A stretch of 64,000 nucleotides of DNA, taken from Escherichia phage Ec_Makalu_003. The notes under the pieces are model-generated. The model made no database searches, was not told the DNA's origin, and saw only the letters and a list, made by a program, of their open reading frames with translations. Both the position numbers and the translations under genes were made by a program. Shown in pieces: positions 1-64,000 of this stretch. How positions within the stretch are numbered: the stretch's first letter is position 1; every line of letters starts with the position of its first letter. The stretch is taken from the sequence record MN882349.1, one strand, 5' to 3'.

Positions 1-60
1 TTAATCAAACAGTATTAATATTGTCCATATGTAAACTAAAATTATGTCAGTAATAGATAC

Positions 61-86
61 AAAAAAAGCCGCCCCGAAGGACGGCT
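61..86 (-). terminator. rho-independent terminator after ORF 95..532
   Basis: hairpin agccgccccgaaggacggct (67-86) followed on the minus strand by a U-run (plus A7 at 61-67). Confidence 0.6.
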
Positions 87-94
87 AATGTTAA

Positions 95-532
95 TTATTT
101 GTTGATAACGATCTGATTTCGGCGAATGGTGACATTGCTCTTAGAGATGACCAGATCATCCGGCACTACGTTAGTTTTGTATGGTTGGAAGCGAACAAGC
201 ATCTGATTGCGTTTAGACCCTTCCTTAATCTTGATTTCCATCTGGATATTGTTGCCTACGTGAGCAACCGCAATTTCACCTTTATTCTCATAGACCCACT
301 TGCTGGTAACGTCTCCCGCAAAAGCCTTAATAACTTGCAATGCTTCGTCGTATGCGGTAGAGCTGTGAACTTTCAGAAGGCCAGCCGTAGCAAGACGGGA
401 GCAGGTGATCGCCGGAGATTGCCAAACATCAACATTAATTTGCTCAATCAGAGTAACACCGCCCTGATCAACTGCTTTGAATGCTTCGAACATTGCCTTT
501 TTCATTGCTACGTGGTTTTTACGGAATTTCAT
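95..532 (-). CDS. hypothetical protein, 145 aa (occupies the T4 24.x/rnlB position but is not RnlB-like)
   Basis: long ORF with terminator downstream; no motif recognised. Confidence 0.5.
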   Translation of the reverse strand: MKFRKNHVAMKKAMFEAFKAVDQGGVTLIEQINVDVWQSPAITCSRLATAGLLKVHSSTAYDEALQVIKAFAGDVTSKWVYENKGEIAVAHVGNNIQMEIKIKEGSKRNQMLVRFQPYKTNVVPDDLVISKSNVTIRRNQIVINK

Positions 533-578
533 AATTAGTCACCTCTATTGATTAGTTATTCAGAATATTAATTACAAA

Positions 579-854
579 TCAGGACATTGCCCGTTTGAAT
601 GCGTCCATTATAACAGTGTTATTTGGCTTGTCAACACGTTTTTGAACTTTATTTTTAAATTTTTTGTTTATGTGGTGTTTACGATAAACAACCTTTTCAC
701 GGCTGGCGTAAGCCTCGCGTGCATCTTTTACCATCAACCATGCCTTAGCCGCATCTTGTCCGCTGATCCCGCCAATCTTCTTAGCAATATCAACAAAATT
801 AAGACCGTGATCTTCGCGTAGCATGTAAACCATTAACGCTGTTTTCTTGTCCAT
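579..854 (-). CDS. hypothetical protein, 91 aa, possible HTH
   Basis: ORF co-oriented with neighbours; basic C-terminus. Confidence 0.4.
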   Translation of the reverse strand: MDKKTALMVYMLREDHGLNFVDIAKKIGGISGQDAAKAWLMVKDAREAYASREKVVYRKHHINKKFKNKVQKRVDKPNNTVIMDAFKRAMS

Positions 855-1051
855 TACTTCGCCTCATTGACGATTAACAGGATAGTGATCAGTACCGGAA
901 ACTGGATCATGACAGTACCAATAAACCGGATAAACGCATTTTCTGACTTCCACACATGACATGCGACTAGCTGATAGACCATTGTTGCAACCAAAGCCAG
1001 AAAATACATCTCGATTGGCGTTTCTTTGATCAATCGTACAATCTCATTCAT
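854..1051 (-). CDS. small membrane protein, 65 aa
   Basis: two hydrophobic stretches; stop/start abuts ORF 579..854. Confidence 0.4.
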   Translation of the reverse strand: MNEIVRLIKETPIEMYFLALVATMVYQLVACHVWKSENAFIRFIGTVMIQFPVLITILLIVNEAK

Positions 1052-1210
1052 ACTTCACCTCATACATTCATAAACACAACAACGAATAGGACAGTAACAG
1101 TTATTAAAGCCATTTTCAACCCCATATTCATAATATTTTCTTCGCCTCACGATGACAGTAGCATGTCGATGCGTGCCATTATAGGCATCTAAATCGCTCT
1201 GTCAAGCACA

Positions 1211-1240
1211 AAAACAAAAAAGCCACCCCGAAGGATGGCT
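1211..1240 (-). terminator. rho-independent terminator after hoc
   Basis: hairpin agccaccccgaaggatggct (1221-1240) plus plus-strand A-run 1211-1220. Confidence 0.6.
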
Positions 1241-1251
1241 GATAGATTTCA

Positions 1252-2454
1252 TTAATCACGAATGCGTAGAACTCGCTCTAACGTCTCTCGGTCCAGTTTA
1301 TGTAACTCTTTGGAATGATACATGAAACCATTGCGAGATTCCATGCAAGTGCAATCACTATATTTTTCTTCCGCTGCCGCGATTGTCTCCAGATCTTTGG
1401 CGTACTTGCTGGTTGAATAAACTTCTCGGTTACGCCACTCTAAACCAGCCTCATTGAATTTAACAATCTCGTCAAATACCCACCATCCAATGTAGATAAA
1501 TGAAGTTTTGCGCCACGGGATCGGGTGTACGTAACGAAACATTTTAACAACTTCCATTGAACATTTTCTACTTGTACTTGTTGCAACTTCTACTGTTTCA
1601 TCTTCGATCTGTTGATATAGTTTAGCAACACACCAGAATTTGGCTGTGTCATCGTAAGTAGCACTCTCTTTGAACAGATGACCGTCTGGCATGATAGAAA
1701 ATCCTTCCAGTGCTTCGCCGACCTCACTACCGATTAGAGTCGGTGACATTTGCCCTTCGCGCTGCAAATACCAGTTATATTTGATCGTCAAATTAGGCAT
1801 ACCGCTAGAATCGCCTACAATGTTCTCTGACACAACATAATTAAGTAAGATCTCATTACCTAGTGCCACGGTCTTTGATTCCACCACATCCTGATCTACG
1901 TTCATTGTTGCCAGCATGATTTTAGTCGATGCGCTATCGGCTGAATCTTCCGACTCACCCCACACTTTTACAGTATACACGCCGTTTTTATCTGCTGTAA
2001 ATTTTTGGATCGTAATATCCTGTGTTGTGTCTATAACTTCTTCGCCCTTACTCCAACTATAATGTAGTTCATAGTTGTCTGCTGGAGTCTTCCCACCCGA
2101 AAATTTTACTGTTGCATGTAATTCTACGTTTGTTTGTGATGATACGTAGAATTGCTGCGGTTCGGTGATATTTACGATTAATTCAGCTTCTTCCATGAGG
2201 AAAACTTCAGATTCTACTGATTCCATCGTATCGGTATCTTGTACCGTTACTTTATAGCTACCCGCATTTTCACTTGTTGCGTCTGCTACAGTTAGCGTAG
2301 CTGTGCTATTTTCATGCGGTTGGTCGTCTTTTGTCCATGTATATGTCAAATTGCTGGGTAATGGTTCGTCACCCGCTACAGTCGCCGTTAAGGTGAAACC
2401 ATCTCCAGCAAGAAAACATCTTTTGTTAGATTGTATTGATACTGTGAAAGCCAT
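1252..2454 (-). CDS. hoc: Hoc, highly immunogenic outer capsid protein
   Basis: 400 aa; C-terminal HPIPWRKTSFIYIGWWVFDEI and ESRNGF match the T4 Hoc capsid-binding region as recalled; Ig-like repeats upstream. Confidence 0.85.
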   Translation of the reverse strand: MAFTVSIQSNKRCFLAGDGFTLTATVAGDEPLPSNLTYTWTKDDQPHENSTATLTVADATSENAGSYKVTVQDTDTMESVESEVFLMEEAELIVNITEPQQFYVSSQTNVELHATVKFSGGKTPADNYELHYSWSKGEEVIDTTQDITIQKFTADKNGVYTVKVWGESEDSADSASTKIMLATMNVDQDVVESKTVALGNEILLNYVVSENIVGDSSGMPNLTIKYNWYLQREGQMSPTLIGSEVGEALEGFSIMPDGHLFKESATYDDTAKFWCVAKLYQQIEDETVEVATSTSRKCSMEVVKMFRYVHPIPWRKTSFIYIGWWVFDEIVKFNEAGLEWRNREVYSTSKYAKDLETIAAAEEKYSDCTCMESRNGFMYHSKELHKLDRETLERVLRIRD

Positions 2455-2538
2455 ATAAAGCCACTCCCATAGAAAATCCGAATTTAATTAATTGAAATAG
2501 TTGATTGCTATCAACCAGATAACCATTGCGAGATTCCA
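1326..2538. repeat. 18-bp exact direct repeat aaccattgcgagattcca (1326-1343 and 2521-2538) flanking hoc
   Basis: identical 18-mer inside the hoc 3' coding end and in the hoc upstream region. Confidence 0.7.
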
Positions 2539-2549
2539 ATACATGAGTA

Positions 2550-2714
2550 TTAGAATAGTGATGTAACGAGGCCGAAATAGTATCGATCTCGTCTTGGTAT
2601 TTGTTCTGTTATAAAGTCTGCTGTACTAACAACAATCTTTAACAGAAGTGGATGACCAACGGAGCCATAAACCGGACCTTCTGTTTGATGTAATACATTG
2701 ATTTTGTTAGACAT
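2550..2714 (-). CDS. small hypothetical protein, 54 aa
   Basis: ATG at 2714 preceded by AGAGGA; lies between inh and hoc. Confidence 0.35.
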   Translation of the reverse strand: MSNKINVLHQTEGPVYGSVGHPLLLKIVVSTADFITEQIPRRDRYYFGLVTSLF

Positions 2715-2792
2715 GTAGTATCCTCTTTTAATTGCATAACGGAACTACAATTAAAATTATAACAAATATTTCACAACTTTTATCACCCAAAA

Positions 2793-3509
2793 TTACTTGA
2801 GTGTGTGGAATTGGCTATGTTTAGTCTCTCTCACCTTGACAGACCCATCGCGTTTGATATAATAGATCAGTGACTTGAGGGTGTCGTGTACATACGCGTG
2901 CGGGAAACGCTCTGGATACTTCTTCCAATCTGGAGTATTAACGATCCAGTCGAAAATCCACCACGGGCAGGAGTAGTAACCACGACCGCCACCGATCAAG
3001 CAAATGGTCGGACGGAAACCAGTAAGATCACAAAATGAATCAGTGTCATGTGCAGGAGAACGATGCTCTGCTTCGTCAGAGAAAATGTTTGCTACCGGAG
3101 ATTCCACTTTAACTTCCGGTACAACCACAATTTCAACTGGTACTGTGTGTGGTTTGGCTTCTTCTACAACTGTAACTGGTTCTTCTTTTTGTTCTGGTTC
3201 TTTCATTGCTTCAACCAGAGACGGATCAACTTCGTCGAATACCACTTTATCATCTGCGGTGTCTGCTGCCAGAATAAGATCGTTAATACTGGTTCCTTCT
3301 GCCGGAGTTTCTTCTTCCATTTCGGAAGCCAGTTTAGTTAATTCGGTTTCTACGAACTCGATCATGTTCTCTAGTGATAAAGTCTTTTTGACCTTAATAT
3401 CAAATTGTTTTGCGTAGTCAGCTAATTCTGTTTTAGCTGTTTTCTGTGCTTCTTTGTCGTCGGACGCCGCAATAGCGCGGAGTTCTTCGAAATATTCTTT
3501 ATCAAACAT
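2793..3509 (-). CDS. inh: Inh-like prohead core protein (assigned by position)
   Basis: 238 aa acidic protein in the T4 inh slot between hoc and uvsW; sequence-level identity not verified. Confidence 0.5.
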   Translation of the reverse strand: MFDKEYFEELRAIAASDDKEAQKTAKTELADYAKQFDIKVKKTLSLENMIEFVETELTKLASEMEEETPAEGTSINDLILAADTADDKVVFDEVDPSLVEAMKEPEQKEEPVTVVEEAKPHTVPVEIVVVPEVKVESPVANIFSDEAEHRSPAHDTDSFCDLTGFRPTICLIGGGRGYYSCPWWIFDWIVNTPDWKKYPERFPHAYVHDTLKSLIYYIKRDGSVKVRETKHSQFHTLK

Positions 3510-3535
3510 GCTATTCTCCTGATTGGGGGTGTTTG

Positions 3536-3543
3536 TATAAATA
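3536..3543 (+). promoter_or_regulatory. T4-type late promoter TATAAATA upstream of uvsW
   Basis: exact TATAAATA about 40 nt before the uvsW ATG. Confidence 0.5.
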
Positions 3544-3579
3544 TTTGTATACTGTATTTATTGAGTGAGGCTATTCGCT

Positions 3580-5082
3580 ATGCAAGATATTAAAATTCAC
3601 TTTCTGAACTACTCCCATGTTCAAATTGAATGTAGCGATTCAATTTTATTAGAAATGCGAGATTATTTTAGTTTTGAAGTCGAGGGAGCGCGGTTTCAAA
3701 AAAGATTTAAGTATGGCGGATGGGATGGGCGTATTCGTCTATTAGATTACAATGGAAAGTTGCCAATCGGCCTAACTAAAACCGTTGGCATCTTCGCTAA
3801 AAATATGGGTTATTCTGTTTGGGTAGACCCTCGCTTATTCGAGAAAGAACAGGTTACAGAAGAAGAGATCACAAAATGGTGTAACGACTTAGAATTATAT
3901 TCCGGTGCTAACAGGATCACCCCGCATTGGTATCAATCAAAGGCTGTCTTTGAAGGTATTCATCATAAACGCCGTATGTTAGTTTTGCCTACGTCCGCTG
4001 GTAAATCTGCGATTGCTTGTATGTTGTCTCGCTGGTACTTAGAGAACTACGAAGGGAAAGTGCTGATCATCGTTCCTACCACGTCGCTAGTGCTGCAAAT
4101 GCGTGATGATTTTGTTGATTATCGCCAGTTTCCATATGAAGCAATTCATACTATCATGAGCGGTACTAGTAAACACGTAGGTGATCGCCTGATCGTTGTT
4201 AGTACGTGGCAATCAGCATGTAAACAGCCTCGTGAGTGGTTCCAACAATTCGGGATGGTTATTGTTGACGAATGTCACAAGGCCACGGCTAAAAACCTGC
4301 TAAACATCGTTACTGATATGGATCATTGCCAATTTAAGATCGGTATGACTGGTTCCCCTCGTGACGGGAAAGCTAACATGATGCAGTATGTCGGGCTTTT
4401 CGGTGATATTTCTAAGATCGTGAGTATTGACCGCCTGATGGAAGAAGGGCAGGTGACAAAACTGAAAATTAACTGTCTTTTTCTTCGTTATACCGATGAG
4501 GAATGTAGCGCGGTTAAGGGGAGAGAATATGCGGAAGAGATCAAGTATATTACATCTAACCCACGACGTAATAAGTTTGCTTGCAATTTGGCGCTAAAAC
4601 TCGCTAAGAAGGGCGAAAACGTATTCCTGATGTTCCGCAACACTAAGCACGGAAAACTTATGTATGATGCGTTACAGAAGGTACACGACAAGGTTTATTA
4701 TATTGACGGTGGAGTTAAGACAGAAGAACGTGATGAATTTAAGAAAATGGCGGAAGGTGACACTGGCTTAATCTGTGTTGCGTCTTATGGTGTGTTCTCT
4801 ACTGGTGTTTCCATCAAGAACTTGCATCATGTTATTTTCGGTCATCCAGTGAAGGAATCAACTATCGTTCGTCAGAGTATCGGTCGTGCATTGCGTAAAC
4901 ATGGTTCTAAGGATATTGCTACCGTTTGGGATCTTATCGATCATTTGGCGGTGAAGACAAAGAGCAAGAATGCTAAGAAACAGTTTAGCCACCTTAATTA
5001 TGCTCTTAAACATGCCCTTGAAAGAATAAAAATTTACAACACCGATCGATTCGAATATGTCACGAAAACAATCGAGATTTAA
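3580..5082 (+). CDS. uvsW: UvsW DNA helicase (SF2)
   Basis: near-collinear match to recalled T4 UvsW (FSFEV..YGGWDGRIRLLDYN, LPTSAGKS, VDECH, KLKINCLFLRY); ATG 3580 with SD GAGTGAGG; the track start 3565 is a GTG. Confidence 0.9.
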   Translation: MQDIKIHFLNYSHVQIECSDSILLEMRDYFSFEVEGARFQKRFKYGGWDGRIRLLDYNGKLPIGLTKTVGIFAKNMGYSVWVDPRLFEKEQVTEEEITKWCNDLELYSGANRITPHWYQSKAVFEGIHHKRRMLVLPTSAGKSAIACMLSRWYLENYEGKVLIIVPTTSLVLQMRDDFVDYRQFPYEAIHTIMSGTSKHVGDRLIVVSTWQSACKQPREWFQQFGMVIVDECHKATAKNLLNIVTDMDHCQFKIGMTGSPRDGKANMMQYVGLFGDISKIVSIDRLMEEGQVTKLKINCLFLRYTDEECSAVKGREYAEEIKYITSNPRRNKFACNLALKLAKKGENVFLMFRNTKHGKLMYDALQKVHDKVYYIDGGVKTEERDEFKKMAEGDTGLICVASYGVFSTGVSIKNLHHVIFGHPVKESTIVRQSIGRALRKHGSKDIATVWDLIDHLAVKTKSKNAKKQFSHLNYALKHALERIKIYNTDRFEYVTKTIEI

Positions 5083-5087
5083 TAAAT

Positions 5088-5112
5088 AGGGGCTTTAATG
5101 CCCCTTTATTCT
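5088..5112 (+). terminator. rho-independent terminator after uvsW
   Basis: aggggctttaatgcccct hairpin followed by ttattct. Confidence 0.55.
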
Positions 5113-5125
5113 ACGGAGATTAAAA

Positions 5126-5362
5126 ATGATTAGCTTTAAACGTTTTTTGGTTGAGGCCGCTATTGACGGTTTTATGAGTAAGATTTATTCTTGTAATACT
5201 ATCGAGGGATTGAATGAACTTGAGGCATATTATGAGAAGCGCAAGAAAGAAACAGAATTGAAACCTGCTGATGATATTTCGATTCGTGATGCCATCGCTG
5301 GACGCCGTAAGCAATTGGAGGCCGACAACGAGCCAGAAGAGGAGCCGGAAGAGGATTTTTAA
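5126..5362 (+). CDS. uvsW.1: UvsW.1-like small protein
   Basis: 78 aa acidic protein immediately after uvsW, as in T4. Confidence 0.65.
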   Translation: MISFKRFLVEAAIDGFMSKIYSCNTIEGLNELEAYYEKRKKETELKPADDISIRDAIAGRRKQLEADNEPEEEPEEDF

Positions 5363-5363
5363 G

Positions 5364-5392
5364 ATATAAAAAAGCCCCATCATTGATGGGGC
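5364..5392 (-). terminator. terminator-like hairpin downstream of the uvsY operon
   Basis: gccccatc/gatggggc stem followed on the minus strand by a U-run. Confidence 0.45.
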
Positions 5393-5425
5393 AAAATAAA
5401 CCAATTAAAATCGGTTATCAACAAA

Positions 5426-5602
5426 TTACATTAACAGCATTGTTTGCTCTACGAGTTGTTCTTGTTCTTCGCCGTTCGCATCTTCACTGATCGAACGTTC
5501 TGTTACTAGCTGTAAGCAGTAGCCAGTGTGAACAACGCCGTTTTCTGTCTGGACGGCTAACGCATCCTCGACAGGTTGTTTACAACAAATACAGATTTTC
5601 AT
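5426..5602 (-). CDS. small Cys-rich protein, 58 aa (uvsY.-2 position)
   Basis: ATG at 5602; MKICICCKQP start; not in the ORF track because under 60 aa. Confidence 0.45.
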   Translation of the reverse strand: MKICICCKQPVEDALAVQTENGVVHTGYCLQLVTERSISEDANGEEQEQLVEQTMLLM

Positions 5603-5623
5603 AAAAATTCCTCCTGCATGTAT

Positions 5624-6031
5624 TTAGCGACCAGATTCCAGCATACGCAATTCTATTGCATTCTTGATCGCAAAGCCACGAGATTTAACGATATCAAGTG
5701 CGCGACCAGCGAAATCCATTACCATCTGGTAATATGCAATTTTCGTATCAAGTGGTAAGATCTCGTCGTCTGCTGCCATGACAACTTTCAATTCTGATTT
5801 CTCATACTCAGCGCGACACCAGTCATCACTACGGTTAGTGTAAAAGTCAAGACGATTTTTCATAGCCTTTTTCTTTTTAGCCTCAAGTGCAATCGTCTCT
5901 CGCTTCGCCTCGCTGTAAATCCTTAACCACTTTGAGTATACTACCGGATTATTCAGCGCCTCCCATTGCAACTTAGTCGCATCGATCTTCATGTCAGCTT
6001 CTAATTGTTCTTTCAAATCGTTTAGGTCCAT
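5624..6031 (-). CDS. uvsY: UvsY recombination mediator
   Basis: 135 aa; KSRGFAIK and TKLQWEALNN align to recalled T4 UvsY. Confidence 0.9.
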   Translation of the reverse strand: MDLNDLKEQLEADMKIDATKLQWEALNNPVVYSKWLRIYSEAKRETIALEAKKKKAMKNRLDFYTNRSDDWCRAEYEKSELKVVMAADDEILPLDTKIAYYQMVMDFAGRALDIVKSRGFAIKNAIELRMLESGR

Positions 6032-6078
6032 AATATCCCCTTATTCACACTAAGACCTATATCATATCACCCACAAAA

Positions 6079-6465
6079 TCACTTTGCAAGTCTTATGCGT
6101 AGTTGTTCAAGATCATCTGGGTTATCTATTACTGAAAAGTAGATTGATACTATGATTGAGTTATCGTCGTACTGCGGAGTTACTTCTACTGTCAGGTTTC
6201 GGACCCGTGGTTCATAGTTTCGGATCGCCTCATTAATGTTTTTTGATAAGGTATCCACTGTCAGTGGGTTCATGTTCTCAAACAGTGATTTATTGAGATC
6301 ACATCCAAACAGTGGATCAAATGGACGAGATCCCTTGCGAGTAGTCACGATCAGTAGAATCGAATCCTTAACCGCTTTAATTCCTATGTTCTTTTTAACG
6401 TCGTTATTCCATGACCTGGATATATTGAGATCCAAATCAGTATACATCTGATTAATAGTTGCCAT
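6079..6465 (-). CDS. 25: baseplate wedge protein gp25
   Basis: TTRKGSRPFDP.FGCDL and FSVIDNPDD match T4 gp25; ATG at 6465 (track start 6477 is a TTG). Confidence 0.9.
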   Translation of the reverse strand: MATINQMYTDLDLNISRSWNNDVKKNIGIKAVKDSILLIVTTRKGSRPFDPLFGCDLNKSLFENMNPLTVDTLSKNINEAIRNYEPRVRNLTVEVTPQYDDNSIIVSIYFSVIDNPDDLEQLRIRLAK

Positions 6466-6473
6466 GTTATACC

Positions 6474-7103
6474 TCAAAGAATTTTAAGGAAACTGGATAG
6501 ACCTGATAATGAATATACACCAGATTCCCCGCATTCGCATTTGATCGGTACTGCCAGCGTGATTTGATTTCTTGTTAGCTCGTCGATCACTTCTTCCACT
6601 TTATCCGTGGTAAGCATATCCAGCACGCGGTCAAAGTCCTGTGCGTTCAGGTCGTCTATATTGAATTGCTGATCGCCGATCACGATATATTCGATACATG
6701 CAATTACCATCTGCATAATATCAACATCTTCTGTAAACTTAGGTTGACGAAACTTGATTTTTACTTGTCCTAAGTCCAGAATATACGGTTCAACTTCTGG
6801 TATCTGTGTGCGTGAAACATCAAGAGAATATACTTTCTCTTTATTACATACACCACACACCCAAGTAGCATCAATTTTCATCTTATTGAGGCTGTGACAC
6901 CATAAGAGAAGAAAAATATATTCTGCTTCGCATTTCTCTAGCTCTAATGCATTGATTCCCGTACATTCGTATATAATCTCTATAACAACATCTGACAGCT
7001 TGCCAGTCTCTTTTGCTGCTACCAGTTTTTGAAATTCGCCGAAGGTGAAAGCACGGGCGTGTATCAACTTTTCGCCTATTTGGATCTTGAAAAAGTATTG
7101 CAT
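6474..7103 (-). CDS. 26: baseplate hub protein gp26 (by position and size)
   Basis: 209 aa, divergent from gp51 as in T4. Confidence 0.7.
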   Translation of the reverse strand: MQYFFKIQIGEKLIHARAFTFGEFQKLVAAKETGKLSDVVIEIIYECTGINALELEKCEAEYIFLLLWCHSLNKMKIDATWVCGVCNKEKVYSLDVSRTQIPEVEPYILDLGQVKIKFRQPKFTEDVDIMQMVIACIEYIVIGDQQFNIDDLNAQDFDRVLDMLTTDKVEEVIDELTRNQITLAVPIKCECGESGVYSLSGLSSFLKIL

Positions 7104-7145
7104 AATAAAACACCCTTTATAAACACATAGAATTATTTAGTATTT

Positions 7146-7153
7146 TATAAATA
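7146..7153 (+). promoter_or_regulatory. T4-type late promoter TATAAATA upstream of gene 51
   Basis: exact TATAAATA 20 nt before the gp51 ATG, in the divergent 26/51 intergenic region. Confidence 0.5.
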
Positions 7154-7173
7154 CCCGAAAGGGGGATTATACC

Positions 7174-7944
7174 ATGAATATTATCCGAATAAAACTACCG
7201 GAAGGTGTACAGCGATTTAAACCTTTCACGGTTAAAGATTACAGAGATTTCCTTCTGGTGTCAACTGAAATTAAGATGAATCCAGAAGAAGAACAAACTA
7301 TCCTGGATGAGCTACTAGAAGAAATATACCCAGACGTAGACCCTGCATTTCGTGAATATATTTTCCTGAACGTTTTTACTAGCTCAATAGGTAAAACAAA
7401 GATACCGCTTTGCTTTACTTGCCCGACTTGCAACAAAGAAAGAAAAATGTTGCTCAACTTACAGGTCGAAGCACTAAAACCAATCGTTCTGGAGGCCGCA
7501 GGGCTTAAAATAACTTTCCGGTATGTGAAACCATCAACCGACTATGCAAAAACGTTTCTAGATGCGATAGAGCGTGTATCTGATGGTGTTAATGATTATC
7601 TGTGGACTGAATTGCCGGAAGACGTTCGAGATCAGGTTATTGATTCAATCTCATTTGCTGAATTTGAAGAAGTTGTTAAGCAGATGCACACGATCAAGAT
7701 CGAACAAAAGATATCTTGTTGTGAAAGTCATGACCTAAAATACATAGGTCTTCTTCCATTATTCAAATTGTTGTTGAATCCAGATGAGTTATTCATCTTT
7801 TATCGAATAAACCATCTATTGGCAAAATCAAATTATTCTATCAGTGATCTTATGGACATGTTACCCGTCGAGAGAAACATTGCACTGACACTGGTCGAGA
7901 AAGACGTAAAAGAGGCAAACAATGCAAAGAACGGGGTTTCCTAA
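7174..7944 (+). CDS. 51: baseplate hub assembly protein gp51 (by position and size)
   Basis: 256 aa; Cys pairs CFTCPTC; first gene of the 51-27-28-29 block. Confidence 0.7.
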   Translation: MNIIRIKLPEGVQRFKPFTVKDYRDFLLVSTEIKMNPEEEQTILDELLEEIYPDVDPAFREYIFLNVFTSSIGKTKIPLCFTCPTCNKERKMLLNLQVEALKPIVLEAAGLKITFRYVKPSTDYAKTFLDAIERVSDGVNDYLWTELPEDVRDQVIDSISFAEFEEVVKQMHTIKIEQKISCCESHDLKYIGLLPLFKLLLNPDELFIFYRINHLLAKSNYSISDLMDMLPVERNIALTLVEKDVKEANNAKNGVS

Positions 7945-9031
7945 TGTCTCAATAAAACTTTATCAGGATTATGAGGCGTTTCTAAATCATCGCTTTATAG
8001 AATTGGGTGCTACCTTTGTTACAATGACTCTGCGTGATTCGATTCGTGGGGTGAACGAAGGATTGTTGCAATTCTATGATAATAAAGCGATGCATACAAA
8101 ATTAAACGGGCGGGAGATCATTCAGATTTCGTTATCTACTGCCAACACAGATGAAGTGTTCAACCGAATCTATGGGATCTCTCATAGTAATGTAACGCTT
8201 GACCAAAAATCTGACAACATTTTAACATTCCAGTTAAAGAGCTATCACGAAACACTAAACCTTAAATTTTCTCGCGCATTGACAAATAACGCTGTTAATA
8301 ACGTAACCAGCATGATTGACGCTATCTATAAAGAAGTTCCTTTATGGAAACCAACCATAAAAGGTGATAACGTGGTTATTCCTCGTTGTCCGTGGGTTAG
8401 TACCATAAATGACTATATGGATTTTGTGAGGGCATACGGGCAAAGCGTAGAAACCGAGTCTTTCGTGTATTGCTGGGAAGATTTTGATGGTATAACGATC
8501 GCTGGACATGATACAATATTAAAAAATGAGCCAATACCAGCTATAATCTGTGAGCCTAGACTCATTGGGCAATTTATTGATATGTCGCCTAATCTGATGG
8601 TTTTTAATTTCGAGTGGAAGACTAAGAGCAATGCTAAAGTTAAAAATTCATTTAGCAATGTGACATACACAACTATTGATTTTGTTACTAAGCAGTATAA
8701 TAAAATTATTGTTGGTAATGGGGATAATATTGCACACTTTGCTCATGGTGGCGCTTATGGCGATTTAACTTATAAGAATGCGTTTTTGGAAGGTTCTAAA
8801 CTTGCCACAATAGAACAATATGATTCATATGCTACCGCCGTGTGTCACGGTAATTTTTCGTTGCGCCCCGGTATGGTTATTCGATTCTTTGATGAGAAGC
8901 AACAAGCACGCAATGATTTTATTGTTGACGAAGTGGTGCATGAAATTAGCCGAGAGCAATCATTAACTCACCTGTATATGATCGGTAACAGCGAAGAATT
9001 GCAGGAAGTCAAATTTGAAGGTAAGATATAA
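7922..9031 (+). CDS. 27: baseplate hub subunit gp27
   Basis: 369 aa in T4 order; overlaps the gp51 end. Confidence 0.75.
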   Translation: MQRTGFPNVSIKLYQDYEAFLNHRFIELGATFVTMTLRDSIRGVNEGLLQFYDNKAMHTKLNGREIIQISLSTANTDEVFNRIYGISHSNVTLDQKSDNILTFQLKSYHETLNLKFSRALTNNAVNNVTSMIDAIYKEVPLWKPTIKGDNVVIPRCPWVSTINDYMDFVRAYGQSVETESFVYCWEDFDGITIAGHDTILKNEPIPAIICEPRLIGQFIDMSPNLMVFNFEWKTKSNAKVKNSFSNVTYTTIDFVTKQYNKIIVGNGDNIAHFAHGGAYGDLTYKNAFLEGSKLATIEQYDSYATAVCHGNFSLRPGMVIRFFDEKQQARNDFIVDEVVHEISREQSLTHLYMIGNSEELQEVKFEGKI

Positions 9032-9549
9032 TGACAGAAACTAAACCTATGTTAAAATTTGTTGTTCCTGTAAAAAAATTAGAGATAAACGGGAAACATA
9101 TCAAGATCCCAAAAATGGGGATTAAGCAACATCGATTATTAAAAGATGTTCGTAGCTGTGATGAAACATTAAAGATTCTTCTTGATTCAATCTGTCCTGG
9201 GTTAAACGCTGCCGAGTCTGAATTGGTTATGCTTAACCTTTGTGCGTTTAACGGTAAGTGTCTGGAAGAAAAAGATGGTCTTAAGCTGTCTGATGTGTAT
9301 ATTTGTACAGAGACTGAATTTACTTTAAATGGTAAAGTCTTTAAATTTAAAAATCCAATGTATACTTCTGACCCCATTATCGATGACGCTGATTTCTTGA
9401 GTCATCATTATCACGATCCTAGTGTAGACTTCCATGATTTCCCAGCTTTTATTATGGATTGGGCTACAGGATTAAGAAAAACTATTGCGCTGGATACACC
9501 GGAAGGTACTATCTATGGTGGAATTAACATATTGGATCGCCTATCATGA
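9031..9549 (+). CDS. 28: baseplate hub distal subunit gp28
   Basis: 172 aa; ATGA-type coupling with gp27 and gp29. Confidence 0.7.
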   Translation: MTETKPMLKFVVPVKKLEINGKHIKIPKMGIKQHRLLKDVRSCDETLKILLDSICPGLNAAESELVMLNLCAFNGKCLEEKDGLKLSDVYICTETEFTLNGKVFKFKNPMYTSDPIIDDADFLSHHYHDPSVDFHDFPAFIMDWATGLRKTIALDTPEGTIYGGINILDRLS

Positions 9550-11279
9550 ATGACGCATTAACATCATTTCGCGGGATGCGCAAGGAAGCGGAAGAAAACC
9601 CGATTGATAAACTTAACAAATTAGATAAACTTGATTCTATTGATAATTTGCAAGCCGCGACCGAATTGGTAGCGGAGACAGTAGAACAAAAATCTAATGA
9701 AGTTGTTGGTGCGGTAGAGGATAACACCGCAGCCAACGAATTGACGGCAGAAAATACACAATCTACCGCTGGCAATACCCAAAAAACTTATGAAGAATTG
9801 CAAAAACTCAATAATTTCTCTTCTCAGATGAATGAGAAATTACGTGGTTTTGGTGTTATGATGGAACGTAGATTTGGTGTTGTCAGTAAAATGGCTAGTG
9901 GTATTGGTGCGATTGAAGAAGCACTGAAAAAACCGGAACAACCGCAAACAATGCCATCACCTCAGCCAGTTTTGCCTACTGTACCTGAACAGCCTAATAA
10001 TGACAACTATCAAGGTCTTCCAAAGAAAAAACCAGATGTTGATGACCGAAAGAAAAAGAACGCCACAGATAAGCGTAATGCGGATTCTATGGAAAATCTT
10101 CTTAAAGTTGTTCGTGGAGGATTTAAAGAAACCATAGGTATCTCTAATAAGGTCTTAGGGATGTTATTTAAGATCACTTTGACCGCTATGGCAGAAGCCG
10201 CAAAATGGGGTGCTATTTTGATGGGTATTGTTTTTGTCATTGATACCCTGATGGTTCATTTCAGATATTGGAGCGATTTATTCGAGACAAAATTCAGTGA
10301 ATTTATGGATAAGGCCGGAGATTGGGCTGGTCCTATTAGCGATATTTTAACTACTGTTCGTCAGGTTAGAGATTATTGGTCTAAAGGAGAATATAAAGAA
10401 TTAATTAAATCGCTGGTTATGGGTATTGGTGATGCATTCTATAAAACCTTTATCCAACTTGATCGAATTATCACTACTGGTATTGCTAAAATTCTTCGCA
10501 TGATCCCTGGTATGGGTGATTATGCCGATAATTTAGAATACGGTGCTTTAAAGTCTGCTGTTGCTAAAGGCTATAAGCCAAATGACCGAGAACTCGAATT
10601 AATGGATAAGATCGAGTCTGAACACGAAGAAGACAAATATGGAGAGCGCACAGGATGGACAGGAAAAGCCCGTGATATTGGCGAGGCCATAGGCGAATCT
10701 ATTAAAGATAAATTTAATGAAGGTCTTGTTAGTCTGGGCTGGAGAGATCAAAAGGATGTTGACGCAGAGAAACGACAAGAAGAATTAAAACGCGGGGAAT
10801 ACAAGTCTGTTTCTGCTGAACAACGATCTGCTAGTCGTAAACTTAAAATTAAAAGCGAGGGAGCGATCAATAATATTAATGAAGTTATGGAGAATTTGAG
10901 CGGTGACTATGACAAAGAAAGAATGGAAGAGTTGAAAAAGGATATTGATGTTTACCGTGAGCAAGTTCAAGATCCTACATTAGTTGAAAGTGATCGTTCT
11001 CAGTTAGAGCGTCTTATTGAAAAATTTGATGAGATGTATGCTGATAAAACTAAGGGTGTGGTTCCAACTAATCCTGTTCCTGCAACTGAAACGGAAACAG
11101 CAAAACAAGCGGAACGTACTGAACAAATGCAGAAACAAGCTGCAATCCAGCAACAAACGACAAATCAGACCTCAAACGTAAATAATACACAAATTGTAAC
11201 AAACAATAGAACTATTAAACAGGGTGCACCAACAACTAGAATTGATGCCCCCGGTACAATTAATATGGGGAACTTTTAA
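9546..11279 (+). CDS. 29: baseplate hub / tail length determinator gp29
   Basis: 577 aa; size and position as T4 gp29; hydrophobic central segment. Confidence 0.75.
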   Translation: MNDALTSFRGMRKEAEENPIDKLNKLDKLDSIDNLQAATELVAETVEQKSNEVVGAVEDNTAANELTAENTQSTAGNTQKTYEELQKLNNFSSQMNEKLRGFGVMMERRFGVVSKMASGIGAIEEALKKPEQPQTMPSPQPVLPTVPEQPNNDNYQGLPKKKPDVDDRKKKNATDKRNADSMENLLKVVRGGFKETIGISNKVLGMLFKITLTAMAEAAKWGAILMGIVFVIDTLMVHFRYWSDLFETKFSEFMDKAGDWAGPISDILTTVRQVRDYWSKGEYKELIKSLVMGIGDAFYKTFIQLDRIITTGIAKILRMIPGMGDYADNLEYGALKSAVAKGYKPNDRELELMDKIESEHEEDKYGERTGWTGKARDIGEAIGESIKDKFNEGLVSLGWRDQKDVDAEKRQEELKRGEYKSVSAEQRSASRKLKIKSEGAINNINEVMENLSGDYDKERMEELKKDIDVYREQVQDPTLVESDRSQLERLIEKFDEMYADKTKGVVPTNPVPATETETAKQAERTEQMQKQAAIQQQTTNQTSNVNNTQIVTNNRTIKQGAPTTRIDAPGTINMGNF

Positions 11280-12337
11280 TGAAAATTAGTGTTATCAATG
11301 ATGCCGTTGATAGCTTTAAAGCGGGGGTTAAAACCTCCGCTGGTTTTACCTCAAAAAATAAAGGGAAAACATTAACCGCTCAATTCCCCGCTGAACGTGC
11401 TAGCGGTAATGATGCTAGCGGTTATTATATCAACGACTTATATAATAATGGTCTGTTATTCACTGCATACGATTATACATCTCGTACTACCGGATCGTTG
11501 CGTGATTTCAGGAAAAAGAAAAATGTTGCTAGTGGTTTTGGTGGTAGCGTTAATATCGCTGGTTTTGATTTAAATTTGGGTGGAAGAAATGCTGCATTTG
11601 ACCGAGAGGCAATTGCTAATATTCTTCTTCCTCGTAGTCAATCTGACGTTGACGCTGCTAGCCATAAGTTTAATGATGTTGGTGAATCTGTTATTTCTCG
11701 CGGTGGTGGTACTTTAGGGGGTGCTCTTTCTAATATGGCATCTACTGCCGTTTTTGGTGGTATCGAAAGTATTACTGGTGGATATCTTGCCGATCACGGT
11801 GAACAGATTTATAATACTGCTCGAAGCATGTATGCTGGTGCTGACGCACGAACTAAAAACTACGTATGGCATCTAACCCCACGTAGTATTGAAGACCTTC
11901 GCAATATTCTAATCATATACGAAACGTTTTTAGAATTGTCTTATGGTTCTAGTGGTATTTCCAGCACCGCAAAAGAATTAAAAGCGGAAGTTGATGCGTG
12001 GTATAAAAATACACTATTGAGAAAATCCACCCCAGAGGAAGCGAAGAGAAATGATACTCTGTTTGAAGGGATCACCGATTTTCTATCAAACGTAATTACT
12101 GTATCTAACCCGACAATATGGATGATCTCTAACTTCGGCAAGCGTACATCGTTTGAAGGGCGTAGCGATGCATTTGGTCCCGCTCAGATCTCAAGTGTAC
12201 GTCTGGACAAGTCGCCTGATGGTAAGTTTAATGGCCTTGCTATTTCTCCTAACTTGCCGAGTACCTTTGTTCTGGAAGTATCATTTAGAGAGATCTTGAC
12301 ACTTTCCCGTGGTACTATATTTGGGAGTGCGGCATAA
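11279..12337 (+). CDS. 48: baseplate tail tube cap gp48
   Basis: 352 aa in T4 order. Confidence 0.75.
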   Translation: MKISVINDAVDSFKAGVKTSAGFTSKNKGKTLTAQFPAERASGNDASGYYINDLYNNGLLFTAYDYTSRTTGSLRDFRKKKNVASGFGGSVNIAGFDLNLGGRNAAFDREAIANILLPRSQSDVDAASHKFNDVGESVISRGGGTLGGALSNMASTAVFGGIESITGGYLADHGEQIYNTARSMYAGADARTKNYVWHLTPRSIEDLRNILIIYETFLELSYGSSGISSTAKELKAEVDAWYKNTLLRKSTPEEAKRNDTLFEGITDFLSNVITVSNPTIWMISNFGKRTSFEGRSDAFGPAQISSVRLDKSPDGKFNGLAISPNLPSTFVLEVSFREILTLSRGTIFGSAA

Positions 12338-13269
12338 TGTTTGATTTAAATGACTTTAACGAACAAGCCGCTAACCTTGACTTTCAGCGATCTAACTTAT
12401 TCAGCGTGGCATTTGCCACCACTCCAAGTAATAAGACACAAGCGATCCTAGAAAGTATGGGCGGTGCGGTATATGATATTATACCAAATGCATTAAATGA
12501 CTATTTCGGGATTACTCGTGGTGATTATACTGACGCATTAACAAATCTTGCTGTACAGGGTGTTAGGCGTGCTGTTGATTCATCCGGTGTCAAAAAGTAT
12601 CTTTTAGGTGCAATGTCATCCCGCGTAGTTCAATCTCTTCTGGGGCAATTTGATGTTGGTACATATGCGCTTGACTGGTTCAATATGGCATATAAGACAA
12701 GCGGTCTTCTGGTGTATGCTGTTAAGGTTCCAGAAAACAGATTGAATTATGAAATAGACCGCAACCACAATGCGCCAAACATTCGAATTACGGGACGTGA
12801 TTTTGATCCGCTTGTATTGAGCTTTAGAATGGACTCTAGCGCATCAAACTATAGAGCAATGCAGGATTGGGTTAACTCAGTAGAAGACCCCGTTACAGGG
12901 CTTCGTGCGCTTCCTGTTGACGTTGAAGCAGATATTCAGGTTAACTTACATAACCGAATGGGAGTTCCTCACACGATCATGATGTTTAATGGTTGTGTTC
13001 CTGTTGGTGTGAGTGCACCGGAATTAACCTATGAAAATAACAACGAAATTACAACATTCGATGTTACTTTTGCGTATAGGACTATGCAAACTGGTGCTGT
13101 AGGAGAGCAAGCCGCGCGAGAATGGATTGAGGATAAGGCAATAAACGCAATAACAAACACTTTCGGCAACAATTTACTTGATAGTGGGTTATCTGCTGCT
13201 GGTAATGCTTTATCGCGTCTAAATGGCGTCGGTGGGCGTGTGGTGAATACTGTCACTAACTGGTTCTGA
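12337..13269 (+). CDS. 54: baseplate tail tube initiator gp54
   Basis: 310 aa; last gene of the hub block. Confidence 0.75.
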   Translation: MFDLNDFNEQAANLDFQRSNLFSVAFATTPSNKTQAILESMGGAVYDIIPNALNDYFGITRGDYTDALTNLAVQGVRRAVDSSGVKKYLLGAMSSRVVQSLLGQFDVGTYALDWFNMAYKTSGLLVYAVKVPENRLNYEIDRNHNAPNIRITGRDFDPLVLSFRMDSSASNYRAMQDWVNSVEDPVTGLRALPVDVEADIQVNLHNRMGVPHTIMMFNGCVPVGVSAPELTYENNNEITTFDVTFAYRTMQTGAVGEQAAREWIEDKAINAITNTFGNNLLDSGLSAAGNALSRLNGVGGRVVNTVTNWF

Positions 13270-13277
13270 TAAGCGAA

Positions 13278-13310
13278 AGGCGGGGGACAATCCCCCGCCT
13301 TTTTATTTTG
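13278..13310. terminator. bidirectional rho-independent terminator
   Basis: aggcgggggacaatcccccgcct hairpin with T-runs on both sides. Confidence 0.6.
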
Positions 13311-13788
13311 CTAAATCATTGCAATATTTTAGTGCCTTAGTTTGAAACTCTGCGCTGTTAAGTTCTTCATAACGGTCATAATCACCGTTTAATGCTGCCT
13401 TTCTTGCTTCTTGTTCTATCTGCATGTCAGACATGATAATACAACGATCCCGCGATTTCATCTTCTCAAGTTGTATAGACTCTTCTTGTTGCTTGCGCAA
13501 TTCTTCTTGATGCTTCTTTTCTTCTCGTGCTTTCTCTTCCCGCGCTTCTTTGATTGCATCTTTGAACATCTGCGTTTGTGGTGCTAAACCAACTTTAACG
13601 CGATCCACGTCTCGACGTTCCATTTTAGAAATAAAACATGATTCGATCTGGTCATCGCTTGCATATGCTGCTTTACATTCACGAAGCAAGAAAACCGGAT
13701 CTGATTTAGCATTCATCATAGCTTCCATGTTAGTACAACCAGTAAGCATGAATGCAGCCGCAAGACCAATCAGTTTAATCATTTTCAT
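13303..13788 (-). CDS. lipoprotein, 161 aa
   Basis: signal peptide with lipobox LTGC; charged coiled-coil-like C-terminus. Confidence 0.6.
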   Translation of the reverse strand: MKMIKLIGLAAAFMLTGCTNMEAMMNAKSDPVFLLRECKAAYASDDQIESCFISKMERRDVDRVKVGLAPQTQMFKDAIKEAREEKAREEKKHQEELRKQQEESIQLEKMKSRDRCIIMSDMQIEQEARKAALNGDYDRYEELNSAEFQTKALKYCNDLAK

Positions 13789-14609
13789 TTAGTCACCTCA
13801 CCGAAAATTGTAAATTGTCTACGATTCTCATCGCCGAAAGATTCTACTACGTCGTTTACCTTGATGCAAGTCCCGCGCGGTAAAATTACTTCACATTCGC
13901 AAGGATTCCATGCAATAGACCCAACAACAAAACCTTTATGATCTTTTACGTCAATTACCCATGATACATTACAAGAATGTTGCATCTTTCCGGTCATTGA
14001 TTCATATCGATTCTCACAATAAAGGCTAGTGCTGTTTGAAAGCCATCCTCCAAAGATGATCGGTGTCATGCTGGTCGATACAAAGTTTTTAAAGGTAAAT
14101 TCCTTATCTTCAATAATACGCTCTATTGTCTGAATGTCAAGATGTTGACCGCGATAAAGAGTACCGTTTAACTTTTCGGTTTTATCCATGACACAATCCA
14201 TCAAATCGACAATCTCTGATATCTCATCGGTCATGTCTTCTTCCCCTAAGAGAGCACCATTTACCCATTCGTATTGTTCAGACACATAATCGCAGATTGC
14301 ATTATATTCTGCTGGGGTTATGTTGTTATGTTTGTAATGTTTGAATACATTATCTCCAAAATCTTCGGAATGTACTTCATACATCACATTAATGATTTTC
14401 TTGACAAATCCATAATCTTGCGTTTCTCGCTCAAGGAAACGGATAACTTTCACGTAATCATCAAAGTTAATATGATCGCTGATCATTTCAGTGATCATGT
14501 AACCATTAATCCCCTCAATGCCATATGTTTCGATGTAATTATCCATACGTTCCATCATTGATTCGCGTGATTCTTCGGAAAGGCGAAAATCCTGTAATTT
14601 CTTGAACAT
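13785..14609 (-). CDS. Alt-like ADP-ribosyltransferase paralogue
   Basis: R-S-E triad: LYRGQ, FVSTSMTPIIFGGW, CECEVILPRG, parallel to the motifs in the adjacent Alt. Confidence 0.7.
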   Translation of the reverse strand: MFKKLQDFRLSEESRESMMERMDNYIETYGIEGINGYMITEMISDHINFDDYVKVIRFLERETQDYGFVKKIINVMYEVHSEDFGDNVFKHYKHNNITPAEYNAICDYVSEQYEWVNGALLGEEDMTDEISEIVDLMDCVMDKTEKLNGTLYRGQHLDIQTIERIIEDKEFTFKNFVSTSMTPIIFGGWLSNSTSLYCENRYESMTGKMQHSCNVSWVIDVKDHKGFVVGSIAWNPCECEVILPRGTCIKVNDVVESFGDENRRQFTIFGEVTK

Positions 14610-14624
14610 TTTAAATCTCCCATA

Positions 14625-14660
14625 TAACAGAAAACGGGGCTAGTATAAAACTAGTCCCCG
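14625..14660 (-). terminator. terminator-like hairpin after alt
   Basis: perfect 10-bp stem cggggctagt/actagtccccg followed on the minus strand by a U-rich run. Confidence 0.5.
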
Positions 14661-14687
14661 TTTGAGTCAACCATTATTTCTTAAAAA

Positions 14688-16739
14688 TTACATTTTAAAT
14701 TTATCCGGCATAGCGTCTACAGACACAAGATCAGCGATAAGCTGACGTAGAGTTGCCTTATCTGCTTTCTTACGTTCGGTTTTAGCTTCGGTAATGAAGC
14801 TGGAGAAAGACAGGTCAGAAGCAGGTTTAACAACACCTTCACGGATGAATGCATCACCGTCCGCGATCATCTCACCAGATTCTTGTAATGCTGCCAGTTC
14901 ATTTTTGTTCATAATATGTGCCTCAATGTAATAAGTTTCTTGTGAATCCGTCGATGCCGTAGCACGAGTTACCGTATCAAAGGATAACACAACACCGCGA
15001 GGAAGTAAAATCTCGCATTCTTTGTAAGCAAATGCTTTGTTACCTACTGGCAATACAGGGATGTTTTCCGCGCCAGCAATGGAGAAAGCAACATTAGCGC
15101 CACCTTCACCGCGAGATCCAGCCATAGAATCAACACCAGCAACGGCACTAGCCACGTTTGCATTCCATCCACCAAAAATATTAGGTGCAAGGGAAGTGCT
15201 CACATAGTTTTTAAAGTAAAACGCTTTTTGCTTACGTGCAGTTTCCCACATTTGAGAACGGAAGTCCATACCACGATACAAGATAGTACCTGGATCAAGT
15301 TTAACACCATAGTTAGCAAATGCGTTATCCAGTGCATCACACATCTTGACCAATTCTTCTGGGTCTGCGATGCCTTCAAACTCTTCCAGCTTACGGTCGG
15401 TTAGGAAGTTGTTCATATTGATGTATGCTGCATCCGCATATTCGCTCAACACAAAACCTTCCGCGCCAGGCAGATCAAGATCAATATCTGCCATCATTTC
15501 ACCCATGTTGCTAGCAATTGCTTCAAACATACCGGAAGCAACATTACGCAGGGCATCGGTTTTAATCTGCGTGATGTGACTACGCAGCATTTCAGCTTTT
15601 ACATCTGCTGGCATAGACTGGTCGACGCGATCCATTGCCAGGGCGGTGATCTTGTTTTCGAATACTTCCTCGCTCATGATTTCTTTTAAGCGTTTGATTG
15701 ATGCTGCGATAACTTCCGCAGACAACGGATCATATTGATCCTGAACTTTTACCAGTTCGCTTACTGCATATTTTGCATCGGCTTCGCTTTCAAAAATAGT
15801 ACGCATGAAACCATAGCGAGTGATAATATCACTTGTCCAGTCATTCAGAGAACGGGCGGTTGAACGTTCTAAGGCTTGACGGTCAATCAGAGTATTAAAC
15901 TGTTTCTTAGGTTCTGCTTCGGTGATATCTTCTTCCGGTTTAAGATTAATTTTTTCTGGATGATTCACATAGTCGCTGTTATAGGTCGCTTGAGTTTTCA
16001 GCATTTCTTCTTTAGTCAAACGAGATTTAGCCGCTACGCGTTGTTCTGCTTCCGCGTTTCGTTCTTCTTCCGACACAAGACTAGCCGCATACGCCTCATC
16101 TTTAGTCAGAGATTCACCAGTAGCCTTAGATACCCAGCGATCACCTAAATCACTTTCTACTTTAGTGAACAGGGATTCATCGAGTTTAATCCCTTTAATC
16201 TTATCAATCGCCATCCCGCGACGTTTGACAACAACTAAAGCGATCTTTTTGCTGGTCATTACTTCCTGCTGGAATACTTCAAACTTCGGTGTACGACGCA
16301 CCAAACGCTCTATAACGCGCTTAACCAGTTCGGTCTTACCTTTCATGCGGGATACGTTAAAACGGAACATAACAGCGTCTAATTGCGCTTTACGGGCTGT
16401 TTCCATGACCACATCAAAAGCACTTGACATAACTGCAATCGGGTTATCTCCTAGACCATTTTTAAGCTGTACAATACGACCGCTTTTGTTCATTTCGCAC
16501 AGTACAACATGTGCGGTCTTGTCACCCATACGAATGATTTTAGGTGTTTTGTTGGTGAAGTTACAAAGACGGACAATCACATCTTTATCGCGTGTCTGTA
16601 CTGCAAAAAGCTGTTTAGGATTCTGCTTAGGCTTTAAGCACTGTACCGGAGCAATACTGCCAAAGTTTTCTTCCTCTTCCGTCAACAGCCATTTCTCGAA
16701 AGATTCAATCATTAGATCGTCGATTTCTAAGTTAAACAT
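14688..16739 (-). CDS. alt: Alt ADP-ribosyltransferase
   Basis: 683 aa (T4 Alt is about 682); R-S-E motifs LYRGMDFR, YVSTSLAPNIFGGW, KECEILLPRG; T4 position. Confidence 0.8.
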   Translation of the reverse strand: MFNLEIDDLMIESFEKWLLTEEEENFGSIAPVQCLKPKQNPKQLFAVQTRDKDVIVRLCNFTNKTPKIIRMGDKTAHVVLCEMNKSGRIVQLKNGLGDNPIAVMSSAFDVVMETARKAQLDAVMFRFNVSRMKGKTELVKRVIERLVRRTPKFEVFQQEVMTSKKIALVVVKRRGMAIDKIKGIKLDESLFTKVESDLGDRWVSKATGESLTKDEAYAASLVSEEERNAEAEQRVAAKSRLTKEEMLKTQATYNSDYVNHPEKINLKPEEDITEAEPKKQFNTLIDRQALERSTARSLNDWTSDIITRYGFMRTIFESEADAKYAVSELVKVQDQYDPLSAEVIAASIKRLKEIMSEEVFENKITALAMDRVDQSMPADVKAEMLRSHITQIKTDALRNVASGMFEAIASNMGEMMADIDLDLPGAEGFVLSEYADAAYINMNNFLTDRKLEEFEGIADPEELVKMCDALDNAFANYGVKLDPGTILYRGMDFRSQMWETARKQKAFYFKNYVSTSLAPNIFGGWNANVASAVAGVDSMAGSRGEGGANVAFSIAGAENIPVLPVGNKAFAYKECEILLPRGVVLSFDTVTRATASTDSQETYYIEAHIMNKNELAALQESGEMIADGDAFIREGVVKPASDLSFSSFITEAKTERKKADKATLRQLIADLVSVDAMPDKFKM

Positions 16740-16806
16740 TTTATATCCTCTAGTTGATAACCTATAAACCTATATTTATGAAAAAGGGGCTTAACACCCC
16801 CATTTA

Positions 16807-17019
16807 TTATAATGCACCATCGAGCAATTGCTCTAAGGTGTATCCTGAATAGTCTTTTTCAATCAGGATATATTTTCCTACTCGTTTAATACAACCGCGC
16901 ATTTCAACGTATTCTGCGTAGTTGATGGTGCGAGTTGTTCCATCTTCTAGTAAAGCAGTACCGATTTCGTTAATGCGGTCATAAGTTACGTCGGTAATGA
17001 TGATTTCGATGTTAGCCAT
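16807..17019 (-). CDS. hypothetical protein, 70 aa
   Basis: ORF directly downstream of the PeSL promoter at 17050-17084. Confidence 0.45.
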   Translation of the reverse strand: MANIEIIITDVTYDRINEIGTALLEDGTTRTINYAEYVEMRGCIKRVGKYILIEKDYSGYTLEQLLDGAL

Positions 17020-17049
17020 TTGATACTCCTTAGTAGTTCGTTTCGGTAT

Positions 17050-17084
17050 GGGTGTATTATGATATACACCCTCTGTTATGTCAA
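17050..17084 (-). promoter_or_regulatory. early promoter with stem-loop (PeSL-like)
   Basis: minus strand reads TTGACA, then palindrome GGGTGTAT..ATACACCC around CATAAT, then conserved leader with AGGAG. Confidence 0.6.
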
Positions 17085-17090
17085 CAACTT

Positions 17091-17270
17091 TTAGAACATT
17101 TTTGAAATTAATTCTGCTTTGATTTCGCAGAGAACATCTAAAGATTTCTCGTCACCCGCTTTTGCTGCTTCTGCTTGCATTTTTGAAATGGCTTCAATGT
17201 CAGTGCAATTATAAGCCGCTTGAACTTTAGCGATTGCGATGATTGCCGATTCGATGGTTAAGTGTTTCAT
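17091..17270 (-). CDS. hypothetical protein, 59 aa
   Basis: ATG at 17270 preceded by AGGAGAATCAAAC; downstream of the PeSL at 17303. Confidence 0.4.
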   Translation of the reverse strand: MKHLTIESAIIAIAKVQAAYNCTDIEAISKMQAEAAKAGDEKSLDVLCEIKAELISKMF

Positions 17271-17302
17271 GTTTGATTCTCCTTTCGTTTCGGTATGTGT
17301 GC

Positions 17303-17331
17303 AGTATAGGGGATCGCCGATCCCCTGTCAA
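17303..17331 (-). promoter_or_regulatory. early promoter with stem-loop (PeSL)
   Basis: minus strand: TTGACA, 17-bp perfect palindrome GGGGATCGGCGATCCCC as the spacer, TATACT. Confidence 0.65.
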
Positions 17332-17338
17332 CAACTTT

Positions 17339-17857
17339 TTAGTTATTTTTTAATTGCTCATCTTGCAATAATGCAATCACATGCTGGCGATGTTCTTCCG
17401 ATTGAGGAACACCGAAAAAGTTTGTTTTGTAGAAATACTCTAATCGGTCTTCTCGTGTGCTCTCTTCCATCATGATCGCGGGTAGTCCAAGATTTCGGAA
17501 ACGTCGCTTTTCTGCTGGCGTAAAATCACTGTAATACAACATAGAATCATCATTACCAGCAATGCTAAACTCATCCTTCATAAAGGAGAATATTGCGTTT
17601 AAACGCTGTTTACCGTCCACGATTTCGATCTCATAGCGAGAGCCATCATCAATCTTAGCCATTGCGATAGCACCAACCGGAAAATCATTAATCAGGTTTT
17701 CGATAAACATACGTTTGTTTTCGGTGTCCCATACCAAAGGACGCTGATAATCTGGGTTCATGTTGATATAGCCATCTTCTAACCACGCCTCATAAACAGA
17801 GATGACAAAGTTTTTAGTATTGGTATAGTAACGGCGTTTAGGCGTTAAACGGTTCAT
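17339..17857 (-). CDS. DUF262 / ParB-like (DGQQR-type) domain protein
   Basis: motifs DYQRPLVWD and VDGKQRL; ATG at 17857 with AGGAGA inside the upstream gene end (track start 17893 is a TTG). Confidence 0.6.
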   Translation of the reverse strand: MNRLTPKRRYYTNTKNFVISVYEAWLEDGYINMNPDYQRPLVWDTENKRMFIENLINDFPVGAIAMAKIDDGSRYEIEIVDGKQRLNAIFSFMKDEFSIAGNDDSMLYYSDFTPAEKRRFRNLGLPAIMMEESTREDRLEYFYKTNFFGVPQSEEHRQHVIALLQDEQLKNN

Positions 17858-17858
17858 G

Positions 17859-18191
17859 TTATAGTCTCCTGAATGGATCATCACGTAAATCAATATCTTT
17901 TAAGAACTCATCCCATGAATGGCGGATAATGTTCTTAATTCTCCAGATAAGCGCAGGGATTGAACGCTCTCCCATCTGGAAGTAAGGATCATATGATCCA
18001 TATGCCCAATATGCTACTACAATTCCACAATCGGCGCAATAATATTCTATTTCACTTGCTGGCGACCAAAGTCCATCAATATGATCACGGATCTTGCTTT
18101 CGATGTTATGGCTATGGCAATCAGGGCAACGGATGCAATGACCTTGTTTATCGTAATTTGACGTTAGCGAATACTTAAACAATCTCATCAT
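17859..18191 (-). CDS. zinc-ribbon protein, 110 aa
   Basis: CIRCPDCHSH...YYCADCG; coupled to both neighbours. Confidence 0.5.
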   Translation of the reverse strand: MMRLFKYSLTSNYDKQGHCIRCPDCHSHNIESKIRDHIDGLWSPASEIEYYCADCGIVVAYWAYGSYDPYFQMGERSIPALIWRIKNIIRHSWDEFLKDIDLRDDPFRRL

Positions 18192-18904
18192 AGATCCTTA
18201 TTGGCTTCAAATACTGCCTTTGCGAATCCTCGCGGGGTAAGTGACCTGATAGTCTTTGTTCTGGTTCCTTTCCCGCCTAGCTTAGAATGCTGTTTACTGT
18301 ACCCTTTATTAATCTGCAACGGTTTCTTTTCTGGCATTATAAAGCCTTGTCCGGTCCATAAGCAAGTCTTTTTCGGGTACATATCACGGGCGGCAATATA
18401 CTCAGGAAACGTAGGATGCTTATCATCTTCCGGCAAATAACCGCCATATTCCCACGGATGGAACATGTAATCAGGCTTACGCCACATGCTAGAGATAACG
18501 CTTACAGGATTCTCTATCATGTAGGGAACTCCTAGCCATTCACCCAAATAAGCGGTTATTTTAGCTGCCCTTACATCATGAACTTGAATTAATGGTCCTT
18601 GTTCTCGTTTCTTTCGTTCAAAGTGCGCAGCGCCACTAACAGCTAAATTGGTGCATGGTGGGAATGCAAAGATAATATCCGGTTTCCCCCATTCAAGGTC
18701 CATTGCTCTTTCCAGCCAATTTAAATCAATCCATGTGTTTACATATGTAATGTTTGGATGTTCAAATCTGGTATTATATTTTTTGTATGTACCGTGGTCG
18801 CCATCGTCAGCATTAAAGCAGATCACCTTATGACCTGCTTTAGCCCATTCTAACCCCATTATCCCCGATCCGTCAAAGTTGCAGAATATTAATTTTTGTT
18901 TCAT
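18188..18904 (-). CDS. minimal C5-methyltransferase-fold protein
   Basis: motif I-like FCNFDGSGIMG, motif IV-like FAFPPCTNLAVSG, motif VI-like YMIENP; only 238 aa with no obvious target-recognition domain. Confidence 0.55.
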   Translation of the reverse strand: MKQKLIFCNFDGSGIMGLEWAKAGHKVICFNADDGDHGTYKKYNTRFEHPNITYVNTWIDLNWLERAMDLEWGKPDIIFAFPPCTNLAVSGAAHFERKKREQGPLIQVHDVRAAKITAYLGEWLGVPYMIENPVSVISSMWRKPDYMFHPWEYGGYLPEDDKHPTFPEYIAARDMYPKKTCLWTGQGFIMPEKKPLQINKGYSKQHSKLGGKGTRTKTIRSLTPRGFAKAVFEANKDL

Positions 18905-19146
18905 ATACGCCCCTTTAACCCAACACAGATTTTAGAAGGTTCTTTGCCGTGCCACATTAAGTAAATTCCGTTAATGCGTCCTTGTTTTGTATATGATTCT
19001 TTTCTGATCTTCTTATAGTGTCGTGCTTCCTCAGCCGATTGTTTAGAATGTCGATCATAAAGGAAGAGGAACAAAGGCCAACCATTAGCGGCCTTAATGC
19101 AGTTATTCAAAAATTCCTTATTTCGTTTAATTAATTTTCTTTTCAC
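18901..19146 (-). CDS. hypothetical basic protein, 81 aa
   Basis: ATGA-type overlap with both neighbours. Confidence 0.45.
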   Translation of the reverse strand: MKRKLIKRNKEFLNNCIKAANGWPLFLFLYDRHSKQSAEEARHYKKIRKESYTKQGRINGIYLMWHGKEPSKICVGLKGRI

Positions 19147-19394
19147 GCTGCCCCCATTGGTTTGATAGTAACAGAATCTAAAAGACCTTTGTTAGCCAGT
19201 TCGCGGCAAGTTTTCAGATCCGCAACTTCCCAGCCAGCCGCAATAAGGTTATCAATGAGGCTGTTAGCAACTTCTTCGCTCATGAAAGAGCACTGTTTGC
19301 CGATGGTGTAGCGTACACGCTGTAATTTCAGTTTACGGAAGCCTTTAACGTTCAGGTCTTTAGCGATTTTCTTTGCGGTTTCGATGTTAGCCAT
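19143..19394 (-). CDS. hypothetical protein, 83 aa
   Basis: first gene after the PeSL at 19435. Confidence 0.5.
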   Translation of the reverse strand: MANIETAKKIAKDLNVKGFRKLKLQRVRYTIGKQCSFMSEEVANSLIDNLIAAGWEVADLKTCRELANKGLLDSVTIKPMGAA

Positions 19395-19434
19395 TGTTTG
19401 ATTCTCCTAAGTGGTATCTCGTCTTGATGGTTGT

Positions 19435-19463
19435 ATTGTAGGGGAGTTATCCTCCCCTGTCAA
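19435..19463 (-). promoter_or_regulatory. early promoter with stem-loop (PeSL)
   Basis: TTGACA, spacer GGGGAGGATAACTCCCC, TACAAT. Confidence 0.6.
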
Positions 19464-19477
19464 CACTTTTTATAAAA

Positions 19478-19645
19478 TTATTTGTTAATTTCTGGTGCGT
19501 TGCTAGGATAGTAACCTTCTTTAACTCCGAGGTATTTTGCAACCATCCCTACAATCTTCTGTGCTACTACAATGTCAAATTTCAGATAATCTTCGCCGTG
19601 GGTTTCAATGATATATGCTTCACATGCTGCTTTAGTCTCGAACAT
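19478..19645 (-). CDS. small conserved protein, 55 aa (copy 1; paralogue at 22760..22927)
   Basis: MFETKAACEAYII...GVKEGYYPSNAPEINK; second copy differs by about ten amino acids, with additional synonymous differences. Confidence 0.55.
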   Translation of the reverse strand: MFETKAACEAYIIETHGEDYLKFDIVVAQKIVGMVAKYLGVKEGYYPSNAPEINK

Positions 19646-19678
19646 TTTGATTCTCCTATTTCGTTTCGGTATGTGTGT

Positions 19679-19707
19679 ATTATAGGGGATCTCCCGATCC
19701 CCGTCAA
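19679..19707 (-). promoter_or_regulatory. early promoter with stem-loop (PeSL)
   Basis: TTGACG, spacer GGGATCGGGAGATCCCC, TATAAT. Confidence 0.6.
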
Positions 19708-19721
19708 CAACTTTTTTAAAA

Positions 19722-20003
19722 TTATTCGTGATTAGTTTCGATATTGTGCATTTTGCACCAGTTCAGCCAATCGCCAAGATCTTGATAGTTGATGCTTTTA
19801 TCTGCTGCCATCGTTTTTGTCTTGATACCCATATGTGCGTTATGAGTAAGCATTTTTACAGTGAACTCAATTTTATCGCCTTTAGCTTTAACATCAACCA
19901 GTTTGGTCCACTGGCTACCAGCACCGCGAATGTTCATACCAACGATGTTTCCGATGTATGCTTCTTTGTTGTTCAGGATTTCGGTTGCTTTGATGAATTT
20001 CAT
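19722..20003 (-). CDS. hypothetical protein, 93 aa
   Basis: ORF after a PeSL-family promoter. Confidence 0.5.
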   Translation of the reverse strand: MKFIKATEILNNKEAYIGNIVGMNIRGAGSQWTKLVDVKAKGDKIEFTVKMLTHNAHMGIKTKTMAADKSINYQDLGDWLNWCKMHNIETNHE

Positions 20004-20036
20004 TTTTGATTCTCCAGTTCGTTTCGGTATGGGTGT

Positions 20037-20065
20037 ATTATGCTATGTTCTTACTTTGGTGTCAA
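20037..20065 (-). promoter_or_regulatory. early promoter, PeSL family with degenerate stem
   Basis: TTGACA, 17 nt, CATAAT, conserved leader. Confidence 0.5.
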
Positions 20066-20073
20066 CAACTTTT

Positions 20074-20343
20074 TTAGATATTTTCAGAAATAAATTTTAA
20101 AACTTGACGTAAATGTTTCTCATCTTTGATAGTCGCCGGAAGTTCTTCTTTTACTTCCTGTGCAAGATAGATATTTCCGTTCCAAGTGAAAGACCCGTCT
20201 TCGTTTACGCGATAGCTGAACATCCATTCGCAATCATTTTCGATTTCATATACACACAGAAGGGTGTAATCTTCAAAGCTATTGATTTCAAGGTCGAAGC
20301 CGTGGCGTTTTGCAAAGTTGGTAGTGGTTTTAGTCAGTGCCAT
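20074..20343 (-). CDS. hypothetical protein, 89 aa
   Basis: ORF after a PeSL-family promoter. Confidence 0.5.
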   Translation of the reverse strand: MALTKTTTNFAKRHGFDLEINSFEDYTLLCVYEIENDCEWMFSYRVNEDGSFTWNGNIYLAQEVKEELPATIKDEKHLRQVLKFISENI

Positions 20344-20383
20344 TGTTTGATTCTCCTAAGTGGTATCTCGTTTCGATGGGTGT

Positions 20384-20412
20384 ATTATGCTATAGGCGTG
20401 ATCAGGTGTCAA
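20384..20412 (-). promoter_or_regulatory. early promoter, PeSL family
   Basis: TTGACA, 17 nt containing TGATCA, CATAAT. Confidence 0.5.
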
Positions 20413-20469
20413 TGCCTTTTTTAAAATTTTATGCAATAAAAAAGCCGACACTAAGGTCGGCTAATAAAA

Positions 20470-20778
20470 TCATTTAGACAAATAATCATTCAGTGCAATC
20501 CGGTCGGCATGTTCCGGCGTTACATCAATCGCAATCACTTTAACGCGTGCTTTCTTGCGACCTGGGTTTTCTCGTAACCAGTGCTCATGACCGTGAACAT
20601 TTTTATACTGCGATGCTTCTTCGAAGGTACGGATCGGACCAGGGTAATCAGCGTAAAGGATCTCTAGGTCATCGGTGATGTAAAAATATACGTTGTAATT
20701 ACTGTTCTCTAGCTTAAGCAGAGACTTTCGGAACATTGGGAGATTTTCGCGGGTAAATTCAAAAGTAATATCTTTCAT
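20470..20778 (-). CDS. HxH-HW family protein A, 102 aa
   Basis: ATG at 20778 with GAGGA; motifs YFYITDD, HGHEHWL, VIAIDV. Confidence 0.5.
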   Translation of the reverse strand: MKDITFEFTRENLPMFRKSLLKLENSNYNVYFYITDDLEILYADYPGPIRTFEEASQYKNVHGHEHWLRENPGRKKARVKVIAIDVTPEHADRIALNDYLSK

Positions 20779-20827
20779 AGTATTATCCTCAATAGTTGGA
20801 TGAAAAGGGGGCTTAACGCCCCATATA

Positions 20828-21115
20828 TTAAAACAGTCCTTCCTGTACACCGTAGTAGAGTTCGTCGCTGATAATTTCATTAATGCGACGGTGTGCATAT
20901 TCCTGATTTGCGAAGTTGTCAGCAAGTTCTACTTTAGTTTCACCGTCATGAGTCCATTTAGTGATAACTTTACCATCTGCAAATTTGAAGTTGAACTCTT
21001 TAGCTACTGCATCGCGTACCAGACGTGCGAACTTGTTGTTACGGATTGCATTATCGGTTTCGTGTGCAGCGTGAGCAAATTTGTTAACTTTCAGAGTGAT
21101 AGTGATGTATGCCAT
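20828..21115 (-). CDS. hypothetical protein, 95 aa
   Basis: ORF followed by hairpin ggggcttaacgcccc and a T-run. Confidence 0.5.
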   Translation of the reverse strand: MAYITITLKVNKFAHAAHETDNAIRNNKFARLVRDAVAKEFNFKFADGKVITKWTHDGETKVELADNFANQEYAHRRINEIISDELYYGVQEGLF

Positions 21116-21161
21116 AATTTGATTCTCCTAGTTAGAAAGTGTATCTCGTTTCGATGGGTGT

Positions 21162-21190
21162 ATTATGCTATACACCCGATCTTATGTCAA
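21162..21190 (-). promoter_or_regulatory. early promoter with stem-loop (PeSL)
   Basis: TTGACA, then GGGTGTAT/ATACACCC inverted repeat flanking CATAAT. Confidence 0.55.
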
Positions 21191-21197
21191 CACTTTT

Positions 21198-21476
21198 TTA
21201 TAAAATAATTTTTTGATATTTTTCTATGATGTTTGTGTAATCCACATCAACCGCTATCACCGTTGCTTCGAATCCACCGTTTAGCCAATGGCTATGGTCA
21301 TGATCGTGAAAGAAACCAAGACCAGTACGAAGACCTTCTTTATATTCGGCGCGTACATTTAGATCATCATCGATAAACAGATAAAACCATGAATTTTTAC
21401 TAGGATTGATGATACAACCTTTCAGATTAGGGAGAATATCACGACTAAGAATAAACTTATCACCTACTTTGAACAT
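21198..21476 (-). CDS. HxH-HW family protein B, 92 aa
   Basis: ATG at 21476 with GTGAGGA; motifs FYLFIDDD, HDHDHSHWL, VIAVDV. Confidence 0.5.
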   Translation of the reverse strand: MFKVGDKFILSRDILPNLKGCIINPSKNSWFYLFIDDDLNVRAEYKEGLRTGLGFFHDHDHSHWLNGGFEATVIAVDVDYTNIIEKYQKIIL

Positions 21477-21480
21477 AATA

Positions 21481-21801
21481 TTAGTCCTCACTTATAAGGT
21501 CAAACCAATTGTTTTTCGCATAATGCTTAATGCGTGCTTGATCTGCTTCCGCTGGTGATAGATTCCATGCAACCACTACAACTTCTGACGCGTCGTCATC
21601 CGTTTCTGATACCCAATGATTGTGATTCATACAGTTATTTGCGATCGAGTGAGCAAATGATTTCATCACTGGAGACGTATAATCATAGTAACGGATTTTC
21701 AGATTTTCATCAACATACAAGTAGATCGTATAAGGTTTATATTCAGTAACCAGTAACAGACAGTTACGCAATTCTGGGAAAATCTTTTTAGTTAATTTCA
21801 T
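21481..21801 (-). CDS. HxH-HW family protein C, 106 aa
   Basis: ATG at 21801 with GAGGA; motifs IYLYVDEN, NHNHWV, VVVVAWN. Confidence 0.45.
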   Translation of the reverse strand: MKLTKKIFPELRNCLLLVTEYKPYTIYLYVDENLKIRYYDYTSPVMKSFAHSIANNCMNHNHWVSETDDDASEVVVVAWNLSPAEADQARIKHYAKNNWFDLISED

Positions 21802-21802
21802 T

Positions 21803-22021
21803 TTATAATCCTCGGTCGCGGCTATAGTACACGGTACGCCATACAATTTCATGTTTCGTGTCGCTCCAGCACACGATCTCATTTACTCTTAAATCTTTGT
21901 TATCAACAAAAGATGAACATTGTGACGCTTCTTTCATCATTTTATCTGCTGTTTTCTCATCAAATACAGCACAGATTTCTTTATACACTCGATAATCTTT
22001 GAATTGACTCTGGATACCCAT
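21803..22021 (-). CDS. small protein, about 72 aa (paralogue of 21981..22238)
   Basis: QFKDYRVYKEICAVFDEKTADKMMKEASQCSSF vs KFKDYKAYQQILRVYDAEFAEKMMEDASKCPSF. Confidence 0.45.
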   Translation of the reverse strand: MGIQSQFKDYRVYKEICAVFDEKTADKMMKEASQCSSFVDNKDLRVNEIVCWSDTKHEIVWRTVYYSRDRGL

Positions 22022-22238
22022 AATTAACACCATTCCAACCAATTGTTTTTGAGAAAACGTTTATCCACTGTTGAGTGTAGCATGTTTCTTTCCATGATAC
22101 AATACGAGTAGAATAATGGTTTTTGTTTCCAGAAAAGGACGGGCATTTTGATGCATCTTCCATCATCTTTTCGGCGAACTCCGCGTCATATACCCGCAGG
22201 ATCTGTTGATATGCTTTATAATCTTTAAATTTGCTCAT
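21981..22238 (-). CDS. small protein, 85 aa (paralogue of 21803..22021)
   Basis: tandem paralogue overlapping the next gene in another frame. Confidence 0.45.
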   Translation of the reverse strand: MSKFKDYKAYQQILRVYDAEFAEKMMEDASKCPSFSGNKNHYSTRIVSWKETCYTQQWINVFSKTIGWNGVNYGYPESIQRLSSV

Positions 22239-22503
22239 AATTGTTAACTACCTTATCAGCTTCTTTTATTGTTTTTACATCAACTGCGATAATCCGTAAA
22301 GGTTCGTCGAAGGTCCACCAGTGGTCATGAATATCAGCTTGTGATTTATCACCAAAGGAATCACGAATATCATTTTTACATTTATAGCTAATATGGCCTT
22401 CATAGTCAACATAAAGGTAATTATCGAAAATCGGAGTTTTTAAGATCATACCGAAAAATCTTTCTTTGTGTGTCTTATCAAGTGTTGCAGTAATTCGCAT
22501 CAT
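22225..22503 (-). CDS. HxH-HW family protein D, 92 aa
   Basis: motifs YLYVDYEG, IHDHWW, IIAVDV. Confidence 0.5.
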   Translation of the reverse strand: MMRITATLDKTHKERFFGMILKTPIFDNYLYVDYEGHISYKCKNDIRDSFGDKSQADIHDHWWTFDEPLRIIAVDVKTIKEADKVVNNYEQI

Positions 22504-22515
22504 AATATATTCCTC

Positions 22516-22695
22516 TTAGAAAGGGATGGTCATTTCTTGAGCTTGTACATTCTCGTTAGGATTAAACTTCATCCAACCGATATTGTCTACCAGCATATGT
22601 ACATTTTTATCATATCCTACGTGAGTAGTCAACACTAAATGTGCTTTACCTTCAACGATGATTTCCATGTACTTCTGAACTTCGATAGCTTTCAT
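22516..22695 (-). CDS. hypothetical protein, 59 aa
   Basis: ATG at 22695 after the conserved leader GGAGAATCAAA. Confidence 0.35.
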   Translation of the reverse strand: MKAIEVQKYMEIIVEGKAHLVLTTHVGYDKNVHMLVDNIGWMKFNPNENVQAQEMTIPF

Positions 22696-22721
22696 TTTGA
22701 TTCTCCGTTTGTTGTCTTGAT

Positions 22722-22756
22722 GGGAGTATCTTACTACTCCCTTTAATCATTGTCAA
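22722..22756 (-). promoter_or_regulatory. early promoter with stem-loop (PeSL)
   Basis: TTGACA followed by palindrome GGGAGTAGTAAGATACTCCC. Confidence 0.55.
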
Positions 22757-22759
22757 CTA

Positions 22760-22927
22760 TTATTTGTTAATTTCTGGTGCGTTGCTCGGATAGTAACCTT
22801 CTTTAACACCCAGATATTTTGCAACCATTCCGGTGATCTTCTGTGCTACTACGATATCGAATTTCAGGTAGTCTTCACCGTGGTTTGCTACAATGTATGC
22901 TTCGCATTCTGCTTTAGTCTGGAACAT
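22760..22927 (-). CDS. small conserved protein, 55 aa (copy 2; paralogue of 19478..19645)
   Basis: MFQTKAECEAYIV...GVKEGYYPSNAPEINK. Confidence 0.55.
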   Translation of the reverse strand: MFQTKAECEAYIVANHGEDYLKFDIVVAQKITGMVAKYLGVKEGYYPSNAPEINK

Positions 22928-22961
22928 TTTTGATTCTCCTATATCTCGTTGGTATGTGTGC

Positions 22962-22990
22962 ATTATAGGGGATCACCGATCCCCTGTCAA
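22962..22990 (-). promoter_or_regulatory. early promoter with stem-loop (PeSL)
   Basis: TTGACA, spacer GGGGATCGGTGATCCCC, TATAAT. Confidence 0.65.
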
Positions 22991-22995
22991 CAACT

Positions 22996-23289
22996 TTATA
23001 ATGCTTTATACGCGTATTTCATAAATTTGTCTGCCACTTCATTGGCATGTTCAGATTCTACGCCTGATTCGAGAACAATAGCTAGGTCGGTTTCGTCATT
23101 CCCGCCGTACCAATGATTTGATGTTCGATTTTTTTCAATTGGAAATTGGTCACTTTTATCTGTGCGACAAAATACATCTAAATGCTCGTCGATGTAAAAG
23201 ATCCAATCTTCATAAAGAATAACGGTATTAGCAAGATTTTTATTGCCTTCAACGAAAGGTTCCGCGACAAATAGCTTAGTTTGTTCCAT
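22996..23289 (-). CDS. HxH-HW family-like protein F, 97 aa
   Basis: ATG at 23289 with GAGGA; FYIDEHLDV...SNHWYGG; weakest family member. Confidence 0.4.
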   Translation of the reverse strand: MEQTKLFVAEPFVEGNKNLANTVILYEDWIFYIDEHLDVFCRTDKSDQFPIEKNRTSNHWYGGNDETDLAIVLESGVESEHANEVADKFMKYAYKAL

Positions 23290-23305
23290 AGTAATTTCCT
23301 CAAAA

Positions 23306-23497
23306 TTATACAGTTTCGTAAACTTCCCAATGTTCAGCGCCAACACGCTTAACGAAAAGGTTTTCTTTGATGTTATTCATAAACGTCTGGATGGATTTAA
23401 TGCGGTTTGAAGGTTTCCATTCTTCGTTGGCATTGCGTCGATACATCATAACATTACCAGTTCGCTTATATTCAGCAACCATTTTAAGACCACACAT
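23306..23497 (-). CDS. hypothetical protein, 63 aa
   Basis: ORF between family members. Confidence 0.4.
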   Translation of the reverse strand: MCGLKMVAEYKRTGNVMMYRRNANEEWKPSNRIKSIQTFMNNIKENLFVKRVGAEHWEVYETV

Positions 23498-23554
23498 AAT
23501 ATTATCCTCAATTTGTGGGAGAGTATTACCCCTCCCAATGATTGTTATGTTATA

Positions 23555-23875
23555 TCACACAAAATGGCGTGTCAATGCTTCTTTTGCGGTTCCGCTAAGA
23601 CTTTCAATCTCGCCTGGCATAACATCAACCGCCAGAACTTCTACAACATCTTCGGACCCTAACCAGTGAGTATGGCCTTTGTAGAACTTGATAACCAGAC
23701 CACCTTCCTCGTCCCATTTAACGCTATCGCTAGCCCACCACACATCACCGTCGATAAAGTTGATGTAAAGCACACTACGCCACATTGAATTAATTACTTT
23801 CAATACTGCGCCTTTCATCTCTTCCACGGTATGGTCTTCCATTTTGAAGACCTCACCTACCTGAACTTTTGCCAT
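23555..23875 (-). CDS. HxH-HW family protein E, 106 aa
   Basis: motifs LYINFIDGD, KGHTHWL, VLAVDV. Confidence 0.5.
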   Translation of the reverse strand: MAKVQVGEVFKMEDHTVEEMKGAVLKVINSMWRSVLYINFIDGDVWWASDSVKWDEEGGLVIKFYKGHTHWLGSEDVVEVLAVDVMPGEIESLSGTAKEALTRHFV

Positions 23876-23892
23876 TTAGTCACCTCTCTTTA

Positions 23893-24072
23893 TTACATAA
23901 CAATCACGCCAGCCGTTGAAAGTTGATGTTTCAACTGAGCATTTTCTGCTACTGTCAAATCAATGATTTCTTGTGACGCTGCAATCATATAACCATTGGT
24001 GATATTGTTTTGCATCAGTTCAATGGTTTCTTCGTTGTAGCGGATTTTAGCGATGATTTCGTTGAAGTTCAT
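23893..24072 (-). CDS. hypothetical protein, 59 aa
   Basis: ATG at 24072 downstream of the PeSL at 24107. Confidence 0.4.
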   Translation of the reverse strand: MNFNEIIAKIRYNEETIELMQNNITNGYMIAASQEIIDLTVAENAQLKHQLSTAGVIVM

Positions 24073-24106
24073 AATTGATTCTCCTAGTTCGTTTCGGTAT
24101 GTGTGC

Positions 24107-24135
24107 AGTATAGGGGATCGCCGATCCCCTGTCAA
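24107..24135 (-). promoter_or_regulatory. early promoter with stem-loop (PeSL)
   Basis: identical to the 17303-17331 element: TTGACA, GGGGATCGGCGATCCCC, TATACT. Confidence 0.65.
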
Positions 24136-24148
24136 CAACTTTTTTGAA

Positions 24149-24625
24149 TTATTTTTCTTGATGCTCGCGCTCGTACTTTTCGAAATAAAATTCTACTGGC
24201 TGATCGTGGATTGAAAGCAAGCCAAAGCGTTTAGCCGCACGTAATCCCATGTTACGTTGAATGTACTTCTGGAAGTTCTCGCGTATACACTTACGCCAGT
24301 ATTCTAAGCCCATACAGCTTTTGTAAAGATTGCATTGCACACAAGCCGGATTCATGTTGTCAAGTATATCGTGCTCCGGTTTATGCATTCCTACAACCTT
24401 ATACTTCCACGATCCATCATCATTACGGGCAATTCGTCCATTTTCATCATAGACTACTTTTGAGCGTCGCAATACTGGTTTGATGTGGTCTGCGTGCCAG
24501 CGATCCCCTAGTTCCTCGCCACAATAGGCACAACGCCCACCGTATTTCATTTTCAGGATCTGGCGTTGCTCTTTCTTTGACAATTTTTTAGGTTTAGGGG
24601 CTTTCGCCCCTTCATTATCACACAT
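24149..24625 (-). CDS. HNH endonuclease
   Basis: CAYCGEELGDRWHADHIKPV and NMNPACVQCN; start overlaps the DNA ligase stop by 8 nt. Confidence 0.7.
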   Translation of the reverse strand: MCDNEGAKAPKPKKLSKKEQRQILKMKYGGRCAYCGEELGDRWHADHIKPVLRRSKVVYDENGRIARNDDGSWKYKVVGMHKPEHDILDNMNPACVQCNLYKSCMGLEYWRKCIRENFQKYIQRNMGLRAAKRFGLLSIHDQPVEFYFEKYEREHQEK

Positions 24626-26114
24626 CGAATACCTCTTTTACTGTATTTGCAGTGGTCTTGTCGTAGCGAATACGTTTGATGATTGGGAGAAATAAAGAGA
24701 ACTCCGGTTCATCTTCTTTACGTGATTTGCTGCGGATATATCCGTTGCATGTCATCTCAATGACTTTTCCGATCAGGTTATGACGGTCAGCCCATAACAT
24801 TTCTCGGTCGAGTTCATTTCGACGATCGAACGGAATTACACGTTCAATACCATCATCATCTTTTTCGGTTGTGGTGTCGGTCAATCCCGATCCGGTGTTA
24901 GTCGTCATTCGTCCGCACGCACTACGGACAGTAAAACCGCCTACCTTGTTAGGATCTTTACTATGCGGATATACATCAACAATTTCCGCGTCGAAGTCAA
25001 TCACTTCTTTAAATTTAACCTGATCTTTACTGCGACGATCTTCAAATACACCATGTAAATTTTTAAGGATAATACCTTCTAATCCCATGTTGACATAACG
25101 ATGATATACTTCGCGAGCTTCATCGATATTGTTAACTACAGTGTTTTCGATTATCTGAACACGAGGATCGTTAAGTTCTTCAACAATCTGTTTTAGTTCT
25201 TCGAATCGATCTTTATATTGCTTCGTTGCTTTCTCGTTTCCGTAATACACATCACGGTCGATAACATCCCAGACAGTGTAAACAATACATTGGGCTTCTT
25301 CTTTTGGAATAGTTCCTTTCAGTGATTTGTTGAGGATACCATTTCCGGTCTGACGGTCTGCAACAACGGATTCTTTCACTGCTTCCGCTACTGGCGTTAA
25401 TGGCATTTCCTCTTCTTCAAATATCCATGATAGAGTACCATCATAAACGCTCTCAACGAAGTTCTGCGCTGGTGTTTGAGAAAGGGTAGGCATATATACC
25501 AACTCACCATCTAAAACAATTCCACGGCCTCGTAGACGCTCTAAAACAGCAAACAAATCATCCAGCCCCTGATAGGTATTACCTGAACGGGTATAGATTG
25601 CTAATGTTTCTCCGTCAATATCAGCCATACCACGAGCGCCATCGCTTTTAAGTTGTGCATACGCCGGATATTTGATATTGGCAATAGTCTTATCAGAACA
25701 TGACGATGCAAGGTGGCACGGCTGCTGAGGAATCAGCTTCTTCCATACCTTGTTTGCGGTGGTAGCGGAACAACCGCATTCCAGATCACGATTCAGGACC
25801 ATCATTGCAACTTTAGCATCATCTTCTGACAAGCAAGTCAGAGTATCGGTAACTAGCTGTAATGCAGCATTACCAGTTACTTGACGCGTGGCAAGTTTAT
25901 TTTTAAAGACCTGTAATGCACCGGATAAAGACAATACAGACGAATAGCGAGACGGTTTATCGTATTTCTTTACGCCAAACGTAACCTGCTTGCAATATGC
26001 CAGATAAAAGCATTCTTTCAGCGTTTCATTGCTTGCAGATTCTTTCAGGATCTTTTCTTTCAGCGATGTTTTGTCAGTGGCTGCAAGCTGATTAATGATA
26101 TTAAGAATTGACAT
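24618..26114 (-). CDS. 30: ATP-dependent DNA ligase gp30
   Basis: motifs QLKSDGAR (KxDG adenylation), VLDGELVY, RDLECG, as recalled from T4 ligase; ATG at 26114 (track start 26120 is a GTG). Confidence 0.9.
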   Translation of the reverse strand: MSILNIINQLAATDKTSLKEKILKESASNETLKECFYLAYCKQVTFGVKKYDKPSRYSSVLSLSGALQVFKNKLATRQVTGNAALQLVTDTLTCLSEDDAKVAMMVLNRDLECGCSATTANKVWKKLIPQQPCHLASSCSDKTIANIKYPAYAQLKSDGARGMADIDGETLAIYTRSGNTYQGLDDLFAVLERLRGRGIVLDGELVYMPTLSQTPAQNFVESVYDGTLSWIFEEEEMPLTPVAEAVKESVVADRQTGNGILNKSLKGTIPKEEAQCIVYTVWDVIDRDVYYGNEKATKQYKDRFEELKQIVEELNDPRVQIIENTVVNNIDEAREVYHRYVNMGLEGIILKNLHGVFEDRRSKDQVKFKEVIDFDAEIVDVYPHSKDPNKVGGFTVRSACGRMTTNTGSGLTDTTTEKDDDGIERVIPFDRRNELDREMLWADRHNLIGKVIEMTCNGYIRSKSRKEDEPEFSLFLPIIKRIRYDKTTANTVKEVFDV

Positions 26115-26580
26115 TTTCACCTCGTTTTGTTAAACGTTCACGAATATCATTTAGGATACTACAAAATTCCGATTCGGTCAATATGGTCTTTAACGGATCA
26201 GTTCCACCTATGCTATGACGCAATTTCTTATTTCCGGTAGCGAGCAATGCTTTACAAAAATCTGGGTTATTTCGTGCCATCGTAACAAATGCCAGATGTA
26301 CCAGTCTGTAATAATGCTCACTCATTCGATGAATCGGGCGACCCTGAAAATATAGCATGTGATTCTCTATCTTTTCAGTCCTTCCGGTTCTTTTTGCTTT
26401 GCAGCCGTGCATCAAAAAGATTTCTCTTTGTCTCTGAGGGTTCTTAAATCTTAGCCCCTGTAAAAATCCTTCTGTGCTGTTAATATCGCAACCAAATAGA
26501 CGGAATGGCCTTTTATTGAAATTACTCAACTCGCCAGATGGATAAGGTCCACCCGCATAGATATCAATTTCAGAAGTCAT
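26101..26580 (-). CDS. NADAR-like domain protein (YbiA-like)
   Basis: 159 aa; GELSNFN, STEGFLQGLRF, ALLATGNKKL and ILNDIRERL parallel E. coli YbiA as recalled; overlaps the ligase start. Confidence 0.55.
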   Translation of the reverse strand: MTSEIDIYAGGPYPSGELSNFNKRPFRLFGCDINSTEGFLQGLRFKNPQRQREIFLMHGCKAKRTGRTEKIENHMLYFQGRPIHRMSEHYYRLVHLAFVTMARNNPDFCKALLATGNKKLRHSIGGTDPLKTILTESEFCSILNDIRERLTKRGENVNS

Positions 26581-26734
26581 TGAAACTAATCTCGCTAATC
26601 AGAGAGAACGGATCATAATCGTCATGAGGAATATCGATAGTAATCGAGTGAGGATTTACCCATACACCAAACTGGTCTTCTTCGGTGAATACTTCGGTAT
26701 GGATTTCGTGGATGTTTACATTCATAGTTTTCAT
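26570..26734 (-). CDS. hypothetical protein, 54 aa
   Basis: ATG at 26734 with AAGGAA; its stop overlaps the start of the NADAR-like gene. Confidence 0.35.
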   Translation of the reverse strand: MKTMNVNIHEIHTEVFTEEDQFGVWVNPHSITIDIPHDDYDPFSLISEISFNDF

Positions 26735-26780
26735 AATAAAAATTCCTTAATAATCAATAACTTACAAAATCATATAGCCA

Positions 26781-26806
26781 AAATATAGGCGGGATTATTT
26801 CCCGCC
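26781..26806 (-). terminator. rho-independent terminator after gene 31
   Basis: ggcgggattatttcccgcc hairpin followed on the minus strand by a U-rich run. Confidence 0.55.
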
Positions 26807-26817
26807 GTTTAAACTCA

Positions 26818-27141
26818 TTAACCGTAAACTACCACAATATTCTGTTTGTGTGTTACAGTCCATTTCAGGTCGATCTCTTCTTCCTTCTTAACGCCGTTAA
26901 TAACGTCTGGATGAGGAACTTTATTCATCTTGCCGTGTGGCAGTAGAACAGTTTTACCCAGCAATTCTTTATCTACAGTTTCACCAATATCAATAATCTT
27001 ACCTACCAGCGGAATCTCGCCCATAGTGCGCTTTTGCTCAATAATGATCCCCATAGAGCTTTTTACTTCGGTTCCTGCGCTTTCTGCTTTAGCTTCGATA
27101 ATTACATAATCACCAAGTGCTTTAGGAGTTTTAACGGTCAT
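26818..27141 (-). CDS. 31: co-chaperonin gp31 (GroES-like)
   Basis: 107 aa; KVPHPDV and overall pattern like T4 gp31. Confidence 0.75.
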   Translation of the reverse strand: MTVKTPKALGDYVIIEAKAESAGTEVKSSMGIIIEQKRTMGEIPLVGKIIDIGETVDKELLGKTVLLPHGKMNKVPHPDVINGVKKEEEIDLKWTVTHKQNIVVVYG

Positions 27142-27181
27142 AATTTCTTACCTCTTCAAATCAATACAGTTTAATGATGAA

Positions 27182-27502
27182 TTATTTATAAATTTCGACG
27201 ATCTGCGCTGGAGTCAGCCCGTCTACATTAATCAGACTATCAAGCCCAAAACTACGGAAACCTTCAACTGCAATTTCATATACTGGCAAAGATGTTTCTG
27301 ATTCTTTACGCGGTTTTTCTACATTAGGAACTAACCATTTTTCGTATGTTTCAAAAGGCATCAGTGCCGGATCTCGCGTGGCGATCATCTCGCGGACAGT
27401 ACCATCTTTCTTAGTAAACTGCAAAGAGTGAGTACCGACCGAAAACATTTTCTTTAGTGCTTCACGAAGTGCGATAATATCAATTTGTTCAGTCATTATC
27501 AA
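27182..27502 (-). CDS. hypothetical protein, 106 aa (31.x position)
   Basis: ORF between cd and 31. Confidence 0.5.
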   Translation of the reverse strand: MIMTEQIDIIALREALKKMFSVGTHSLQFTKKDGTVREMIATRDPALMPFETYEKWLVPNVEKPRKESETSLPVYEIAVEGFRSFGLDSLINVDGLTPAQIVEIYK

Positions 27503-28016
27503 TACCCTTCAAATCAGTCAGTAATGCTTTTGGAATACGCGTAACCGTAATGTCAGCTTTATCCAAAATATCAGCCCAATCACGCCCACCATTTCGATCA
27601 TATGTGTCGCAATAGTATAGATGTTTAATTCCACTGTTTGCAATTGCTTTAGCGCAATCTGGACACGGTGAAGCCGTACACCACATACTAGCTCCTTCAA
27701 TCGATACACCGCTACGGGCAGCAAACAAAATAGCATTTAATTCAGCATGGATCTCGTTTTTCTGTGACCATGCACTATGCTCTGGTCGTTTTTCTGGGAT
27801 CATTTTACCTTCATCATCCAGCCAACCGCTTTTATGTGCATGACAGCTACAGTTTTCTTGTCCTGCTGGAGTACCATTAAATCCAGTAGAAATGATTCGC
27901 CCGTCTTTTTCAATTAGTGCGCCTACCTTCCACGAAACACATTTAGAGTTCTTTGCGATCAGGTAGGCGATCTGCATGTAAGTTTGTGATAACATAATAT
28001 AATCCTCACATATCAA
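27489..28016 (-). CDS. cd: dCMP deaminase
   Basis: zinc-binding HAELNAI and PCPDCAKAI motifs of cytidine/dCMP deaminases. Confidence 0.85.
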   Translation of the reverse strand: MICEDYIMLSQTYMQIAYLIAKNSKCVSWKVGALIEKDGRIISTGFNGTPAGQENCSCHAHKSGWLDDEGKMIPEKRPEHSAWSQKNEIHAELNAILFAARSGVSIEGASMWCTASPCPDCAKAIANSGIKHLYYCDTYDRNGGRDWADILDKADITVTRIPKALLTDLKGIDND

Positions 28017-28220
28017 TTAACCGTATACGCGAAAGTATTCTACTGACCCGTCGCTATACTGTTTTACATTGAATGTATTCACACCATGATTATTTCTCAT
28101 GATGACATATAAACTACGACGTTCATCGCTAAACGGCATAACTGGTGCTGGTTCAATGTCAACATTAAAACCACGTTTAGCAAGTGCTTCGCCTAATTTC
28201 TTGATTTTATCGGTAAACAT
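28017..28220 (-). CDS. hypothetical protein, 67 aa
   Basis: abuts cd and pseT. Confidence 0.45.
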   Translation of the reverse strand: MFTDKIKKLGEALAKRGFNVDIEPAPVMPFSDERRSLYVIMRNNHGVNTFNVKQYSDGSVEYFRVYG

Positions 28221-29098
28221 TAAAAGTCTCCGTAGTTAACCTGAAAACATTCTACACCGATTGTGCGGTACATGTCAACCACTTGGTCACGGTCATCCAC
28301 TGCCAAAACAACATGATAACGTGGTGCAATTTCCGAGAAAAAGATCTCTTTCTTCACTTCATGATCTGGACGTCGATCATTAGTTTCACGTTGAAAGTGA
28401 TCGCTAGGTTCAATACCCTGTTCACGCAACCATTGCAGAGTATCTTCTTCGCAAACATCCTCACGCCCTGAGCATGTAATGATACGATAACCATTATCAC
28501 GATACAGTTTAAGCATTTCGATCACTTGCGGACGCGGTTTATCTTCTTTGACCTTTGTCCAGTCAAACGGATGACGACCGCCCTTATCCGCTAATGTTCC
28601 ATCAATATCAAAGATCACTGCCTTTGGCAGCATGGTATTCGGTTTGTATACTTCTTGACCCATATATTCTTGCATCAGATAAAATTGGTTACGTAAATGA
28701 GATAGCGGAATTGCTTTCTCGCCGCGATAGAAATTACGTTTCTTTAGTGTCTCAAACGGTTCATTGAACACTTGTTCAGTATACACCGCGTTAAATTCTT
28801 TTGCAAGTTCTTTGTAGAATACACGATGTTTTTCTTTCAGGTTGGTATCAGAGATAATTATACTCAATCCGCGTGATAGAGTCTCGCGAGCAATCATTCT
28901 CTGAACAGACTCTACCAGCTTTTCCTTTTCCTTAGTATATTTGTATTTCAAAGGTGAGTCAACACCAAACAACATAAGACGAAGATCATCACGATTCACA
29001 TTACGATAATTACTAAACCGTTTACACGTTTCCATAGCCCATGTAGTTTTACCGGACCCAGAACAACCAACGGTTAAAATCACTTCACATTTCGGCAT
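28220..29098 (-). CDS. pseT: polynucleotide kinase / 3'-phosphatase
   Basis: P-loop GCSGSGKTT at the N-terminus and HAD motif VIFDIDGTLA in the C-terminal half. Confidence 0.85.
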   Translation of the reverse strand: MPKCEVILTVGCSGSGKTTWAMETCKRFSNYRNVNRDDLRLMLFGVDSPLKYKYTKEKEKLVESVQRMIARETLSRGLSIIISDTNLKEKHRVFYKELAKEFNAVYTEQVFNEPFETLKKRNFYRGEKAIPLSHLRNQFYLMQEYMGQEVYKPNTMLPKAVIFDIDGTLADKGGRHPFDWTKVKEDKPRPQVIEMLKLYRDNGYRIITCSGREDVCEEDTLQWLREQGIEPSDHFQRETNDRRPDHEVKKEIFFSEIAPRYHVVLAVDDRDQVVDMYRTIGVECFQVNYGDF

Positions 29099-29550
29099 TA
29101 TTTCTCCTTCGGTTTACACCGTTCCTCATTGAGTTCTTTGCGATAATAACACATGATCAACTTACTTTCAAGTGTATATCTCTTAATATCAGCCAACCAG
29201 ACTCTAAATTTTTGGGAGTCCTCCCATGACATAGAAACTCTAGGCTTACCGTCTATTGTATCCACATTCAGGTCAATGTCAACTTTTTCTATTGGTGCTG
29301 GTAGTGGTGGATGTAATTTCGGTTCCTGTGAATAATGGTCCAGTGTACACGAAGAAAGAGCAAATACAATAGGCACAGCGAAGACATGGATTATGGCGGT
29401 CTGAAAATTCTTATGTGTTTTCTTAAATATCCAGTGTATCACGAAAATTGAAAACACCATCAGGATAATAATGCTTGCACCTATCCACAGATAATCAACC
29501 AGATTAAAATTGCTTATCTGCTCTTGCGTAGGCAATATTTCTATGCTCAT
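29098..29550 (-). CDS. probable o-spanin lipoprotein
   Basis: internal signal peptide with lipobox FALSSC; at the T4 pseT.2/pseT.3 locus; true start may be an internal Met. Confidence 0.5.
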   Translation of the reverse strand: MSIEILPTQEQISNFNLVDYLWIGASIIILMVFSIFVIHWIFKKTHKNFQTAIIHVFAVPIVFALSSCTLDHYSQEPKLHPPLPAPIEKVDIDLNVDTIDGKPRVSMSWEDSQKFRVWLADIKRYTLESKLIMCYYRKELNEERCKPKEK

Positions 29551-29870
29551 TTAGTAGCCTCCTTTAATTCTTCGGTAAACTCCTTAAATGAGTCATTAAG
29601 CTGTTTCTCTACCAACTTGGGTTTTTGTGCTACTACATAGCCTCGTGTAGCGTCTTTCATTGCTTTGTTTTGTTCTTCTGCAAACTTAGTTCTTATTCCG
29701 TACATATCCTTTTGTAGTGAGTCTACGACCTTCATCTTTTCATCTGTCTTTTTCTTATACTCTGTAAATTCCTGATTCAGTCGATCTACCTCCTTTTTAT
29801 TTTCCCACCACATATTGCCACCTACCCCCAGCAACACAGATATGATAACAATGTATATCAGCTTTGACAT
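29547..29870 (-). CDS. probable i-spanin
   Basis: ATG at 29870; N-terminal TM helix then charged coiled-coil; coupled to the o-spanin candidate. Confidence 0.5.
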   Translation of the reverse strand: MSKLIYIVIISVLLGVGGNMWWENKKEVDRLNQEFTEYKKKTDEKMKVVDSLQKDMYGIRTKFAEEQNKAMKDATRGYVVAQKPKLVEKQLNDSFKEFTEELKEATK

Positions 29871-29882
29871 ATTACCCCCAAC

Positions 29883-29908
29883 GACAAAAGGCGGGGAACT
29901 AGCCCCGC
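29883..29908 (-). terminator. terminator-like hairpin after rnlA
   Basis: gcgggg..ccccgc hairpin followed on the minus strand by CUUUUGU. Confidence 0.4.
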
Positions 29909-29914
29909 TTATTA

Positions 29915-31084
29915 TTACCAATCAATCTTATCAGCCGGAATAAGTTTCTTATAATTCCGTAGATAGTAAGTTTTCATTGAATCCAGAATACGGTCATAAT
30001 CAAGGCCATCAAATGCAATCATCAGACACATGAAAATATATGCTTGTGCATCACCATGTTTACGTGATTCGATAGTCGCATTTGATGCATATGTCTTTCT
30101 GTCTTCTCCAGCGTGTGCGTTATAAAATTCTGTTGCTGTCGTGAAGGCATTGCGAAGAATAGACCTGAATGCTTCCTCGAATAGCTCGATTCGTTCCAGT
30201 GCTCCCGGTTCGCCTTCATATGCAGCACGCAAATCATCGGTTTCGCTTTCTACGACATAGTAGATCAAGTTATTAGGAAACATCGATGTATTTTTAATGT
30301 TATGCACACCAATATACCATTCACTTTTCACCTTGAACATCTGTCCGTCTTTGGTTCGTGCAACAATTCCTTCGATACCTTCTGCGGTCCGAACTTCGTC
30401 AAGAATATTGCCAAAACGCGCTGAATCAACCTGTAACGCATTTACCAGATGAGGACGTAGGATTGCGTCAGCAAATAGCATTTGATGCGGTACGTACTCT
30501 CCTGTGACGTTATGGCGTACATTCAGAAGTGTTAGCGACGGTTCAGAATATTCTACAACAATTCGGTTGCTGGGTGCTGTATATTCAAAGTTGAAAGTAT
30601 AATCAGACCCAATATCAGCAATCTTAGCGCGTAGATCCGCATACTTCTCTGAATACAGAAGACCGTTTGCTCTCTCTGCCTGGCTTGAGTACAAGGCCGC
30701 TTTAGACTTCAACTGAACATAGCCGTTATCAATGTATGTGCTTACTAGACTACCGTCCATTTTGTCCATGACCATTTCCACATCTTCCGGCTTAAAGCGA
30801 GCGCGATCATTCTCACCTAAATTAAAAAACTTCTCCATAGGACGAGATGCAATGCGGACCGGACGACCTTTATCGTCAATTTCAAACATGATCCCGCGAC
30901 ACTCTAACGCATCTGGTTTATTCCACATTTCCGGTTTGCTCAAGTACAGATAGCTAAAAATGCGCATACGGGTTTGCATCGCCGTAATTTCATCTTTGTA
31001 ATAGAACGTATCAGATCCGTCACATAGTGCCATCAGATTTTTGAACAATGCTAAAACTTTTTTGTTGTTTTCTTTTGTTGACAT
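29915..31084 (-). CDS. rnlA: RNA ligase 1
   Basis: ALECRGIMFE and IASRPMEKFFNL match T4 RnlA as recalled. Confidence 0.85.
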   Translation of the reverse strand: MSTKENNKKVLALFKNLMALCDGSDTFYYKDEITAMQTRMRIFSYLYLSKPEMWNKPDALECRGIMFEIDDKGRPVRIASRPMEKFFNLGENDRARFKPEDVEMVMDKMDGSLVSTYIDNGYVQLKSKAALYSSQAERANGLLYSEKYADLRAKIADIGSDYTFNFEYTAPSNRIVVEYSEPSLTLLNVRHNVTGEYVPHQMLFADAILRPHLVNALQVDSARFGNILDEVRTAEGIEGIVARTKDGQMFKVKSEWYIGVHNIKNTSMFPNNLIYYVVESETDDLRAAYEGEPGALERIELFEEAFRSILRNAFTTATEFYNAHAGEDRKTYASNATIESRKHGDAQAYIFMCLMIAFDGLDYDRILDSMKTYYLRNYKKLIPADKIDW

Positions 31085-31481
31085 AATTTGTGTTCCATTC
31101 TGGTTTAAATTTGGTGATCAAAACAGGTTCTTCGATATCGGCAGTGCTTATAATATCTTTACCCGTTGGATTCTCAATATATAACTCAAAACACTGGCGG
31201 TAATAGAATGTTACTGTCTTGCCTTCCTCTAGCGCCTTATGAATATTCTTACTCTTGCGAGTATCCGCTGTTGGTGTTTGTCTGTTAATGCTAGTCCGGT
31301 AATAATTGATCCGCTTTCTTAGATTGACAGTCTGACCAATATATACCAGTTCATCATCAACCACAATAGCGTAAAGAACATTTAAACGGTTCTTCTGAGG
31401 CGGTAGAATCACATCACCATCTTTACACTCTAAACATGAATATTTAACGAATCCATAGTTTTCTATTAGCTCATTAATCAT
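31020..31481 (-). CDS. denA: endonuclease II (GIY-YIG)
   Basis: VLYAIVVDDELVYIGQTVNLRKRINYYRT matches the T4 DenA GIY-YIG core; 3' end overlaps rnlA. Confidence 0.75.
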   Translation of the reverse strand: MINELIENYGFVKYSCLECKDGDVILPPQKNRLNVLYAIVVDDELVYIGQTVNLRKRINYYRTSINRQTPTADTRKSKNIHKALEEGKTVTFYYRQCFELYIENPTGKDIISTADIEEPVLITKFKPEWNTNYVNKRKQQKSFSIVQKSDGTM

Positions 31482-31500
31482 TATCCTTTCCTCACGTCAC

Positions 31501-31524
31501 AACAAAGGCGGGATTTCTCCCGCC
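31501..31524 (-). terminator. terminator-like hairpin upstream of denA
   Basis: ggcggga-tttc-tcccgcc hairpin followed on the minus strand by UUUGUU. Confidence 0.4.
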
Positions 31525-31531
31525 CACCTTA

Positions 31532-31930
31532 TTAACTTTCCAGAATATCGCGAGCTTCGTTACGCTCTTTGATGATTTTCAGGACAAATTCCAGTTTTTC
31601 TTTGTTCAGTGTCCCGTTTTCCATCGCTTCTTTTACGGTGAACACTCCGCCACCTTGCCCGTATACAGTGACAGTGATTTCGCCTAACATCGTGGTATGA
31701 AAACCGCCAATTTTCGGTGATTCGAACGAAACAATCACCTCGCGGACAGTATTACCGTCGTTGATTTCTGAGAGGGTAATGTCGTTTTTGTAGGCGGTTG
31801 CTTTAACCATACGGATCAGCATAGTCTGATCTGGGGAGATGGTCATTTTATCCATTGCATGTTGCAATGCAGCGTAACCGAAAACTTTAACGAAGTCCAG
31901 AACGTCTTTGCGAGTTTGAAATTTAATCAT
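31532..31930 (-). CDS. hypothetical protein, 132 aa
   Basis: first ORF of a PeSL cassette. Confidence 0.5.
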   Translation of the reverse strand: MIKFQTRKDVLDFVKVFGYAALQHAMDKMTISPDQTMLIRMVKATAYKNDITLSEINDGNTVREVIVSFESPKIGGFHTTMLGEITVTVYGQGGGVFTVKEAMENGTLNKEKLEFVLKIIKERNEARDILES

Positions 31931-31965
31931 CTTGATACTCCTTAGTAAGTTAGTTTCGTTTCGAT

Positions 31966-32001
31966 GGGGGGTATATTACTACTCCCGTGATATGCTGTCA
32001 A
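31966..32001 (-). promoter_or_regulatory. early promoter with stem-loop (PeSL)
   Basis: TTGACA followed by imperfect palindrome GGGAGTAGTAATATACCCCC. Confidence 0.55.
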
Positions 32002-32009
32002 TTGCTTTT

Positions 32010-32159
32010 TTATGCAACCGCAAACATCAACATTTGAACATTCTTGGCTGTCTGGCTTTCAAAGTTCTGACATTCTTTGATAATGTCCTCTACTTTCTCG
32101 CCAGAGATCTCCGCGTAAGTTTCGATTGCCATTTTCAGTACCGCGTCAAAGTTGTTCAT
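32010..32159 (-). CDS. hypothetical protein, 49 aa
   Basis: ATG at 32159 after a conserved leader. Confidence 0.3.
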   Translation of the reverse strand: MNNFDAVLKMAIETYAEISGEKVEDIIKECQNFESQTAKNVQMLMFAVA

Positions 32160-32191
32160 TTGGTTCTCCTTAAAGTGTATTTCGTTTCGAT

Positions 32192-32226
32192 GGGGGTATA
32201 TTACTACCCCCGTTATTCAGTGTCAA
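32192..32226 (-). promoter_or_regulatory. early promoter with stem-loop (PeSL)
   Basis: TTGACA followed by perfect palindrome GGGGGTAGTAATATACCCCC. Confidence 0.6.
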
Positions 32227-32445
32227 CTACTTTTTAATGACAAGTTCGAATTTTGCTACCTTGCGTCCTCGTTTATTGAAAGCAACCCACGGACGGTTTT
32301 CAATGTAGAACAATTCTTCACCAATAATGAATATTGGCTGATTGTAAAGGCGACCCATCAGGTCACGTTGGCGAATAGTAGTAGATTCGTATACTTCGCC
32401 TACTACAAAGTGTTTGCTGATAGAGTCGGTGCAAGTAAATTTCAT
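32227..32445 (-). CDS. small protein, 72 aa (paralogue of 59488..59694)
   Basis: shared C-terminal NKRGRKVAKFELVIKK vs TKRNGDPVAKFEIIK. Confidence 0.5.
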   Translation of the reverse strand: MKFTCTDSISKHFVVGEVYESTTIRQRDLMGRLYNQPIFIIGEELFYIENRPWVAFNKRGRKVAKFELVIKK

Positions 32446-32472
32446 TTTGATTCTCCTTTGTTTCGTTTCGAT

Positions 32473-32507
32473 GGGAGTATCTTACAACTCCCAATATTCA
32501 GTGTCAA
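32473..32507 (-). promoter_or_regulatory. early promoter with stem-loop (PeSL)
   Basis: TTGACA followed by palindrome GGGAGTTGTAAGATACTCCC. Confidence 0.6.
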
Positions 32508-32514
32508 CTGCTTT

Positions 32515-32733
32515 TTACTTGTTGTATTCATTCCACCAACGAGTAAGTTTATCGATTATTTTTGTGTTTCTATCCAATTTCTCCCACCGTTTACGCGGGT
32601 TTATAAGCCGGAATAGGTAGGGTGTACTTGTTAAGTGAACTCGGTCAAAATAATGGTTGATAAGCTGGCATTCAATTCTCAATTTCATCTTTTTACGATG
32701 AAAATATGCAATCACTTGTTCTTCTGTTTCCAT
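32515..32733 (-). CDS. hypothetical protein, 72 aa
   Basis: ORF after a PeSL-family promoter. Confidence 0.45.
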   Translation of the reverse strand: METEEQVIAYFHRKKMKLRIECQLINHYFDRVHLTSTPYLFRLINPRKRWEKLDRNTKIIDKLTRWWNEYNK

Positions 32734-32757
32734 ATGTTCCTCCGTTTCGATGCGTGC

Positions 32758-32786
32758 ATTATGCTATACCCCGGTCCGATTGTCAA
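32758..32786 (-). promoter_or_regulatory. early promoter, PeSL family with degenerate stem
   Basis: TTGACA, 17 nt, CATAAT. Confidence 0.5.
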
Positions 32787-32833
32787 CACCCAATAACAAA
32801 AAAGTCGCCACTATGGGCGACTTAGGTTAAACA

Positions 32834-33310
32834 TTAATCATGACCGTGGTTGGCAAGATCCGCTCGTGTCTTATCTTTGTGATTTCCTACGTCAAAGACA
32901 CGATAGCCGTTTTCTCGGAGAACTTTAATCACTTCTGGGTTATCCTCAAAGACTCCCACCACTTCATCTTTATCAAATGATTTAATTACCTCTAATTTGA
33001 TGTGATAGTCTTTACGGGAATCGGTACGGCCTCTCATAAAGATTTTATCAAAACACACCCCGTTAGAAATTAACCAATCAATTGTTTCCATGTAAGCATG
33101 TGAACTTCGTCCGGTGAGGATGTAAATCAAATGCCCGTTGTCGGAAAGAGCATTAATAACACGAATTACATCGTAAATGGGGGAATCTCCCCCACATGCC
33201 TTGTTATATTCGATCCATGACTCGACTTTATCAAGATTTTCGGTTGGCATCTTTGCTAGTCGATGCGTTGGATCTGTGATCGTAAAATCTAAATCGACAA
33301 AATATATCAT
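32834..33310 (-). CDS. HAD-superfamily phosphatase-like protein
   Basis: N-terminal DLDFTIT (DxDxT) motif. Confidence 0.5.
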   Translation of the reverse strand: MIYFVDLDFTITDPTHRLAKMPTENLDKVESWIEYNKACGGDSPIYDVIRVINALSDNGHLIYILTGRSSHAYMETIDWLISNGVCFDKIFMRGRTDSRKDYHIKLEVIKSFDKDEVVGVFEDNPEVIKVLRENGYRVFDVGNHKDKTRADLANHGHD

Positions 33311-34467
33311 AGATATTTCCCGAATCGGTTGTAGTCATCGTCTGTTAAATCGGTATTAACCTGAGATACCAGATACATAATCTCTACTTCCTGCGCTGCA
33401 TTCTGTACTTCGTCAGAGTTCAACCATTTACGCATCCACGGTAAAGGATGACGACGAACACTAAACGGGCTTTTCAGTCCGGCAGCACGCATACGGGAAT
33501 CTGCCAGGTATTCTACATAGGTTTTCAGAATTTCCGGTGACAGGTTAGGAATTGCCCCCATTGCGAATAAGTGATCTACCCATTCTTTTTCTTGCTCGAC
33601 AACATCCAGAAAGATTTTCGTTGCTTCGTCTTCAAGTTCTTCCGCAATCTGTTTCCACTCATCACCATCAGCCCCCGTTTGCCATTGACGAATAATGTAT
33701 TGTGTGCCTTTTAGGTGAAGTTGTTCGTCACGCGCAATAAATTTCATGATCTTCGCGTTACCTTCCAGTAAACCACGTTCGGCAAAGCTGAAAGTACATG
33801 CAAAGGACACATAAAAACGGATTGCTTCCAAAGCATTAACGCAGTGTGCACACAGATAAATCGACGCCATCAGATCTCGTTTTGTATCTTCAAAAAATCT
33901 TCTTGCATCATCTAATGCTGTCTGGTCGTCTCGTTCTTCCCAATAGCGGAGATCTTCTTTTGCATTCTCATACTTACGAATCCAATAAAGAACATCGTCA
34001 TAGTATTGTCCGATAGATTCCGCTCGCTTCATGATCGCAGGGTTATCGATGATCTGGTCAAACTCACTAGCCGGATCAATGAAACAGTTACGCATAATGT
34101 GAGTATAACTGCGGCTATGAATTGTCTCGCTGAATGTCCAGGTTTGTAACCATGTATCGAGAGTTGGATCAGATACAATTGGACCAAATGCTGCGGACGG
34201 TGCGCGACCTTGAATAGAATCAAGTAATGTCTGATACTTCAAGTTTTCTGTAAAGAAACGTTTTTCAACATCGCCCATATTCAGATATTGAATGCGGTCG
34301 GTTGCAAGTGAAATCTCTTCTGGACGCCAGAAAAATGACAGAGATTTTTCAATTAATTCTTCAAATACTTGATGACGCTGAATGTCATAGCGAGCAATCC
34401 CTAAATCACTACCCAGAAACATTGGTTCGTTCATAATATCAACATGTTCGCGGTTAAATACGCTCAT
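33307..34467 (-). CDS. nrdB: ribonucleotide reductase small subunit
   Basis: 386 aa; ferritin-like di-iron pattern; T4 position. Confidence 0.85.
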   Translation of the reverse strand: MSVFNREHVDIMNEPMFLGSDLGIARYDIQRHQVFEELIEKSLSFFWRPEEISLATDRIQYLNMGDVEKRFFTENLKYQTLLDSIQGRAPSAAFGPIVSDPTLDTWLQTWTFSETIHSRSYTHIMRNCFIDPASEFDQIIDNPAIMKRAESIGQYYDDVLYWIRKYENAKEDLRYWEERDDQTALDDARRFFEDTKRDLMASIYLCAHCVNALEAIRFYVSFACTFSFAERGLLEGNAKIMKFIARDEQLHLKGTQYIIRQWQTGADGDEWKQIAEELEDEATKIFLDVVEQEKEWVDHLFAMGAIPNLSPEILKTYVEYLADSRMRAAGLKSPFSVRRHPLPWMRKWLNSDEVQNAAQEVEIMYLVSQVNTDLTDDDYNRFGKYL

Positions 34468-34482
34468 TAATTCACCTCACTA

Positions 34483-34650
34483 TCACTTTTTAATACAAAA
34501 GAACTTAGTATTTCTGTTTATGTCTCTATCCTGTTGCAATTCCTGCATGGCTTCAAAACAACTTTGATGTGATGAAAACTCTACGCTGGTAACAGTTCCT
34601 TTATTATATACCCCGACACTAACGGAAAGCAATAACCATAATGTAGCCAT
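34483..34650 (-). CDS. small protein, 55 aa (tandem paralogue)
   Basis: MATLWLLLSV... hydrophobic N-terminus; TAATG coupling. Confidence 0.4.
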   Translation of the reverse strand: MATLWLLLSVSVGVYNKGTVTSVEFSSHQSCFEAMQELQQDRDINRNTKFFCIKK

Positions 34651-34823
34651 TAGTTCACCTTCTGCTTTTCAATGCAATACAGATTCATAAAGCGTTTATT
34701 GTCTTCGCGGATAATCTCGCGAGCTTTAACGCAATCCTGCTTTGTTGCAAATTCAATGCTTGACATATTTCCGTAATTATACATTGAATTGCTTATTGCA
34801 ATCAATAACCATACAGTAGCCAT
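34650..34823 (-). CDS. small protein, 57 aa (tandem paralogue)
   Basis: MATVWLLIAI...; TAATG coupling to both neighbours. Confidence 0.4.
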   Translation of the reverse strand: MATVWLLIAISNSMYNYGNMSSIEFATKQDCVKAREIIREDNKRFMNLYCIEKQKVN

Positions 34824-34990
34824 TATCCGACAACCTCAAAACATTTATCATCAGGAAGAATAGCCCATTCTACGCCGTATTCATCCTTAACGTAGTAGCA
34901 AGTCCCATCATGTCGAGCATCATATTCATCACCGACAACAAAGCTATCAGCTAGCTCAAAATCTACAGCAACACATTTTAATTTTGCCAT
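34823..34990 (-). CDS. small protein, 55 aa
   Basis: ATG at 34990 with GAGGA, directly after the PeSL at 35022. Confidence 0.4.
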   Translation of the reverse strand: MAKLKCVAVDFELADSFVVGDEYDARHDGTCYYVKDEYGVEWAILPDDKCFEVVG

Positions 34991-35021
34991 AATAAAATCC
35001 TCATTTGTTTTTGATGGTTGC

Positions 35022-35050
35022 AGTATAGCGGGGATTTCTCCCCGCGTCAA
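35022..35050 (-). promoter_or_regulatory. early promoter with stem-loop (PeSL)
   Basis: TTGACG, spacer CGGGGAGAAATCCCCGC, TATACT. Confidence 0.6.
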
Positions 35051-35058
35051 CACTTATT

Positions 35059-37302
35059 TTACAGTTTGCAAGATGAACATTCGCTAGCGTCTTCCGTACC
35101 ATCAGCACCATCACGCACGTTAGCGTAATACAGTGTCTTGAGGCCGTAATATTGAGCAAACAGCATATCATCTAACACATCAGCAATATCGACTTTACCA
35201 GTCTTATAAGTGCTTGGATCATAGGATGTATTGGAACTGATCGCCTGATCTACAAACTTCTGCATGATCGCTGCCAGTGTCAGATAAGGTTTGTTACCCT
35301 TCTTGATCAGTGTCCAAAGCAGGTCAATAACATCAGCATTATTCTCTACGTTCGGAATAACCTGATTAAATTGCCCTTCTTTCGATCCTTTAACCGATAC
35401 AATCCCGCGAGGCGGTTCTATTCCATTGGTGCTATTAGATACCTGAGAAGACGACTCACAAGGCATCAGCGCCGATAGTGTACTGTTACGAATGCCATAT
35501 TTTTTCAGGTCTTCGCGCAGTTCTTCCCAATCCATTTCATACACCGGGTCAACCAGTTCATCTACTGTCTTTTTGTACCAGTCAATAGGAAGTTCACCGC
35601 GACCATAACGTGTTTCGTGCATCAGTTCGCAAGCGCCCTTCTCTTTTGCTAGCTGCACACTAGCTTTAATCAGAGCATATTGCAAGCGTTCAAACGTTTT
35701 ATGCGTAAACTCGTTAGCGTCTTCATATGTGAAGAAATTATCCGCCAGATATGATGCAAAGTTAGTCACACCAACACCCAGAGAGCGACGTTTTTTGGCT
35801 GTCAGTGCTTGTTCTACAGGATAATCCTGGTAATCTAACAAGTTGTCAAGCGCACGCACCATAACCATAGCGATCCGCTCTACTTCTTCCATATTTTCGA
35901 TATCGAAATTACCTAAAACATATGCTGCCAAAGTACACAGAGCAATTTCGGAGTCATCATGCCCCATTGGTTTAGTAGGCAGTGCAATTTCACAACACAG
36001 GTTAGATTGTTTAATCGGTGCTACATTACGAATAAACGCCCCGTGATTGTTCATGTTGTCTGTGAACGCTGGATAGATTCGACCAGTGTTAAAACGTTCA
36101 ATTGCCACCGCTAAAAACAGGTCTTCGGCTTTAACACGAGTTTTACGAACACTCGGATCTTTTTCCAGTTTTTCATAAAGCTGGCGGAATCCTTCCTCAT
36201 CTCGGAAGTACAGATCCCACAACAAGCCACCCGCAACATCTGGACTAAACAGAGTAATGTAATCACGTTTAAGGAATCGCTCTACCATCAGGTTATTAAT
36301 CTGTACGCCGTAATCAAGATGACGAATGCGGTTATCTTCTACCCCTTTGTTGTTCTTCAACACAATAAGACTTTCAAACTCTAAATGCCACATTGGGTAA
36401 TAGAGAGTCGCCGCCCCGCCACGAATACCGCCTTGTGAGCATGACTTAACGGCAGTCTGAAAATGCTTCCAGAATGGGATAACGCCAGTATGACGAACTT
36501 CACCATGCCCGATCTTAGATCCTTCCGCGCGAATCATACCAGCATTGATACCGATACCAGCACGCTTACTAATATACTTGATGATTGCATTTGCTGTTTC
36601 GTTGATGCCCTGCAATGAGTCATCACTTTCAATCACCACACACGAACTAAATTGTCGTGTTGGAGTACGCACACCAGCCATAATCGGAGTAGGCAGAGAA
36701 ATTTGCTTATTCGCAACAGCATTATAAAAATCAATCACATGTTCGAGTCGATTTTCTGTCTCTTCTTGATGTAAACACATACCGATCAGCATATACGCAA
36801 ATTGCGGTGTTTCAATGATTTTCTTAGTGCTGCGATCCTGAACAAGATATTTCTCTTTTAACTGCATCGCACCAGCATAGGTCATTTTAAAGTCAAGTTT
36901 ATGGTCGATGAATTTCTCCAGATATTCCACTTCTTCACGGGAATACTTTTGCAGAATTTCGCGATCATATTTTCCGGTTGCAATATTACGCTCAATATGG
37001 CTGTAAAAATCAATAGGTTGGAATTGACCGTATACTGATTTACGAAGCGCGAACATTGCAAGGTTACTTGCTACATATTGATAATCAGGCGTTTCTACCG
37101 TGATGTTATCTGCGGCGACCTTAATCAATACTTTCTGGATATCGTTGGTAGACATACCTTCTGTCAGAAGTGGTTCAACCATATCAAACAATTCATATGG
37201 ATCAACGTTATGACCTTCGGCTGCCGCTTCCAGAATTTTCATTACTTTTTCTTTTTCAAACGGAACAGTCAGACCGGAAGACTTAACAACATTTTTAATC
37301 AT
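35059..37302 (-). CDS. nrdA: ribonucleotide reductase large subunit
   Basis: 747 aa; N-terminal ATP-cone-like region and catalytic Cys/Glu-rich core typical of class Ia NrdA. Confidence 0.9.
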   Translation of the reverse strand: MIKNVVKSSGLTVPFEKEKVMKILEAAAEGHNVDPYELFDMVEPLLTEGMSTNDIQKVLIKVAADNITVETPDYQYVASNLAMFALRKSVYGQFQPIDFYSHIERNIATGKYDREILQKYSREEVEYLEKFIDHKLDFKMTYAGAMQLKEKYLVQDRSTKKIIETPQFAYMLIGMCLHQEETENRLEHVIDFYNAVANKQISLPTPIMAGVRTPTRQFSSCVVIESDDSLQGINETANAIIKYISKRAGIGINAGMIRAEGSKIGHGEVRHTGVIPFWKHFQTAVKSCSQGGIRGGAATLYYPMWHLEFESLIVLKNNKGVEDNRIRHLDYGVQINNLMVERFLKRDYITLFSPDVAGGLLWDLYFRDEEGFRQLYEKLEKDPSVRKTRVKAEDLFLAVAIERFNTGRIYPAFTDNMNNHGAFIRNVAPIKQSNLCCEIALPTKPMGHDDSEIALCTLAAYVLGNFDIENMEEVERIAMVMVRALDNLLDYQDYPVEQALTAKKRRSLGVGVTNFASYLADNFFTYEDANEFTHKTFERLQYALIKASVQLAKEKGACELMHETRYGRGELPIDWYKKTVDELVDPVYEMDWEELREDLKKYGIRNSTLSALMPCESSSQVSNSTNGIEPPRGIVSVKGSKEGQFNQVIPNVENNADVIDLLWTLIKKGNKPYLTLAAIMQKFVDQAISSNTSYDPSTYKTGKVDIADVLDDMLFAQYYGLKTLYYANVRDGADGTEDASECSSCKL

Positions 37303-37313
37303 ATTACCTCACT

Positions 37314-37616
37314 TCATATATCAAGCGTATTTTCTGGAGTATCGCCGAAAACTCTATTAACGAGATCCGCCAATACTTCACCGTGGCATTTCTTAGGGTA
37401 GCAAGTACAACCTAAGCGCATATGTCTTAATACTTCTAAATGCGCCCGTGTTATCTCACCATTTCGAATCTTATTATACAACCACTCTTTGTATAATGCA
37501 ATAGCTTTCTCTCGTCCGTATTCTTTGGCGGTGTATGGATTTCCCCACATAGTACCACGCTGAATATTAACATCAAAATCGCTATTGTATTTGTTTACAA
37601 CGCGGCATATTTTCAT
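37314..37616 (-). CDS. hypothetical protein, 100 aa
   Basis: ORF preceded by a GC palindrome directly abutting its SD. Confidence 0.5.
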   Translation of the reverse strand: MKICRVVNKYNSDFDVNIQRGTMWGNPYTAKEYGREKAIALYKEWLYNKIRNGEITRAHLEVLRHMRLGCTCYPKKCHGEVLADLVNRVFGDTPENTLDI

Positions 37617-37652
37617 TTGATACTCCTTGCGGGGATTCCTCCCCGCAATTGT

Positions 37653-38885
37653 TTATACTGCCATTTGAGCGGTGATCGCTGGATGGCTTTGATAGTTGTG
37701 AATTTTAAAGTCTTTCGGAGTTTTTGTCAATACCTCATCTAAAGATTTAAATTCCGGCAACTCAATTGTTGGTTTATCAAACGGAACACGGCTTAACTGT
37801 TCCATCACTTGGTCAAAGTGATTTTTGTAAATGTGAGTATCTCCGCCGGAGAAAATCAGTTCTCCTACTTCGAGATCACACATTTTCGCTATGATGTGAG
37901 TTAACAGCGCATAGCTGGCGACGTTAAAGGGCAAACCCAAAAAGCTGTCTACGCTTCGCTGAAACCACATACAAGACAGTTTACCCTCATTGACATAGAA
38001 TTGCACGAACGGATGACATACACCTAATACAGCATTATGTGTTCCTTGTACGTTCCATGAGTCAATGATGATACGTCGATCCGTTGGATTGTTTTTAATT
38101 TGTTCAATCACGTTTTGTAACTGGTCTTCCCAAATCTTCGGGCGATAGACATATTCTTCATCGTCTTTAGTGCTCGATGTGTCTATGTCCATACTAGCAA
38201 AGATCGTGGTATCCGGTGCTAAAATGTCACCGCCTAGATAATCACTATCAAGCAGATAACCGAAATAACCATCATCTACCCATTCCTGGAATCCCCACAA
38301 GCAATATGCATCATTAACAAAATTAGATTGAGTCTTCCAGTGGTCCGCTACTAAGAATTGATTATATTCAGAATCAAACTCTTCATAACGCATACCACGC
38401 CAGATAGCACATAAACGCTCTTCTGTGTCATTGTTTGGCGTAAAGTCTTCTACCCACGGGTGTTTAAATGTATGTGTATATTTGCTCTTAACGCGCTTAA
38501 TTTTGATTTCACCGTGTGGATGAATCGGTTTGCGTCGCCACGCCATACCATACATATTGCCGACATTATAACCATTGAATCGCAAGGGATTCTTTTCTTT
38601 CATATCAAGACAGTTGCCGCGCCAAATATCAAATGCTTCCTCGTCAAACTTTCCGCGTGTAATTTCCTGTAAGCGACGGCGGTCAAGTGATCCCTCCATA
38701 AACCATAGCAATTCGCCAATTACAGAGGCTGTAGCCATCTTTTTAGTGGTCAGTAATGGGAAACCCTTGCTTAAATCAATTCGCATCTCTGTGCCGAATT
38801 TAGAGAGCGTACCTACCCCCGTGCGGTCTTCACGAGGCCAGCCATTATCAAGAACATCACGCAATAGTTTCAAATATTCTTTCAT
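37653..38885 (-). CDS. td: thymidylate synthase with a large internal insertion
   Basis: DRTGVGT, FPLLTTKK, DRRIIIDSWN, CHPF, LGLPFNVASYALL; 410 aa versus about 286 in T4. Confidence 0.8.
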   Translation of the reverse strand: MKEYLKLLRDVLDNGWPREDRTGVGTLSKFGTEMRIDLSKGFPLLTTKKMATASVIGELLWFMEGSLDRRRLQEITRGKFDEEAFDIWRGNCLDMKEKNPLRFNGYNVGNMYGMAWRRKPIHPHGEIKIKRVKSKYTHTFKHPWVEDFTPNNDTEERLCAIWRGMRYEEFDSEYNQFLVADHWKTQSNFVNDAYCLWGFQEWVDDGYFGYLLDSDYLGGDILAPDTTIFASMDIDTSSTKDDEEYVYRPKIWEDQLQNVIEQIKNNPTDRRIIIDSWNVQGTHNAVLGVCHPFVQFYVNEGKLSCMWFQRSVDSFLGLPFNVASYALLTHIIAKMCDLEVGELIFSGGDTHIYKNHFDQVMEQLSRVPFDKPTIELPEFKSLDEVLTKTPKDFKIHNYQSHPAITAQMAV

Positions 38886-39126
38886 CCCACATCACCTTTT
38901 TCTTATTGATTGCTTTCTTACGCAGTTTTGCTACTGTCTCGTCAATATCGATAAAGACAACGCCACGGTCGAATATAGTAGCAGGTCTTGAGATATCGCT
39001 ATTTTCTTGCACAGGAAGCCATGATGCGCTCGCTTCATCATAGAGATATTGTAAACCGTAATAATCTACGGCTACTGCGTAGTTTTCACTGGTAGCCGTC
39101 CATAATTGAATAATACCGATTTTCAT
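38857..39126 (-). CDS. hypothetical protein, about 89 aa
   Basis: ATG at 39126 coupled (TAATG) to the upstream mini-ORF. Confidence 0.4.
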   Translation of the reverse strand: MKIGIIQLWTATSENYAVAVDYYGLQYLYDEASASWLPVQENSDISRPATIFDRGVVFIDIDETVAKLRKKAINKKKVMWDERIFETIA

Positions 39127-39218
39127 TATTGTTCCCGTCCGCAATGTAAGCACCGACTACCAGCAAACATCAAAGATTCACCACAATGTTTGCACTCATA
39201 ATCTGTAAGAATTTTCAT
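39126..39218 (-). CDS. zinc-ribbon mini-protein, 30 aa
   Basis: MKILTDYECKHCGESLMFAGSRCLHCGREQ; sits between frd and the next ORF. Confidence 0.3.
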   Translation of the reverse strand: MKILTDYECKHCGESLMFAGSRCLHCGREQ

Positions 39219-39219
39219 G

Positions 39220-39789
39220 TTACGCCTTCTTACGTTCTAAAATTTGTTCGCTGATCAGGTAATTATCAAGGAAGTAATTATGTTCTTCTTTGGTTACAAA
39301 GTCAAAATACAATTCCTGAATCATTTCCTTAGAGATACCAACATCATATTCAAATGGATCGTTGACCCCTGATCGTTGAACATACGTTAACACAATACGG
39401 TCCGCAAAGTCAACCGCTTTTTCAATCAGGGAAGGTCCGCCGATAACACTTACCAAACCTTGCGTTTTCTCCAGGACTTTTAACAGATCCTTTAATTCAA
39501 TTCCAGTATACACATTAGGCTGGTCGCCGTTTTTGGCTTTCGGTGTCGGCTTGCTGGCATCGGTACTAATAACCACATTAAGACGACCTTCCAGTGCTTT
39601 AGGGAGACTTTCAAAGGTATTACGTCCCATTACAACCGCCGCAAGATCAACATCTCCCATAGTGCGCATTTTAAAGTTTTCCATGTCCTTTTTGATTGGA
39701 CGACCCCACGGTAAACCGCCTTTAAAACCAAAAGCCCAATTTTCATCTGACATTTTAGTGTCACCAATCGCAAATACACATTGAATCAT
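39220..39789 (-). CDS. frd: dihydrofolate reductase
   Basis: GLPWGRP and VVMGRNTFESLP DHFR motifs. Confidence 0.8.
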   Translation of the reverse strand: MIQCVFAIGDTKMSDENWAFGFKGGLPWGRPIKKDMENFKMRTMGDVDLAAVVMGRNTFESLPKALEGRLNVVISTDASKPTPKAKNGDQPNVYTGIELKDLLKVLEKTQGLVSVIGGPSLIEKAVDFADRIVLTYVQRSGVNDPFEYDVGISKEMIQELYFDFVTKEEHNYFLDNYLISEQILERKKA

Positions 39790-39804
39790 AATATAAATCT
39801 CCCA

Positions 39805-40134
39805 TCAAATCAGTTTGAAATAGTTTTCGTTTACATTTTCTTCTGTGATTGCTGTCTTAAATTCAGCTTCATCATCAGGCGAAACATAATAGCGTTCGGA
39901 ATAATCACGCCACATTTTCAGTAAGCTAACACCAACATTAACACCGTTTTCCCAGAAACGGAATACAATTTTATGTGCGGTGTAACGGTAATCACTTTGA
40001 ATCAAGCTACCATCCCCGCGACGGGCTTCATAAACCGTAATACATTCACGATTAGCGGCTTTAAGGCATTCTTCAATAGTTCCGCATGAGACAATTTCGG
40101 TTGATTCGTCTACGATTTTTTCTACTGTCCACAT
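39805..40134 (-). CDS. hypothetical protein, 109 aa
   Basis: ORF after a PeSL-family promoter. Confidence 0.5.
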   Translation of the reverse strand: MWTVEKIVDESTEIVSCGTIEECLKAANRECITVYEARRGDGSLIQSDYRYTAHKIVFRFWENGVNVGVSLLKMWRDYSERYYVSPDDEAEFKTAITEENVNENYFKLI

Positions 40135-40165
40135 AATATAATCCTCTCTTTGTTTCGATGTTTGT

Positions 40166-40193
40166 ATTATACATCATCTGTATTCGGTGTCAA
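40166..40193 (-). promoter_or_regulatory. early promoter, PeSL family without a clear stem
   Basis: TTGACA, 16 nt, TATAAT. Confidence 0.5.
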
Positions 40194-40519
40194 CCTTTTT
40201 GTTCCATGAAAAGCGGTGCTGTTTCTTCTTTCAGTTTAATAACTAGCGCGGAAACTTCATCAAGAAAATCTTTTTCCATATGAGCAAGCATTGATTTAGA
40301 ATCTTTGATGACTTTCAAAGAATATTCACTTAGATTTCCTTTTCCTAACAATAATGCAGGATACACACTATGTGGGATCTCGATTTCATGATATTCGCTC
40401 ATAGTATAATATTTGTGAATTTTTAAATCTATATTTCTTCGTTGTACGTCCACATCAGCAATGACATACAGAAGTTCGATTTTATCACTTTTCTGGGAAA
40501 GGGTAGCATTCAAAAACAT
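40190..40519 (-). CDS. hypothetical protein, 109 aa
   Basis: ATG at 40519 preceded by GGAGGA. Confidence 0.5.
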   Translation of the reverse strand: MFLNATLSQKSDKIELLYVIADVDVQRRNIDLKIHKYYTMSEYHEIEIPHSVYPALLLGKGNLSEYSLKVIKDSKSMLAHMEKDFLDEVSALVIKLKEETAPLFMEQKG

Positions 40520-40549
40520 TGTTAATCCTCCGTTGTTTCGATGTGTGGT

Positions 40550-40577
40550 ATTATACATTACCGCGCCAGAATGTCAA
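40550..40577 (-). promoter_or_regulatory. early promoter, PeSL family
   Basis: TTGACA, 16 nt, TATAAT. Confidence 0.5.
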
Positions 40578-40638
40578 TATATTTTTCATAAAAATTTAGG
40601 CAATAAAAAGCCTCCCCGAAGGAAGGCTTTAAAATTCA

Positions 40639-41613
40639 TTACATCCCTAACAGAGCGTCAAGATCATCCAGATCAGAAGCGGAGGAAGTACCGCCACCCA
40701 GGTCCAGAGATGCCATCAGGTCATCAGCGGAAGAATCTAACGCCGTGCTAGCTGCGTTAATACCAACTACAGTGCTAGCTGCGGTAGTACCAGCGTCGAA
40801 TGCATTCATCTGTGCGTCAAAATCATCAAGCTGGCTGTTAATCGCTGCCGCAGCACTGGAAGCCGCAGCACCAGCTACCATAGAAACGCCCATAGTTTTC
40901 TTAAATTTGGTTTCCAGTTCATCGAACGGTTTAAACTGGCTAGGCGCTACAATCTCACTCAGATCAACCATGTTTTCCATCAGATATTTCTGATATGCTT
41001 CGTCTTCAATTTTCGGAAGCTGTGATTGCTGCATGAAACGAGAATCATCATAGTTCTGGTGTTTATCAACCTTCTTAGCTTTCAGGAGGAAGTTAGCACC
41101 GGAGAACACACAAGTTACATCTACCGGAACTTCGCCCATGTCGGTATTCACGTTAACCATCGCAACGATCTTATCATAAATTTTCTGACCGAAGCGGAAT
41201 TTAAATACCTTACCTTCGTTTTCTGGTGCTTGAGGATCTTTCAGTACCAGAATGTTTGCGTAGTAAGACGCTTTACGCTTAATCAGTTGCCATTCGGTTT
41301 TATCGGTATTGTACAAATCTTTTTCGTTAATATATTTGCACACAGGGCAAGAATCAAAATCACCGTGGGTGCTGGAGCAGTTTTCCCAATACCATTTTCC
41401 ATTAACTTTGAAGGAATGGTTTACCAGTTTCACAATCGGCAGACCGTCTTCTGTCTTAGACGGCAGGAAGCGAATCAGGGCTTCACCGTTACCTGCTGCA
41501 TCAGTCTTAATCTTCCACTCTTTCGGGTCTTCTTTGGAGAAACCGTTGCCACCTTTCAGTGCGGCCAGTTGAGCTTGCAGTTTGGAAGAATCTTGGCGTT
41601 TAAACATATTCAC
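40639..41613 (-). CDS. 32: single-stranded DNA-binding protein gp32
   Basis: [24 protein letters not shown] and acidic C-terminal tail match T4 gp32. Confidence 0.9.
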
Positions 41614-41667
41614 TATTCCTTCTTTTGATTAATTTACGAGACTATTATACAGATTTAAATTTACTTG

Positions 41668-42348
41668 TCAACTATTTGTTTCGGCTTTTAATTGAGATAT
41701 TTCTTTACACTCTTTAACGACTTTAACAAATAATGCTCTTGCTTTTGCGGCGTCAATAACAAGTAGTTTCTTGTACGCCTTCATTTTAACACTATAAGTT
41801 TGCCAAATCAAGTCTTTGGCTACCTTGTCGTGTTCGTCGATTATATTTAGAAAGCTATCTAACAACATAAACGACTCAAACGATATAATCCGATTTTGCA
41901 GTAGTTTAAAGATACCGCTAGTTTCGGTTGCGGGATTGTATGTAATTAGCTCTTTAAGAGTAACCCCGCGTTTCTCGGAGAAGTATACCAGACTTTTAAC
42001 GTCATCGTCAAATCTTGTTGCTGCATCGGTTATCTTTCCTATGTATTCCATATAAAAGCCGTATGCGTCAACATCAGTGATTTCACCTACCCATGCATCG
42101 GTATTAGCTACCAGATTGCTTAGGAATAGGAAGTATAATTCTCTTAGATTGTACTTTTCCGCTAATTTTGCGAAATAATACTTATCTCTGCGTTTATTGA
42201 ATGCGGCATCAGACAACCGCATCCTCCAATTGTATTTTACGCAATCATAACGCCCGTTCATATGAGCTTTCATCATGCAATATAACATATACACAGATTT
42301 AGCATTAATTCGCATATCTGGATCTGGAGGAAGACGGTTTCTGATCAT
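41668..42348 (-). CDS. 59: helicase loader gp59
   Basis: KSVYMLYCMMKAHMNGRYDCVKYNWRMRLSDAAFNKRRDKYYF closely parallels T4 gp59. Confidence 0.85.
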   Translation of the reverse strand: MIRNRLPPDPDMRINAKSVYMLYCMMKAHMNGRYDCVKYNWRMRLSDAAFNKRRDKYYFAKLAEKYNLRELYFLFLSNLVANTDAWVGEITDVDAYGFYMEYIGKITDAATRFDDDVKSLVYFSEKRGVTLKELITYNPATETSGIFKLLQNRIISFESFMLLDSFLNIIDEHDKVAKDLIWQTYSVKMKAYKKLLVIDAAKARALFVKVVKECKEISQLKAETNS

Positions 42349-42357
42349 ACATACCCC

Positions 42358-42627
42358 TTAAATATCGAGAGTGTTGGTCGGTTCGTCGATCACTCCCTTC
42401 CTGAGCGTTCTATTTACTATACATTCTTGTGTGATCTTGTCAATAATGGACACCGGAATATACTTCTGATAGTGACCATATTCGATAGAGTTTTCCTCTA
42501 CAAACTGAGTTGTCGCTTCAAGATAAGTCAATCCCTCTTCAACAACCAGTTTTTCGATTGCAAGACCGTTTGCTGTTTTGTTCGCGGCTTTTACCGCATG
42601 TTCATTAAGCATTGAACACCCGATCAT
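42358..42627 (-). CDS. 33: late transcription co-activator gp33
   Basis: YLEATTQFVEENSI matches the T4 gp33 core. Confidence 0.75.
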   Translation of the reverse strand: MIGCSMLNEHAVKAANKTANGLAIEKLVVEEGLTYLEATTQFVEENSIEYGHYQKYIPVSIIDKITQECIVNRTLRKGVIDEPTNTLDI

Positions 42628-42880
42628 AGAGTTCTACCGCTTCGTCGCGTTCTGCTTCGAAGGTTTCGCGCTGTTGCTGGTGATATAGTTTAAACAGAAT
42701 ACCCCACATTTTACCATCTACGCCTAATTCTTCTTTAGCACGCTGTTTGATCTCTTTGATCTTATCGCCATATGCTTCTTGAATGGTTTTCTGATCGCTG
42801 GCTTCTTTAATCAGTTGTGCCAGTGTATTTCCGTGTACTGCTTCATCAAATACTACTTTTTCTTTTTTCTGTTCAGTCAT
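42605..42880 (-). CDS. dsbA: dsDNA-binding protein DsbA-like (by position)
   Basis: 91 aa ORF in the T4 dsbA slot. Confidence 0.55.
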   Translation of the reverse strand: MTEQKKEKVVFDEAVHGNTLAQLIKEASDQKTIQEAYGDKIKEIKQRAKEELGVDGKMWGILFKLYHQQQRETFEAERDEAVELYDRVFNA

Positions 42881-42884
42881 AATA

Positions 42885-43484
42885 TTAACCCTCTTTAGTC
42901 ATTAATTGAAAACCACGTTCAGCTTTTGAGATTTCGCTAGGACGTAAATCATCACCTACATATTCTAGCATCATTTCTCTGATAATGTCAAGTGCTTTTT
43001 CATCACCTGATTTTAACTCGAACTCAAGTTCATAATGAGCAGTGTCGCCCAATCCTTCGCCTACTTTGCCATAATAGAAAGTGTCTTTGCACATTTCCAC
43101 TATACCACAACCCATATCTAGAGTCAATGACTTGCGATATGTCATTACTTGCATTATTGTAGTGATATAGTCTGAGTTTACCTCTAGACTATCAATAAAA
43201 TGGACGAACTCATCCCAATTTGAAAATGTCGTTTCCTCGCGGTTGAATAGTCCAGATTCATTATCACCAATTTTGACCATGATCTCTGATTTTCTACAGT
43301 CAAGTCGTGCATAAATTCCTTTTTGACGTAGCGCATGGTCTTCGGTATCATAATAAAATTCGTGTTTTAATATGTTATCTCGATCTACGATATTATAACC
43401 GTCATACATTGCCACCCACAAATCACAGATGGTTTCGACGCCAATTTGTGAGTGTGCATAGTATTTTAACTCAAGTTCTTTCAT
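42885..43484 (-). CDS. CYTH-like (triphosphate tunnel metalloenzyme) protein
   Basis: N-terminal ELELKYYA (ExExK), YARLD, NREETTF, C-terminal HYELEFELK (ExE), about 200 aa. Confidence 0.55.
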   Translation of the reverse strand: MKELELKYYAHSQIGVETICDLWVAMYDGYNIVDRDNILKHEFYYDTEDHALRQKGIYARLDCRKSEIMVKIGDNESGLFNREETTFSNWDEFVHFIDSLEVNSDYITTIMQVMTYRKSLTLDMGCGIVEMCKDTFYYGKVGEGLGDTAHYELEFELKSGDEKALDIIREMMLEYVGDDLRPSEISKAERGFQLMTKEG

Positions 43485-43494
43485 GTGTCAACCC

Positions 43495-44442
43495 TTAGAA
43501 CTCACCAATTTTCTGCAACATTTTAACTAACGCATTTGTTACAAAATAGTTATAAATTTTACCGCGTGGTGCTGGTTTAGATTTTTCCCATGCTAACAAA
43601 ATTTCATATTCGATGTTATCAGGAATAAATTCAAAATCAATAAGTTCGCGGTTTTCGTCAAAGCGTTGTGCTTCTTCCTCTGTCATCAAAGACTTTGGAT
43701 CTTCGGCATCGAAAATTTGCTCTAACCATTTGGTTGCAATTGGTTTAGCTCGTTCCCCTTCCAGCCGTGAGATAATGAAATCACTACGGCACTTGATGGA
43801 AGCTACACCGTCTTTTGCGTCACCCTTAACACATTTTACCATAAGGTCTTTGTAAGGACTACCATATTTGCATTTCTTCCATGCTTTCTGTACTGGTGCC
43901 CACTGTTTCACGTTTTTGTATTTGTGCAACTGTGTGTAGTCACCATCGCCGGAGTTGATTAGCACCTGGCGACCTTCTACAGAAAACTTTTTAGTTAACA
44001 CAGCGATTATATCGTCTGCCTCAACTTTGTCAACCTTAATAACGTGATAAGGCATGTTCTCTTTAAACTCTTCGGTGATCTTATTGATCGCAGCAAAGAT
44101 CATCTCCCAATCACGCGGATCTGCGTCTCGCTTTTCCTTACGGTTACGCTTGTAATAAGGTGCGATATCACGTCGCCAGTAACCTTTGCTAGAGTCAAAG
44201 GCAAGTACCGTAATCGGGTATTGCTCTTTGAATTTTGTCATATTATAACGCATGGTGTCAAGGATAAGATGACGGATCATACCTTCATTAATCGGATCTT
44301 CCGGCTTAAATGTATGAGAGATAGTAGCAATCATAAGCTGCGACATATCAATCAAATGCACACCTTCCGGCAGTTTATCTTCTGGATCATCGAAGAAATC
44401 ATTAAGTGTAGCGGTAGTTTTTGTAAACGGGTTATACGTCAT
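43495..44442 (-). CDS. rnh: RNase H (5'-3' exonuclease, FEN-like)
   Basis: GYWRRD, ADDIIAV, SGDGDYTQLHKYKNVKQW, PRGKIYNYFV parallel T4 RNase H. Confidence 0.85.
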   Translation of the reverse strand: MTYNPFTKTTATLNDFFDDPEDKLPEGVHLIDMSQLMIATISHTFKPEDPINEGMIRHLILDTMRYNMTKFKEQYPITVLAFDSSKGYWRRDIAPYYKRNRKEKRDADPRDWEMIFAAINKITEEFKENMPYHVIKVDKVEADDIIAVLTKKFSVEGRQVLINSGDGDYTQLHKYKNVKQWAPVQKAWKKCKYGSPYKDLMVKCVKGDAKDGVASIKCRSDFIISRLEGERAKPIATKWLEQIFDAEDPKSLMTEEEAQRFDENRELIDFEFIPDNIEYEILLAWEKSKPAPRGKIYNYFVTNALVKMLQKIGEF

Positions 44443-44444
44443 AA

Positions 44445-44657
44445 TTAAGTTCTCTCCACTCTCACAACAACATATTCGCCAAACGAGTTAGATACTTCAC
44501 GGTCATACCCGTATTTCTCCATAACTCGCAGAATTGCATTGTTTAATTCAGCACGGAAATAATTGTAATCCTTATCTGGGATTCTGTCAACTATCCATTT
44601 TGCACCGTCTGACAAATCAACTTTAACCATAATATCATCCTCTTTTGTTTCTATCAA
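44445..44657 (-). CDS. hypothetical protein, 70 aa
   Basis: ORF abutting the rnh end. Confidence 0.45.
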   Translation of the reverse strand: MIETKEDDIMVKVDLSDGAKWIVDRIPDKDYNYFRAELNNAILRVMEKYGYDREVSNSFGEYVVVRVERT

Positions 44658-44666
44658 GCCTCATTT

Positions 44667-44674
44667 TATAAATA
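44667..44674 (+). promoter_or_regulatory. T4-type late promoter TATAAATA upstream of gene 34
   Basis: exact TATAAATA about 30 nt before the gp34 ATG, followed by AAGGAGA. Confidence 0.55.
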
Positions 44675-44702
44675 TGAACATACTATAAAAGGAGACCCAA
44701 TA

Positions 44703-47700
44703 ATGGCAGATTTTTCTCAACATTTCAAGGCCACATTTGGCTTTGACGCTGGTAATGAAAAGGTCGTCAATGTAGCATTGGCTGATAAGAATGTCAACAC
44801 CGATGCGGTCAACGTTGAATTTTTCAATTACCATAATGGTATTACTCAGTATGACACAACTCGCGGTTATGATCAATACGGAACTACAATCTATCAAAAC
44901 CGTCCGTATTATGCAAAAGAAGATATCACAAAGCCAGCAGGTGATTTTGACCCGACTAAATGGCAAGCACTGCGCACGGACCCACGTTGGGATTATATTG
45001 CAGCAACTTCCGGTGATACTCCTTTACAGTCTGGTGATTATATCGCAGCAGATGGTCAATTTGCAAACTTGACTTTCTCTATGCCATCTAAACCAGCAGA
45101 GGGGGACACTATAACAGTAAAAGATATCGGTGGCAAGTGTGGTGTTAACGAATTATCGTTCTTGAGTTCAGGACATGAGTTTTATCATAACGGTAATGTG
45201 TATAACCGAAAATGGTATTGCACTACCCCGTATGCAATGAACTATTTCATCTTTGTTCGTAATCGTTGGCATGTTTATCAGACAGGAACAGAGCCACGCG
45301 GTGTGTACGCACAGCCAGCGATTGATGCTATTCAAATGCAGAATGGTGATCAGGTATTTCGTCGTAGTTCTTTGGGTAATATTACCTTAGTGCTTCCTAA
45401 GTTTGCCAACAATGGCGACATGATCCAGACTACAGACCTTGACGGATTAACCGCAACCAACCACGTTACGGTTAAAGTTCATGAGCACGCAGAAGAACAA
45501 TCAATTGGCACGTCCGGTCTAAAAGAGATTATCGGTAAGCGTAGCGGTCATGGTGTATTCATCTTTGACAAGACGGAAAACTTATGGCGTTTGTGGGATG
45601 GTGATCAGTCTGTTCGTCTTAAACCGATCATCGATGACACTCGCTTGCAACCTAATAGCTATGTTGCCGTATTTGGTGATCGTGATGTTACTCTGACGCT
45701 GCCGACCAATGTCGAGCCGGGTGATCGTATTCAAGTTTCTATGCAGTATATGCACGGAAACCAGAATTGCCGTATTATCACCGCCACAGAGGATACAAAA
45801 ATCCTCATGTCGAAAAACATGGTTCAGTTTCCGAAGCGTAGCGAGTACCCATTCAACGGGACCGACACATGGAAGGAAGTGTCTGAATTGTCGTTCAATG
45901 CGGCTAGTGATTATGTACCTTATCTGGAGTTCTCTTATTCAGAAGGTGATGATGGTAAGAAACATTGGCTGGTAGCACACTCTCATCCGATCGTCGAACG
46001 AGTAGACCCTACTCGTAAAGATCGTGTTGGTGTCATTGCACTGGCTACCCAGACTGAAACGAATAAAAACCATGAAGAGAATCCTAGCGACGAAGTTGCC
46101 GTAACACCAAAAATGCTGGCTAATAAAACAGCCAACGAAACTCGACGCGGTATTGCTCGTATTGCTACTCAGGCGGAAACGCATCAAGATACTGGTTCCA
46201 GCTTCCTGGATGATGTTATCGTTACACCTAAAAAGTTAAATGACTGTGTTGCTACCGAAGCCCGTCGTGGTGTGATGGAAATTGCAACCCAGCACGAAAC
46301 CAATGAAGGTTTAGACGATACACGCGCTATTACTCCTAAGAAATTAGAAGAACGTCGCGCTTCCGAAGACCTCGCTGGTATTGCTGAAATTGTTCAGGTA
46401 GGCGGTCGTGCTGCCGCTCGACGTGGTGAAGCTGGTACAGGGATCTATAACATCAATGACCATGCTAAAATTGTTACACCACAAAACATCAACGAGGTCA
46501 AGGCGACCGAAACTTCCCGTGGTGTTGGCTATCTGGCAACTGACGCGGAAGTGCAAGGGGCTACAGAATCAACCCCGCAAGATGCTTTACTAATCACGAC
46601 TCGCACGCTAACGAAACGTACTGCTACCGAATCGCGCACTGGTATCGCTGAAATTGCAACTCAGGAAGAAACAAACTTAGGTCAAAGTGATAACCATATC
46701 ATCACGCCTAAAAAGCTGCATACTCGCCGTGCGACGGAAACTCTACACGGTTTAGCAGAAATTGCAACTCAGCCGGAATTTGACGCAGGTCTTGACGATG
46801 CTCGCATTTCTACCCCATTGAAGATTAAAACCTTCTTTGAGAATGCACAGCGTTTGAAAGTAGATCCGACTCAGGGGCTTAACCTTACTGGTGATTTGTG
46901 GCAAGGTATCATGATCAGCGGTCTGGACGCAACCGAAGACACAAAAGGTGTCGCTAAAGTTGCTACTACTCAGCTTACTGACGCTGGTCAAGATGATACT
47001 ACAATCATCACGCCTAAAAAGCTGCAAGGCAAAAAGGCCACCGAAGGTAAAGAAGGTATTATCCGAGTTGGTACTCAAGCCGAAACCGTGGCTGGTACAC
47101 TGGCTAATGTAGCAATTTCTCCGAAGAACTTCAAATATGTTGTTCAGACAGAGGATACATGGAAAGCAACCGAAGCTCGTCGTGGTTTCTTGAAAGTTGC
47201 TACTCAGGAAAACTGTTTTGTTGGTGACAATCTGCAAGGTTCTACTCAAGAACTAGGAAACTATCAGCATGACGGAATTGCTGTTACTCCGAAAGGATTA
47301 AACTACGCACTTGCTAATTTCTTGCCTAAGATGGCAACCGCTCAGAATAGTTTGAAATTGGGTAACGTAGAGGCCGCTAAATGGGCGCGTAGAGACATTG
47401 ACCAGACCATAGAGAGCAATTACACGTTTAATAAAAACGTTAACGTGAAGGGCGATTTAGAGTGCTTAAAATCAGGTTCCTTTGAAACTCTGTATGTGAC
47501 TAAGAACTCTACTGATGATCCGAGTAATGGTCATCTGGTGTTGGGTGAGCGTGGAGTTGACGGTCACACCGGAATTACTCTGCATGGCACAACCGCATCG
47601 GAAGGCATGAAAAACTCCTGGTCTATTATCGTTGGTGGTACTGGAACGGCGCAAGCAGTTAATAGTGGCGCTATCGCTTTCGGTCAAATCAATGATGGTG

Positions 47701-48443
47701 GAGTCGTCGAGCATTACGCCTTTGCTATGGAACACAATGGCGACGCGACAGCATATAGAGACTTTATTGCAGGTCGTAACCTGTATGCGAAACAAGGCGG
47801 TTTATACATTGTTGACCAGTCTAATCCGGCAATGACTCGTTCCCCAGATGGTATGCTGAATATCGGTCACGGTGGAAGTGTTAACATCAAGGCAGGTTCT
47901 CAAACGTTAACTACAGAGATCGCCGGACAGAAATATCAGATCGTACACGCAGGAAACGCCGACGAAGTTCTTAACCGTCGGTTTGTTAAGAATGCTGGCG
48001 ATACAATGGTCGGTAAGCTGACTATGGATAATGCGCCTATTGTTTCTGTTAAACATGAAGCTAGCGCGGCAACCGCTCCGGCAATTGGTAACATCGGTTT
48101 CTGGAATATGCGAGTTACTACCCAGAACATCAAAGAAACTTATCCAGAGAAGAAAAACGGTACTCTGATGCAATGGGGTACTGACGCGGACGGGCTTACC
48201 CAGCTTTGGTCCCCTGATGGTACTCATAAACATTATATCCGTTCCGGTACTGGTGGTCAATGGACCGCATGGGGTGAAATTTACACCAAACAGAATAAGC
48301 CTACCGCTCAGGAAATCGGGGCAGTAGTTGCAGAAGGTGGTTTAATGAACTCTATGACGGTGCGTGACTGGATCAAGGTTGGTAATGTTAAAATCATCGC
48401 CAATAATCTGACTCGTACCGTAGATTTTATCTGGGAAGACTAA
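44703..48443 (+). CDS. 34: long tail fiber proximal subunit gp34
   Basis: 1246 aa; repeated IATQxET...TPKKL fibre repeats in the central region. Confidence 0.85.
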   Translation: MADFSQHFKATFGFDAGNEKVVNVALADKNVNTDAVNVEFFNYHNGITQYDTTRGYDQYGTTIYQNRPYYAKEDITKPAGDFDPTKWQALRTDPRWDYIAATSGDTPLQSGDYIAADGQFANLTFSMPSKPAEGDTITVKDIGGKCGVNELSFLSSGHEFYHNGNVYNRKWYCTTPYAMNYFIFVRNRWHVYQTGTEPRGVYAQPAIDAIQMQNGDQVFRRSSLGNITLVLPKFANNGDMIQTTDLDGLTATNHVTVKVHEHAEEQSIGTSGLKEIIGKRSGHGVFIFDKTENLWRLWDGDQSVRLKPIIDDTRLQPNSYVAVFGDRDVTLTLPTNVEPGDRIQVSMQYMHGNQNCRIITATEDTKILMSKNMVQFPKRSEYPFNGTDTWKEVSELSFNAASDYVPYLEFSYSEGDDGKKHWLVAHSHPIVERVDPTRKDRVGVIALATQTETNKNHEENPSDEVAVTPKMLANKTANETRRGIARIATQAETHQDTGSSFLDDVIVTPKKLNDCVATEARRGVMEIATQHETNEGLDDTRAITPKKLEERRASEDLAGIAEIVQVGGRAAARRGEAGTGIYNINDHAKIVTPQNINEVKATETSRGVGYLATDAEVQGATESTPQDALLITTRTLTKRTATESRTGIAEIATQEETNLGQSDNHIITPKKLHTRRATETLHGLAEIATQPEFDAGLDDARISTPLKIKTFFENAQRLKVDPTQGLNLTGDLWQGIMISGLDATEDTKGVAKVATTQLTDAGQDDTTIITPKKLQGKKATEGKEGIIRVGTQAETVAGTLANVAISPKNFKYVVQTEDTWKATEARRGFLKVATQENCFVGDNLQGSTQELGNYQHDGIAVTPKGLNYALANFLPKMATAQNSLKLGNVEAAKWARRDIDQTIESNYTFNKNVNVKGDLECLKSGSFETLYVTKNSTDDPSNGHLVLGERGVDGHTGITLHGTTASEGMKNSWSIIVGGTGTAQAVNSGAIAFGQINDGGVVEHYAFAMEHNGDATAYRDFIAGRNLYAKQGGLYIVDQSNPAMTRSPDGMLNIGHGGSVNIKAGSQTLTTEIAGQKYQIVHAGNADEVLNRRFVKNAGDTMVGKLTMDNAPIVSVKHEASAATAPAIGNIGFWNMRVTTQNIKETYPEKKNGTLMQWGTDADGLTQLWSPDGTHKHYIRSGTGGQWTAWGEIYTKQNKPTAQEIGAVVAEGGLMNSMTVRDWIKVGNVKIIANNLTRTVDFIWED

Positions 48444-48448
48444 TTAAA

Positions 48449-48464
48449 GGGGGCGAAAGCCCCC
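48449..48464 (+). other. GC hairpin with GAAA tetraloop between genes 34 and 35
   Basis: gggggcgaaagccccc; no T-run, so likely an RNA structure rather than a strong terminator. Confidence 0.4.
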
Positions 48465-48476
48465 TATGGGGTTATT

Positions 48477-49616
48477 ATGACACAAGATATAGAATTACGC
48501 AACACTGGAATTAGGTTTGCGCATTTCGATGAGGACTCCGCGACATTTACCAGCATTTCAGAAAACAACTCTGTGATGTATAAGCTGGAAGTGCGCGGAT
48601 CTAATGCGGATTCTACCAAACCAGCAAGGATTAGATTTAATGGAGTGGAGATCGTTGGCACTGGCTATGAAAATGGCCTAAATTTTAAAGTTCTTACTCC
48701 AACTGGACAACTACACGAAGAAAAGGTATTCTATGGTCGCGGTGCTGTTTTGGCAATGCGTGATTATCTTTCTTTGCTGAAAGGTGACTATATCATTGCG
48801 ATGGCAACGCATGGAGAATTGTTTGCAGATCCGGTAAGTGATGTTGTATTTTCTAAGCTGGGATCTGTATCATTCCCGAATCACATTTTGTTACAGCAAA
48901 TGCCTCGTGTATCCTATGCAGCAATTTATTCTACGAAAATGGGTAAAATTGTGTGCGAAGGTATGCAAGCGACCCACGGGGAAGGACAAGATTCATCTAT
49001 ACAAATTGAGAAAGTCTATGATACTATAGATGATCTTGCTATAACAGGAACACCACAACGATTTTTAGATTATCCGGTTGAGTATGTTAGCGAAGATGCC
49101 GAACATTTCGAGCTAATACAATGGCCTCATGATGAGATCAGCTCACCACTTGAAGATTTTAACATAAAGGCAGGTGACAAACTATCAATATCTTTTGAAT
49201 TGTTCCGTGATAGTGCCGCAGCCGCAGCCAACGTAACAGCGCGTTTCTATCACAACTACTTCACCGATGGACAATATCAAACTGGTGTTCGATACAATGC
49301 CAGCAAAAAAGACCAATGGGAAAAGTTTGAAGCCGTCTATACCGTACCGGAAGGAGTTGATAGTGTAGTAACTGGTTGTATCAGATATCCAACCAACTCC
49401 AATGAAGGTATTGTTAAAATTAGAAACATACTAATAACGCCGATCAGTGGAGTCGTCAAAACTACTGGTCCTACTTCATTTGGCGTTAATGGTGTTAGAA
49501 CAACTCATATTCAGGATAACGGTGATTTTACTAACCCTGTAATGAGTCTTCTTAAACTACCTAGAGATAATAAACACATCACATCCAACAACTTTAAAGA
49601 GTTCGATGTTGATTAA
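48477..49616 (+). CDS. 35: long tail fiber hinge protein gp35 (by position and size)
   Basis: 379 aa after gp34. Confidence 0.7.
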   Translation: MTQDIELRNTGIRFAHFDEDSATFTSISENNSVMYKLEVRGSNADSTKPARIRFNGVEIVGTGYENGLNFKVLTPTGQLHEEKVFYGRGAVLAMRDYLSLLKGDYIIAMATHGELFADPVSDVVFSKLGSVSFPNHILLQQMPRVSYAAIYSTKMGKIVCEGMQATHGEGQDSSIQIEKVYDTIDDLAITGTPQRFLDYPVEYVSEDAEHFELIQWPHDEISSPLEDFNIKAGDKLSISFELFRDSAAAAANVTARFYHNYFTDGQYQTGVRYNASKKDQWEKFEAVYTVPEGVDSVVTGCIRYPTNSNEGIVKIRNILITPISGVVKTTGPTSFGVNGVRTTHIQDNGDFTNPVMSLLKLPRDNKHITSNNFKEFDVD

Positions 49617-49627
49617 CATTTTTAACA

Positions 49628-49656
49628 AGCCGATCCATGTGGTCGGCTTTATTTTT
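49628..49656 (+). terminator. rho-independent terminator after gene 35
   Basis: agccgatcc..ggtcggct hairpin followed by TTTATTTTT. Confidence 0.55.
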
Positions 49657-49777
49657 ATACAGTTGGTTAAATTGTAACCAAAACGAAGAAAGATCTTTAG
49701 AATAATAGAAAATTTGTTTCGGTTAAAAATTAGACAGTGCCGTAGGCACGTCGCGAAGCGATATTTTGTTAACATTC

Positions 49778-49785
49778 TATAAATA
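49778..49785 (+). promoter_or_regulatory. T4-type late promoter TATAAATA upstream of gene 36
   Basis: exact TATAAATA about 35 nt before the gp36 ATG. Confidence 0.55.
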
Positions 49786-49818
49786 CTCGGAACTATAACT
49801 AATTTTTGAGGTTACTTT

Positions 49819-51309
49819 ATGGCAGATTTGAAATATGGATCTACTGTAGGTGGATCTCCCATTTGGACGCAAGGAAACTTGACGATCCAGCCAGCGGGGG
49901 ATCAGCTTTTCTACAAAGGTCATAAAATCTATACCGCTTTTGATAGACCTTCGGCTACCGATTTTGATGCTGTTAGTGCATCCGAAGGTGGCACATTTCA
50001 AAAGCAAGTTCATTTCGAGGAAGGTTTAAGCGTAGGTAGCGCATCGGCTGGAGAAACCAAAAAGAATGGTATCTTTAAAGGTCAGAGTGACGCTGCTAAT
50101 TTTGACGGCGTAAGCTGGGGTTTGCATTCATGGAAGTCAATCGGCTTTGTTAATGCCCGTGATGGCGTTATTATGGCGTATATTGACACCACAACGGGCG
50201 AATTTAAGTCTAAAGGGACTATCGAAGGGACAACCATTAAAGACACAGGTCAACGCGTCTATAGCCCTGTTAATAAACCAACGAATAATGATTTAGATTT
50301 GGTGTCTCGTCGCGGTGATACCCTCACAGGAACATATAATTTAAACACTGTCACTGTTAAACTATCGGTTGATTCGAAATTAATTGCAAGGGAACGTGAT
50401 TTAATTAATTTTGATGCGACTAAGATCTATTATGGTAACGTTCTTGATACGTTGGTATTCCGAAGTAAAGATGAGCCTACCATTTTTGTTAATGGCAAAG
50501 AAGGTCGTTTTTATCACACCAACAATAAACCAACTAAAGCCGATGTGGGACTAGGCAATGTCACCAATGATGCACAGGTTAAACGTGCTGGTGATATTAT
50601 GGAAGGTAACTTGCAAGCGCCTAGAATGTTGGCGACAAACGATCCTGCTGGTCCGAATGAATTGGTTCGTTTGAGCTACTTTGAGAGAAAATCAATGGTA
50701 GCAAATCCAACCATCATAGGAAACGTTGATTGGAACACTCTTATTAATCGCGGTATCTATCGTGTGGAAAATGCGGGATCAGGTACTAATAAACCGTCTG
50801 ATAGCTATTATAACGGCGTTTTGATGGTATACCGACCAGAAGATGCGGTCGGTACTCGTCGAATTGTTCAGGTGTATTATCCTGAATCTATTGACCATCC
50901 GATGTGCTGGCGTTCTTGTTCTAATGAATCGTGGACTGCATGGAACTATGTAGATCACCGTAAATTAGCCGATATTCGCTATGTTAACGTAACTGGTGAT
51001 ACCATGACAGGACCGTTAACTGTTCCGGCTGCAAATGGCGTTAGAACGGCTAGAGGTGCATATAATGGTGATAACTACTATGCTGGGTTAAATAGTGCCG
51101 ATGGCACGGCTATGATTCACCGTATCAGCGATATTAAAGCCACCGAAAAATTGGGGATCACCCACGACTCAAAGGTCGTGTTTTTCCGTTCTAGAAACAA
51201 TACTCAAACCGTGGATCGCTATCAGCTTTATCATGAAGGTAATAAACCTACTCCGGCTGATGTTGGTGCGGTTCCACTTAATGCGGTGATTGATTTTGGT
51301 ACTTTCTAA
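49819..51309 (+). CDS. 36: long tail fiber distal connector gp36 (enlarged)
   Basis: 496 aa in the gp36 slot, versus about 221 aa in T4. Confidence 0.6.
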   Translation: MADLKYGSTVGGSPIWTQGNLTIQPAGDQLFYKGHKIYTAFDRPSATDFDAVSASEGGTFQKQVHFEEGLSVGSASAGETKKNGIFKGQSDAANFDGVSWGLHSWKSIGFVNARDGVIMAYIDTTTGEFKSKGTIEGTTIKDTGQRVYSPVNKPTNNDLDLVSRRGDTLTGTYNLNTVTVKLSVDSKLIARERDLINFDATKIYYGNVLDTLVFRSKDEPTIFVNGKEGRFYHTNNKPTKADVGLGNVTNDAQVKRAGDIMEGNLQAPRMLATNDPAGPNELVRLSYFERKSMVANPTIIGNVDWNTLINRGIYRVENAGSGTNKPSDSYYNGVLMVYRPEDAVGTRRIVQVYYPESIDHPMCWRSCSNESWTAWNYVDHRKLADIRYVNVTGDTMTGPLTVPAANGVRTARGAYNGDNYYAGLNSADGTAMIHRISDIKATEKLGITHDSKVVFFRSRNNTQTVDRYQLYHEGNKPTPADVGAVPLNAVIDFGTF

Positions 51310-51314
51310 TTTTA

Positions 51315-51337
51315 GCGGGGATTCTCTCCCCGCTTTT
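51315..51337 (+). terminator. terminator-like hairpin after gene 36
   Basis: gcgggga-ttctc-tccccgc followed by TTTT. Confidence 0.5.
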
Positions 51338-51379
51338 CTAAATAATATTATTCTAATAACCGTTTAAGGATTTTATAAA

Positions 51380-54322
51380 ATGGCAGATTTAAGCAGAATC
51401 CAATTTAAACGTACTAGCACTAAAGGCCGTCGACCTGATGCTGGTACGATGAATCCGGGGGAATTGGCAATCAACCTTGCGGATCAATATCTTCTTACTA
51501 AAAATGATTCCGGCGCTATTATCAATTTAAGTTGTCCTCCGGTTTATGACCGTGATGTTACAATGGCGGGTAAGGTTAAAGGAAATAATTATATTTTAAG
51601 TAAAACCGCCAATTATCTGGAAGACCAGACAGCGAGAGATCTTAACTACTTTGGTGCTTTCCGTACCAATAGTCTAGATGGACTCATGGATCTAACCCTT
51701 AACGTTCCTCACTCTTCCGGTAAAGCGCATGGTCGAGGATTTACTTTCCGTTATGGGACTGGCGGATCTCGTGTTGAAACCTATGGTTTTGATGTTCAGG
51801 GACAAAAAGCATTTAGTTATAAAATGTATCATGAAGGGGATAAACCGACTCCCTCAGAATTGAACGTTTATAGCAAACAAGAAGTTGACCGTATGTTTGT
51901 TAAAACCGTTAAACTTGCTACAGTTCCTGTTGATATCGTTGACGGTTATTTTAAATTAGCAACTGCATTGATTCCGCAAAACGGTCGTAGTGTATTTTTC
52001 CGTATTCATGGTGGTAACGGATATAACGTTACTGCATACGATCAAGTTGATATTGTAGAAATTGTTATTCGCAGTGGAAATAATCGTCCTAAAGGTGTTA
52101 ACGTTATTGCATACCGCCGAAATACAAACAAAGCATTTGATGTTTTGGCTGTTAATACTTCTGGTGATAACTATGATATCTACGTGAAATATCAGCGTTA
52201 CACTGATAACGTTATTGTTGAATTTGGTAAAAGTGTTGATGTTGATCTGGTGGTTCATGACGTTCCAGACTTTGTTGTTGATCGTCCTGTTGGTGATAAT
52301 GTTATTGGCGGTCGCGCGGTAACTCTTTTTAACACCGAAAACAAACGAGGTGTGTTGAGTTTTGACGATAACACACAAAATAGTTATGATATTGTTCACT
52401 TGAGTAATGATAAAGGTACTGGAAGGAAATATATTCGTAAATTCCGTAGTAACTATAATGAAATGATCTGGCATGAGACGGTTCAAGGTTCCAGTTATCG
52501 ACTCGCCACGGGTAGTACAGATGCTCAGGAAATTATAACTATTGAATCTAGTAGCTCAATTGCTGGAACTCATAAAGGTAATATTATTTCTGGTCGTATG
52601 CTGTTAAATGGCGGATCTAATGCCATTACACTACGCCGACCTGCTGGTCAGTCTAATCATATCGCTTTTCAGGATAACCGCACCGGAGATATTACTCGTC
52701 AAGGATGGATCGGTTATGCAAACGCTGATACTAACGTTTTTGAATGGTATAGTGATGTAGGCGGTAGTTCTATTCGTCAACATATTGACGGCCAGATAGA
52801 ACTTCAAACTGGCAATATGAAGCGAGTTTATACTAACGCTCAATTCATCTCAATGAATAGCGACGCCTACCGTATGCTCTATGGTAATTATGGTGCATTC
52901 TGGCGTAATGACGGCGTTAAAGTTTATCTTCTTTCTACTGCCGAAAATGATAAATTGGGCGGATGGAATACTTATCGTCCATTCATTTATGATTTAACTT
53001 CCGGTAACGTTCAATTAGGTGGTGATGGTAACGAAGATGCATTAACTTTAGAATGTGCTTCTCGTGCCGCTCGCTTTAGTAATGACGTTTACATTAAGAA
53101 AGGGCATTTGACTTTCGATGCTGGTCGATTAAATTCTCGTGATTACTTCCGGTTTAACCATTGGGGTGATAGCAATAACGCCCGTGATAACATCCTACAG
53201 CTTGACGATAGCAAAGGTGCACACTTCACCACTGAACGTACTTTAGCAACTGGTGCGATTAGAACTAAATTCTTCGGTGATTTGGAAGCTGCTGGTCAAA
53301 TTAAATGGGGTAAAGGGACCGCCGCATCTACGTTTACTCTACGTGTATGGGGTAACGATAGTCGTAAACAAATATTTGAATGCGGCGATGAAAGCGGGTG
53401 GCATTGGTATACCCAACGCGCTGGCGGTCCAGATACTTCTGCAATTGAGTTTGCCATCAACGGTACTGTTAAGCCTCAAGCAATTCACACTGGCGGTAAT
53501 ATCACTATCAACGGTGCTGATATTGAGTTTAAACGCACTGGCAATAAGCACATCTGGTTTAGAGACCCGAACGGTTTAGAGTTAGGCTTGATGTACTGCG
53601 ATGATGCTGGTGCTATTCGCTTCCGTGGTCAGAAACAAGCCCAGGCGTGGAAATTTGCAGATAAAATGATCCAGTTGGAATCTGGCACTGTATCCGGTGG
53701 CGGTAATGGCCTGATTCGTGGTGAAGTTGCTGGCGGTAGTTGGGCTAGCTGGCGTGACCGTGCTGCTGGCCTTATGGTTGGGTGTCCTCAATCCGTTGAT
53801 TCGGCACATAACGTATGGAAAGCGACGCATTGGGGTAAATATCATATCGCAGCAATGGGTGTACATGTTCCTAGTGGTACGATTACCAATGCTTTAGCTC
53901 GCCTAAACGTTCATGACGCTAACTTTGACTTTAGCGCCTCCGGTGACCTGTCGGTAGGGCGTAATGGTTCGTTTAACGATGTTTATATTCGTTCTGATGC
54001 TCGCCTTAAAATCAACAAAGAAGAGTATAAAGAGAATGCCACCGATAAAGTTAATCGCTTGACGGTATACACCTATGACAAGGTTAAATCTTTAACCGAC
54101 CGCACTGTCATTGCTCATGAAGTTGGTATTATTGCTCAGGATCTTGAAAAAGAATTGCCGGAAGCAGTAACAACTTCTAAGGTCGGCGATCCTGATAAGC
54201 CAGAAGAGATCTTAACAATTTCTAACTCTGCTGTCAACGCTCTTTTAATTAAGGCGTTTCAGGAAATGAGCGAAGAATTGAAAGTCGTTAAAGCTGAACT
54301 AGCGGAACTTAAAAAGAATTAA
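51380..54322 (+). CDS. 37: long tail fiber distal subunit gp37 with C-terminal intramolecular chaperone domain
   Basis: 980 aa; C-terminal YIRSDARLKINKEEY...TVYTYDK resembles the S74 chaperone/autoprotease domain of phage fibres. Confidence 0.75.
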   Translation: MADLSRIQFKRTSTKGRRPDAGTMNPGELAINLADQYLLTKNDSGAIINLSCPPVYDRDVTMAGKVKGNNYILSKTANYLEDQTARDLNYFGAFRTNSLDGLMDLTLNVPHSSGKAHGRGFTFRYGTGGSRVETYGFDVQGQKAFSYKMYHEGDKPTPSELNVYSKQEVDRMFVKTVKLATVPVDIVDGYFKLATALIPQNGRSVFFRIHGGNGYNVTAYDQVDIVEIVIRSGNNRPKGVNVIAYRRNTNKAFDVLAVNTSGDNYDIYVKYQRYTDNVIVEFGKSVDVDLVVHDVPDFVVDRPVGDNVIGGRAVTLFNTENKRGVLSFDDNTQNSYDIVHLSNDKGTGRKYIRKFRSNYNEMIWHETVQGSSYRLATGSTDAQEIITIESSSSIAGTHKGNIISGRMLLNGGSNAITLRRPAGQSNHIAFQDNRTGDITRQGWIGYANADTNVFEWYSDVGGSSIRQHIDGQIELQTGNMKRVYTNAQFISMNSDAYRMLYGNYGAFWRNDGVKVYLLSTAENDKLGGWNTYRPFIYDLTSGNVQLGGDGNEDALTLECASRAARFSNDVYIKKGHLTFDAGRLNSRDYFRFNHWGDSNNARDNILQLDDSKGAHFTTERTLATGAIRTKFFGDLEAAGQIKWGKGTAASTFTLRVWGNDSRKQIFECGDESGWHWYTQRAGGPDTSAIEFAINGTVKPQAIHTGGNITINGADIEFKRTGNKHIWFRDPNGLELGLMYCDDAGAIRFRGQKQAQAWKFADKMIQLESGTVSGGGNGLIRGEVAGGSWASWRDRAAGLMVGCPQSVDSAHNVWKATHWGKYHIAAMGVHVPSGTITNALARLNVHDANFDFSASGDLSVGRNGSFNDVYIRSDARLKINKEEYKENATDKVNRLTVYTYDKVKSLTDRTVIAHEVGIIAQDLEKELPEAVTTSKVGDPDKPEEILTISNSAVNALLIKAFQEMSEELKVVKAELAELKKN

Positions 54323-54362
54323 GGAAACTCCCAGGGAAGGGAACTACTAAGGAGAAACGGCT

Positions 54363-54602
54363 ATGGTCTATAATATCGTCATTGGTGCTTTGTCTAATTT
54401 CGGAATGAAATTATTGTCAAAGTTAATTAGTGAAAAGATGCTCACTAAAATTTTCTTCTATTGCGCTCGTCGTCTTGCGGCTTATACCAATACGCCAATT
54501 GATGATCGTTTTGTGGAAGAACTTTATAAGGAGTTTAATAAAGATCAGTCAGAAGATAGTAACGAGCAAGATAAACCTAGTGATAGTCAACTACCTAAAT
54601 AA
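54363..54602 (+). CDS. hypothetical protein, 79 aa, in the gene 38 position
   Basis: hydrophobic N-terminal segment, acidic C-terminus; too small to be a gp38 adhesin. Confidence 0.4.
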   Translation: MVYNIVIGALSNFGMKLLSKLISEKMLTKIFFYCARRLAAYTNTPIDDRFVEELYKEFNKDQSEDSNEQDKPSDSQLPK

Positions 54603-54635
54603 GAGTACACTGTCATAGTTATCTTAGGGCATTAT

Positions 54636-55292
54636 ATGCAAGTTTCTGAAAAAGGGAAAGACTTTGCTATCTCAAATGTCCTGCGCGCTATTTTCACAAC
54701 TAAAAGCACGGAGTTGCTCGTACTTCGTGTTTTTGCTGCCGTCGTGTTGTCCATATTAGCATTTGTCGTTTATAGTAAAAACGAGTTATTCGCGCTTTAT
54801 AAAGAGACTCGTTATGAGACTTATGCTCACATTCTCCAGGTAGAGAAAGACCGCAATTTTGATAATGCAGCACAGGAGCAGTTACAGATAGTTCATGTAT
54901 CGGCTGATGCCGATTTTTCTGCTGTTTTTAGTTTTCGTCCGAAAAACCTAAACTATTTTGTTGATTTGGTGGCATATGAAGGAAAGCTACCGCATACAAT
55001 CGATGAAAAAAATTTAGGCGGATTCCCTATCAATAAAACGAGTGAAGAATATCGTAGGCATCTTTTAGGTAAATCATATTTTACCGATAAAGATTTCCAG
55101 TATATTCCATCAAGAGAAAAGAAATTAGAGAATATCGATATAGGTTTCATGTATTCTTGTCCTATATTCAATCTCGATAATGTCTATTCTGGTAGTATCG
55201 CCATTTCATGGAAGAATAAACCGGATATTGACATTGAGAATTTAGATACTCTTTGCAATCAATCTGCCAGAATCCTCGGAAGGATTAGATAA
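54636..55292 (+). CDS. t: holin
   Basis: 218 aa; single N-terminal TMD; LQIVHVSADADFSAVFSFRPKNLNYFVDLVAYEGKLP and MYSCPIFNLDNVY parallel T4 holin T. Confidence 0.85.
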   Translation: MQVSEKGKDFAISNVLRAIFTTKSTELLVLRVFAAVVLSILAFVVYSKNELFALYKETRYETYAHILQVEKDRNFDNAAQEQLQIVHVSADADFSAVFSFRPKNLNYFVDLVAYEGKLPHTIDEKNLGGFPINKTSEEYRRHLLGKSYFTDKDFQYIPSREKKLENIDIGFMYSCPIFNLDNVYSGSIAISWKNKPDIDIENLDTLCNQSARILGRIR

Positions 55293-55298
55293 ATTAAA

Positions 55299-55329
55299 GG
55301 GGAAGCCTTTCGGCCTCCCCTTCTTTTTT
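55299..55329 (+). terminator. rho-independent terminator after t
   Basis: ggggaagcctttcggcctcccc hairpin followed by TTCTTTTTTA. Confidence 0.6.
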
Positions 55330-55576
55330 ATTGGCGCATAGAAGCCCCTGAATCGCATTTTGACGCTGTATGATGAAAACAGGTAGCGTACCAGTCATCG
55401 GCTTGTTTGTCTTCGTCAGAAAACGCGTAATTTCGTTGTATGCCGTTTTCTACTTTGACCAGTGCAATAGCTGTTTCTGGAAGATCAATTAATCTGACAA
55501 AATCACCATCTTCCCACTCTACACGAGCAATATCATAGCCCATCTCAAAGTATACAATCGCTTGTTCTAGTTTCAT
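55328..55576 (-). CDS. hypothetical protein, 82 aa
   Basis: ORF in the t-52 variable block. Confidence 0.45.
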   Translation of the reverse strand: MKLEQAIVYFEMGYDIARVEWEDGDFVRLIDLPETAIALVKVENGIQRNYAFSDEDKQADDWYATCFHHTASKCDSGASMRQ

Positions 55577-55905
55577 TTTGGAAACTTCCCGTAAATGTTT
55601 TCTGCCAGCTTACGTGCATCGATGATAATGTCATTCATGCTATGCCCGTAGTGTTCAGCCATTGACATAATACAATCAACAAAGAAATTATATCGGCAAC
55701 GATTCAAGATTTGCTCTTTGCTGTAAACTTCATACTTGACGGTCGCGTGTACTTTCTCGATTGCCTTAATCGCTGTATTGACTTCACTGATAATGGTTTT
55801 CGCATTGTATGCACCACGACGGATCAGGATTTGAGTCAATTCTCTTGCAATATCTTGCATTTCTTCATATTCATGTTCAAGCATAATTAACCTCTCAAAA
55901 TACAA
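55573..55905 (-). CDS. hypothetical protein, 110 aa
   Basis: ATGA-type coupling with neighbours. Confidence 0.45.
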   Translation of the reverse strand: MYFERLIMLEHEYEEMQDIARELTQILIRRGAYNAKTIISEVNTAIKAIEKVHATVKYEVYSKEQILNRCRYNFFVDCIMSMAEHYGHSMNDIIIDARKLAENIYGKFPK

Positions 55906-55908
55906 TAC

Positions 55909-56241
55909 TTACAGATGAAAACCTGTTACGATCACCGCGTCGATCATACCGCTAGGGATAAACGGTTCACCCTCTTTTATCTCAACTTTGAATTGATGCC
56001 ATTTCGCTAATACTTCTTCCGGTACACCCAGCGATTCGGCATCTGCTTTAGTTTCATCCATAATCCAGCTAGGCTGCATGAGAGCATAGTTTACATAGTC
56101 CATTTCTGGGGTCATGTCATCAATGTTAATATATTTGCAGTTGACGCGTTTCAGAATTTCAAATTCTTTTTCATCAACCTGTACCATGTATAATTCAGTA
56201 GTTTCTGGAATCAGTTCCCACACAATCAGTACATTTTTCAT
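55909..56241 (-). CDS. hypothetical protein, 110 aa
   Basis: ORF in the t-52 variable block. Confidence 0.45.
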   Translation of the reverse strand: MKNVLIVWELIPETTELYMVQVDEKEFEILKRVNCKYINIDDMTPEMDYVNYALMQPSWIMDETKADAESLGVPEEVLAKWHQFKVEIKEGEPFIPSGMIDAVIVTGFHL

Positions 56242-56249
56242 AGTTCACC

Positions 56250-56618
56250 TCACTTAACAAAGATTTTCTTTAATGCTTTCAGGATCGTTGCTTCCGGCGC
56301 TTCTTCCGGTGGAGGAAGCAATTCTACCACTTCCTCTTCCAACTCGATATAGTCTACCAGATATTCTACATAGAATGCAAGTGCTTCCATGAAATTAGAT
56401 GCTACATCCGATTCACCACAAGCGCCTACATGCATTGTATAAACATCACTGCGATCAAGTTTGTGGATGCTTCCCAGATAGTTCCGGTTATACCAGACTT
56501 CCCACACTTTCAGTTTTCCGGTTTTAGTTGCTGTCTTATAATCTGTTTCGTAGTGGTGCAGTTGACGTTGCAGATCATTGATAATAACACATTTTTCGTA
56601 ATTGTTTTGAATTTCCAT
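56250..56618 (-). CDS. hypothetical protein, 122 aa
   Basis: ORF in the t-52 variable block. Confidence 0.45.
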   Translation of the reverse strand: MEIQNNYEKCVIINDLQRQLHHYETDYKTATKTGKLKVWEVWYNRNYLGSIHKLDRSDVYTMHVGACGESDVASNFMEALAFYVEYLVDYIELEEEVVELLPPPEEAPEATILKALKKIFVK

Positions 56619-56628
56619 GATGTAATCC

Positions 56629-56820
56629 TCACTTATCGTTAAGAAGTTCTAAAACTTTCTGTCGTACTTTGTCAATATTAGTTGACTCAAATACTGTACG
56701 GTATCCCCAACTTTGACCGTATGATCGAGAGCAATCCCCGTATCCCCATTGTTCAACCTGATAGTATTCAAGGAATGGGTGTTGCCGAACTATGATACCA
56801 TCGCGATTAAAAATTACCAT
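56629..56820 (-). CDS. hypothetical protein, 63 aa
   Basis: ORF in the t-52 variable block. Confidence 0.4.
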   Translation of the reverse strand: MVIFNRDGIIVRQHPFLEYYQVEQWGYGDCSRSYGQSWGYRTVFESTNIDKVRQKVLELLNDK

Positions 56821-56843
56821 AATATAATCCTCACGTCAACAAA

Positions 56844-57122
56844 CTATTTTCGGTTATACTTCTGCCACTTTCGGTAATACTGCTTGTAATGTTGTTTAAT
56901 GTTTGGCGGTTCGTCACTATACATGTTATCAACCATCATGTCAATAAGACCCTCCGGTGTTTGATAGCTCCCCGCTCGAATAAGTTCCTTAATTAAAAGA
57001 TCTTGCGTCGCTTTATACTCTACAATAACAACTGTCTTTTCTGCCTTTCCAATTCCGATCTGGTCGTTAGCTCTCATAGCATCCCACCAGTCTTTTTTAA
57101 ACTTCATGTTATTGAATTGCAT
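56844..57122 (-). CDS. hypothetical protein, 92 aa
   Basis: ORF in the t-52 variable block. Confidence 0.45.
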   Translation of the reverse strand: MQFNNMKFKKDWWDAMRANDQIGIGKAEKTVVIVEYKATQDLLIKELIRAGSYQTPEGLIDMMVDNMYSDEPPNIKQHYKQYYRKWQKYNRK

Positions 57123-57133
57123 AATTTAACCTC

Positions 57134-57892
57134 TTACTTGCAAACGTATTGATCTACATCAATTGCGCCACCGAATGTAGGATGACGTTTTTCAAATCGA
57201 ATAGTTCCGTCGTTTGGTTCGAAAACGGAGTATTCATATAGATCTTTCTTGCCAACATTCTTATAAAACCCGCCTTTAGTCATAACGGTTTCTTGTACGT
57301 TTGCTTTGTGTACATTGTATTCATCAATGTACACAAAATCAACCATCTTCCCATTTTTAATAGTTACTTTAAGATCCCCTGGCTGGTTTCCATATTTTGC
57401 ATACAGTGGAGATTCTTTAATTTTGGTGGAAATTCCATCTTTCATACTCCACTCATAACGAACGGTGCATTGATAGGTAAAAGTTTCGACCTTCGGTTCT
57501 TCCACCACTTTTGCTTCCTGTTTCGGTTGTTCTTCTTCAACCTTCGCAGAAGTCTCTGAATCGCTTTCTGACGCTGTTTCTTCTTTGGGTAATACATTCA
57601 TCAAGTTTTGGATTTGAGCGTTGTATACAGCCTCAAGTGGCTGAATCTGCCCTATATTGATCATTGTATCACGAACAGTTTTATTCCAGTTGCGTTGCTC
57701 TTGTTTCAGAGACGGATCAATCTTAACAGCCTTAACATATACTTCATGAAGTTTAGAATCAAGTGCGGAGATTGACTCGTTAGCACAAATAAACTTCTCT
57801 GATTTGGTGGTAGCCTTAGTGCAATCAAAGGACGCAGCATTAGCACCGATGGCAGTAGCAGAAAGAAAGATAGCAGCGATAATGTTTTTCAT
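57134..57892 (-). CDS. secreted protein with DUF1311 / LprI-like N-terminal domain
   Basis: signal peptide MKNIIAAIFLSATAIGANA then CTKATTKSEKFICANESISALDSKLHEVY...QRNW. Confidence 0.55.
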   Translation of the reverse strand: MKNIIAAIFLSATAIGANAASFDCTKATTKSEKFICANESISALDSKLHEVYVKAVKIDPSLKQEQRNWNKTVRDTMINIGQIQPLEAVYNAQIQNLMNVLPKEETASESDSETSAKVEEEQPKQEAKVVEEPKVETFTYQCTVRYEWSMKDGISTKIKESPLYAKYGNQPGDLKVTIKNGKMVDFVYIDEYNVHKANVQETVMTKGGFYKNVGKKDLYEYSVFEPNDGTIRFEKRHPTFGGAIDVDQYVCK

Positions 57893-57920
57893 AATATATT
57901 CCTCAATGTCTTGTCTTGAT

Positions 57921-57955
57921 GGGAGTATCTTACTACTCCCTTAATCCGGTGTCAA
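57921..57955 (-). promoter_or_regulatory. early promoter with stem-loop (PeSL)
   Basis: TTGACA followed by palindrome GGGAGTAGTAAGATACTCCC, same stem as the 22722 element. Confidence 0.6.
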
Positions 57956-57962
57956 CTACTTT

Positions 57963-58118
57963 TTAAATTTCTTCTACAGTAAAGTCTTCAATGTTGTTGT
58001 GCTCGGAGAACGTTGCCAGACCAGCATTCCATGCATCATCCTCAGAGAAGAATACACCGTAACGTTCATATCCTTTAGCGCCTTCAAATTTAATCATTAA
58101 TTTGTGAGTATGTTTCAT
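57963..58118 (-). CDS. hypothetical protein, 51 aa
   Basis: ATG at 58118 after the conserved leader. Confidence 0.35.
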   Translation of the reverse strand: MKHTHKLMIKFEGAKGYERYGVFFSEDDAWNAGLATFSEHNNIEDFTVEEI

Positions 58119-58149
58119 TTTGATTCTCCATCGTTGTCTTGATGAGTTT

Positions 58150-58178
58150 AGTATAGGGGATCACCGATCCCCTGTCAA
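58150..58178 (-). promoter_or_regulatory. early promoter with stem-loop (PeSL)
   Basis: TTGACA, spacer GGGGATCGGTGATCCCC, TATACT. Confidence 0.65.
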
Positions 58179-58187
58179 CAACTATTT

Positions 58188-58400
58188 TTAATTTTTACCC
58201 ACGCGTAAATTAATGCGCATTTTCTGCATAGCCATGATCTGGTTTACTGCTTCTTCTTTACGCTCTTTCGTGATAATGTGACCAGATTCCGCAAACGCTC
58301 CCGCAACTTCTTCTACGATCTCGCGAACTTGAGAACGTCCAAAGATGCGATTTCCTTCGTAGCTCATAAACTCGGTTACTACTTGCTCAATAGATTTCAT
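58188..58400 (-). CDS. hypothetical protein, 70 aa
   Basis: ORF after a PeSL. Confidence 0.45.
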   Translation of the reverse strand: MKSIEQVVTEFMSYEGNRIFGRSQVREIVEEVAGAFAESGHIITKERKEEAVNQIMAMQKMRINLRVGKN

Positions 58401-58427
58401 GTGATTCTCCTTCTTTCGTTTCGGTGT

Positions 58428-58462
58428 GGGAGTATGTTAATACTCCCGTTTCTTTACATCAA
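58428..58462 (-). promoter_or_regulatory. early promoter with stem-loop (PeSL variant)
   Basis: TTGATG followed by perfect palindrome GGGAGTATTAACATACTCCC. Confidence 0.55.
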
Positions 58463-58469
58463 CCAGTTT

Positions 58470-58712
58470 TTAGAAATTTTTCGCTTCTTCTTCGGTCATC
58501 ATAACCGCGCATTCGTGCATAACTTTGAAAACCGGATCAATCATGTCGAATGCCTCGCGAGACAATTTACGAGAAGCGATTTTGATTGCTTCAACGTCTT
58601 CTACTACAGGAACAAAAACAGTTTTCAGTTCATCGAGCACAGCAGCTTCTTTTTCATTCAGGAAGATTCCAGCGTCGTACAGTGCAACTTCGATAACATT
58701 AACTTTAACCAT
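58470..58712 (-). CDS. hypothetical protein, 80 aa
   Basis: ATG at 58712. Confidence 0.45.
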   Translation of the reverse strand: MVKVNVIEVALYDAGIFLNEKEAAVLDELKTVFVPVVEDVEAIKIASRKLSREAFDMIDPVFKVMHECAVMMTEEEAKNF

Positions 58713-58746
58713 TTTTATTTCCTCCAGTTCGTTTCGGTATGTGAGT

Positions 58747-58775
58747 ATAATACTACCGATGACCTTTGGCGTCAA
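58747..58775 (-). promoter_or_regulatory. early promoter, PeSL family with degenerate stem
   Basis: TTGACG, 17 nt, TATTAT. Confidence 0.5.
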
Positions 58776-58976
58776 CTAGTTTTTGTTATTTTCGTGAAAA
58801 TTTTTCGTCGCCTCATGTGCTTTTCGCTGGGCTTCTTGTTGTGCTTGCTGGCGTGCTGCCTCTTGTGAAGCCATAACGGAAGCATTTGCAGCAGTTACAG
58901 CCGCTACCATCGCTGCGGTATTAGCATTTACAGTACATGCACTAGCCAGCAAAGCAATTGCAATCATTTTCTTCAT
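58776..58976 (-). CDS. small secreted protein, 66 aa
   Basis: signal peptide MKKMIAIALLASACTVNA; Ala/Gln-rich mature part. Confidence 0.45.
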   Translation of the reverse strand: MKKMIAIALLASACTVNANTAAMVAAVTAANASVMASQEAARQQAQQEAQRKAHEATKNFHENNKN

Positions 58977-59158
58977 AGTTTCCCCTTTAGGTTATCTTCG
59001 ACCTTCATCCATTCCGCGTATTCTTGCGCAGCTACTTTCGGATTTAGTCCGTCTTCGTACATTGCATCGAGTAATTCTTCGTCGGTGGGCTTATACCCTA
59101 GATAAGCCTCCACCTGATTTTTCCAAATTTTATACCAGTTCATATTATCACCAATCAA
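58973..59158 (-). CDS. hypothetical protein, 61 aa
   Basis: coupled to neighbours. Confidence 0.4.
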   Translation of the reverse strand: MIGDNMNWYKIWKNQVEAYLGYKPTDEELLDAMYEDGLNPKVAAQEYAEWMKVEDNLKGKL

Positions 59159-59420
59159 GAGCGCGTGTCTCTGCGTCTTCCCATGCTTGATCCATTACAG
59201 CCTTAAAAACATACTCTAAGGTATCATCTTTAGAGAATCCGAAGACTTTAGACGGAATATCTTCGATTGCCACTCCCGCAACTTCTGCATTACGCGCTTG
59301 GCAATAATGCAACTCTAAGTTATCGAGATAGCGACCGCCTAATTTCTCCATATCGTCCCAACATTTCCAATAACCGACTTTATCGGCAATTGCTAACACT
59401 TTGCTGTTTTTGTTGCTCAT
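59148..59420 (-). CDS. hypothetical protein, 90 aa
   Basis: ORF after the PeSL at 59446. Confidence 0.45.
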   Translation of the reverse strand: MSNKNSKVLAIADKVGYWKCWDDMEKLGGRYLDNLELHYCQARNAEVAGVAIEDIPSKVFGFSKDDTLEYVFKAVMDQAWEDAETRALDW

Positions 59421-59445
59421 CTTTGATTCTCCTTTTGTTTGGTGT

Positions 59446-59481
59446 GGGGAGTATTTTACTACTCCCTTGTTCTGGTGTCAA
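59446..59481 (-). promoter_or_regulatory. early promoter with stem-loop (PeSL)
   Basis: TTGACA followed by palindrome GGGAGTAGTAAAATACTCCCC. Confidence 0.55.
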
Positions 59482-59487
59482 TAGACT

Positions 59488-59694
59488 TTATTTGATTATT
59501 TCAAATTTTGCTACCGGATCACCATTTCGTTTGGTTGCAGTAAGTTGTTGCTTGTCAAAGTAAAACCAAATATAGTCACCATGAACTACATCAAATGTAT
59601 TTCCGCTATTGTCCGTGAATGCATCAACATCATAATCACACCCGACACTAAAGCTATAATTGATGTGGTCGGTTTCAATGCAACGTACTTTCAT
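59488..59694 (-). CDS. small protein, 68 aa (paralogue of 32227..32445)
   Basis: ATG at 59694; C-terminal TKRNGDPVAKFEIIK. Confidence 0.45.
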   Translation of the reverse strand: MKVRCIETDHINYSFSVGCDYDVDAFTDNSGNTFDVVHGDYIWFYFDKQQLTATKRNGDPVAKFEIIK

Positions 59695-59727
59695 TTTTTG
59701 ATTCTCCTGTTGTTTCAGTTTGGGTGT

Positions 59728-59756
59728 ATTATGCAATGTTTGATTATGGGAGTCAA
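59728..59756 (-). promoter_or_regulatory. early promoter, PeSL family with degenerate stem
   Basis: TTGACT, 17 nt, CATAAT. Confidence 0.5.
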
Positions 59757-59805
59757 CAACTTTTCAAATAAAAAAGCCGACCACAAGGATCGGCTTAATA
59801 ATCAA

Positions 59806-60201
59806 TTACTTACTAAATTTCTTTTTGGCTTCGTCTACTGCATGAGATGCTAGTACCGCTGCCGCATGTGCACTTTTATCTGTGTTACAGAGAACACCCA
59901 GATAAACATCACGCCAAAGTTTAATCATCTCGTAGATCATATCAATATCATTTTCTTGTTTGTTGGCGATGCTATTCGTCGTTATCTGGTAAGGCAACGG
60001 TTTGATCTGTACTGGTTCCGCCATCGGGCTAATCGGTTTCGGATCGGTCATAATAGGTTCTGTTGTCGGTGATGTTTTCCATACGCCATTATCCCACGGT
60101 TTAATCGTTGTATCGTACAGTTTATAAGGATTTTTGTCTGGATTAACCATCCATGCATGATGATTACCCAAACCATTTGCAGTGATGCGTCGTTCAGTCA
60201 T
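59806..60201 (-). CDS. hypothetical protein, 131 aa
   Basis: ORF upstream of gene 52; not MotA-like. Confidence 0.45.
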   Translation of the reverse strand: MTERRITANGLGNHHAWMVNPDKNPYKLYDTTIKPWDNGVWKTSPTTEPIMTDPKPISPMAEPVQIKPLPYQITTNSIANKQENDIDMIYEMIKLWRDVYLGVLCNTDKSAHAAAVLASHAVDEAKKKFSK

Positions 60202-60204
60202 AAT

Positions 60205-60408
60205 TTATTTCCTCTCTGATAATTCTTTCATCAAGCTGTCGATCTTTGCTCTGTGTTCTGGCGTGTTTGTCATCTCTGCTAATTTGCTCAGAGATTCACT
60301 GGTGATCCGGTTGGATTCTTCCAGTGTTTCAACGACCATTGGCACAATCTTTTTATTTTTGTACACAAATGCAATATAACCGCCTTCTGGATACTCTTTC
60401 ATAATCAA
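60205..60408 (-). CDS. hypothetical protein, 67 aa
   Basis: ATGA overlap with gene 52. Confidence 0.45.
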   Translation of the reverse strand: MIMKEYPEGGYIAFVYKNKKIVPMVVETLEESNRITSESLSKLAEMTNTPEHRAKIDSLMKELSERK

Positions 60409-61784
60409 CCCTTCTTAAGTTCTTTAAGATCTTTCTTATATTCCTTCATTGCGGTCGTCTTTGTCCAATACTCATATTCACTATGATGTTTATCGGCATC
60501 TTTGACCAGTCGATCATACTCTTCTTGGGTAACGCTGTACAATGGCATAGAAACTAGCTTATCGGCGTATGGACGCAGTTTTTCATGTCCATTGATGGAT
60601 TGCATTACCTCGGCCTTTTTCTTTCCCTGTAGCTCGATTTCGCCCTTAATTACGCGATCGATAAATTCTGCTTTAGCCATTGCATAATTGTATGCTTCCA
60701 GTGTTTCGGCTTGCATCAATTCAATGCGTTTATCTACATAGCCTAATCGGATTTCGACGAATCGACGGATCAGATCGCTCGCTTTCTCGAATACTTCAAC
60801 TAAACCACGTTCGTTAACTACTACGATATTTTGGGCTACTAACTGCGTTAGTTTAAAATCCTTCATGATTTGCTCATGTCGAGCGGATTCATCTTCGCTT
60901 TTGAAATAATCGCGTTTCAGTGTTACTTCAAATCTGAATCCATCCTTAGAGCAACGGTCATTATACGATACAATCAGATCTTTTTCTTCCAGTGCATCCA
61001 GTACCGCTACATATTCTTCACGGTCGAACTTATAAGGAACTTCTGATATTGTCAGTTTAGTCTTGCCGTTTAGTTCATATGTACCCTCAAGAATCACACC
61101 ATCGCGATCATCTCGCGGGATAACTTTACCCGTGAATTTCGGGAATTGAACAGTAGGTTCTTTATCCAGTTTTCCGGCAAGTGCTAGCTCTGTGCATTCG
61201 ATGAGGCTTTCCAGTGAATGCGGTAAAATGTCAGTTTTATACCCTGTAGCAATACCACTAATACCATTAGCCAATACCATTGGTACAACTGGCAAGTAGA
61301 ATGCTGGCGGGATGTGTTCCAGATCTTCGTGCTTAGGTGCGCAATTCATATCTTTATAGATTTTAAAGAAGTTTTCATGCACACGAGCAAAGATATAACG
61401 TGCTGCCCCCGCTTTCTGGACTAAACGCGATCCAAAGTTACCTTGACCGTCAAGCAGCGGAGTATTATTGCTCCATGTATTCGCCATGAGCGATCCGGCT
61501 TCTACGGCATTAGTTTCCCCGTGATGATAACCTAACTCAGCAACACCAGATCCAATATCTGCCATCTTACGGAATTTTTTACGGTCGCCTTTACTCTTTT
61601 GCAAAGCACATTCCATAACAAAGCGTTGCACTGGTTTAAGCCCATCTACTAATTGAGGAATCCCGCGTTCCTCGGCAGAATAGATCGCATATTCCTTAGC
61701 TTCATTATGTACAATGCTTTCAAGGCTACGGTAAGTAATTGTGTTTATAATTTGACTAATTTTATCCATCTTCACCTCATACAC
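60405..61784 (-). CDS. 52: DNA topoisomerase II medium subunit gp52
   Basis: GyrA-type motifs GLKPVQRF and ARY (active-site Tyr); 459 aa. Confidence 0.85.
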   Translation of the reverse strand: MYEVKMDKISQIINTITYRSLESIVHNEAKEYAIYSAEERGIPQLVDGLKPVQRFVMECALQKSKGDRKKFRKMADIGSGVAELGYHHGETNAVEAGSLMANTWSNNTPLLDGQGNFGSRLVQKAGAARYIFARVHENFFKIYKDMNCAPKHEDLEHIPPAFYLPVVPMVLANGISGIATGYKTDILPHSLESLIECTELALAGKLDKEPTVQFPKFTGKVIPRDDRDGVILEGTYELNGKTKLTISEVPYKFDREEYVAVLDALEEKDLIVSYNDRCSKDGFRFEVTLKRDYFKSEDESARHEQIMKDFKLTQLVAQNIVVVNERGLVEVFEKASDLIRRFVEIRLGYVDKRIELMQAETLEAYNYAMAKAEFIDRVIKGEIELQGKKKAEVMQSINGHEKLRPYADKLVSMPLYSVTQEEYDRLVKDADKHHSEYEYWTKTTAMKEYKKDLKELKKG

Positions 61785-62139
61785 GCTTACAAATCACATT
61801 CTTTACTTTATCAGATTTATCAGCCCAATCCAATAGCCATTTTAACGGAAGGATGGAAACAATAAACGGGGCAGCAATCAAAGCAAACATGATACACCGG
61901 ATAATCAGGAAAACGCAAGTAACAAAGCTAGCGATAGTGATCCCGACAAAACAAAATACCATAGAAAACAGAGTAATGATATAGAAAGGCCAGAATACCC
62001 ACTCCCGCATCTTAACGCCTTTGTATTCCCTGAATTGCTTAAAGTCTACAAACAATTCGCGGATAGACGCATACAGAACAGAAAAATCATCTTTCATTGC
62101 TCTGAATGAGCAATCTTCTATTTTAGAATGACCTAGCAT
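61777..62139 (-). CDS. membrane protein, 120 aa
   Basis: two strongly hydrophobic segments. Confidence 0.45.
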   Translation of the reverse strand: MLGHSKIEDCSFRAMKDDFSVLYASIRELFVDFKQFREYKGVKMREWVFWPFYIITLFSMVFCFVGITIASFVTCVFLIIRCIMFALIAAPFIVSILPLKWLLDWADKSDKVKNVICKRV

Positions 62140-62141
62140 TA

Positions 62142-62435
62142 TTAACCGCCTTTCATCATTGATACTGGAATTGTTTTCTGGTTTGTGTATAGGTGTCCTA
62201 CTTCAAATTTTTCTTGAATCACCACAACGTTACAATATCCGCTGTCTTTAAGTTTTCTGATAATGTCTCGCTTTTGTTCGTCGGTGATAGGATTGACGGT
62301 TCGAACAAGTTCACCGCAAATAATAGCACCATCTTTACAATTACCAGTAACTTTCATGCTACGACCGTGAACAACAACCACATCACCGTAAATCACATTT
62401 TCGTCGTCGTATTTGGTAATAATCGTGACCGTCAT
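62142..62435 (-). CDS. hypothetical protein, 97 aa
   Basis: ORF between 52 and rIIB. Confidence 0.45.
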   Translation of the reverse strand: MTVTIITKYDDENVIYGDVVVVHGRSMKVTGNCKDGAIICGELVRTVNPITDEQKRDIIRKLKDSGYCNVVVIQEKFEVGHLYTNQKTIPVSMMKGG

Positions 62436-62480
62436 AATATATTCCCTCTAAGAAAGGCCGCGCAAAGCGGCCTACGTTGA

Positions 62481-62804
62481 TTATTGTTCTACAGTATAAC
62501 CGTTGTTTTCAAGCCATGCAATAACAATCTTTTCGCCAATTTCATCGAGCATTTCATCAGCGCCATATTCTTTAATGAAAGTCGATGGGTCATTATTGCT
62601 TACTACATGCTGAATAACAACATGTTCAGGGATTGCATCTAACAGTTCATCATGGTCATACTCGTTAGCAATATCTTCAACGGTAACATTATTAGCCAGA
62701 TCCACATCGTCTAAAGTCACCGTAACGCGATGAGATGGATATAATACCTGTTCTACTTCAACATGTGCACTTTCGCAAGTAACCTTCATATCAATCATAA
62801 TCAA
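62481..62804 (-). CDS. acidic hypothetical protein, 107 aa
   Basis: ORF between 52 and rIIB. Confidence 0.45.
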   Translation of the reverse strand: MIMIDMKVTCESAHVEVEQVLYPSHRVTVTLDDVDLANNVTVEDIANEYDHDELLDAIPEHVVIQHVVSNNDPSTFIKEYGADEMLDEIGEKIVIAWLENNGYTVEQ

Positions 62805-62812
62805 TTCCTCTG

Positions 62813-63814
62813 TTAGTAATGGCTAAAACCTTCGGTTACATCTTCAACCACATAGTAACGATGACAGCGCATTTTGGCATTCGCATAATCTTTCGGGATA
62901 CTTACAACGTGACGCGGGTCAACTTTACATTTAATGATTCGGCCTCGTCCACCGCCATAGTGTGGAATATAGTGTTTCGCTGCAACGTGGAGGCCATTAG
63001 AGCAAGTGCGATCATCATCTGGGTCCACGTCTTTACGCTTCATTTTAACCGTGCGCCCTGGGCTATTATCAAACGTATGCGTAAAGAAATCTTTATAATC
63101 AACATCAACACGTTTCCATGCATAGAAACAACCATCTTCCCCGATCTCAATGTCGTTGTGCTCTAAGAAGTCAAACAGACGATCTACCGCCTTACGGCTA
63201 GGATTCTTCTTGCACTTCTCAAAGAAGTTCAGATAGTGCGTATATGGCTTATTCTCTTTAATCGACTCAACAACTCGACGAGTCAGATTATTATCAAGAA
63301 CAATATTATGATAATACACAATACCATTTTCGATACGGAAAGCGCCGTGATAATATACTTCAACCGCTTTCTTAATGTCAATCAGCGTAATAGCTTTGAT
63401 GAAATCATTTTGTTTAATCGCTTCCAGTGCTTCATTAAAGTTAACATGTGATGGGTCAGCAGTATAAACAATGTCACCACATGTAATAGTAATGAATTTA
63501 GATGAGGCTATTGCTACGATTTTTGAGGAAGTGGTCACGGGCTTTTTTGCGCGTTCACCGCCTTTTCCTTTACTGGTTTTACGGCGTGCTTTACGGTTTT
63601 CCAGTGCCTTGCGACCTTCCGCTACTGCGTCTTTCTGAATCAGTAATACACGGGAGGCAGTGCGACGAGATACACCAAATGCTGCCGCAAGTGCTTCGCG
63701 GGTAGTAAACTTACCTTCGCCCCACTGTTTAGCCAGTTTGATTTGTTTCGCAGAGTCCAGGCATTGAACGTTACGGTCAGAGACGGTGATTTTTGCTTTA
63801 GTCATAGTATTCAT
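62813..63814 (-). CDS. rIIB: rIIB
   Basis: FYAWKRVD, TFDNSPGRTVKMKR, CSNGLHVAAK, DPRHVVSIP, YYVVEDVTE match T4 RIIB as recalled. Confidence 0.8.
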   Translation of the reverse strand: MNTMTKAKITVSDRNVQCLDSAKQIKLAKQWGEGKFTTREALAAAFGVSRRTASRVLLIQKDAVAEGRKALENRKARRKTSKGKGGERAKKPVTTSSKIVAIASSKFITITCGDIVYTADPSHVNFNEALEAIKQNDFIKAITLIDIKKAVEVYYHGAFRIENGIVYYHNIVLDNNLTRRVVESIKENKPYTHYLNFFEKCKKNPSRKAVDRLFDFLEHNDIEIGEDGCFYAWKRVDVDYKDFFTHTFDNSPGRTVKMKRKDVDPDDDRTCSNGLHVAAKHYIPHYGGGRGRIIKCKVDPRHVVSIPKDYANAKMRCHRYYVVEDVTEGFSHY

Positions 63815-63866
63815 TCCTCTATTAGTGGGCGACTATCGCCGCCCGATTCACAACATTATACCAGAA

Positions 63867-64000
63867 TTATTTTGCTTCGACAACCTTGCGGATCGTGCGG
63901 TCTGATACATTATAGATTCGTGCCAGTTCGCCTTTAGTCAAGCCGCGAGCGTATTGTTTACGGATGGTTTCTTTCTGGATAGCGGTCAGTTTAGTCATAA
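63867..64000 (-). CDS. partial ORF with HTH-like region, truncated by the window edge
   Basis: reading frame open to the window end; could be the 3' end of a longer gene such as rIIA. Confidence 0.3.
   Translation of the reverse strand, partial: MTKLTAIQKETIRKQYARGLTKGELARIYNVSDRTIRKVVEAK

Follow-up and report, generated by a model that had tools for sequence, protein, structure and literature searches.

Five short genes chained stop to start in the early region of Escherichia phage Ec_Makalu_003 raise the question of whether a small C5-methyltransferase-like protein, a zinc-ribbon protein and a ParB-like DUF262 protein form one DNA-modification or anti-restriction module, or were inherited independently of each other. 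The whole stretch of DNA that was analysed (the window; 64,000 nucleotides of sequence record MN882349.1) belongs to a Krischvirus (RB49-like) and is 99.9% identical to Escherichia phage Ec_Makalu_002. As described in an earlier reading made from the letters alone (the sequence-only reading), the five ORFs are chained, all on the minus strand, through three overlaps (GTGA, ATGA and ATGA) and a single spacer of 1 nt. Counted from the upstream promoter they encode 83, 81, 238, 110 and 172 aa, and they are flanked by two PeSL early promoters (Table 1).

Table 1. Positions of the five genes and the two flanking promoters in the window.
Feature	Position	Strand	Remarks
PeSL early promoter, upstream of cluster	19435..19463	-	TTGACA, 17-nt spacer, TACAAT
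83-aa ORF	19143..19394	-	function not assigned, phrog_14908
81-aa ORF	18901..19146	-	GTG start overlaps upstream stop; phrog_7065
238-aa Dcm-like phage C5-cytosine DNA methyltransferase	18188..18904	-	phrog_757
110-aa zinc-ribbon protein (CxxC...CxxC)	17859..18191	-	phrog_2993
172-aa stand-alone ParB-DUF262 domain protein	17339..17857	-	phrog_1583
Next PeSL early promoter	17303..17331	-	ends five-gene unit, drives downstream 59-aa gene

The upstream PeSL, also noticed in the sequence-only reading, is complete, with a GGGGAG/CTCCCC stem-loop held in the spacer between its -35 and -10 elements, and the same arrangement of a TTGACA -35, a 17-nt GC-rich hairpin spacer and a -10 was found at the next PeSL. 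At least six clear copies occur on the same strand in the window, bordering genes or gene groups. PeSL cassettes of RB49-type phages have the same consensus -35 and -10 around a G+C-rich hairpin, and nothing about the present copies is unusual. Overlapping or near-overlapping junctions account for about 9 of 20 in the annotated 8.8-kb early stretch. Since tight stop/start chaining is thus the norm of the early region, chaining by itself is no evidence of a functional unit. We consider it probable that the cluster is an ordinary PeSL-bounded early unit, in which a stand-alone Dcm-like C5 methylase sits among independently inherited accessory genes. One early transcription unit in a plastic accessory-gene region of Krischvirus would string these five genes together, and the methylase would be independent of the zinc-ribbon and DUF262 proteins, their adjacency being a presumed genus-specific accident of modular shuffling.

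In the 238-aa protein, the C5-methyltransferase motifs I (F10-G12-S13-G14), IV (P82-P83-C84-T85) and VI (E131-N132-P133) had been placed correctly; they stand in the canonical order and are invariant in 39 homologues. The catalytic PPCT is encoded by nt 18661-18650, and K178/K179 are also conserved. The protein has the C5-methyltransferase catalytic fold: its likeness to canonical C5 methyltransferases (PF00145: M.HhaI, E. coli Dcm, DNMT3A/B) lies in a Rossmann-type fold, with 180-192 superposable residues, and in the same order of the three motifs, whereas it has ENP for ENV and PPCT for PCQ, and bacterial type II methylases are longer by about 100 residues. The Thr in place of the PCQ Gln had been taken for a peculiarity, but PPCT is invariant in the 39 homologues and is therefore the family consensus. 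In DNMT3, too, the catalytic Cys is followed by a residue other than Gln, and the target-recognition domain (TRD) is very small. Contrary to the view that the phage protein has no apparent TRD, about 75 highly conserved residues (143-219), many of them at positions invariant across the 39 homologues, occupy the C5-methyltransferase TRD position, between a motif VIII-like Arg142 and a motif IX-like RSLTPRG. No similarity could be detected between this region and its counterpart in E. coli Dcm.

The Pfam matches anticipated for the two proteins divided, with DUF262 above its cutoff and DNA_methylase under it. Pfam DNA_methylase (PF00145) reached 13.9 bits (E 0.037), short of its cutoff of 22, over residues 10-100 only, and 7 of the 39 family members matched PF00145 at E<=0.01. 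Neither phmmer nor the family profile found a methyltransferase among PDB sequences. Because the PF00145 score is under threshold, it is the fold, the motifs and a characterised homologue that place the protein, not direct sequence membership; its identity as a C5-cytosine-methyltransferase-fold enzyme is supported. It matches phrog_757 ('DNA methyltransferase') at E 2e-90. Methylases of this type form a family of uniformly short proteins, with 7,317 matches in 1,161 clusters at 50% identity, and they occur in 1,524 phage records (about 3% of the 50,697 searched). GenBank records of Krischvirus already annotate the methylase, so its function is not unassignable, as had been thought. The value of the present analysis is mainly corrective, in that the 'minimal' methylase is no oddity: among the orphan methylases of enterobacterial phages, its family is one of the commonest.

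A close relative has demonstrated activity and a known liability. The 'Dcm-like C5 cytosine methyltransferase' bas06_0055 of phage Bas06 KarlJaspers is 56% identical over 238 aa (E 4e-92), and its residues C82/E128/K175/K176 align with C84/E131/K178/K179 of the Krischvirus protein. The dcm gene was studied in phage K42 (95.4% identity to KarlJaspers): the 711-bp gene alone, expressed from a plasmid, raises msDNA 5mC as measured by LC-MS, the effect needs the four residues C82/E128/K175/K176, and CCWGG specificity was assumed by analogy, not mapped (bioRxiv 10.1101/2023.08.16.553469). K42 Dcm triggers retron Ec86/Eco1 (bioRxiv 10.1101/2023.08.16.553469; restated in PMC12916289). The Drexlerviridae enzyme (KarlJaspers; K42 Dcm) and the Krischvirus copy are of nearly equal length (236 vs 238 aa), both fall in phrog_757, and they share the catalytic Cys, the ENP Glu, the KK pair and the insert at the TRD position. 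They differ in setting, the former belonging to a T1-like siphovirus with other neighbours and the latter, a predicted methylase, to a T4-like myovirus.

These comparisons suggest that the 238-aa protein belongs to the widespread phage 'Dcm-like' family and is a stand-alone C5-cytosine DNA methyltransferase dependent on SAM. Judging from motifs and fold, Cys84 would be the nucleophile, Glu131 would protonate cytosine N3, and the conserved insert of about 75 aa would recognise the site. Early in infection the enzyme most likely methylates the DNA of the phage, and incidentally that of the host, and would thereby blunt restriction. Its target site may be CCWGG, a recognition sequence so far only assumed for this compact family. 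CCWGG is depleted about 2.5-fold, and we dropped such counts as a clue to specificity because a depletion of this size is compatible with several explanations. By analogy with K42, the methylase could as a side effect be sensed by retron Ec86/Eco1.

The DUF262 assignment of the 172-aa protein was borne out by Pfam (GmrSD_N/DUF262, PF03235; 73.2 bits, well over its cutoff of 33.2, E 4e-20), by invariant signatures and by a ParB/sulfiredoxin fold that matches SspE, BrxU and ParB-N. The signatures are YQR (37-39) within QRxxxW (38-43), DGKQR (81-85) and FxxxN (142-146), with Q38-R39...W43, D81-G-K-Q-R85 and F142...N146 invariant in 9 homologues. GmrSD, BrxU, SspE and Menshen NsnA have the same ParB-DUF262 core with QRxxxW, DGxQR and FxxxN (motif definitions in PMC12065111). 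They come from host defence islands, whereas the present protein is phage-encoded, measures 172 aa and has no DUF1524/HNH, no ParBDB and no partner ATPase or effector nearby. A nuclease or DNA-binding domain was not found in it, and a DUF1524/His-Me nuclease is neither fused to it nor encoded by the neighbouring genes, so it is not a GmrSD enzyme. A split GmrS/GmrD pair was considered and rejected, since neither the neighbours here nor the gene downstream of the Matisse homologue gave a DUF1524/HNH match; the genes upstream of the RB43 and Matisse homologues encode unrelated membrane-anchored proteins. The PADLOC NsnA match spans only profile positions 47-188 of 385, and neither a ParBDB domain nor a neighbouring NsnB ATPase or NsnC effector, as in Menshen, was found. 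We propose that the protein is a nucleotide-binding ParB-DUF262 core, which most likely binds NTP and makes protein or DNA contacts and is probably not a nuclease.

The zinc ribbon of the 110-aa protein was likewise recognised correctly from its cysteine signature, with a Pfam score below cutoff. A word-indexed homologue search with this protein returned its own cluster only. Homologues are found in Nonagvirus, Felixounavirus and Autographivirales, where they adjoin DNA polymerase, dihydrofolate reductase or dUTPase genes and have no methylase neighbour.

Whether the genes belong together was surveyed by looking for partner genes within 4 kb of 80 methylase loci and 55 DUF262 loci. Partners were present at 1 of the 80 and 2 of the 55, all in Krischvirus, and co-occurrence in unrelated lineages was not found among these loci. 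The methylase homologues of T1-like phages, among others, are flanked by different genes, and the DUF262 homologues of RB43 and Matisse lack both the methylase and the zinc-ribbon partner. Within Krischvirus, methylase, zinc-ribbon and DUF262 genes are always together (about 56 records each), which leaves room for a functional link specific to the genus. It could accordingly be argued that all five make up a single module for DNA modification or anti-restriction, with the ParB-like and zinc-ribbon proteins aiding the methylase, for example by DNA targeting in trans. The translationally coupled array between two promoters and the constant presence of the trio in the genus speak for such a module, as do the fusions of a ParB-like domain with a DNA methylase that occur in other mobile elements. 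We nevertheless regard it as improbable: the co-occurrence is limited to one closely related genus, homologues of all three genes live apart outside it, the 81-aa gene is missing from one Krischvirus variant and is thus deletable, the methylase family retains its own insert at the TRD position, and the K42 methylase shows its activity by itself (bioRxiv 10.1101/2023.08.16.553469). An M.AquI-style arrangement, in which the zinc-ribbon protein would lend the methylase a TRD in trans, was discarded on account of that insert, of homologues without the neighbour and of K42 Dcm working alone. A DNA-modification or anti-restriction role, as suggested for the methylase family (PMC8594841), is reasonable for the methylase, but the five genes do not appear to be one module, and pairing the methylase with a ParB-like protein has no evident meaning when the neighbours occur together only in Krischvirus. 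The cluster looks like a methylase of known kind plus uncharacterised accessory genes, not a new DNA-modification system.

Two further readings concern what Krischvirus DNA carries and what reads it. The small DUF262 protein might be an anti-defence decoy that mimics and poisons host DUF262 sensors (GmrSD/BrxU, SspE, Menshen NsnA, PD-T4-2) and so shields C5-methylated Krischvirus DNA from type IV restriction. The protein is reduced to the sensor core, in which every nucleotide-binding motif is present, and carries no effector. In the defence library it matches NsnA (1e-20) and PD-T4-2_A (5e-12) best, and its gene lies in the early, promoter-proximal accessory region. BrxU reportedly cleaves DNA that contains 5mC, and the Krischvirus TB34, which carries the cluster at 97.9% identity, is BrxU-resistant, but the authors ascribe this resistance to unmodified DNA (PMC13390438). 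In RB43, Slopekvirus and other large phages the DUF262 homologue lacks a nearby methylase of this family, and the structural model is of moderate quality (pLDDT 72). We therefore hold a decoy role to be unlikely; bare DUF262 sensor cores occur in large phages (Krischvirus, RB43-like, Slopekvirus), and the role, if true, would be of real interest. The wider claim that the adjacency itself is functional in Krischvirus, with the ParB-DUF262 protein, perhaps jointly with its zinc-ribbon neighbour, acting as a counter-defence factor that poisons host DUF262 sensors (GmrSD/BrxU, SspE, Menshen), seems to us decidedly improbable. If it held, the phage could use cytosine methylation against classical restriction without exposure to modification-dependent enzymes or to methylase sensors such as retron Ec86.

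The methyltransferase-fold protein could also be the missing enzyme of Krischvirus cytosine hypermodification, as 5-hmdC and glycosylated dC were reported in Krischvirus SAP without known pathway genes (PMC13390438). In TB34, modified nucleosides were not detectable by HPLC/MS (PMC13390438). SAP and TB34 nevertheless have the same five coding sequences; they differ locally only by an intergenic 79-bp duplication, which gives SAP a tandem copy of the PeSL cassette just downstream of the cluster, and by two 1-nt indels. With changes confined to intergenic DNA, the cluster was excluded as determinant of the difference in modification between the two phages. The 56%-identical homologue makes ordinary 5mC (bioRxiv 10.1101/2023.08.16.553469), and the modification profile of SAP is that of seven co-isolated Tequatrovirus phages (PMC13390438), so a mixed stock is, in our view, worth excluding. 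Hypermodification by this protein thus appears very remote. The stand-alone methylase that we prefer might be compatible with the TB34 result, in that methylation at a rare site (CCWGG holds an estimated 0.5% or so of C) could escape the HPLC/MS assay.

E. coli B, the propagation host of Krischviruses, carries Ec86 natively; a literature search combining Krischvirus and retron returned nothing relevant. Residues 12-75 of the 83-aa ORF weakly resemble a segment of PADLOC RT_UG35.

The sequence-only reading had placed five chained ORFs downstream of a PeSL, the promoter-early stem-loop cassette of RB49-type phages, and all five were confirmed, on the minus strand: the junctions are, in order, GTGA, ATGA and ATGA overlaps and then a 1-nt spacer. 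Both flanking PeSLs carry a G+C-rich hairpin within the 17-nt spacer, and no promoter as good as these was found inside the five-gene unit. Since tight stop/start coupling is widespread across the surrounding early region, chaining alone is no pointer to shared function. On the minus strand of window 7236-58178, PeSL-type promoters (TTGAC, G-rich hairpin, TAnnnT) were observed in at least six clear copies, at positions 58178, 35050, 24135, 22990, 19707, 19463 and 17331, with near-identical hairpins, GGGGATCGG(C/T)GATCCCC. Such recurrence fits mobile regulatory cassettes that delimit modules of early genes. The 683-aa gene directly downstream (window 14688-16739, minus strand) encodes an Alt-like ADP-ribosyltransferase (Pfam ADPrib_exo_Tox, 5.6e-9), is annotated as an ADP-ribosyltransferase in RB49-type records, and thus locates the cluster within the region of early genes for host takeover.

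Features of the five-gene cluster and its flanks (window positions unless stated; L001 and L003 are stretches from the TB34/SAP comparison)
Feature	Position	Strand	Basis or remark
PeSL cassette bounding cluster	19463-19435	minus	near-consensus sigma-70-type promoter
83-aa ORF	19394-19143	minus	ORF call
81-aa ORF, GTG start	19146-18901	minus	ORF call
238-aa ORF (methylase)	18904-18188	minus	ORF call
110-aa ORF (zinc ribbon)	18191-17859	minus	ORF call
172-aa ORF (DUF262/ParB-like)	17857-17339	minus	ORF call
PeSL cassette bounding cluster	17331-17303	minus	near-consensus sigma-70-type promoter
Site of the 79-bp PeSL duplication of SAP	17271-17338; L003 1273-1351 vs L001 3272		intergenic, downstream of DUF262 gene

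Over the 2.8 kb around the cluster, identity is 99.9% to Escherichia phage Ec_Makalu_002 and 97-98% to some 55 further Krischvirus genomes, including GEC-3S, TB34, SAP, kaaroe and the MIZ phages. With the 172-aa protein as query, tblastn also recovered RB49 and JSE. In GenBank, Krischvirus records already have the names 'putative C-5 cytosine DNA methylase', 'DNA methyltransferase' or 'Dcm' for the 238-aa gene; for the 172-aa gene, one has 'DUF262 domain protein'.

In profile searches, the 238-aa protein matches phrog_757 'DNA methyltransferase' of PHROGs firmly (E 2e-90) and has a Pfam DNA_methylase score below threshold (E 0.037). The C5-methyltransferase-like motifs noticed earlier are present and, in an alignment of 39 family members, invariant: F10/G12/S13/G14 (motif I), P82-P83-C84-T85 (motif IV) and E131-N132-P133 (motif VI), together with K178 and R220-S-L-(T)-(P)-R-G. 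The claim that the protein has no apparent target-recognition domain (TRD) needs correcting: about 75 residues, many of them invariant, separate the motif VIII-like Arg142 from RSLTPRG, which by sequence indicates a small conserved element at the usual TRD position. The family is highly uniform in length (about 210-260 aa), with 7,317 matches in a word-indexed search and 1,161 clusters at 50% identity in an exhaustive search. Of 50,697 phage records, 1,524 carry it, from Drexlerviridae and Dhillonvirus to rV5-like and phAPEC8-like myoviruses, siphoviruses of Klebsiella and others.

One relative has been studied experimentally. In phage K42 (95.4% identity to KarlJaspers/Bas06), every isolated mutant escaping retron Ec86 had a disrupted 711-bp 'dcm' gene; this gene expressed alone raised 5mC in msDNA by LC-MS and triggered the retron, the C82A/E128A/K175A/K176A mutant did neither, and the AlphaFold model of the protein was aligned to DNMT3A (bioRxiv 10.1101/2023.08.16.553469; the retron result is restated in PMC12916289). 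Aligned end to end, the product of the 711-bp KarlJaspers 'Dcm-like C5 cytosine methyltransferase' gene and our 238-aa protein share 56% identity (E 4e-92), and C82, E128, K175 and K176 of the former align with C84, E131, K178 and K179 of the latter. The 238-aa protein therefore belongs to a family in which C5 methylation of DNA by the enzyme alone has been demonstrated; it adds a new member to this known family, which is characterised in part. CCWGG as its target site is unproven: for K42 Dcm, this specificity was taken by analogy with E. coli Dcm, with support from msDNA mutants only (bioRxiv 10.1101/2023.08.16.553469). Across the whole window CCWGG is rarer than expected (26 sites vs about 64-68), as is GGCC (38 vs 78-106), and GATC shows no depletion; the shortage may stem from restriction avoidance or from deamination of 5mC, and as a pointer to the target it is ambiguous. 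Drexlerviridae are rich in such methylases, and a counter-restriction role has been suggested, without a simple correlation (BASEL paper, PMC8594841). According to the host entries of their records, MIZ2, MIZ3 and other Krischviruses with this methylase were propagated on E. coli B; BL21(DE3), a derivative of E. coli B, natively carries retron Ec86, which a member of this family triggers (bioRxiv 10.1101/2023.08.16.553469).

Linkage among the cluster genes was examined both from methylase homologues (80 IMG/VR loci, 49-99% identity, with partners sought within 4 kb, and a profile search) and from homologues of the mini-DUF262 protein. Another cluster gene accompanied the methylase at only 1 of 80 loci, and a methylase or zinc ribbon lay beside mini-DUF262 at 2 of 55, in each case in Krischvirus. 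In T1-like phages and on a 152-kb metagenomic phage contig, the methylase homologues are surrounded by unrelated genes such as those for HNH, SIR2 and DUF3987 helicase proteins. Zinc-ribbon homologues of Nonagvirus BRET, Felixounavirus wV8 and an Autographivirales phage adjoin dUTPase, dihydrofolate reductase or DNA polymerase, and those of DUF262 in RB43 and Matisse follow an unrelated small protein; no methylase was found near any of these. Among the Klebsiella phage matches listed, genome size is about 43-54 kb or 135-150 kb for those with the methylase and about 136-177 kb, in most cases 174-177 kb, for those with mini-DUF262, and no record holds both. The array varies even inside Krischvirus, as a 150-kb IMG/VR contig (L094, positions 2519-3670) lacks the 81-aa gene, keeps only the C-terminal ~50 residues of a recombinant 83-aa gene, and has a methylase GTG start overlapping the preceding stop. 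These neighbourhoods, and the stand-alone activity of K42 Dcm, argue that accessory genes independent of one another have been strung together specifically in this genus, as would be expected of modules flanked by PeSLs. Of the earlier interpretation, the folds and a DNA-modification role for the methylase are retained, and a single system made of five genes, or of the methylase/ParB-like pair, is not.

TB34, which carries the operon at 97.9% identity, has no modified nucleosides detectable by HPLC/MS, and SAP, 99.96% identical to TB34, contains 5-hmdC and glycosylated derivatives by an unknown pathway (PMC13390438, 2026). Over 4.8 kb around the operon the two phages have identical sequences for all five genes and three differences, all intergenic: in SAP the PeSL cassette that separates the DUF262 stop from a 59-aa gene is duplicated in tandem (79 bp), and two single-T indels lie in T-runs of other intergenic PeSL regions. 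The operon therefore does not account for the modification in SAP. The published SNP analysis gave no leads (PMC13390438), and the 79-bp indel may have been overlooked or be an assembly difference. The negative result for TB34 speaks against methylation on a large scale and is compatible with methylation at a rare site; by our estimate, CCWGG methylation would affect about 0.5% of cytosines.

The assignment of the 172-aa protein to DUF262/ParB-like was borne out by Pfam GmrSD_N/DUF262 (73 bits, E 4e-20), by top PADLOC matches to Menshen NsnA (1e-20) and PD-T4-2_A, and by the domain-defining motifs QRxxxW, DGxQR and FxxxN (PMC12065111), all present and invariant in 9 stand-alone homologues. Its structure model, of moderate confidence (pLDDT 72), matches ParB-N, PadC, SspE, KorB, sulfiredoxin and BrxU. 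The protein ends directly after the DUF262 core, and domain searches found neither a DUF1524 nuclease nor a ParBDB domain in it, nor a nuclease-like product in the adjoining genes. Among large phages, RB43, Slopekvirus, Karamvirus-like phages and others have short homologues (160-180 aa), as do a few temperate phages. This uncharacterised stand-alone core is the sole component of the cluster with real discovery potential.

The zinc ribbon proposed among the five genes is seen in the 110-aa protein (phrog_2993) as a CxxC...CxxC signature, with a Pfam Zn_Ribbon_TF match below cutoff (E 4e-4). The 83- and 81-aa proteins fall in PHROGs of unknown function. Residues 12-75 of the former (window 19170-19361) resemble positions 722-785 of the 938-position PADLOC model for UG35 defence-associated reverse transcriptase, a weak but significant match (E 2.6e-5).

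Follow-up and report, generated by a model that had tools for sequence, protein, structure and literature searches.

Two small open reading frames of 168 nt each (55 codons plus a stop codon) are carried by the minus strand of the window, that is, the whole 64,000-nucleotide stretch of Escherichia phage Ec_Makalu_003 that was analysed (MN882349.1). The window corresponds to a Krischvirus genome (T4-type, RB49/phi1-like), and its 7-kb region around these genes is 95-99% identical to Krischvirus genomes. Copy A (19478..19645) is an early ORFan orthologous to ORF191 of RB49 and of phi1, and copy B (22760..22927) is an early ORFan orthologous to ORF205 of the same phages; in RB49, both RB49p191 and RB49p205 are 168-nt genes at the corresponding positions. 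The locus lies between alt and the gp30 DNA ligase gene, among other ORFans, in the hyperplastic region, whose gene content differs between genomes.

A tblastn search of the window with copy A returned two matches only, copy A itself (100%, E 2e-34) and copy B (89.1%, E 3e-31), and, as it returned exactly these two places, the match between them is far beyond chance. The alignment is free of gaps, with differences at 24 of the 168 nucleotides and at six amino acids (A/B: 3 E/Q, 7 A/E, 13 I/V, 14 E/A, 15 T/N and 32 V/T). An earlier note on this DNA had described two near-identical 55-aa ORFs, which are indeed there as the sole two copies in the window, but its figure of about ten amino-acid differences has to be lowered to six. 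The additional synonymous differences that it mentioned were found: in 15 codons the change is synonymous alone, and third codon positions account for 17 of the 24 nucleotide differences. The 67-aa ORF listed for copy B (22760..22963) is an over-extension whose start falls inside the promoter.

The PeSL cassettes and their promoters

Each copy has a PeSL (promoter-early stem-loop) on both sides, and the layout of the cassettes is an AT-rich tract, a sigma-70 promoter with a stem-loop as its spacer, a Shine-Dalgarno (SD) sequence, the 55 codons and the next PeSL. Upstream of copy A, PeSL193/191 (19646..19721, minus strand) contains the AT-rich tract, the -35 box TTGACG (19707..19702), the -10 box TATAAT (19684..19679) and the SD sequence AGGAGAA, while PeSL206/205, upstream of copy B (22928..23003, minus strand), has TTGACA (22990..22985), TATAAT (22967..22962) and the same AGGAGAA. 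The promoters, directly upstream of their ORFs, therefore read TTGACG-N17-TATAAT for copy A (19707..19679; 11 of 12 positions of the sigma-70 consensus) and TTGACA-N17-TATAAT for copy B (22990..22962; 12 of 12). In both, the 17-nt spacer is the G+C stem-loop itself, with a 7-8 bp GGGGATC/GATCCCC stem (GGGGATC-GGGA-GATCCCC in PeSL193/191, GGGGATC-GGT-GATCCCC in PeSL206/205). The AT-rich tract that precedes the -35 box, together with the stop codon of the preceding gene, reads TAATTTTAAAAAAGTTG / CATTATAAAGTTG, and the 3′ end of the PeSL, with the SD sequence and the start codon, reads AGGAGAATCAAAATG. The earlier note's placing of each copy directly downstream of its own PeSL promoter is thus confirmed by the promoter boxes, the stem-loop spacer and the SD sequence.

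On the 3′ side, the edge of cassette A is PeSL191/190 (19395..19477, minus strand), which is also the promoter of ORF190, and that of cassette B is PeSL205/204 (22696..22759, minus strand). Stem-loops are present in all four flanking spacers, as the downstream PeSLs fold too (minimum free energies of -15 to -20 kcal/mol, z-scores of -1.7 to -4.5). Exact TTGAC-N15-19-TATAAT sites number 10 in the window, against 0.44 expected, and an Rfam search of positions 18000..25000 gave no match.

Over 76 nt, the PeSL that precedes copy B shows no difference from PeSL206/205 of RB49, a strong promoter for which about 13,000 Miller units have been measured (PMC2839356); terminator activity was tested in that study for PeSL211/210 only. 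As each copy lies in a self-contained PeSL cassette with a sigma-70 promoter, both would be expected to be transcribed by the host RNA polymerase right after infection, with experimental support confined to the B promoter in RB49.

The encoded protein family

The product is an acidic protein of 6.2 kDa. Both versions match the full profile of PHROG 8009 (residues 1-55 of 55; E 6.8e-38 for A and 1.2e-38 for B), a family without annotated function. No match was obtained in Pfam or in a profile search of PDB sequences (both at E ≤ 10), nor in PADLOC; Foldseek gave 0 matches in the PDB and, in BFVD, the protein's own orthologue as its sole match. The family is small: an exhaustive profile search of 1.8 billion proteins gave 5 clusters at 50% identity, a word-indexed search for homologues gave 4 clusters, IMG/VR contributed 2 loci, and the 12 loci from metagenomes all belong to the three phage groups already found. 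No homologue was found in GTDB genomes and, consequently, there is no sign of prophage copies. The family is restricted to a few lytic phages of enterobacteria (unrelated coliphages and Salmonella phages), and its siphovirus homologues likewise sit directly behind sigma-70-like promoters.

AlphaFold2 places helices at residues 5-16 and 18-39 (pLDDT 77.7; moderate confidence, with an input of five sequences), so that the predicted fold is a hairpin of two helices, followed by an unstructured but conserved GYYPSN tail. In the family alignment, G44, S48 and N49 are invariant and Y45 is present in all members but that of Sashavirus. According to the model, most of the differences between the A and B versions would lie on a single face of helix 1. 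As a working guess of low confidence, the product could act early in infection as a small accessory factor, with a host or phage protein as its binding partner.

Conservation of the pair and recombination between its cassettes

The 7-kb region is matched by 63 records, 58 of which carry a copy at 80% identity or more. Comparison with these relatives, which the earlier note had proposed, found both copies at the same positions in 51 of the 58 Krischvirus records, and two orthologous groups, A and B, in every genome read. From one genome to another, the flanks vary by no more than 5%, whereas A and B are 14% apart; the event that gave rise to the pair predates the sampled genus and is not peculiar to the Ec_Makalu_003 genome. 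The chance that the repeat arose as an artefact of assembly or annotation (for instance, a collapsed or mis-joined repeat) is practically nil, and nothing was found in its favour: the copies differ at 24 sites and have unrelated flanks on both sides, and dozens of phages that were sequenced independently, among them the Sanger-era RB49, phi1 and JSE, have them at the same two positions. The recurrence of the two-copy layout in 51 of 58 independent records also removes the doubt on this point that the earlier note had raised.

By the Nei-Gojobori method, A and B are separated by 17 synonymous differences over 33.7 synonymous sites and 7 non-synonymous differences over 131.3 non-synonymous sites, which gives a dS of 0.84 and a dN/dS of 0.066 (Fisher P=6e-9). 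None of 20,000 simulations of 24 random substitutions produced six or fewer amino-acid changes. All of the other copies read (approximately 30, from 19 other genomes or contigs) are intact, and the variation within the A group or within the B group is nearly all synonymous or derived from conversion. Both copies have been under strong purifying selection since the pair arose. The suggestion of the earlier note that both are selected for their protein thus finds strong support, the dN/dS that it proposed to calculate being well below the value near 1 that it named as contrary.

This does not mean that a phage needs both. Natural isolates with A only or B only are known (Cognac, FL04, Brandy, MIZ4/5, JK32 and UPWr_E1, in addition to two metagenomic contigs), and one copy, either A or B, suffices for a viable phage. 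The survival of such isolates is what could suggest that one copy is redundant and drifting, with the low dN/dS being a relic of past constraint, from before or shortly after the duplication. We consider this very unlikely, however, given that A and B are intact in every genome read, with the mostly synonymous or conversion-derived variation described above, that consensus promoters and SD sequences have been retained by both, that most records keep the two (51 of 58), and that A and B are lost alike, with no preferred copy.

With their PeSLs, the copies form direct repeats of about 240 bp, with approximately 85% identity, 3.28 kb apart. Deletion and conversion variants, read from deposited assemblies, indicate that these repeats are live substrates for recombination. 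The 3.1-kb block between the copies (19646..22759, minus strand) contains ten ORFan genes, orthologues of RB49 ORFs 204-197, 194 and 193, all of them in PHROGs of unknown function. This block is missing as a unit in Cognac and FL04, where the order is ORF206, one chimeric cassette and ORF190. In Cognac the crossover falls between the SD sequence and codon 3, and in FL04 it is located within the -35/stem. Cognac and FL04 are not sister phages, and both are nested within the two-copy genomes. The block was lost independently in each by recombination between the two cassettes, and a single copy as the ancestral state was rejected on these same grounds. The possibility that the block moves as a single haplotype was also rejected, as per-gene identities show independent allelic classes gene by gene.

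In Brandy, cassette A is precisely absent and one chimeric PeSL is left, with the crossover between the -10 box and the SD sequence, which points to a PeSL × PeSL crossover with PeSL191/190 as the partner. The search for recombination junctions at PeSL boundaries, also proposed in the earlier note, showed that the empty sites of Brandy, MIZ4 and FL04 are occupied by chimeric PeSLs. Additionally, short tracts of ectopic gene conversion have passed between A and B in several genomes. For instance, the B copies of Brandy and PTE-Eco09 have six consecutive A-type diagnostic sites at codons 17-25, copy A of PTE-Eco09 is B-type at codons 3-8, and Cognac is B-type at codons 38-47.

In T4, homologous recombination acts on short repeats, giving rise to deletions and duplications. 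The A/B pair resembles such ectopic recombination in that intervening DNA between direct repeats 3.28 kb apart is lost, leaving one hybrid repeat, and in its patchy conversion tracts. In contrast with the T4 cases, the repeat is an entire functional gene cassette under selection, and the products are natural isolates instead of laboratory mutants.

With the PeSL cassettes described in RB49 and phi1, the pair shares the genus, the hyperplastic region and the elements themselves (Arbiol et al. 2010, PMC2839356; Comeau et al. 2014, PMC4122927). Insertions, deletions, replacements and mini-circles are described in those papers, including a mini-circle of ORFs 191-194 and, thus, of copy A (ORF191) (PMC2839356), and the natural crossovers observed here (-10/SD, SD/ATG and -35/stem) fall in the mini-circle zones mapped by their authors (PMC2839356, PMC4122927). 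The searched text of both papers makes no mention of ORF191 and ORF205 as copies of one gene, nor does it include recombination of ~240-bp repeats composed of coding sequence plus PeSL, or conversion between cassettes. A literature search on gene duplication in Krischvirus found nothing relevant.

Origin of the pair and its significance

We consider it quite probable, taking the account as a whole, that A and B are an old pair of PeSL-cassette genes, represented by the ORF191 and ORF205 orthologues, that is maintained by purifying selection while its repeats recombine. A second PeSL would have received one cassette before the sampled Krischvirus genomes split from each other, most likely through PeSL × PeSL recombination or the mini-circle pathway described by Arbiol et al. 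2010. Of the two loci, that of copy A is probably the older, with B as the derived copy: in the outgroup contig L015, an A-like gene and a homologue of ORF194 (41% identity, E 3e-25) are translationally coupled, and outgroups indicate that the B state is derived at four of the six differing residues, a polarity that is drawn from one outgroup contig and six residues.

The cassette-mediated duplication proposed in the earlier note fits this anatomy, as homology extends one base past the stop codon, up to the next PeSL, and on the upstream side goes no further than the PeSL, but it is not proven. A larger segmental duplication with further paralogous pairs was rejected, since an all-against-all BLASTP comparison turned up no such pair near A or B. 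The similarity of the upstream PeSLs was likewise rejected as evidence of co-duplication and is uninformative in this respect, because the same type of stem-loop also drives the unrelated genes at 24135 and 17331. In fact, PeSL-B is closer to the PeSLs at 24135 and 17331 than to PeSL-A, and the PeSLs themselves are mosaic. As they are both mosaic and shared with unrelated genes, and as any non-functional flanking homology would have decayed at a dS of 0.84, the route of duplication cannot be read from the sequence.

A less probable, though serious, alternative is that A and B are xenologues, that is, two alleles of a single gene that diverged in different phage lineages and now reside in one genome. 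A PeSL mini-circle, or a larger circle bearing the foreign allele, through a Campbell-type single crossover, could have integrated at a second PeSL without replacing the resident allele. The dS of 0.84 exceeds the divergence of the flanks more than tenfold, a poor fit to a duplication inside the crown lineage, and the family moves between unrelated phages (e.g., Swiduovirus and Sashavirus). Allelic identities elsewhere in the region (77-79% classes for ORF206, ~70% for ORF201, ~69% for ORF203 and ~83% for ORF202) compare with 86% between A and B; as the A-B nucleotide divergence of 14% is within the regional allelic range (22% for ORF206, 30% for ORF201), the capture of a diverged allele would be, on this count, as plausible as intragenomic duplication. 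By contrast, neither A nor B has a closer relative at the nucleotide level than the other copy (24 differences, versus 40 and 44 to the nearest outgroup), and none of the genomes read has a B-type allele in the A position or an A-type allele in the B position, although ongoing gene conversion blurs this test for swapped alleles.

It is unlikely, in our view, that the copies are kept distinct because they are sub-functionalised, each tuned to a different variant of some host or defence target, with the cassettes acting as portable arms of a composite super-cassette. The fixed differences proposed for such tuning are E3Q, A7E and E14A, on the helix 1 face, together with residue 32, and the 10-gene block would leave the genome as a 3.3-kb circle that could re-insert into any co-infecting phage with at least one copy. 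If this were true, the composite super-cassette would stand one level above single PeSL cassettes.

Under the old-pair account that we prefer, the A/B pair is an ordinary example of the gene shuffling already known in these genomes, well explained by known PeSL biology; it leaves our understanding of them unchanged and is of modest interest. It does provide a natural example of the effect of a duplicated PeSL cassette on a T4-type genome, in which selection maintains the extra copy, which is also a hotspot for conversion and for the loss of intervening genes. The PeSL shuffling model would thus be extended from ~60-bp regulatory repeats to a repeat comprising promoter plus gene, and this family of very small, presumably highly expressed early proteins is a candidate for functional study.

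Conservation of the gene pair and its product

The earlier note described two related ORFs of 55 codons, and both are found, copy A at 19478..19645(-) and copy B at 22760..22927(-), in an alignment without gaps in which 24 of 168 nucleotides differ. Its figure of about ten amino-acid differences was too high, as only six residues differ (positions 3, 7, 13, 14, 15 and 32); 15 more codons change synonymously, and third codon positions account for 17 of the 24 differences. The 67-residue ORF listed for copy B is an over-extension whose start codon falls within copy B's own promoter. A search of the whole window returned no third copy. The copies are spaced 3,282 bp apart, and the ten ORFan genes between them all belong to PHROGs of unknown function.

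The pair is real and under selection for the protein, as had been proposed. Nei-Gojobori counts (S=33.7, N=131.3, Sd=17, Nd=7) give a dS of 0.84 and a dN of 0.055, and the resulting dN/dS is 0.066 (Fisher P=6e-9) rather than a value near 1. When 24 substitutions were placed at random in 20,000 trials, a mean of 17 amino-acid changes was obtained, six or fewer were never observed (0/20,000), and the frame was left open in just one-third of the trials. Both copies are intact in every other genome read, and neither copy proved to be an assembly artefact.

The products are acidic proteins of 6.2 kDa (pI 5.2 for A and 5.6 for B). AlphaFold2, using a five-sequence alignment, predicts with moderate confidence (pLDDT 77.7) helices at residues 5-16 and 18-39, followed by an unstructured tail. 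Residues F2, T4, K5, C8, E9, Y11, I12, G17, A28, G44, S48 and N49 are invariant in the family; the GYYPSN tail is thus conserved despite its predicted disorder. Five of the six replacements between A and B lie in residues 3-15 (clustering P about 0.03), and residues 3, 7 and 14 are within 40 degrees of one another on a helical wheel. No match of known function was found by sequence or fold. A small early accessory factor, made from a very strong host-type promoter and binding a host or phage protein, is offered as a low-confidence guess at the role of the product.

Distribution and genomic setting

Two copies are present in 51 of the 58 phage records with a copy of at least 80% identity. Orthology was compared in 12 phage genomes (nine with both copies) and six metagenomic or viral contigs (four with both), and the genes sort cleanly into two orthologous groups, with A-type adjoining ORF190 and B-type adjoining ORF204. 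Flanking DNA diverges by at most 5% among the compared genomes, whereas A and B differ by 14%; the pair is therefore older than the sampled Krischvirus genus.

Apart from Krischvirus, the family is limited to a few lytic siphoviruses and one unclassified contig, L015. Homologues in Swiduovirus swi2, SeSz-2, D10 and Bas81 show 66-72% identity, those in Sashavirus and relatives 38-44%, and that of L015 shares 84% identity with A and 78% with B. Five clusters were recovered when 1.8 billion representatives were searched exhaustively with a profile, and no member was found in bacterial genomes of GTDB. Two apparent relatives among database proteins are artefacts: P0004 combines a promoter-derived N-terminal extension with a frameshifted C-terminus, and P0006 is a fusion of residues 1-22 of copy B with an unrelated histidine-kinase-like sequence. 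The siphovirus homologue is the first gene after a sigma-70-like promoter, in a small operon adjoining the terminase genes, and is followed by a conserved gene of 68-70 codons. The latter (4146..4358 in the swi2 locus, L006; 4180..4386 in the Sasha locus, L007) is 75% conserved between swi2 and Sasha, although their 55-residue homologues are only 45% identical; the window holds a weak match to it at 10082..10171(-) (40% over 30 residues), 9 kb from copy A.

The 7 kb around the pair is 95-99% identical to Krischvirus genomes (RB49, phi1, JSE and GEC-3S relatives), with Ec_Makalu_001 as best match (99.4%). The RB49 counterparts, each of 168 nt, are ORF191 (RB49p191) for copy A and ORF205 (RB49p205) for copy B, in the hyperplastic region from alt to the gp30 DNA ligase gene. 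RB49 ORFs 192, 195 and 196 are missing from the window, as they are from phi1. A canonical intrinsic terminator, consisting of a 7-bp G+C stem and then a T run, is found at 20443..20462(-) right behind ORF197, where RB49 has the extra ORFs 195, 196 and 196.1. This hyperplastic region is rich in old paralogues. The orthologues of ORF202 and ORF201 (21981..22238(-) and 21803..22033(-)) are adjacent and slightly overlapping, share 43% amino-acid identity and PHROG 8471, and represent another tandem duplication, an older one, within the block that separates the copies. Six further genes form a loose ORFan family of 90-110 residues with the pattern '...Y.D...HW...V.A.DV' (20470..20778, 21198..21476, 21481..21801, 22225..22503, 22996..23289 and 23555..23875, all (-)); BLASTP connects members in three pairs (26-29% identity), and PHROG 9345 includes two of the genes.

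Promoter-early stem-loops (PeSLs) were defined in exactly this region by Arbiol et al. 2010 (PMC2839356), and they flank both sides of each copy. The earlier note assigned each gene its own upstream PeSL promoter, and sigma-70-type boxes with a stem-loop spacer do occur at both: TTGACG-N17-TATAAT for copy A and TTGACA-N17-TATAAT (12/12) for copy B, the spacer being a GGGGATC/GATCCCC stem-loop, followed by AGGAGAA and the ATG. The element preceding copy B, PeSL-B, matches RB49 PeSL206/205 without a difference over 76 nt; in a lacZ fusion, the RB49 element yielded about 13,000 Miller units (PMC2839356). Including the upstream PeSL, the repeat spans about 240 bp at 83-86% identity; downstream, homology stops one base past the stop codon (TAAT), and the next PeSL, an unrelated one, begins there. 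The same GGGGATCGGCGATCCCC stem-loop precedes two unrelated 59-residue genes, ORF209 (PeSL at 24070..24135(-)) and ORF186 (17268..17331(-)), and PeSL-B is closer to these two than to PeSL-A. Thus, the likeness of the PeSLs is generic and does not count as evidence for joint copying of promoter and gene. These dispersed elements of about 65 nt could recombine with PeSL-A and PeSL-B. There are two GATC (Dam) sites per stem in the ORF209 and ORF186 elements.

Recombination between the cassettes

Every copy was scored at the 24 sites where A and B differ. In Brandy and PTE-Eco09, the B copy has six A-type sites in a row (codons 17-25), and B-type sites are found in PTE-Eco09 A (codons 3-8), in Cognac (codons 38-47) and in the A copies of phiS and an ECD7-like phage (codons 39-47). 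The other-type sites occur in contiguous runs, and such patches are tracts of gene conversion rather than the result of independent mutations. The last 48 nt of the gene hold only one of the 24 differences (binomial P=0.003), a scarcity that gene conversion probably explains.

Natural deletions are found at the cassettes and between them. In Cognac and FL04, the 3.1 kb separating A from B is missing, and a single chimeric cassette is left with ORF206 upstream and ORF190 downstream; its sequence changes from B-type to A-type between the SD and codon 3 in the former phage and within the -35/stem in the latter. The alt-region tree places Cognac as sister of phi1, which has two copies, and FL04 in a nested position elsewhere, so the two deletions are independent and derived. 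Three different natural deletions remove copy A, with a chimeric PeSL at two of the three junctions. In Brandy (L005 9670..9770), cassette A is exactly missing, and ORF193 and ORF190 are joined by one chimeric PeSL with a crossover between the -10 and the SD; in MIZ4 (L002 9675..9770), another chimeric PeSL links ORF193 to ORF185. In contig L010 (7560..7860), a non-PeSL deletion fused ORF199 to ORF190, not in frame. A phage can be viable with either version by itself. Variation also affects the gene preceding B, which is ORF206 in the window, but ORF210 in PTE-Eco09 and the HNH gene in phiS. The crossover zones coincide with those mapped by Arbiol et al. for mini-circles, among which the 'H' mini-circle comprises ORFs 191-194 and thus copy A's ORF191 (PMC2839356). 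A Dcm-like C-5 cytosine DNA methyltransferase gene lies at 18188..18904(-), 0.6 kb downstream of copy A, and MIZ4 lost it along with copy A.

Origin of the second copy

In L015 (Logan SRR5584643, 4723..5165), an A-like gene, the nearest outgroup of copy A, is translationally coupled (GTGATG), with no PeSL between, to a homologue (41% identity, E 3e-25) of ORF194, which in Krischvirus is two genes upstream of copy A. This arrangement suggests that ORF193 and ORF192 were inserted between ORF194 and copy A in Krischvirus. Outgroup residues match A at positions 3, 14, 15 and 32, and B at 7 and, in three of five outgroups, at 13. From this limited evidence we infer that A is probably the older locus and B the derived copy.

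The earlier note attributed the pair to cassette-mediated duplication, and the boundaries do fit one PeSL-bounded cassette inserted at a second PeSL. However, PeSLs are shared and mosaic. In addition, ORF202, 206, 201 and 203 form allelic classes that are 17-31% apart across Krischvirus genomes, a divergence above that of A from B; instead of a copy made within one genome, B could therefore be a diverged allele captured from another lineage. Compared with loci L001-L019 from other genomes and contigs, the window shows classes of about 78% and 97% for ORF206 (22996..23289), 70% and 99% for ORF201 (within 21803..22238) and 69% and 95% for ORF203 (22225..22503). These classes assort independently, gene by gene, and the per-gene identity table contains no block-wide haplotype between the copies; nothing in this comparison thus points to movement of the block as a unit. 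What counts against capture is that A and B are mutually nearest at the nucleotide level (24 differences, versus 40 and 44 to L015), an argument that gene conversion between them weakens. Overall, we give duplication within one genome an even chance as the source of the second copy, and regard capture as a possible but less probable origin.

What is known of PeSLs, which were defined in this very phage group, explains the pair well. The searchable text of both PeSL papers does not mention ORF191 and ORF205 as copies of one gene; their paralogy is stated explicitly here, together with a test of selection. Also new is the evidence from genome comparison that the cassettes convert each other and mediate the loss of the genes between them.

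Follow-up and report, generated by a model that had tools for sequence, protein, structure and literature searches.

A small HNH endonuclease gene lies directly behind the DNA ligase gene of Escherichia phage Ec_Makalu_003, and its position raises the question of whether it is a homing element that still invades related phages or a resident gene of the genome that carries it. The window analysed here is a stretch of 64,000 nucleotides from this phage (MN882349.1). It belongs to Krischvirus, the RB49/Phi1/JSE group of T4-type coliphages, and the 2.7 kb around the HNH gene match 59 phage records at 95-98% identity, all of which are Krischvirus or unclassified RB49-like phages.

The gene was identified by Pfam, PHROG and synteny as the homologue of RB49 ORF212. 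It occupies 24149..24625 of the minus strand and specifies, from an ATG start, a protein of 158 aa (MCDNEGAKAPKPKKLSKKEQRQILKMKYGGRCAYCGEELGDRWHADHIKPV...NMNPACVQCNLYK...), and the free-standing HNH reading frame quoted in the initial annotation is thus present as described. The Pfam HNH profile (PF01844) scores 27.0 bits, above its gathering cut-off of 21.4, and PHROG 2118 ('HNH endonuclease') matches residues 4-157 with E=7.9e-55. The PF01844 alignment covers only profile positions 1-24, the N-terminal half of the motif, because an insert of ~35 residues parts HADH from NMNPACVQCN. The protein is laid out as a basic N-terminal tail, a CxxC...HxDH...N...CxxCN zinc-finger core interrupted by this beta insert (~35 aa), and a conserved C-terminal helical region. 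The predicted structure shows a confident HNH fold of the beta-beta-alpha-metal type, flanked by the basic tail and by three C-terminal helices, and the HNH domain is the only one that Pfam finds.

Across an alignment of 102 homologues, C32, C35, D46, H47, N90, P93, C95, C98, N99 and K102 are invariant, as are R111, F146, F148 and E149 in the C-terminal region, and the first ten of these correspond to a predicted CxxC/CxxC zinc site together with a D-H...N...N catalytic set. Among nine Krischvirus genomes, the catalytic and zinc residues (D46, H47, N90, N99, C32, C35, C95 and C98) are unchanged. When the family profile was compared with solved structures, one sequence match was obtained, the Mn-dependent Gme HNH nicking endonuclease (4h9d, 1.3e-5); a PDB sequence search with the single protein gave only sub-threshold Cas9/HNH matches. 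The protein is a bona fide zinc-finger HNH nuclease that looks catalytically intact and is presumably active. Such an enzyme would probably be stabilised by Zn and depend on a divalent metal for nicking or cleaving DNA, with D46/H47 as the catalytic pair, N99 as a metal ligand and C32/C35/C95/C98 as the zinc site. A defence-system identity was rejected, as the marginal PADLOC/NCBIfam matches to PtuB and retron HNH proteins (E about 5e-4 to 8e-3) fall far below the curated cut-off.

The gene immediately upstream is the ATP-dependent DNA ligase, gene 30 (24618..26114, minus strand, 498 aa). It matches Pfam DNA_ligase_A_M at 2.8e-22, its homologue is annotated as gp30 in RB49, Phi1 and JSE, and its DNA is 96-99% identical to the gp30-annotated gene of RB49-like phages. 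The ligase probably starts at ATG 26114 rather than at GTG 26120 of the mechanical ORF list; the annotated homologues all begin at the ATG two codons downstream of that GTG, which leaves an overlap of 14 nt with gene 30.3. At its 3' end the ligase reads ...AAAGAGGTATTCGATGTGTGA, and its TGA (24620-24618) and the HNH ATG (24625-24623) share an 8-nt overlap, ATGTGTGA (24618..24625, minus strand). The claim that the HNH gene overlaps the 3' end of a ligase therefore holds, with the ligase identified as gp30 by Pfam and by annotation. The ATGTGTGA overlap is kept in 9/9 Krischvirus genomes compared. A Shine-Dalgarno sequence for the HNH gene, AAGAGG (24632..24637, minus strand), lies within the last ligase codons, 6 nt 5' of the ATG. 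Judged from the sequence, the overlap and this site indicate translational coupling, through which synthesis of the HNH protein would be tied to that of the ligase.

The two genes also appear to share a transcription unit. Gene 30.3 (26101..26580, minus strand; Pfam Phage_30_3 at 5.3e-39 and relatives' annotation) belongs to the same packed gene string, upstream of the ligase, whose start it overlaps. A terminator-like hairpin after gene 31 (26788..26806, minus strand), at the place where a terminator is annotated in GEC-3S, is the likely upstream boundary of an ORF215-30.3-30-HNH unit in which the HNH gene would be the last cistron. On the downstream side, a PeSL element (TTGACA-GGGGATCGGCGATCCCC-TATACT; 24107..24135, minus strand) begins 13 nt beyond the HNH stop codon, in agreement with the placement of the gene just upstream of such a promoter at the edge of the hyperplastic region. 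It is a near-consensus early sigma-70 promoter whose 17-nt spacer contains a GC stem-loop, GGGGATCG-GCG-ATCCCC, and here the ligase-HNH transcription unit ends and the hyperplastic region begins. The stem-loop and promoter of this element would limit ligase-HNH transcription on this side.

The gene itself is already known. It has been annotated in RB49-like genomes since 2003-2006, RefSeq labels the RB49-like homologues 'HNH endonuclease', and in reviews it figures as a putative homing endonuclease gene (HEG). RB49 ORF212, Phi1 ORF212 and JSE gp219 (NP_891783, YP_001469556 and YP_002922291) are the same gene at 96-100% protein identity, in the same position and with the same gene 30 overlap as in the window. 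RB49 ORF212, with its Pfam HNH match, was placed under 'putative mobile DNA elements' in 2006 (PMC1524935, Table 3), and in 2010 the RB49, Phi1 and JSE gene entered a count of putative HEGs under 'other HNH' (PMC2993671, Table 5). The present comparison adds that the gene is not polymorphic: it is fixed, and the constraint on it is strong, equal to that on the neighbouring essential ligase.

An active homing element is expected to vary in presence and absence among relatives, and with about 58 genomes now available no such variation is observed, which corrects the emphasis of the earlier listings. HNH DNA was found in 58 Krischvirus records, which include a few GenBank/RefSeq duplicates, as a single copy in every one, and 58/58 adjoin gp30. 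Ligase DNA at ≥95% identity was found in 59 records. For the 58 genomes among them, the ligase match begins one nt past the HNH match, and the 59th is a 1,491-bp RB49 fragment that ends within gene 30. No Krischvirus genome without the HNH gene was seen among the records searched. Outside the genus, the closest ligases among ~1,530 T4-like records are at most 45% identical, no isolated phage in that set has a ligase at 45%-95% identity, and no HNH-less genome close enough to recombine was found. Morganella phage vB_Mm5 is the only T4-like phage outside Krischvirus among the best 60 of 157 HNH protein matches.

Vertical inheritance is further suggested by a sister lineage represented by two short metagenomic contigs (L006; SRR8048111 and SRR8048117). 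These carry a 155-aa HNH homologue (P0003) with 70% identity, preceded by a ligase whose C-terminal 246 residues are likewise 70% identical to the window ligase. The HNH start again overlaps the ligase stop, here as TAATG rather than ATGTGTGA, and a terminator and an early promoter follow the HNH gene. That both genes are equally diverged and stand in an unchanged order implies joint inheritance since the lineages split, and as far as these sequences go the ligase-HNH pair points to old vertical co-inheritance. Scanning metagenomes for further intermediate lineages yielded a single low-quality Krischvirus contig, and in IMG/VR the matches on phage-sized contigs were all distant relatives of at most 47% identity. 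The sporadic occurrence at a conserved site that is typical of HEGs is thus not found for the Krischvirus gene, either in the 58/58 records or in L006. The comparison of the gene 30 3' flank among relatives, chosen beforehand as the one to count against homing, shows the gene in all available relatives.

Selection was measured by the Nei-Gojobori method across nine Krischvirus genomes. The HNH gene has a mean dN of 0.0047, a mean dS of 0.137 and a dN/dS of 0.034, as compared with 0.0045, 0.130 and 0.035 for the ligase and 0.0024, 0.089 and 0.027 for gene 30.3. In these genomes the amino-acid changes in the HNH protein are few, and none falls at catalytic or zinc residues. Diversity in sliding windows stays level at 0.02-0.04 between gene 31 and the HNH stop, with a sole dip to 0.008 at the overlapping junction, and the diversity across gene 30.3, ligase and HNH shows no sign of a recent sweep, co-conversion or decay at the HNH locus. 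The homing lifestyle that the initial annotation proposed for this locus is thus not supported, given both fixation and constraint, with diversity the same as in the flanks. The gene has a GC content of 43.8% and a GC3 of 0.45 (window GC, 40.4%; ligase GC3, 0.36). Foreign base composition was rejected as a signature of the gene; it is not diagnostic, as a neighbouring small ORF has similar values.

A few alleles appear damaged. A metagenomic contig of a divergent Krischvirus (Logan ERR14656784; P0002, L099 4001-4477) carries a TGG->TAG change at HNH W110. Its HNH gene has a dN/dS of 0.03 at a dS of 0.62, with values of 0.02-0.03 either side of codon 110 and the downstream codons still conserved, and the amber codon is either a very recent change or a sequencing error. 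Synonymous divergence of this allele is about three times that of the ligase (0.62 vs 0.22), which indicates that alleles have been exchanged by ordinary mosaic recombination across the locus. A second allele, on a 1-kb contig (L097, MAVA01000210.1), has three 1-nt homopolymer deletions in the HNH gene and an inverted 3' junction, with zero deletions in the adjacent 430 nt of ligase. In a third (L098; P0004, 4001-4724), unrelated sequence follows HNH codon ~76, about 480 bp before the contig end, and this is probably a chimeric assembly. Taken together, the alleles P0002, P0004 and P0005 (L097-L099) are not solid evidence of HNH decay. If the lesions in L097 and L099 are real rather than sequencing errors, the gene would be dispensable under some conditions.

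Beyond Krischvirus, PHROG 2118 is a large, uncharacterised HNH family common to phages and conjugative plasmids, to which the present locus draws attention. Temperate/siphophage and plasmid homologues are 33-51% identical over residues ~19-155, and the Krischvirus protein differs from them by a 12-aa N-terminal extension. HK225 gp55, Sasha gp76, Bcep176 gp50 and IncHI2 WP_000241452 all have the same invariant residues and the C-terminal RFGL...FYFE, but unlike the window gene these members occur in early or nin-type regions or on plasmids, not beside a ligase. The family is abundant in phages and prophages of 30-60 kb; at least 578 loci were counted in IMG/VR, and the isolated phages with such a gene number about 100. 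Neighbours that recur in 80 viral contigs include a replication-initiator-like HTH protein and DUF559, DUF1064 and NinG nucleases; the ligase was not seen as a recurrent neighbour in these other 80 viral loci. Homologues were found in 2,683 plasmid records, of which 2,434 are conjugative, IncHI2 included, mostly in Klebsiella, Escherichia, Salmonella and Enterobacter. On IncHI2 plasmid pCFSAN096147 (L103 4878-5411), the HNH gene is flanked by an IS3 transposase and by a DUF6012 gene, and a large gene of the PAPS-reductase family lies nearby.

Elsewhere the family does behave as a discrete insertion, and in at least one group its members are present in some close relatives and missing from others. 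In Skatevirus-like Salmonella phages, a 463-bp segment that consists of an HNH ORF (42% identical) is present in ST1UNAM and absent from seszw, with flanks that are 92% identical (L101 1754-2216 vs L102). The ST1UNAM HNH gene is directly upstream of a 146-aa ORF, which in seszw directly precedes the large terminase gene and is possibly the small terminase; a second, unrelated HNH gene follows just after this ORF in ST1UNAM. In the T4-like Morganella phage vB_Mm5, a homologue with 49% identity is found at an unrelated locus, where regB lies two genes further downstream. The 171-aa ORF between that homologue and regB (L002 5494-6009) is annotated 'terminase large subunit', a label that is probably wrong, as the ORF is far too short for a T4-type gp17. 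Since the family moves horizontally and can be sporadic, a mobile origin of the Krischvirus copy is plausible. This is the part of the homing idea that stands; at the gene 30 locus itself it is not supported.

Considering these results, we think it probable that the Krischvirus gene is a resident, vertically inherited nuclease gene of mobile-type origin, a former homing-type nuclease that has become fixed and is kept by purifying selection. Its source would be a family of small free-standing HNH genes that circulates in phages and plasmids, and it would have been gained directly 3' of gene 30 in the ancestor of Krischvirus and its sister lineage, with fixation since that gain and purifying selection thereafter. 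Within the sampled Krischvirus population the gene is probably not homing at present. A purely selfish HEG is expected to decay once fixed, and the sustained constraint on the HNH gene therefore suggests that it confers a benefit. Our preferred guess is that the nuclease has most likely been retained since cutting foreign DNA pays off, and its likeliest target would be the DNA of co-infecting related phages that lack the gene.

A stronger version of this proposal, which we offer tentatively, is that the gene is not selfish at all and may be a domesticated nuclease, long kept by Krischvirus and co-expressed with the ligase for a function, either as a weapon against co-infecting phages and foreign DNA or as a nick-processing partner of the ligase. 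If so, the presence of the family on thousands of conjugative plasmids and in prophage early regions would suggest a general 'establishment' role in mobile elements. The HNH locus alone is of little importance. It is a fair small test case for what keeps homing-type nucleases in a genome once they are fixed, be it domestication or phage-phage competition.

Fixation is also the end state of a successful homing gene's invasion. An active free-standing homing endonuclease would cleave alleles that lack the HNH gene, close to the 3' end of gene 30, and be copied in by recombinational repair, and it would appear fixed only through a sweep of the sampled population. The gene does occupy a classic T4-type HEG position, as a free-standing ORF beside a conserved essential gene, and it has been listed among putative mobile elements; the presence/absence polymorphism of the family in another phage group, its different locus in another T4-like phage and the L099 allele, more diverged than its flanks, are all consistent with mobility. 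T4 MobA-E and the I-HmuI-type HNH HEGs are likewise free-standing ORFs by conserved T4-type genes and share the beta-beta-alpha-metal core. Relative to these enzymes, however, the window protein is not sporadic (58/58), is much smaller, has a CxxC zinc finger of the Cas9/McrA type and is coupled to its upstream gene, and homing by it is putative. Pfam finds no separate DNA-recognition module (NUMOD, AP2 or HTH) in it. The 58/58 occurrence, the shared synteny and equal divergence of HNH and ligase in L006, a dN/dS of 0.03 held over dS values up to 0.6, translation tightly coupled to the ligase and the lack, among the ~1,530 T4-like records, of any potential recipient near enough for homologous repair make active homing unlikely.

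Somewhat less likely still is a housekeeping role in phage DNA metabolism, in which a domesticated nuclease would work with the ligase to nick or process replication and recombination intermediates, or would contribute to host DNA breakdown. The shared operon, translational coupling and equal constraint with the ligase are consistent with such a role, as are the temperate-phage homologues in replication/recombination (nin-type) modules, beside replication initiators and DUF559, DUF1064 and NinG nucleases, the wide retention of the family on conjugative plasmids and the weak similarity to EndoVII-type PHROGs. Since the cytosine in the DNA of RB49-type phages is unmodified, any discrimination between self and non-self would need another basis. 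However, ~1,470 other T4-like records have a ligase with no such HNH gene adjoining it (taking the best 60 of 157 HNH matches), so that ligase function is independent of the HNH protein, and in the other viral loci the family does not recur beside a ligase. The possible natural amber allele in L099 also argues against an indispensable housekeeping function, as does the presence in RB49 of its own endonuclease VII, gene 49. A substitute for EndoVII (gp49) was rejected on the latter ground, the HNH protein not being a gp49 orthologue; a T4 gp49 query, in an approximate sequence, gave nothing convincing against the window.

The last candidate, an HNH terminase cofactor of the HK97 gp74 type needed in DNA packaging, is effectively refuted by gene context, since the HNH gene is flanked by the ligase, gene 30.3 and small ORFs, with no annotated terminase within 4 kb either side in RB49, while the HK225, Sasha and Bcep176 homologues lie in early replication or nin-type regions rather than beside the terminase and close Skatevirus relatives lack the HNH gene. 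It would have had in its favour the similarly small size of the protein, the Skatevirus-like homologue just upstream of terminase genes, and structure and profile matches to the GVE2 and Geobacter Gme HNH nickases, which belong to the terminase-associated class. Gme HNH (4h9d) and phage GVE2 HNH (5h0o) are usually found next to terminase genes; at about 95-110 aa they are shorter than the window protein and have neither its ~35-aa beta insert nor its C-terminal helical region. In T4-type phages, terminase genes 16/17 are located elsewhere, and headful packaging needs no HNH protein.

Downstream of the resident HNH gene the genomes begin to differ. Among the 58 records, 36 have the 3' end of the window type; in the other 22 it is of the RB49/JSE type, with three different codons at the end of the gene and ORF211 immediately behind it. 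The C-terminus in the window is of the Phi1/GEC-3S type (...EREHQEK) as opposed to the RB49/JSE type (...ERENKE), and PeSL stands directly 3' of the gene in place of the ORF211 of RB49 and JSE. As the two types part at the last codons, the variable hyperplastic region starts exactly at the HNH stop. At least three arrangements of the region 3' of the gene (window 23500-24148) are seen among Krischviruses: HNH-PeSL-ORF209 in the window, SSG23 and Makalu_002; HNH-PeSL-ORF210-ORF209 in Phi1, GEC-3S, kvi and TB34; and HNH-ORF211-ORF210-ORF209 in RB49, JSE and FL15, whose HNH gene has other codons in its last three positions. In Krischviruses of the second and third arrangements, ORF210 alone or together with ORF211 thus separates ORF209 from the HNH gene. 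In the window, the first variable-region gene after PeSL is the RB49/Phi1 ORF209 homologue (23893..24072, minus strand, 59 aa from ATG 24072), for which PHROG 14803 matches residues 23-81 of a longer mechanical ORF.

PeSL elements were defined and experimentally tested in RB49 and Phi1 by Arbiol et al. (PMC2839356). Five PeSL-type elements are present in the window, all on the minus strand (17303-17331, 19435-19463, 22962-22990, 24107-24135 and 58150-58178), each with TTGACA, a GGGG...CCCC stem-loop and TATAMT; two are identical and two more are 1-2 bases off those, in agreement with earlier descriptions of repeated regulatory cassettes in RB49 and Phi1. A mobile cassette flanked by PeSL elements was considered and rejected, as PeSL is found on the 3' side of the HNH gene only (24107-24135) and the 5' side overlaps the ligase. 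No PeSL-type promoter was found 5' of the gene up to 28.9 kb.

Within the HNH gene, codons 5-10 contain a perfect GC hairpin, GGGGC-GAAA-GCCCC (GGGGCGAAAGCCCC; 24597..24610, minus strand), with a folding z of -3.4. It belongs to a 24-nt stretch, encoding DNEGAKAP, that is absent from the L006 gene, and it may act to attenuate expression of the HNH gene or to make the ligase-HNH mRNA more stable. The 14-mer occurs in 2 exact copies in the window, vs 0 expected by chance, and the second copy (48450-48463, plus strand) is intergenic, between a 1246-aa ORF and the next plus-strand ORF.

Follow-up and report, generated by a model that had tools for sequence, protein, structure and literature searches.

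The closest described system is that of bacteriophage T4, whose gene 30.3 product appears in the literature as AdfN, an ADP-ribosylglycohydrolase that acts on DNA and is specific for guanine (Schuller 2023; Cihlova 2024; Johannesman 2025). The name, for anti-DarT factor NADAR, was given by Johannesman et al. (preprint PMC11257639; Nat Commun 2025, PMC11825919). In vitro, T4 gp30.3 cleaves guanine-ADP-ribose on DNA, not thymidine-ADP-ribose (PMC11125620; PMC12945103); its activity on DNA carrying guanine-ADP-ribose is also covered in PMC11825919. AdfN is necessary for T4 and T2 to overcome DarTG1 and, supplied in trans, is sufficient for RB69. The RB69 protein itself was inactivated by a frameshift that removed its last 15 residues, which leaves this phage DarTG1-sensitive, and the substitutions E36A and K43A abolish the function of T4 AdfN (PMC11257639; PMC11825919). 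Independent transposon sequencing, in a preprint, showed that 30.3/adfN is dispensable on K-12, insertions being lost only on DarTG1 hosts (10.1101/2025.11.20.689424). Full action of T4 AdfN is seen only in T-even infection, and another phage factor is possibly needed (PMC11825919). The preprint proposed a dependence on hydroxymethyl-cytosine DNA; this was rejected in the published version, where the use of unmodified T4-GT7 revealed that the T-even requirement is independent of DNA modification (PMC11825919).

What tells phage NADARs apart as a family is His in the last strand, where the YbiA family has Glu and the BC4488/DarG1 family Asp (PMC11543638; PMC11125620). In DarG1 of E. coli C7, K95 coordinates the ADP-ribose phosphate. 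The K95R variant hydrolyses guanine-ADP-ribose (G-ADPr) in vitro but no longer rescues cells from DarT1 (PMC11543638). RNA G-ADPr is a further substrate of NADARs, and for some of them C-ADPr is another (PMC12945103). A phage NADAR that acts without catalysis has been reported, according to a study cited in the discussion of PMC11257639. A literature search for Krischvirus in combination with DarTG found no paper.

The window (the whole stretch of DNA that was analysed, 64,000 nucleotides) derives from a Krischvirus of the RB49/Phi1/GEC-3S group, family Straboviridae. In phages of the RB49 type, cytosine is generally regarded as unmodified. Over 4.5 kb surrounding the gene of interest, the DNA is 99.5% identical to Ec_Makalu_002 and 96–97% identical to about 58 further phages of the RB49/Phi1/GEC-3S group. 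An earlier note on this DNA, made from the letters alone, had described a 159-residue minus-strand ORF overlapping the start of the ligase gene and had proposed that it encodes a NADAR-like protein. The ORF exists as described (Table 1). Two of the three YbiA/NADAR motifs that were claimed, LSNF (L18-S-N-F21) and ALLATG (A111-L-L-A-T-G116), are present as written; the second was misread, being S-x-E-x-F-x-Q (S35-T-E37-G-F39-L-Q41) and not S-x-E-x-F-Q.

Table 1. Features of the 30.3 locus and of the ADP-ribosyltransferase genes, in window coordinates
Feature	Coordinates	Strand	Evidence or remarks
Second, short Alt-like ADP-ribosyltransferase, 274 aa	13785..14609	-	phrog_15144 E 2.5e-196; PF03496 E 1e-15
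Alt ADP-ribosyltransferase, 683 aa	14688..16739	-	phrog_802 E 1e-179; PF03496
Gene 30, ATP-dependent DNA ligase, 498 aa from ATG	24618..26114	-	PF01068 E 2.8e-22; phrog_114 E 1e-141
30.3/ligase junction	26101..26123	-	GAGGTG 26123-26118; ligase ATG 26114-26112; 30.3 stop TAA 26103-26101
Gene 30.3/adfN orthologue, single-domain phage NADAR, 159 aa	26101..26580	-	ATG start; stop codon within coordinates
C-terminal helix region	26104..26175	-	Residues 136-157 in AF2 model, plus tail
His122 codon CAT	26215..26217	-	Phage-NADAR residue; YbiA family Glu, DarG1/BC4488 family Asp
Arg44 codon AGA	26449..26451	-	Position of phosphate-coordinating Lys (T4 K43, E. coli C7 NADAR K95)
Glu37 codon GAA	26470..26472	-	Aligns with T4 AdfN catalytic E36 (Pn E43, C7 E88)
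ORF215 (Phi1 name), 54 aa	26570..26734	-	phrog_15277 E 6e-42; stop overlaps 30.3 start by 11 nt
Terminator-like GC-rich hairpin and T-run	26788..26806	-	Consensus scan; separates gene 31 from ORF215, 30.3 and 30

The ORF is the Krischvirus orthologue of T4 30.3 (adfN). Its place in this T4-like genome is between genes 30 and 31, where the Phi1 RefSeq record, too, has the gene, labelled '30.3: gp30.3 conserved hypothetical protein'. The window and Phi1 share the order HNH endonuclease, 30, 30.3, ORF215, 31, 31.1, cd, cd.2, pseT; the T4 order is 30, 30.1, 30.2, 30.3, 30.4 ... 31, 31.1, 31.2, cd. Here 30.3 adjoins the ligase gene only because this lineage lacks 30.1 and 30.2. The earlier note knew of no T4 counterpart at this position, which was a mistake: BLASTP aligns the protein with T4 gp30.3 over its full length at 38% identity (E 4e-31), and the Pfam family to which it belongs is Phage_30_3. 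The note had read the domain correctly, but the family is not new. ORF215, which is conserved among phages (phrog_15277), has no similarity to T4 gp30.4. No minus-strand ORF of at least 40 aa lies inside 26101-26580, so the internal out-of-frame ORF 30.3' of T4 is not conserved.

On the minus strand, the 30.3/ligase junction reads ...ACGAGGTGAAAATGTCAATTCTTAA, in which GAGGTG forms a Shine-Dalgarno-like element ahead of the ligase ATG. The two genes overlap by 14 nt, and the Phi1 annotation has the identical overlap. Translational coupling of 30.3 and the ligase, as the earlier note proposed, would be compatible with this packing, although such tight packing is also ordinary for T4-like genomes. 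A scan for sigma-70 promoters directly upstream of the ORF215/30.3 block found none that was convincing. The predicted terminator between that block and gene 31 consists of the hairpin GGCGGGAAATAATCCCGCC, then TATATTTTGG.

Several neighbouring genes were characterized in passing. The start of the HNH endonuclease gene (24149-24625, minus strand; phrog_2118 E 8e-55) and the stop of the ligase gene overlap by 8 nt; the equivalent place in T4 is occupied by alt.1, and the HNH gene looks like a lineage-specific insertion of the homing-endonuclease type. The gp31.1 homologue (27182-27502, minus strand), which Phi1 labels only as conserved hypothetical, has a match in Pfam at E 1e-9 to WYL_2, an Sm-like SH3 barrel. 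Upstream of alt by a few kb, a 184-aa ORF (17339-17893, minus strand) contains only the N-terminal domain of a GmrSD-type restriction enzyme (PF03235 GmrSD_N E 5e-20; phrog_1583), as a phage-encoded fragment or a stand-alone DUF262-type domain. A 238-aa DNA methyltransferase (18188-18904, minus strand) was recognized by phrog_757 (E 2e-90), with no Pfam match at E ≤ 0.01.

Profile searches place the protein firmly in the gp30.3 family. Pfam PF08010, 'Bacteriophage protein GP30.3' (Phage_30_3), was matched with 133.6 bits (E 5.3e-39) against a curated cut-off of 36 bits, over profile positions 2-138 of 138, and phrog_652 was matched at E 2e-45. The homologues identified by tblastn span 1509 phage records, which are essentially those of T4-like phages infecting many different hosts, and an exhaustive HMMER search at E ≤ 0.001 recovered 977 cluster representatives at 50% identity. 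The two copies of 30.3 in the window and in Phi1 differ by 13 synonymous and 2 non-synonymous codons, which is consistent with purifying selection. A chance ORF can be discounted on these grounds.

The link to NADAR is far less evident from sequence. The direct match to the PF08719 NADAR profile is sub-threshold, at 14.9 bits (E 0.032) against a curated cut-off of 35.1 bits. NCBIfam yielded a weak match only, to the 'NADAR family anti-phage protein' model (E 0.017), and no PADLOC model matched the 159-aa protein. When a profile built from a family alignment (A1) was searched against PDB sequences, only YbiA was reached (E 0.015). The physiological role of YbiA lies in N-glycosidase activity on riboflavin intermediates and in swarming, not in anti-defence. 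Since sequence barely ties gp30.3 to NADAR, the fold was needed. An AlphaFold2 model built from 14 input sequences (pLDDT 94.1, pTM 0.89) has the NADAR core fold, a helical core with small flanking sheets. In a Foldseek comparison with viral models, gp30.3-type proteins came first, at a TM of about 0.9, and after them dozens of viral proteins annotated as NADAR. At the level of the predicted fold the NADAR assignment is confirmed, and the claim of the earlier note, marginal on sequence evidence, is borne out by the model together with the literature on the family. The C-terminal region of DltA (D-alanine carrier-protein ligase), the sole PDB match of a single-sequence phmmer search (E 4e-4) and one with a weak echo in NCBIfam, was dismissed as spurious, since NADAR structures are all that the high-confidence model matches.

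Variation in architecture was seen among the relatives (P0022, P0065, P0079, P0143, P0061, P0069). Some carry two gp30.3-type NADARs in tandem, together about 290 aa long, and one member of the pair has N, A or Q in place of the lost catalytic Glu. Fusions of the domain were also seen, with a calcineurin-like phosphoesterase in P0069 and with BspA-type leucine-rich repeats in P0061.

The active site of the Krischvirus protein is intact apart from one position. The catalytic position, Glu37, is Glu in 163 of the 167 aligned relatives and invariant in the 15-sequence alignment A1. His122, the residue by which phage NADARs are recognized, is conserved to a similar degree (161/165 aligned relatives; invariant in alignments A1 and A2). 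The C-terminal helix, the region truncated in RB69, is complete, and in the BLASTP alignment the ORF extends 7 residues past the C-terminus of the T4 protein. The one active-site deviation from T4 is Arg44, where T4 has the phosphate-coordinating Lys (EGFLQGLRFKN here versus EGFLQGCKVKN in T4). Lys is found there in 152 of the 167 aligned relatives and Arg in 11. The Arg-bearing proteins fall into several groups with mutual identities of 30–50%, and the nearest relative of each group is of the Lys type, the other Arg groups being more distant; the change from Lys to Arg therefore arose repeatedly in the gp30.3 family. Most of these relatives keep both Glu37 and His122, and the substitution appears to be tolerated.

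We consider it likely, with good confidence, that the gene encodes an active phage NADAR that strips ADP-ribose from guanine in phage DNA modified by DarT1-type enzymes. The host DarT1 would attach ADP-ribose to N2 of guanine in the phage DNA. The 30.3 protein would then bind the guanine-linked ADP-ribose and hydrolyse the N-glycosidic bond, and the DNA, restored to its unmodified state, could be replicated in cells carrying DarTG1. The protein would be expressed from a tight minus-strand block (ORF215, 30.3, ligase and HNH) whose stop and start codons overlap. We infer both the substrate, G-ADPr in DNA, and the anti-DarTG1 role from the experiments on T4 and on DarG1. The suggestion in the earlier note of a counter-defence against DarT-like toxins is, by homology with a T4 protein for which anti-DarTG1 action has been demonstrated experimentally, probably right. 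Several points were counted against this explanation: the presence of Arg44 for Lys, an identity of only 38% to the T4 protein that has been tested, the T-even dependence of T4 AdfN, the sub-threshold PF08719 match and the lack of a PADLOC match.

Arg44 is the basis of the alternative that survives best. It could shift the protein away from efficient reversal of G-ADPr on DNA, toward another ADP-ribosylated substrate, such as RNA G-ADPr or what some other host toxin produces, or toward action mainly by binding. The residue departs from the strongly preferred Lys, and the equivalent DarG1 variant, K95R, loses its antitoxin function in vivo (PMC11543638). The alternative targets have precedents in the NADARs that act on RNA G-ADPr or, in some cases, C-ADPr (PMC12945103) and in the non-catalytic phage NADAR noted in the discussion of PMC11257639. 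Against this, K95R remains catalytically active in vitro, the occurrence of Arg in several unrelated gp30.3 lineages, most with Glu37 and His122, suggests tolerance, and the gene appears to be under purifying selection with the rest of its active site intact. On balance we regard such a shift as unlikely. There is likewise a small chance that Krischvirus AdfN differs from T4 AdfN in substrate preference (for instance RNA G-ADPr or the product of another host ADP-ribosyltransferase), in potency or in co-factor dependence. The potency of the Krischvirus orthologue in vivo is, we stress, uncertain, because DarG1 K95R hydrolyses its substrate in vitro but fails to rescue cells. If Arg44 does have such effects, RB49-group phages might differ in their response to DarTG1. 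This natural Lys-to-Arg variant could provide a ready-made test of how the phosphate-binding residue affects NADAR efficiency in vivo.

Much less probable is the proposal, also made in the earlier note, that the protein erases marks set by the phage itself, that is, that it reverses modification of protein (on Arg) or of nucleic acid by Alt and the second Alt-like transferase. Both enzymes, which the note had placed at 13785-16739, are encoded in the window, as PHROG and PF03496 matches established, and NADAR is an ADP-ribose-processing fold. However, the transferase genes are about 10 kb away and not adjacent to 30.3. As gp30.3 (1509 records) and Alt are both common in T4-like phages, their co-occurrence is phylogenetic. 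No report of protein de-ADP-ribosylation by a NADAR was found in the papers examined, and nothing there links phage NADARs to protein Arg-ADP-ribose; those NADARs that were tested, T4 gp30.3 included, remove guanine-ADPr, not thymidine-ADPr (PMC11125620). T4 has Alt, ModA and ModB, yet its adfN is non-essential on K-12 and essential only in the presence of DarTG1 (PMC11825919; 10.1101/2025.11.20.689424). The proposal is thus unsupported. That the 30.3 protein is a YbiA-type N-glycosidase acting on intermediates of the riboflavin pathway, as metabolic housekeeping, is scarcely credible for an ORF whose PF08719 match is sub-threshold, whose His122 replaces the last-strand Glu that defines YbiA (PMC11125620) and whose T4 orthologue has a demonstrated anti-defence role.

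With DNA G-ADPr reversal against DarTG1 as the preferred reading, 30.3 in this phage is, in our assessment, most probably an ordinary anti-defence gene. It belongs to an already known family, which has a curated Pfam entry, is named as 30.3 in the annotation of Phi1 and has been functionally characterized in T4. The main value of the assignment lies in annotation: most of the 1509 phage records still say 'hypothetical protein' despite the demonstrated anti-DarTG1 function of the family. The inventory of the window gains one gene of a known counter-defence family.

Of the known systems, T4 gp30.3/AdfN is the most similar. The two proteins share full-length homology, the same Pfam family, a single-domain NADAR core, the catalytic Glu, the family His and the C-terminal helix, and their genes share the neighbourhood from gene 30 (ligase) to gene 31. 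The Krischvirus protein differs in having Arg44 and 7 extra C-terminal residues, and its gene has no 30.3' counterpart; it is directly upstream of the ligase gene and overlaps it, 30.1 and 30.2 being missing. DarG1, the DarT1-associated NADAR antitoxin of the BC4488 family (e.g., from E. coli C7 or Geobacter lovleyi 8BAT), differs in several respects. In contrast to DarG1, the Krischvirus protein consists of the core domain only, lacking an N-terminal extension, and has His for the catalytic Asp. Its gene has no adjacent DarT gene and no adjoining ADP-ribosyltransferase of any kind, its neighbours being the ligase and the 54-aa ORF. The protein is phage-encoded and would act against the toxin–antitoxin system rather than within it; in the absence of infection, T4 AdfN cannot substitute for DarG1 (PMC11825919). 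E. coli YbiA and the PF08719 family are set apart by the low profile score (14.9 versus 35.1 bits) and by His in place of the family-defining Glu. AdfN-Bas32 and AdfN-Bas60, NADARs encoded by T5-like and Vequintavirinae phages, likewise counter DarTG1. They fall in other clades of NADAR, were independently acquired and work without the T-even context (PMC11825919), whereas the protein described here belongs to the T4-type clade.
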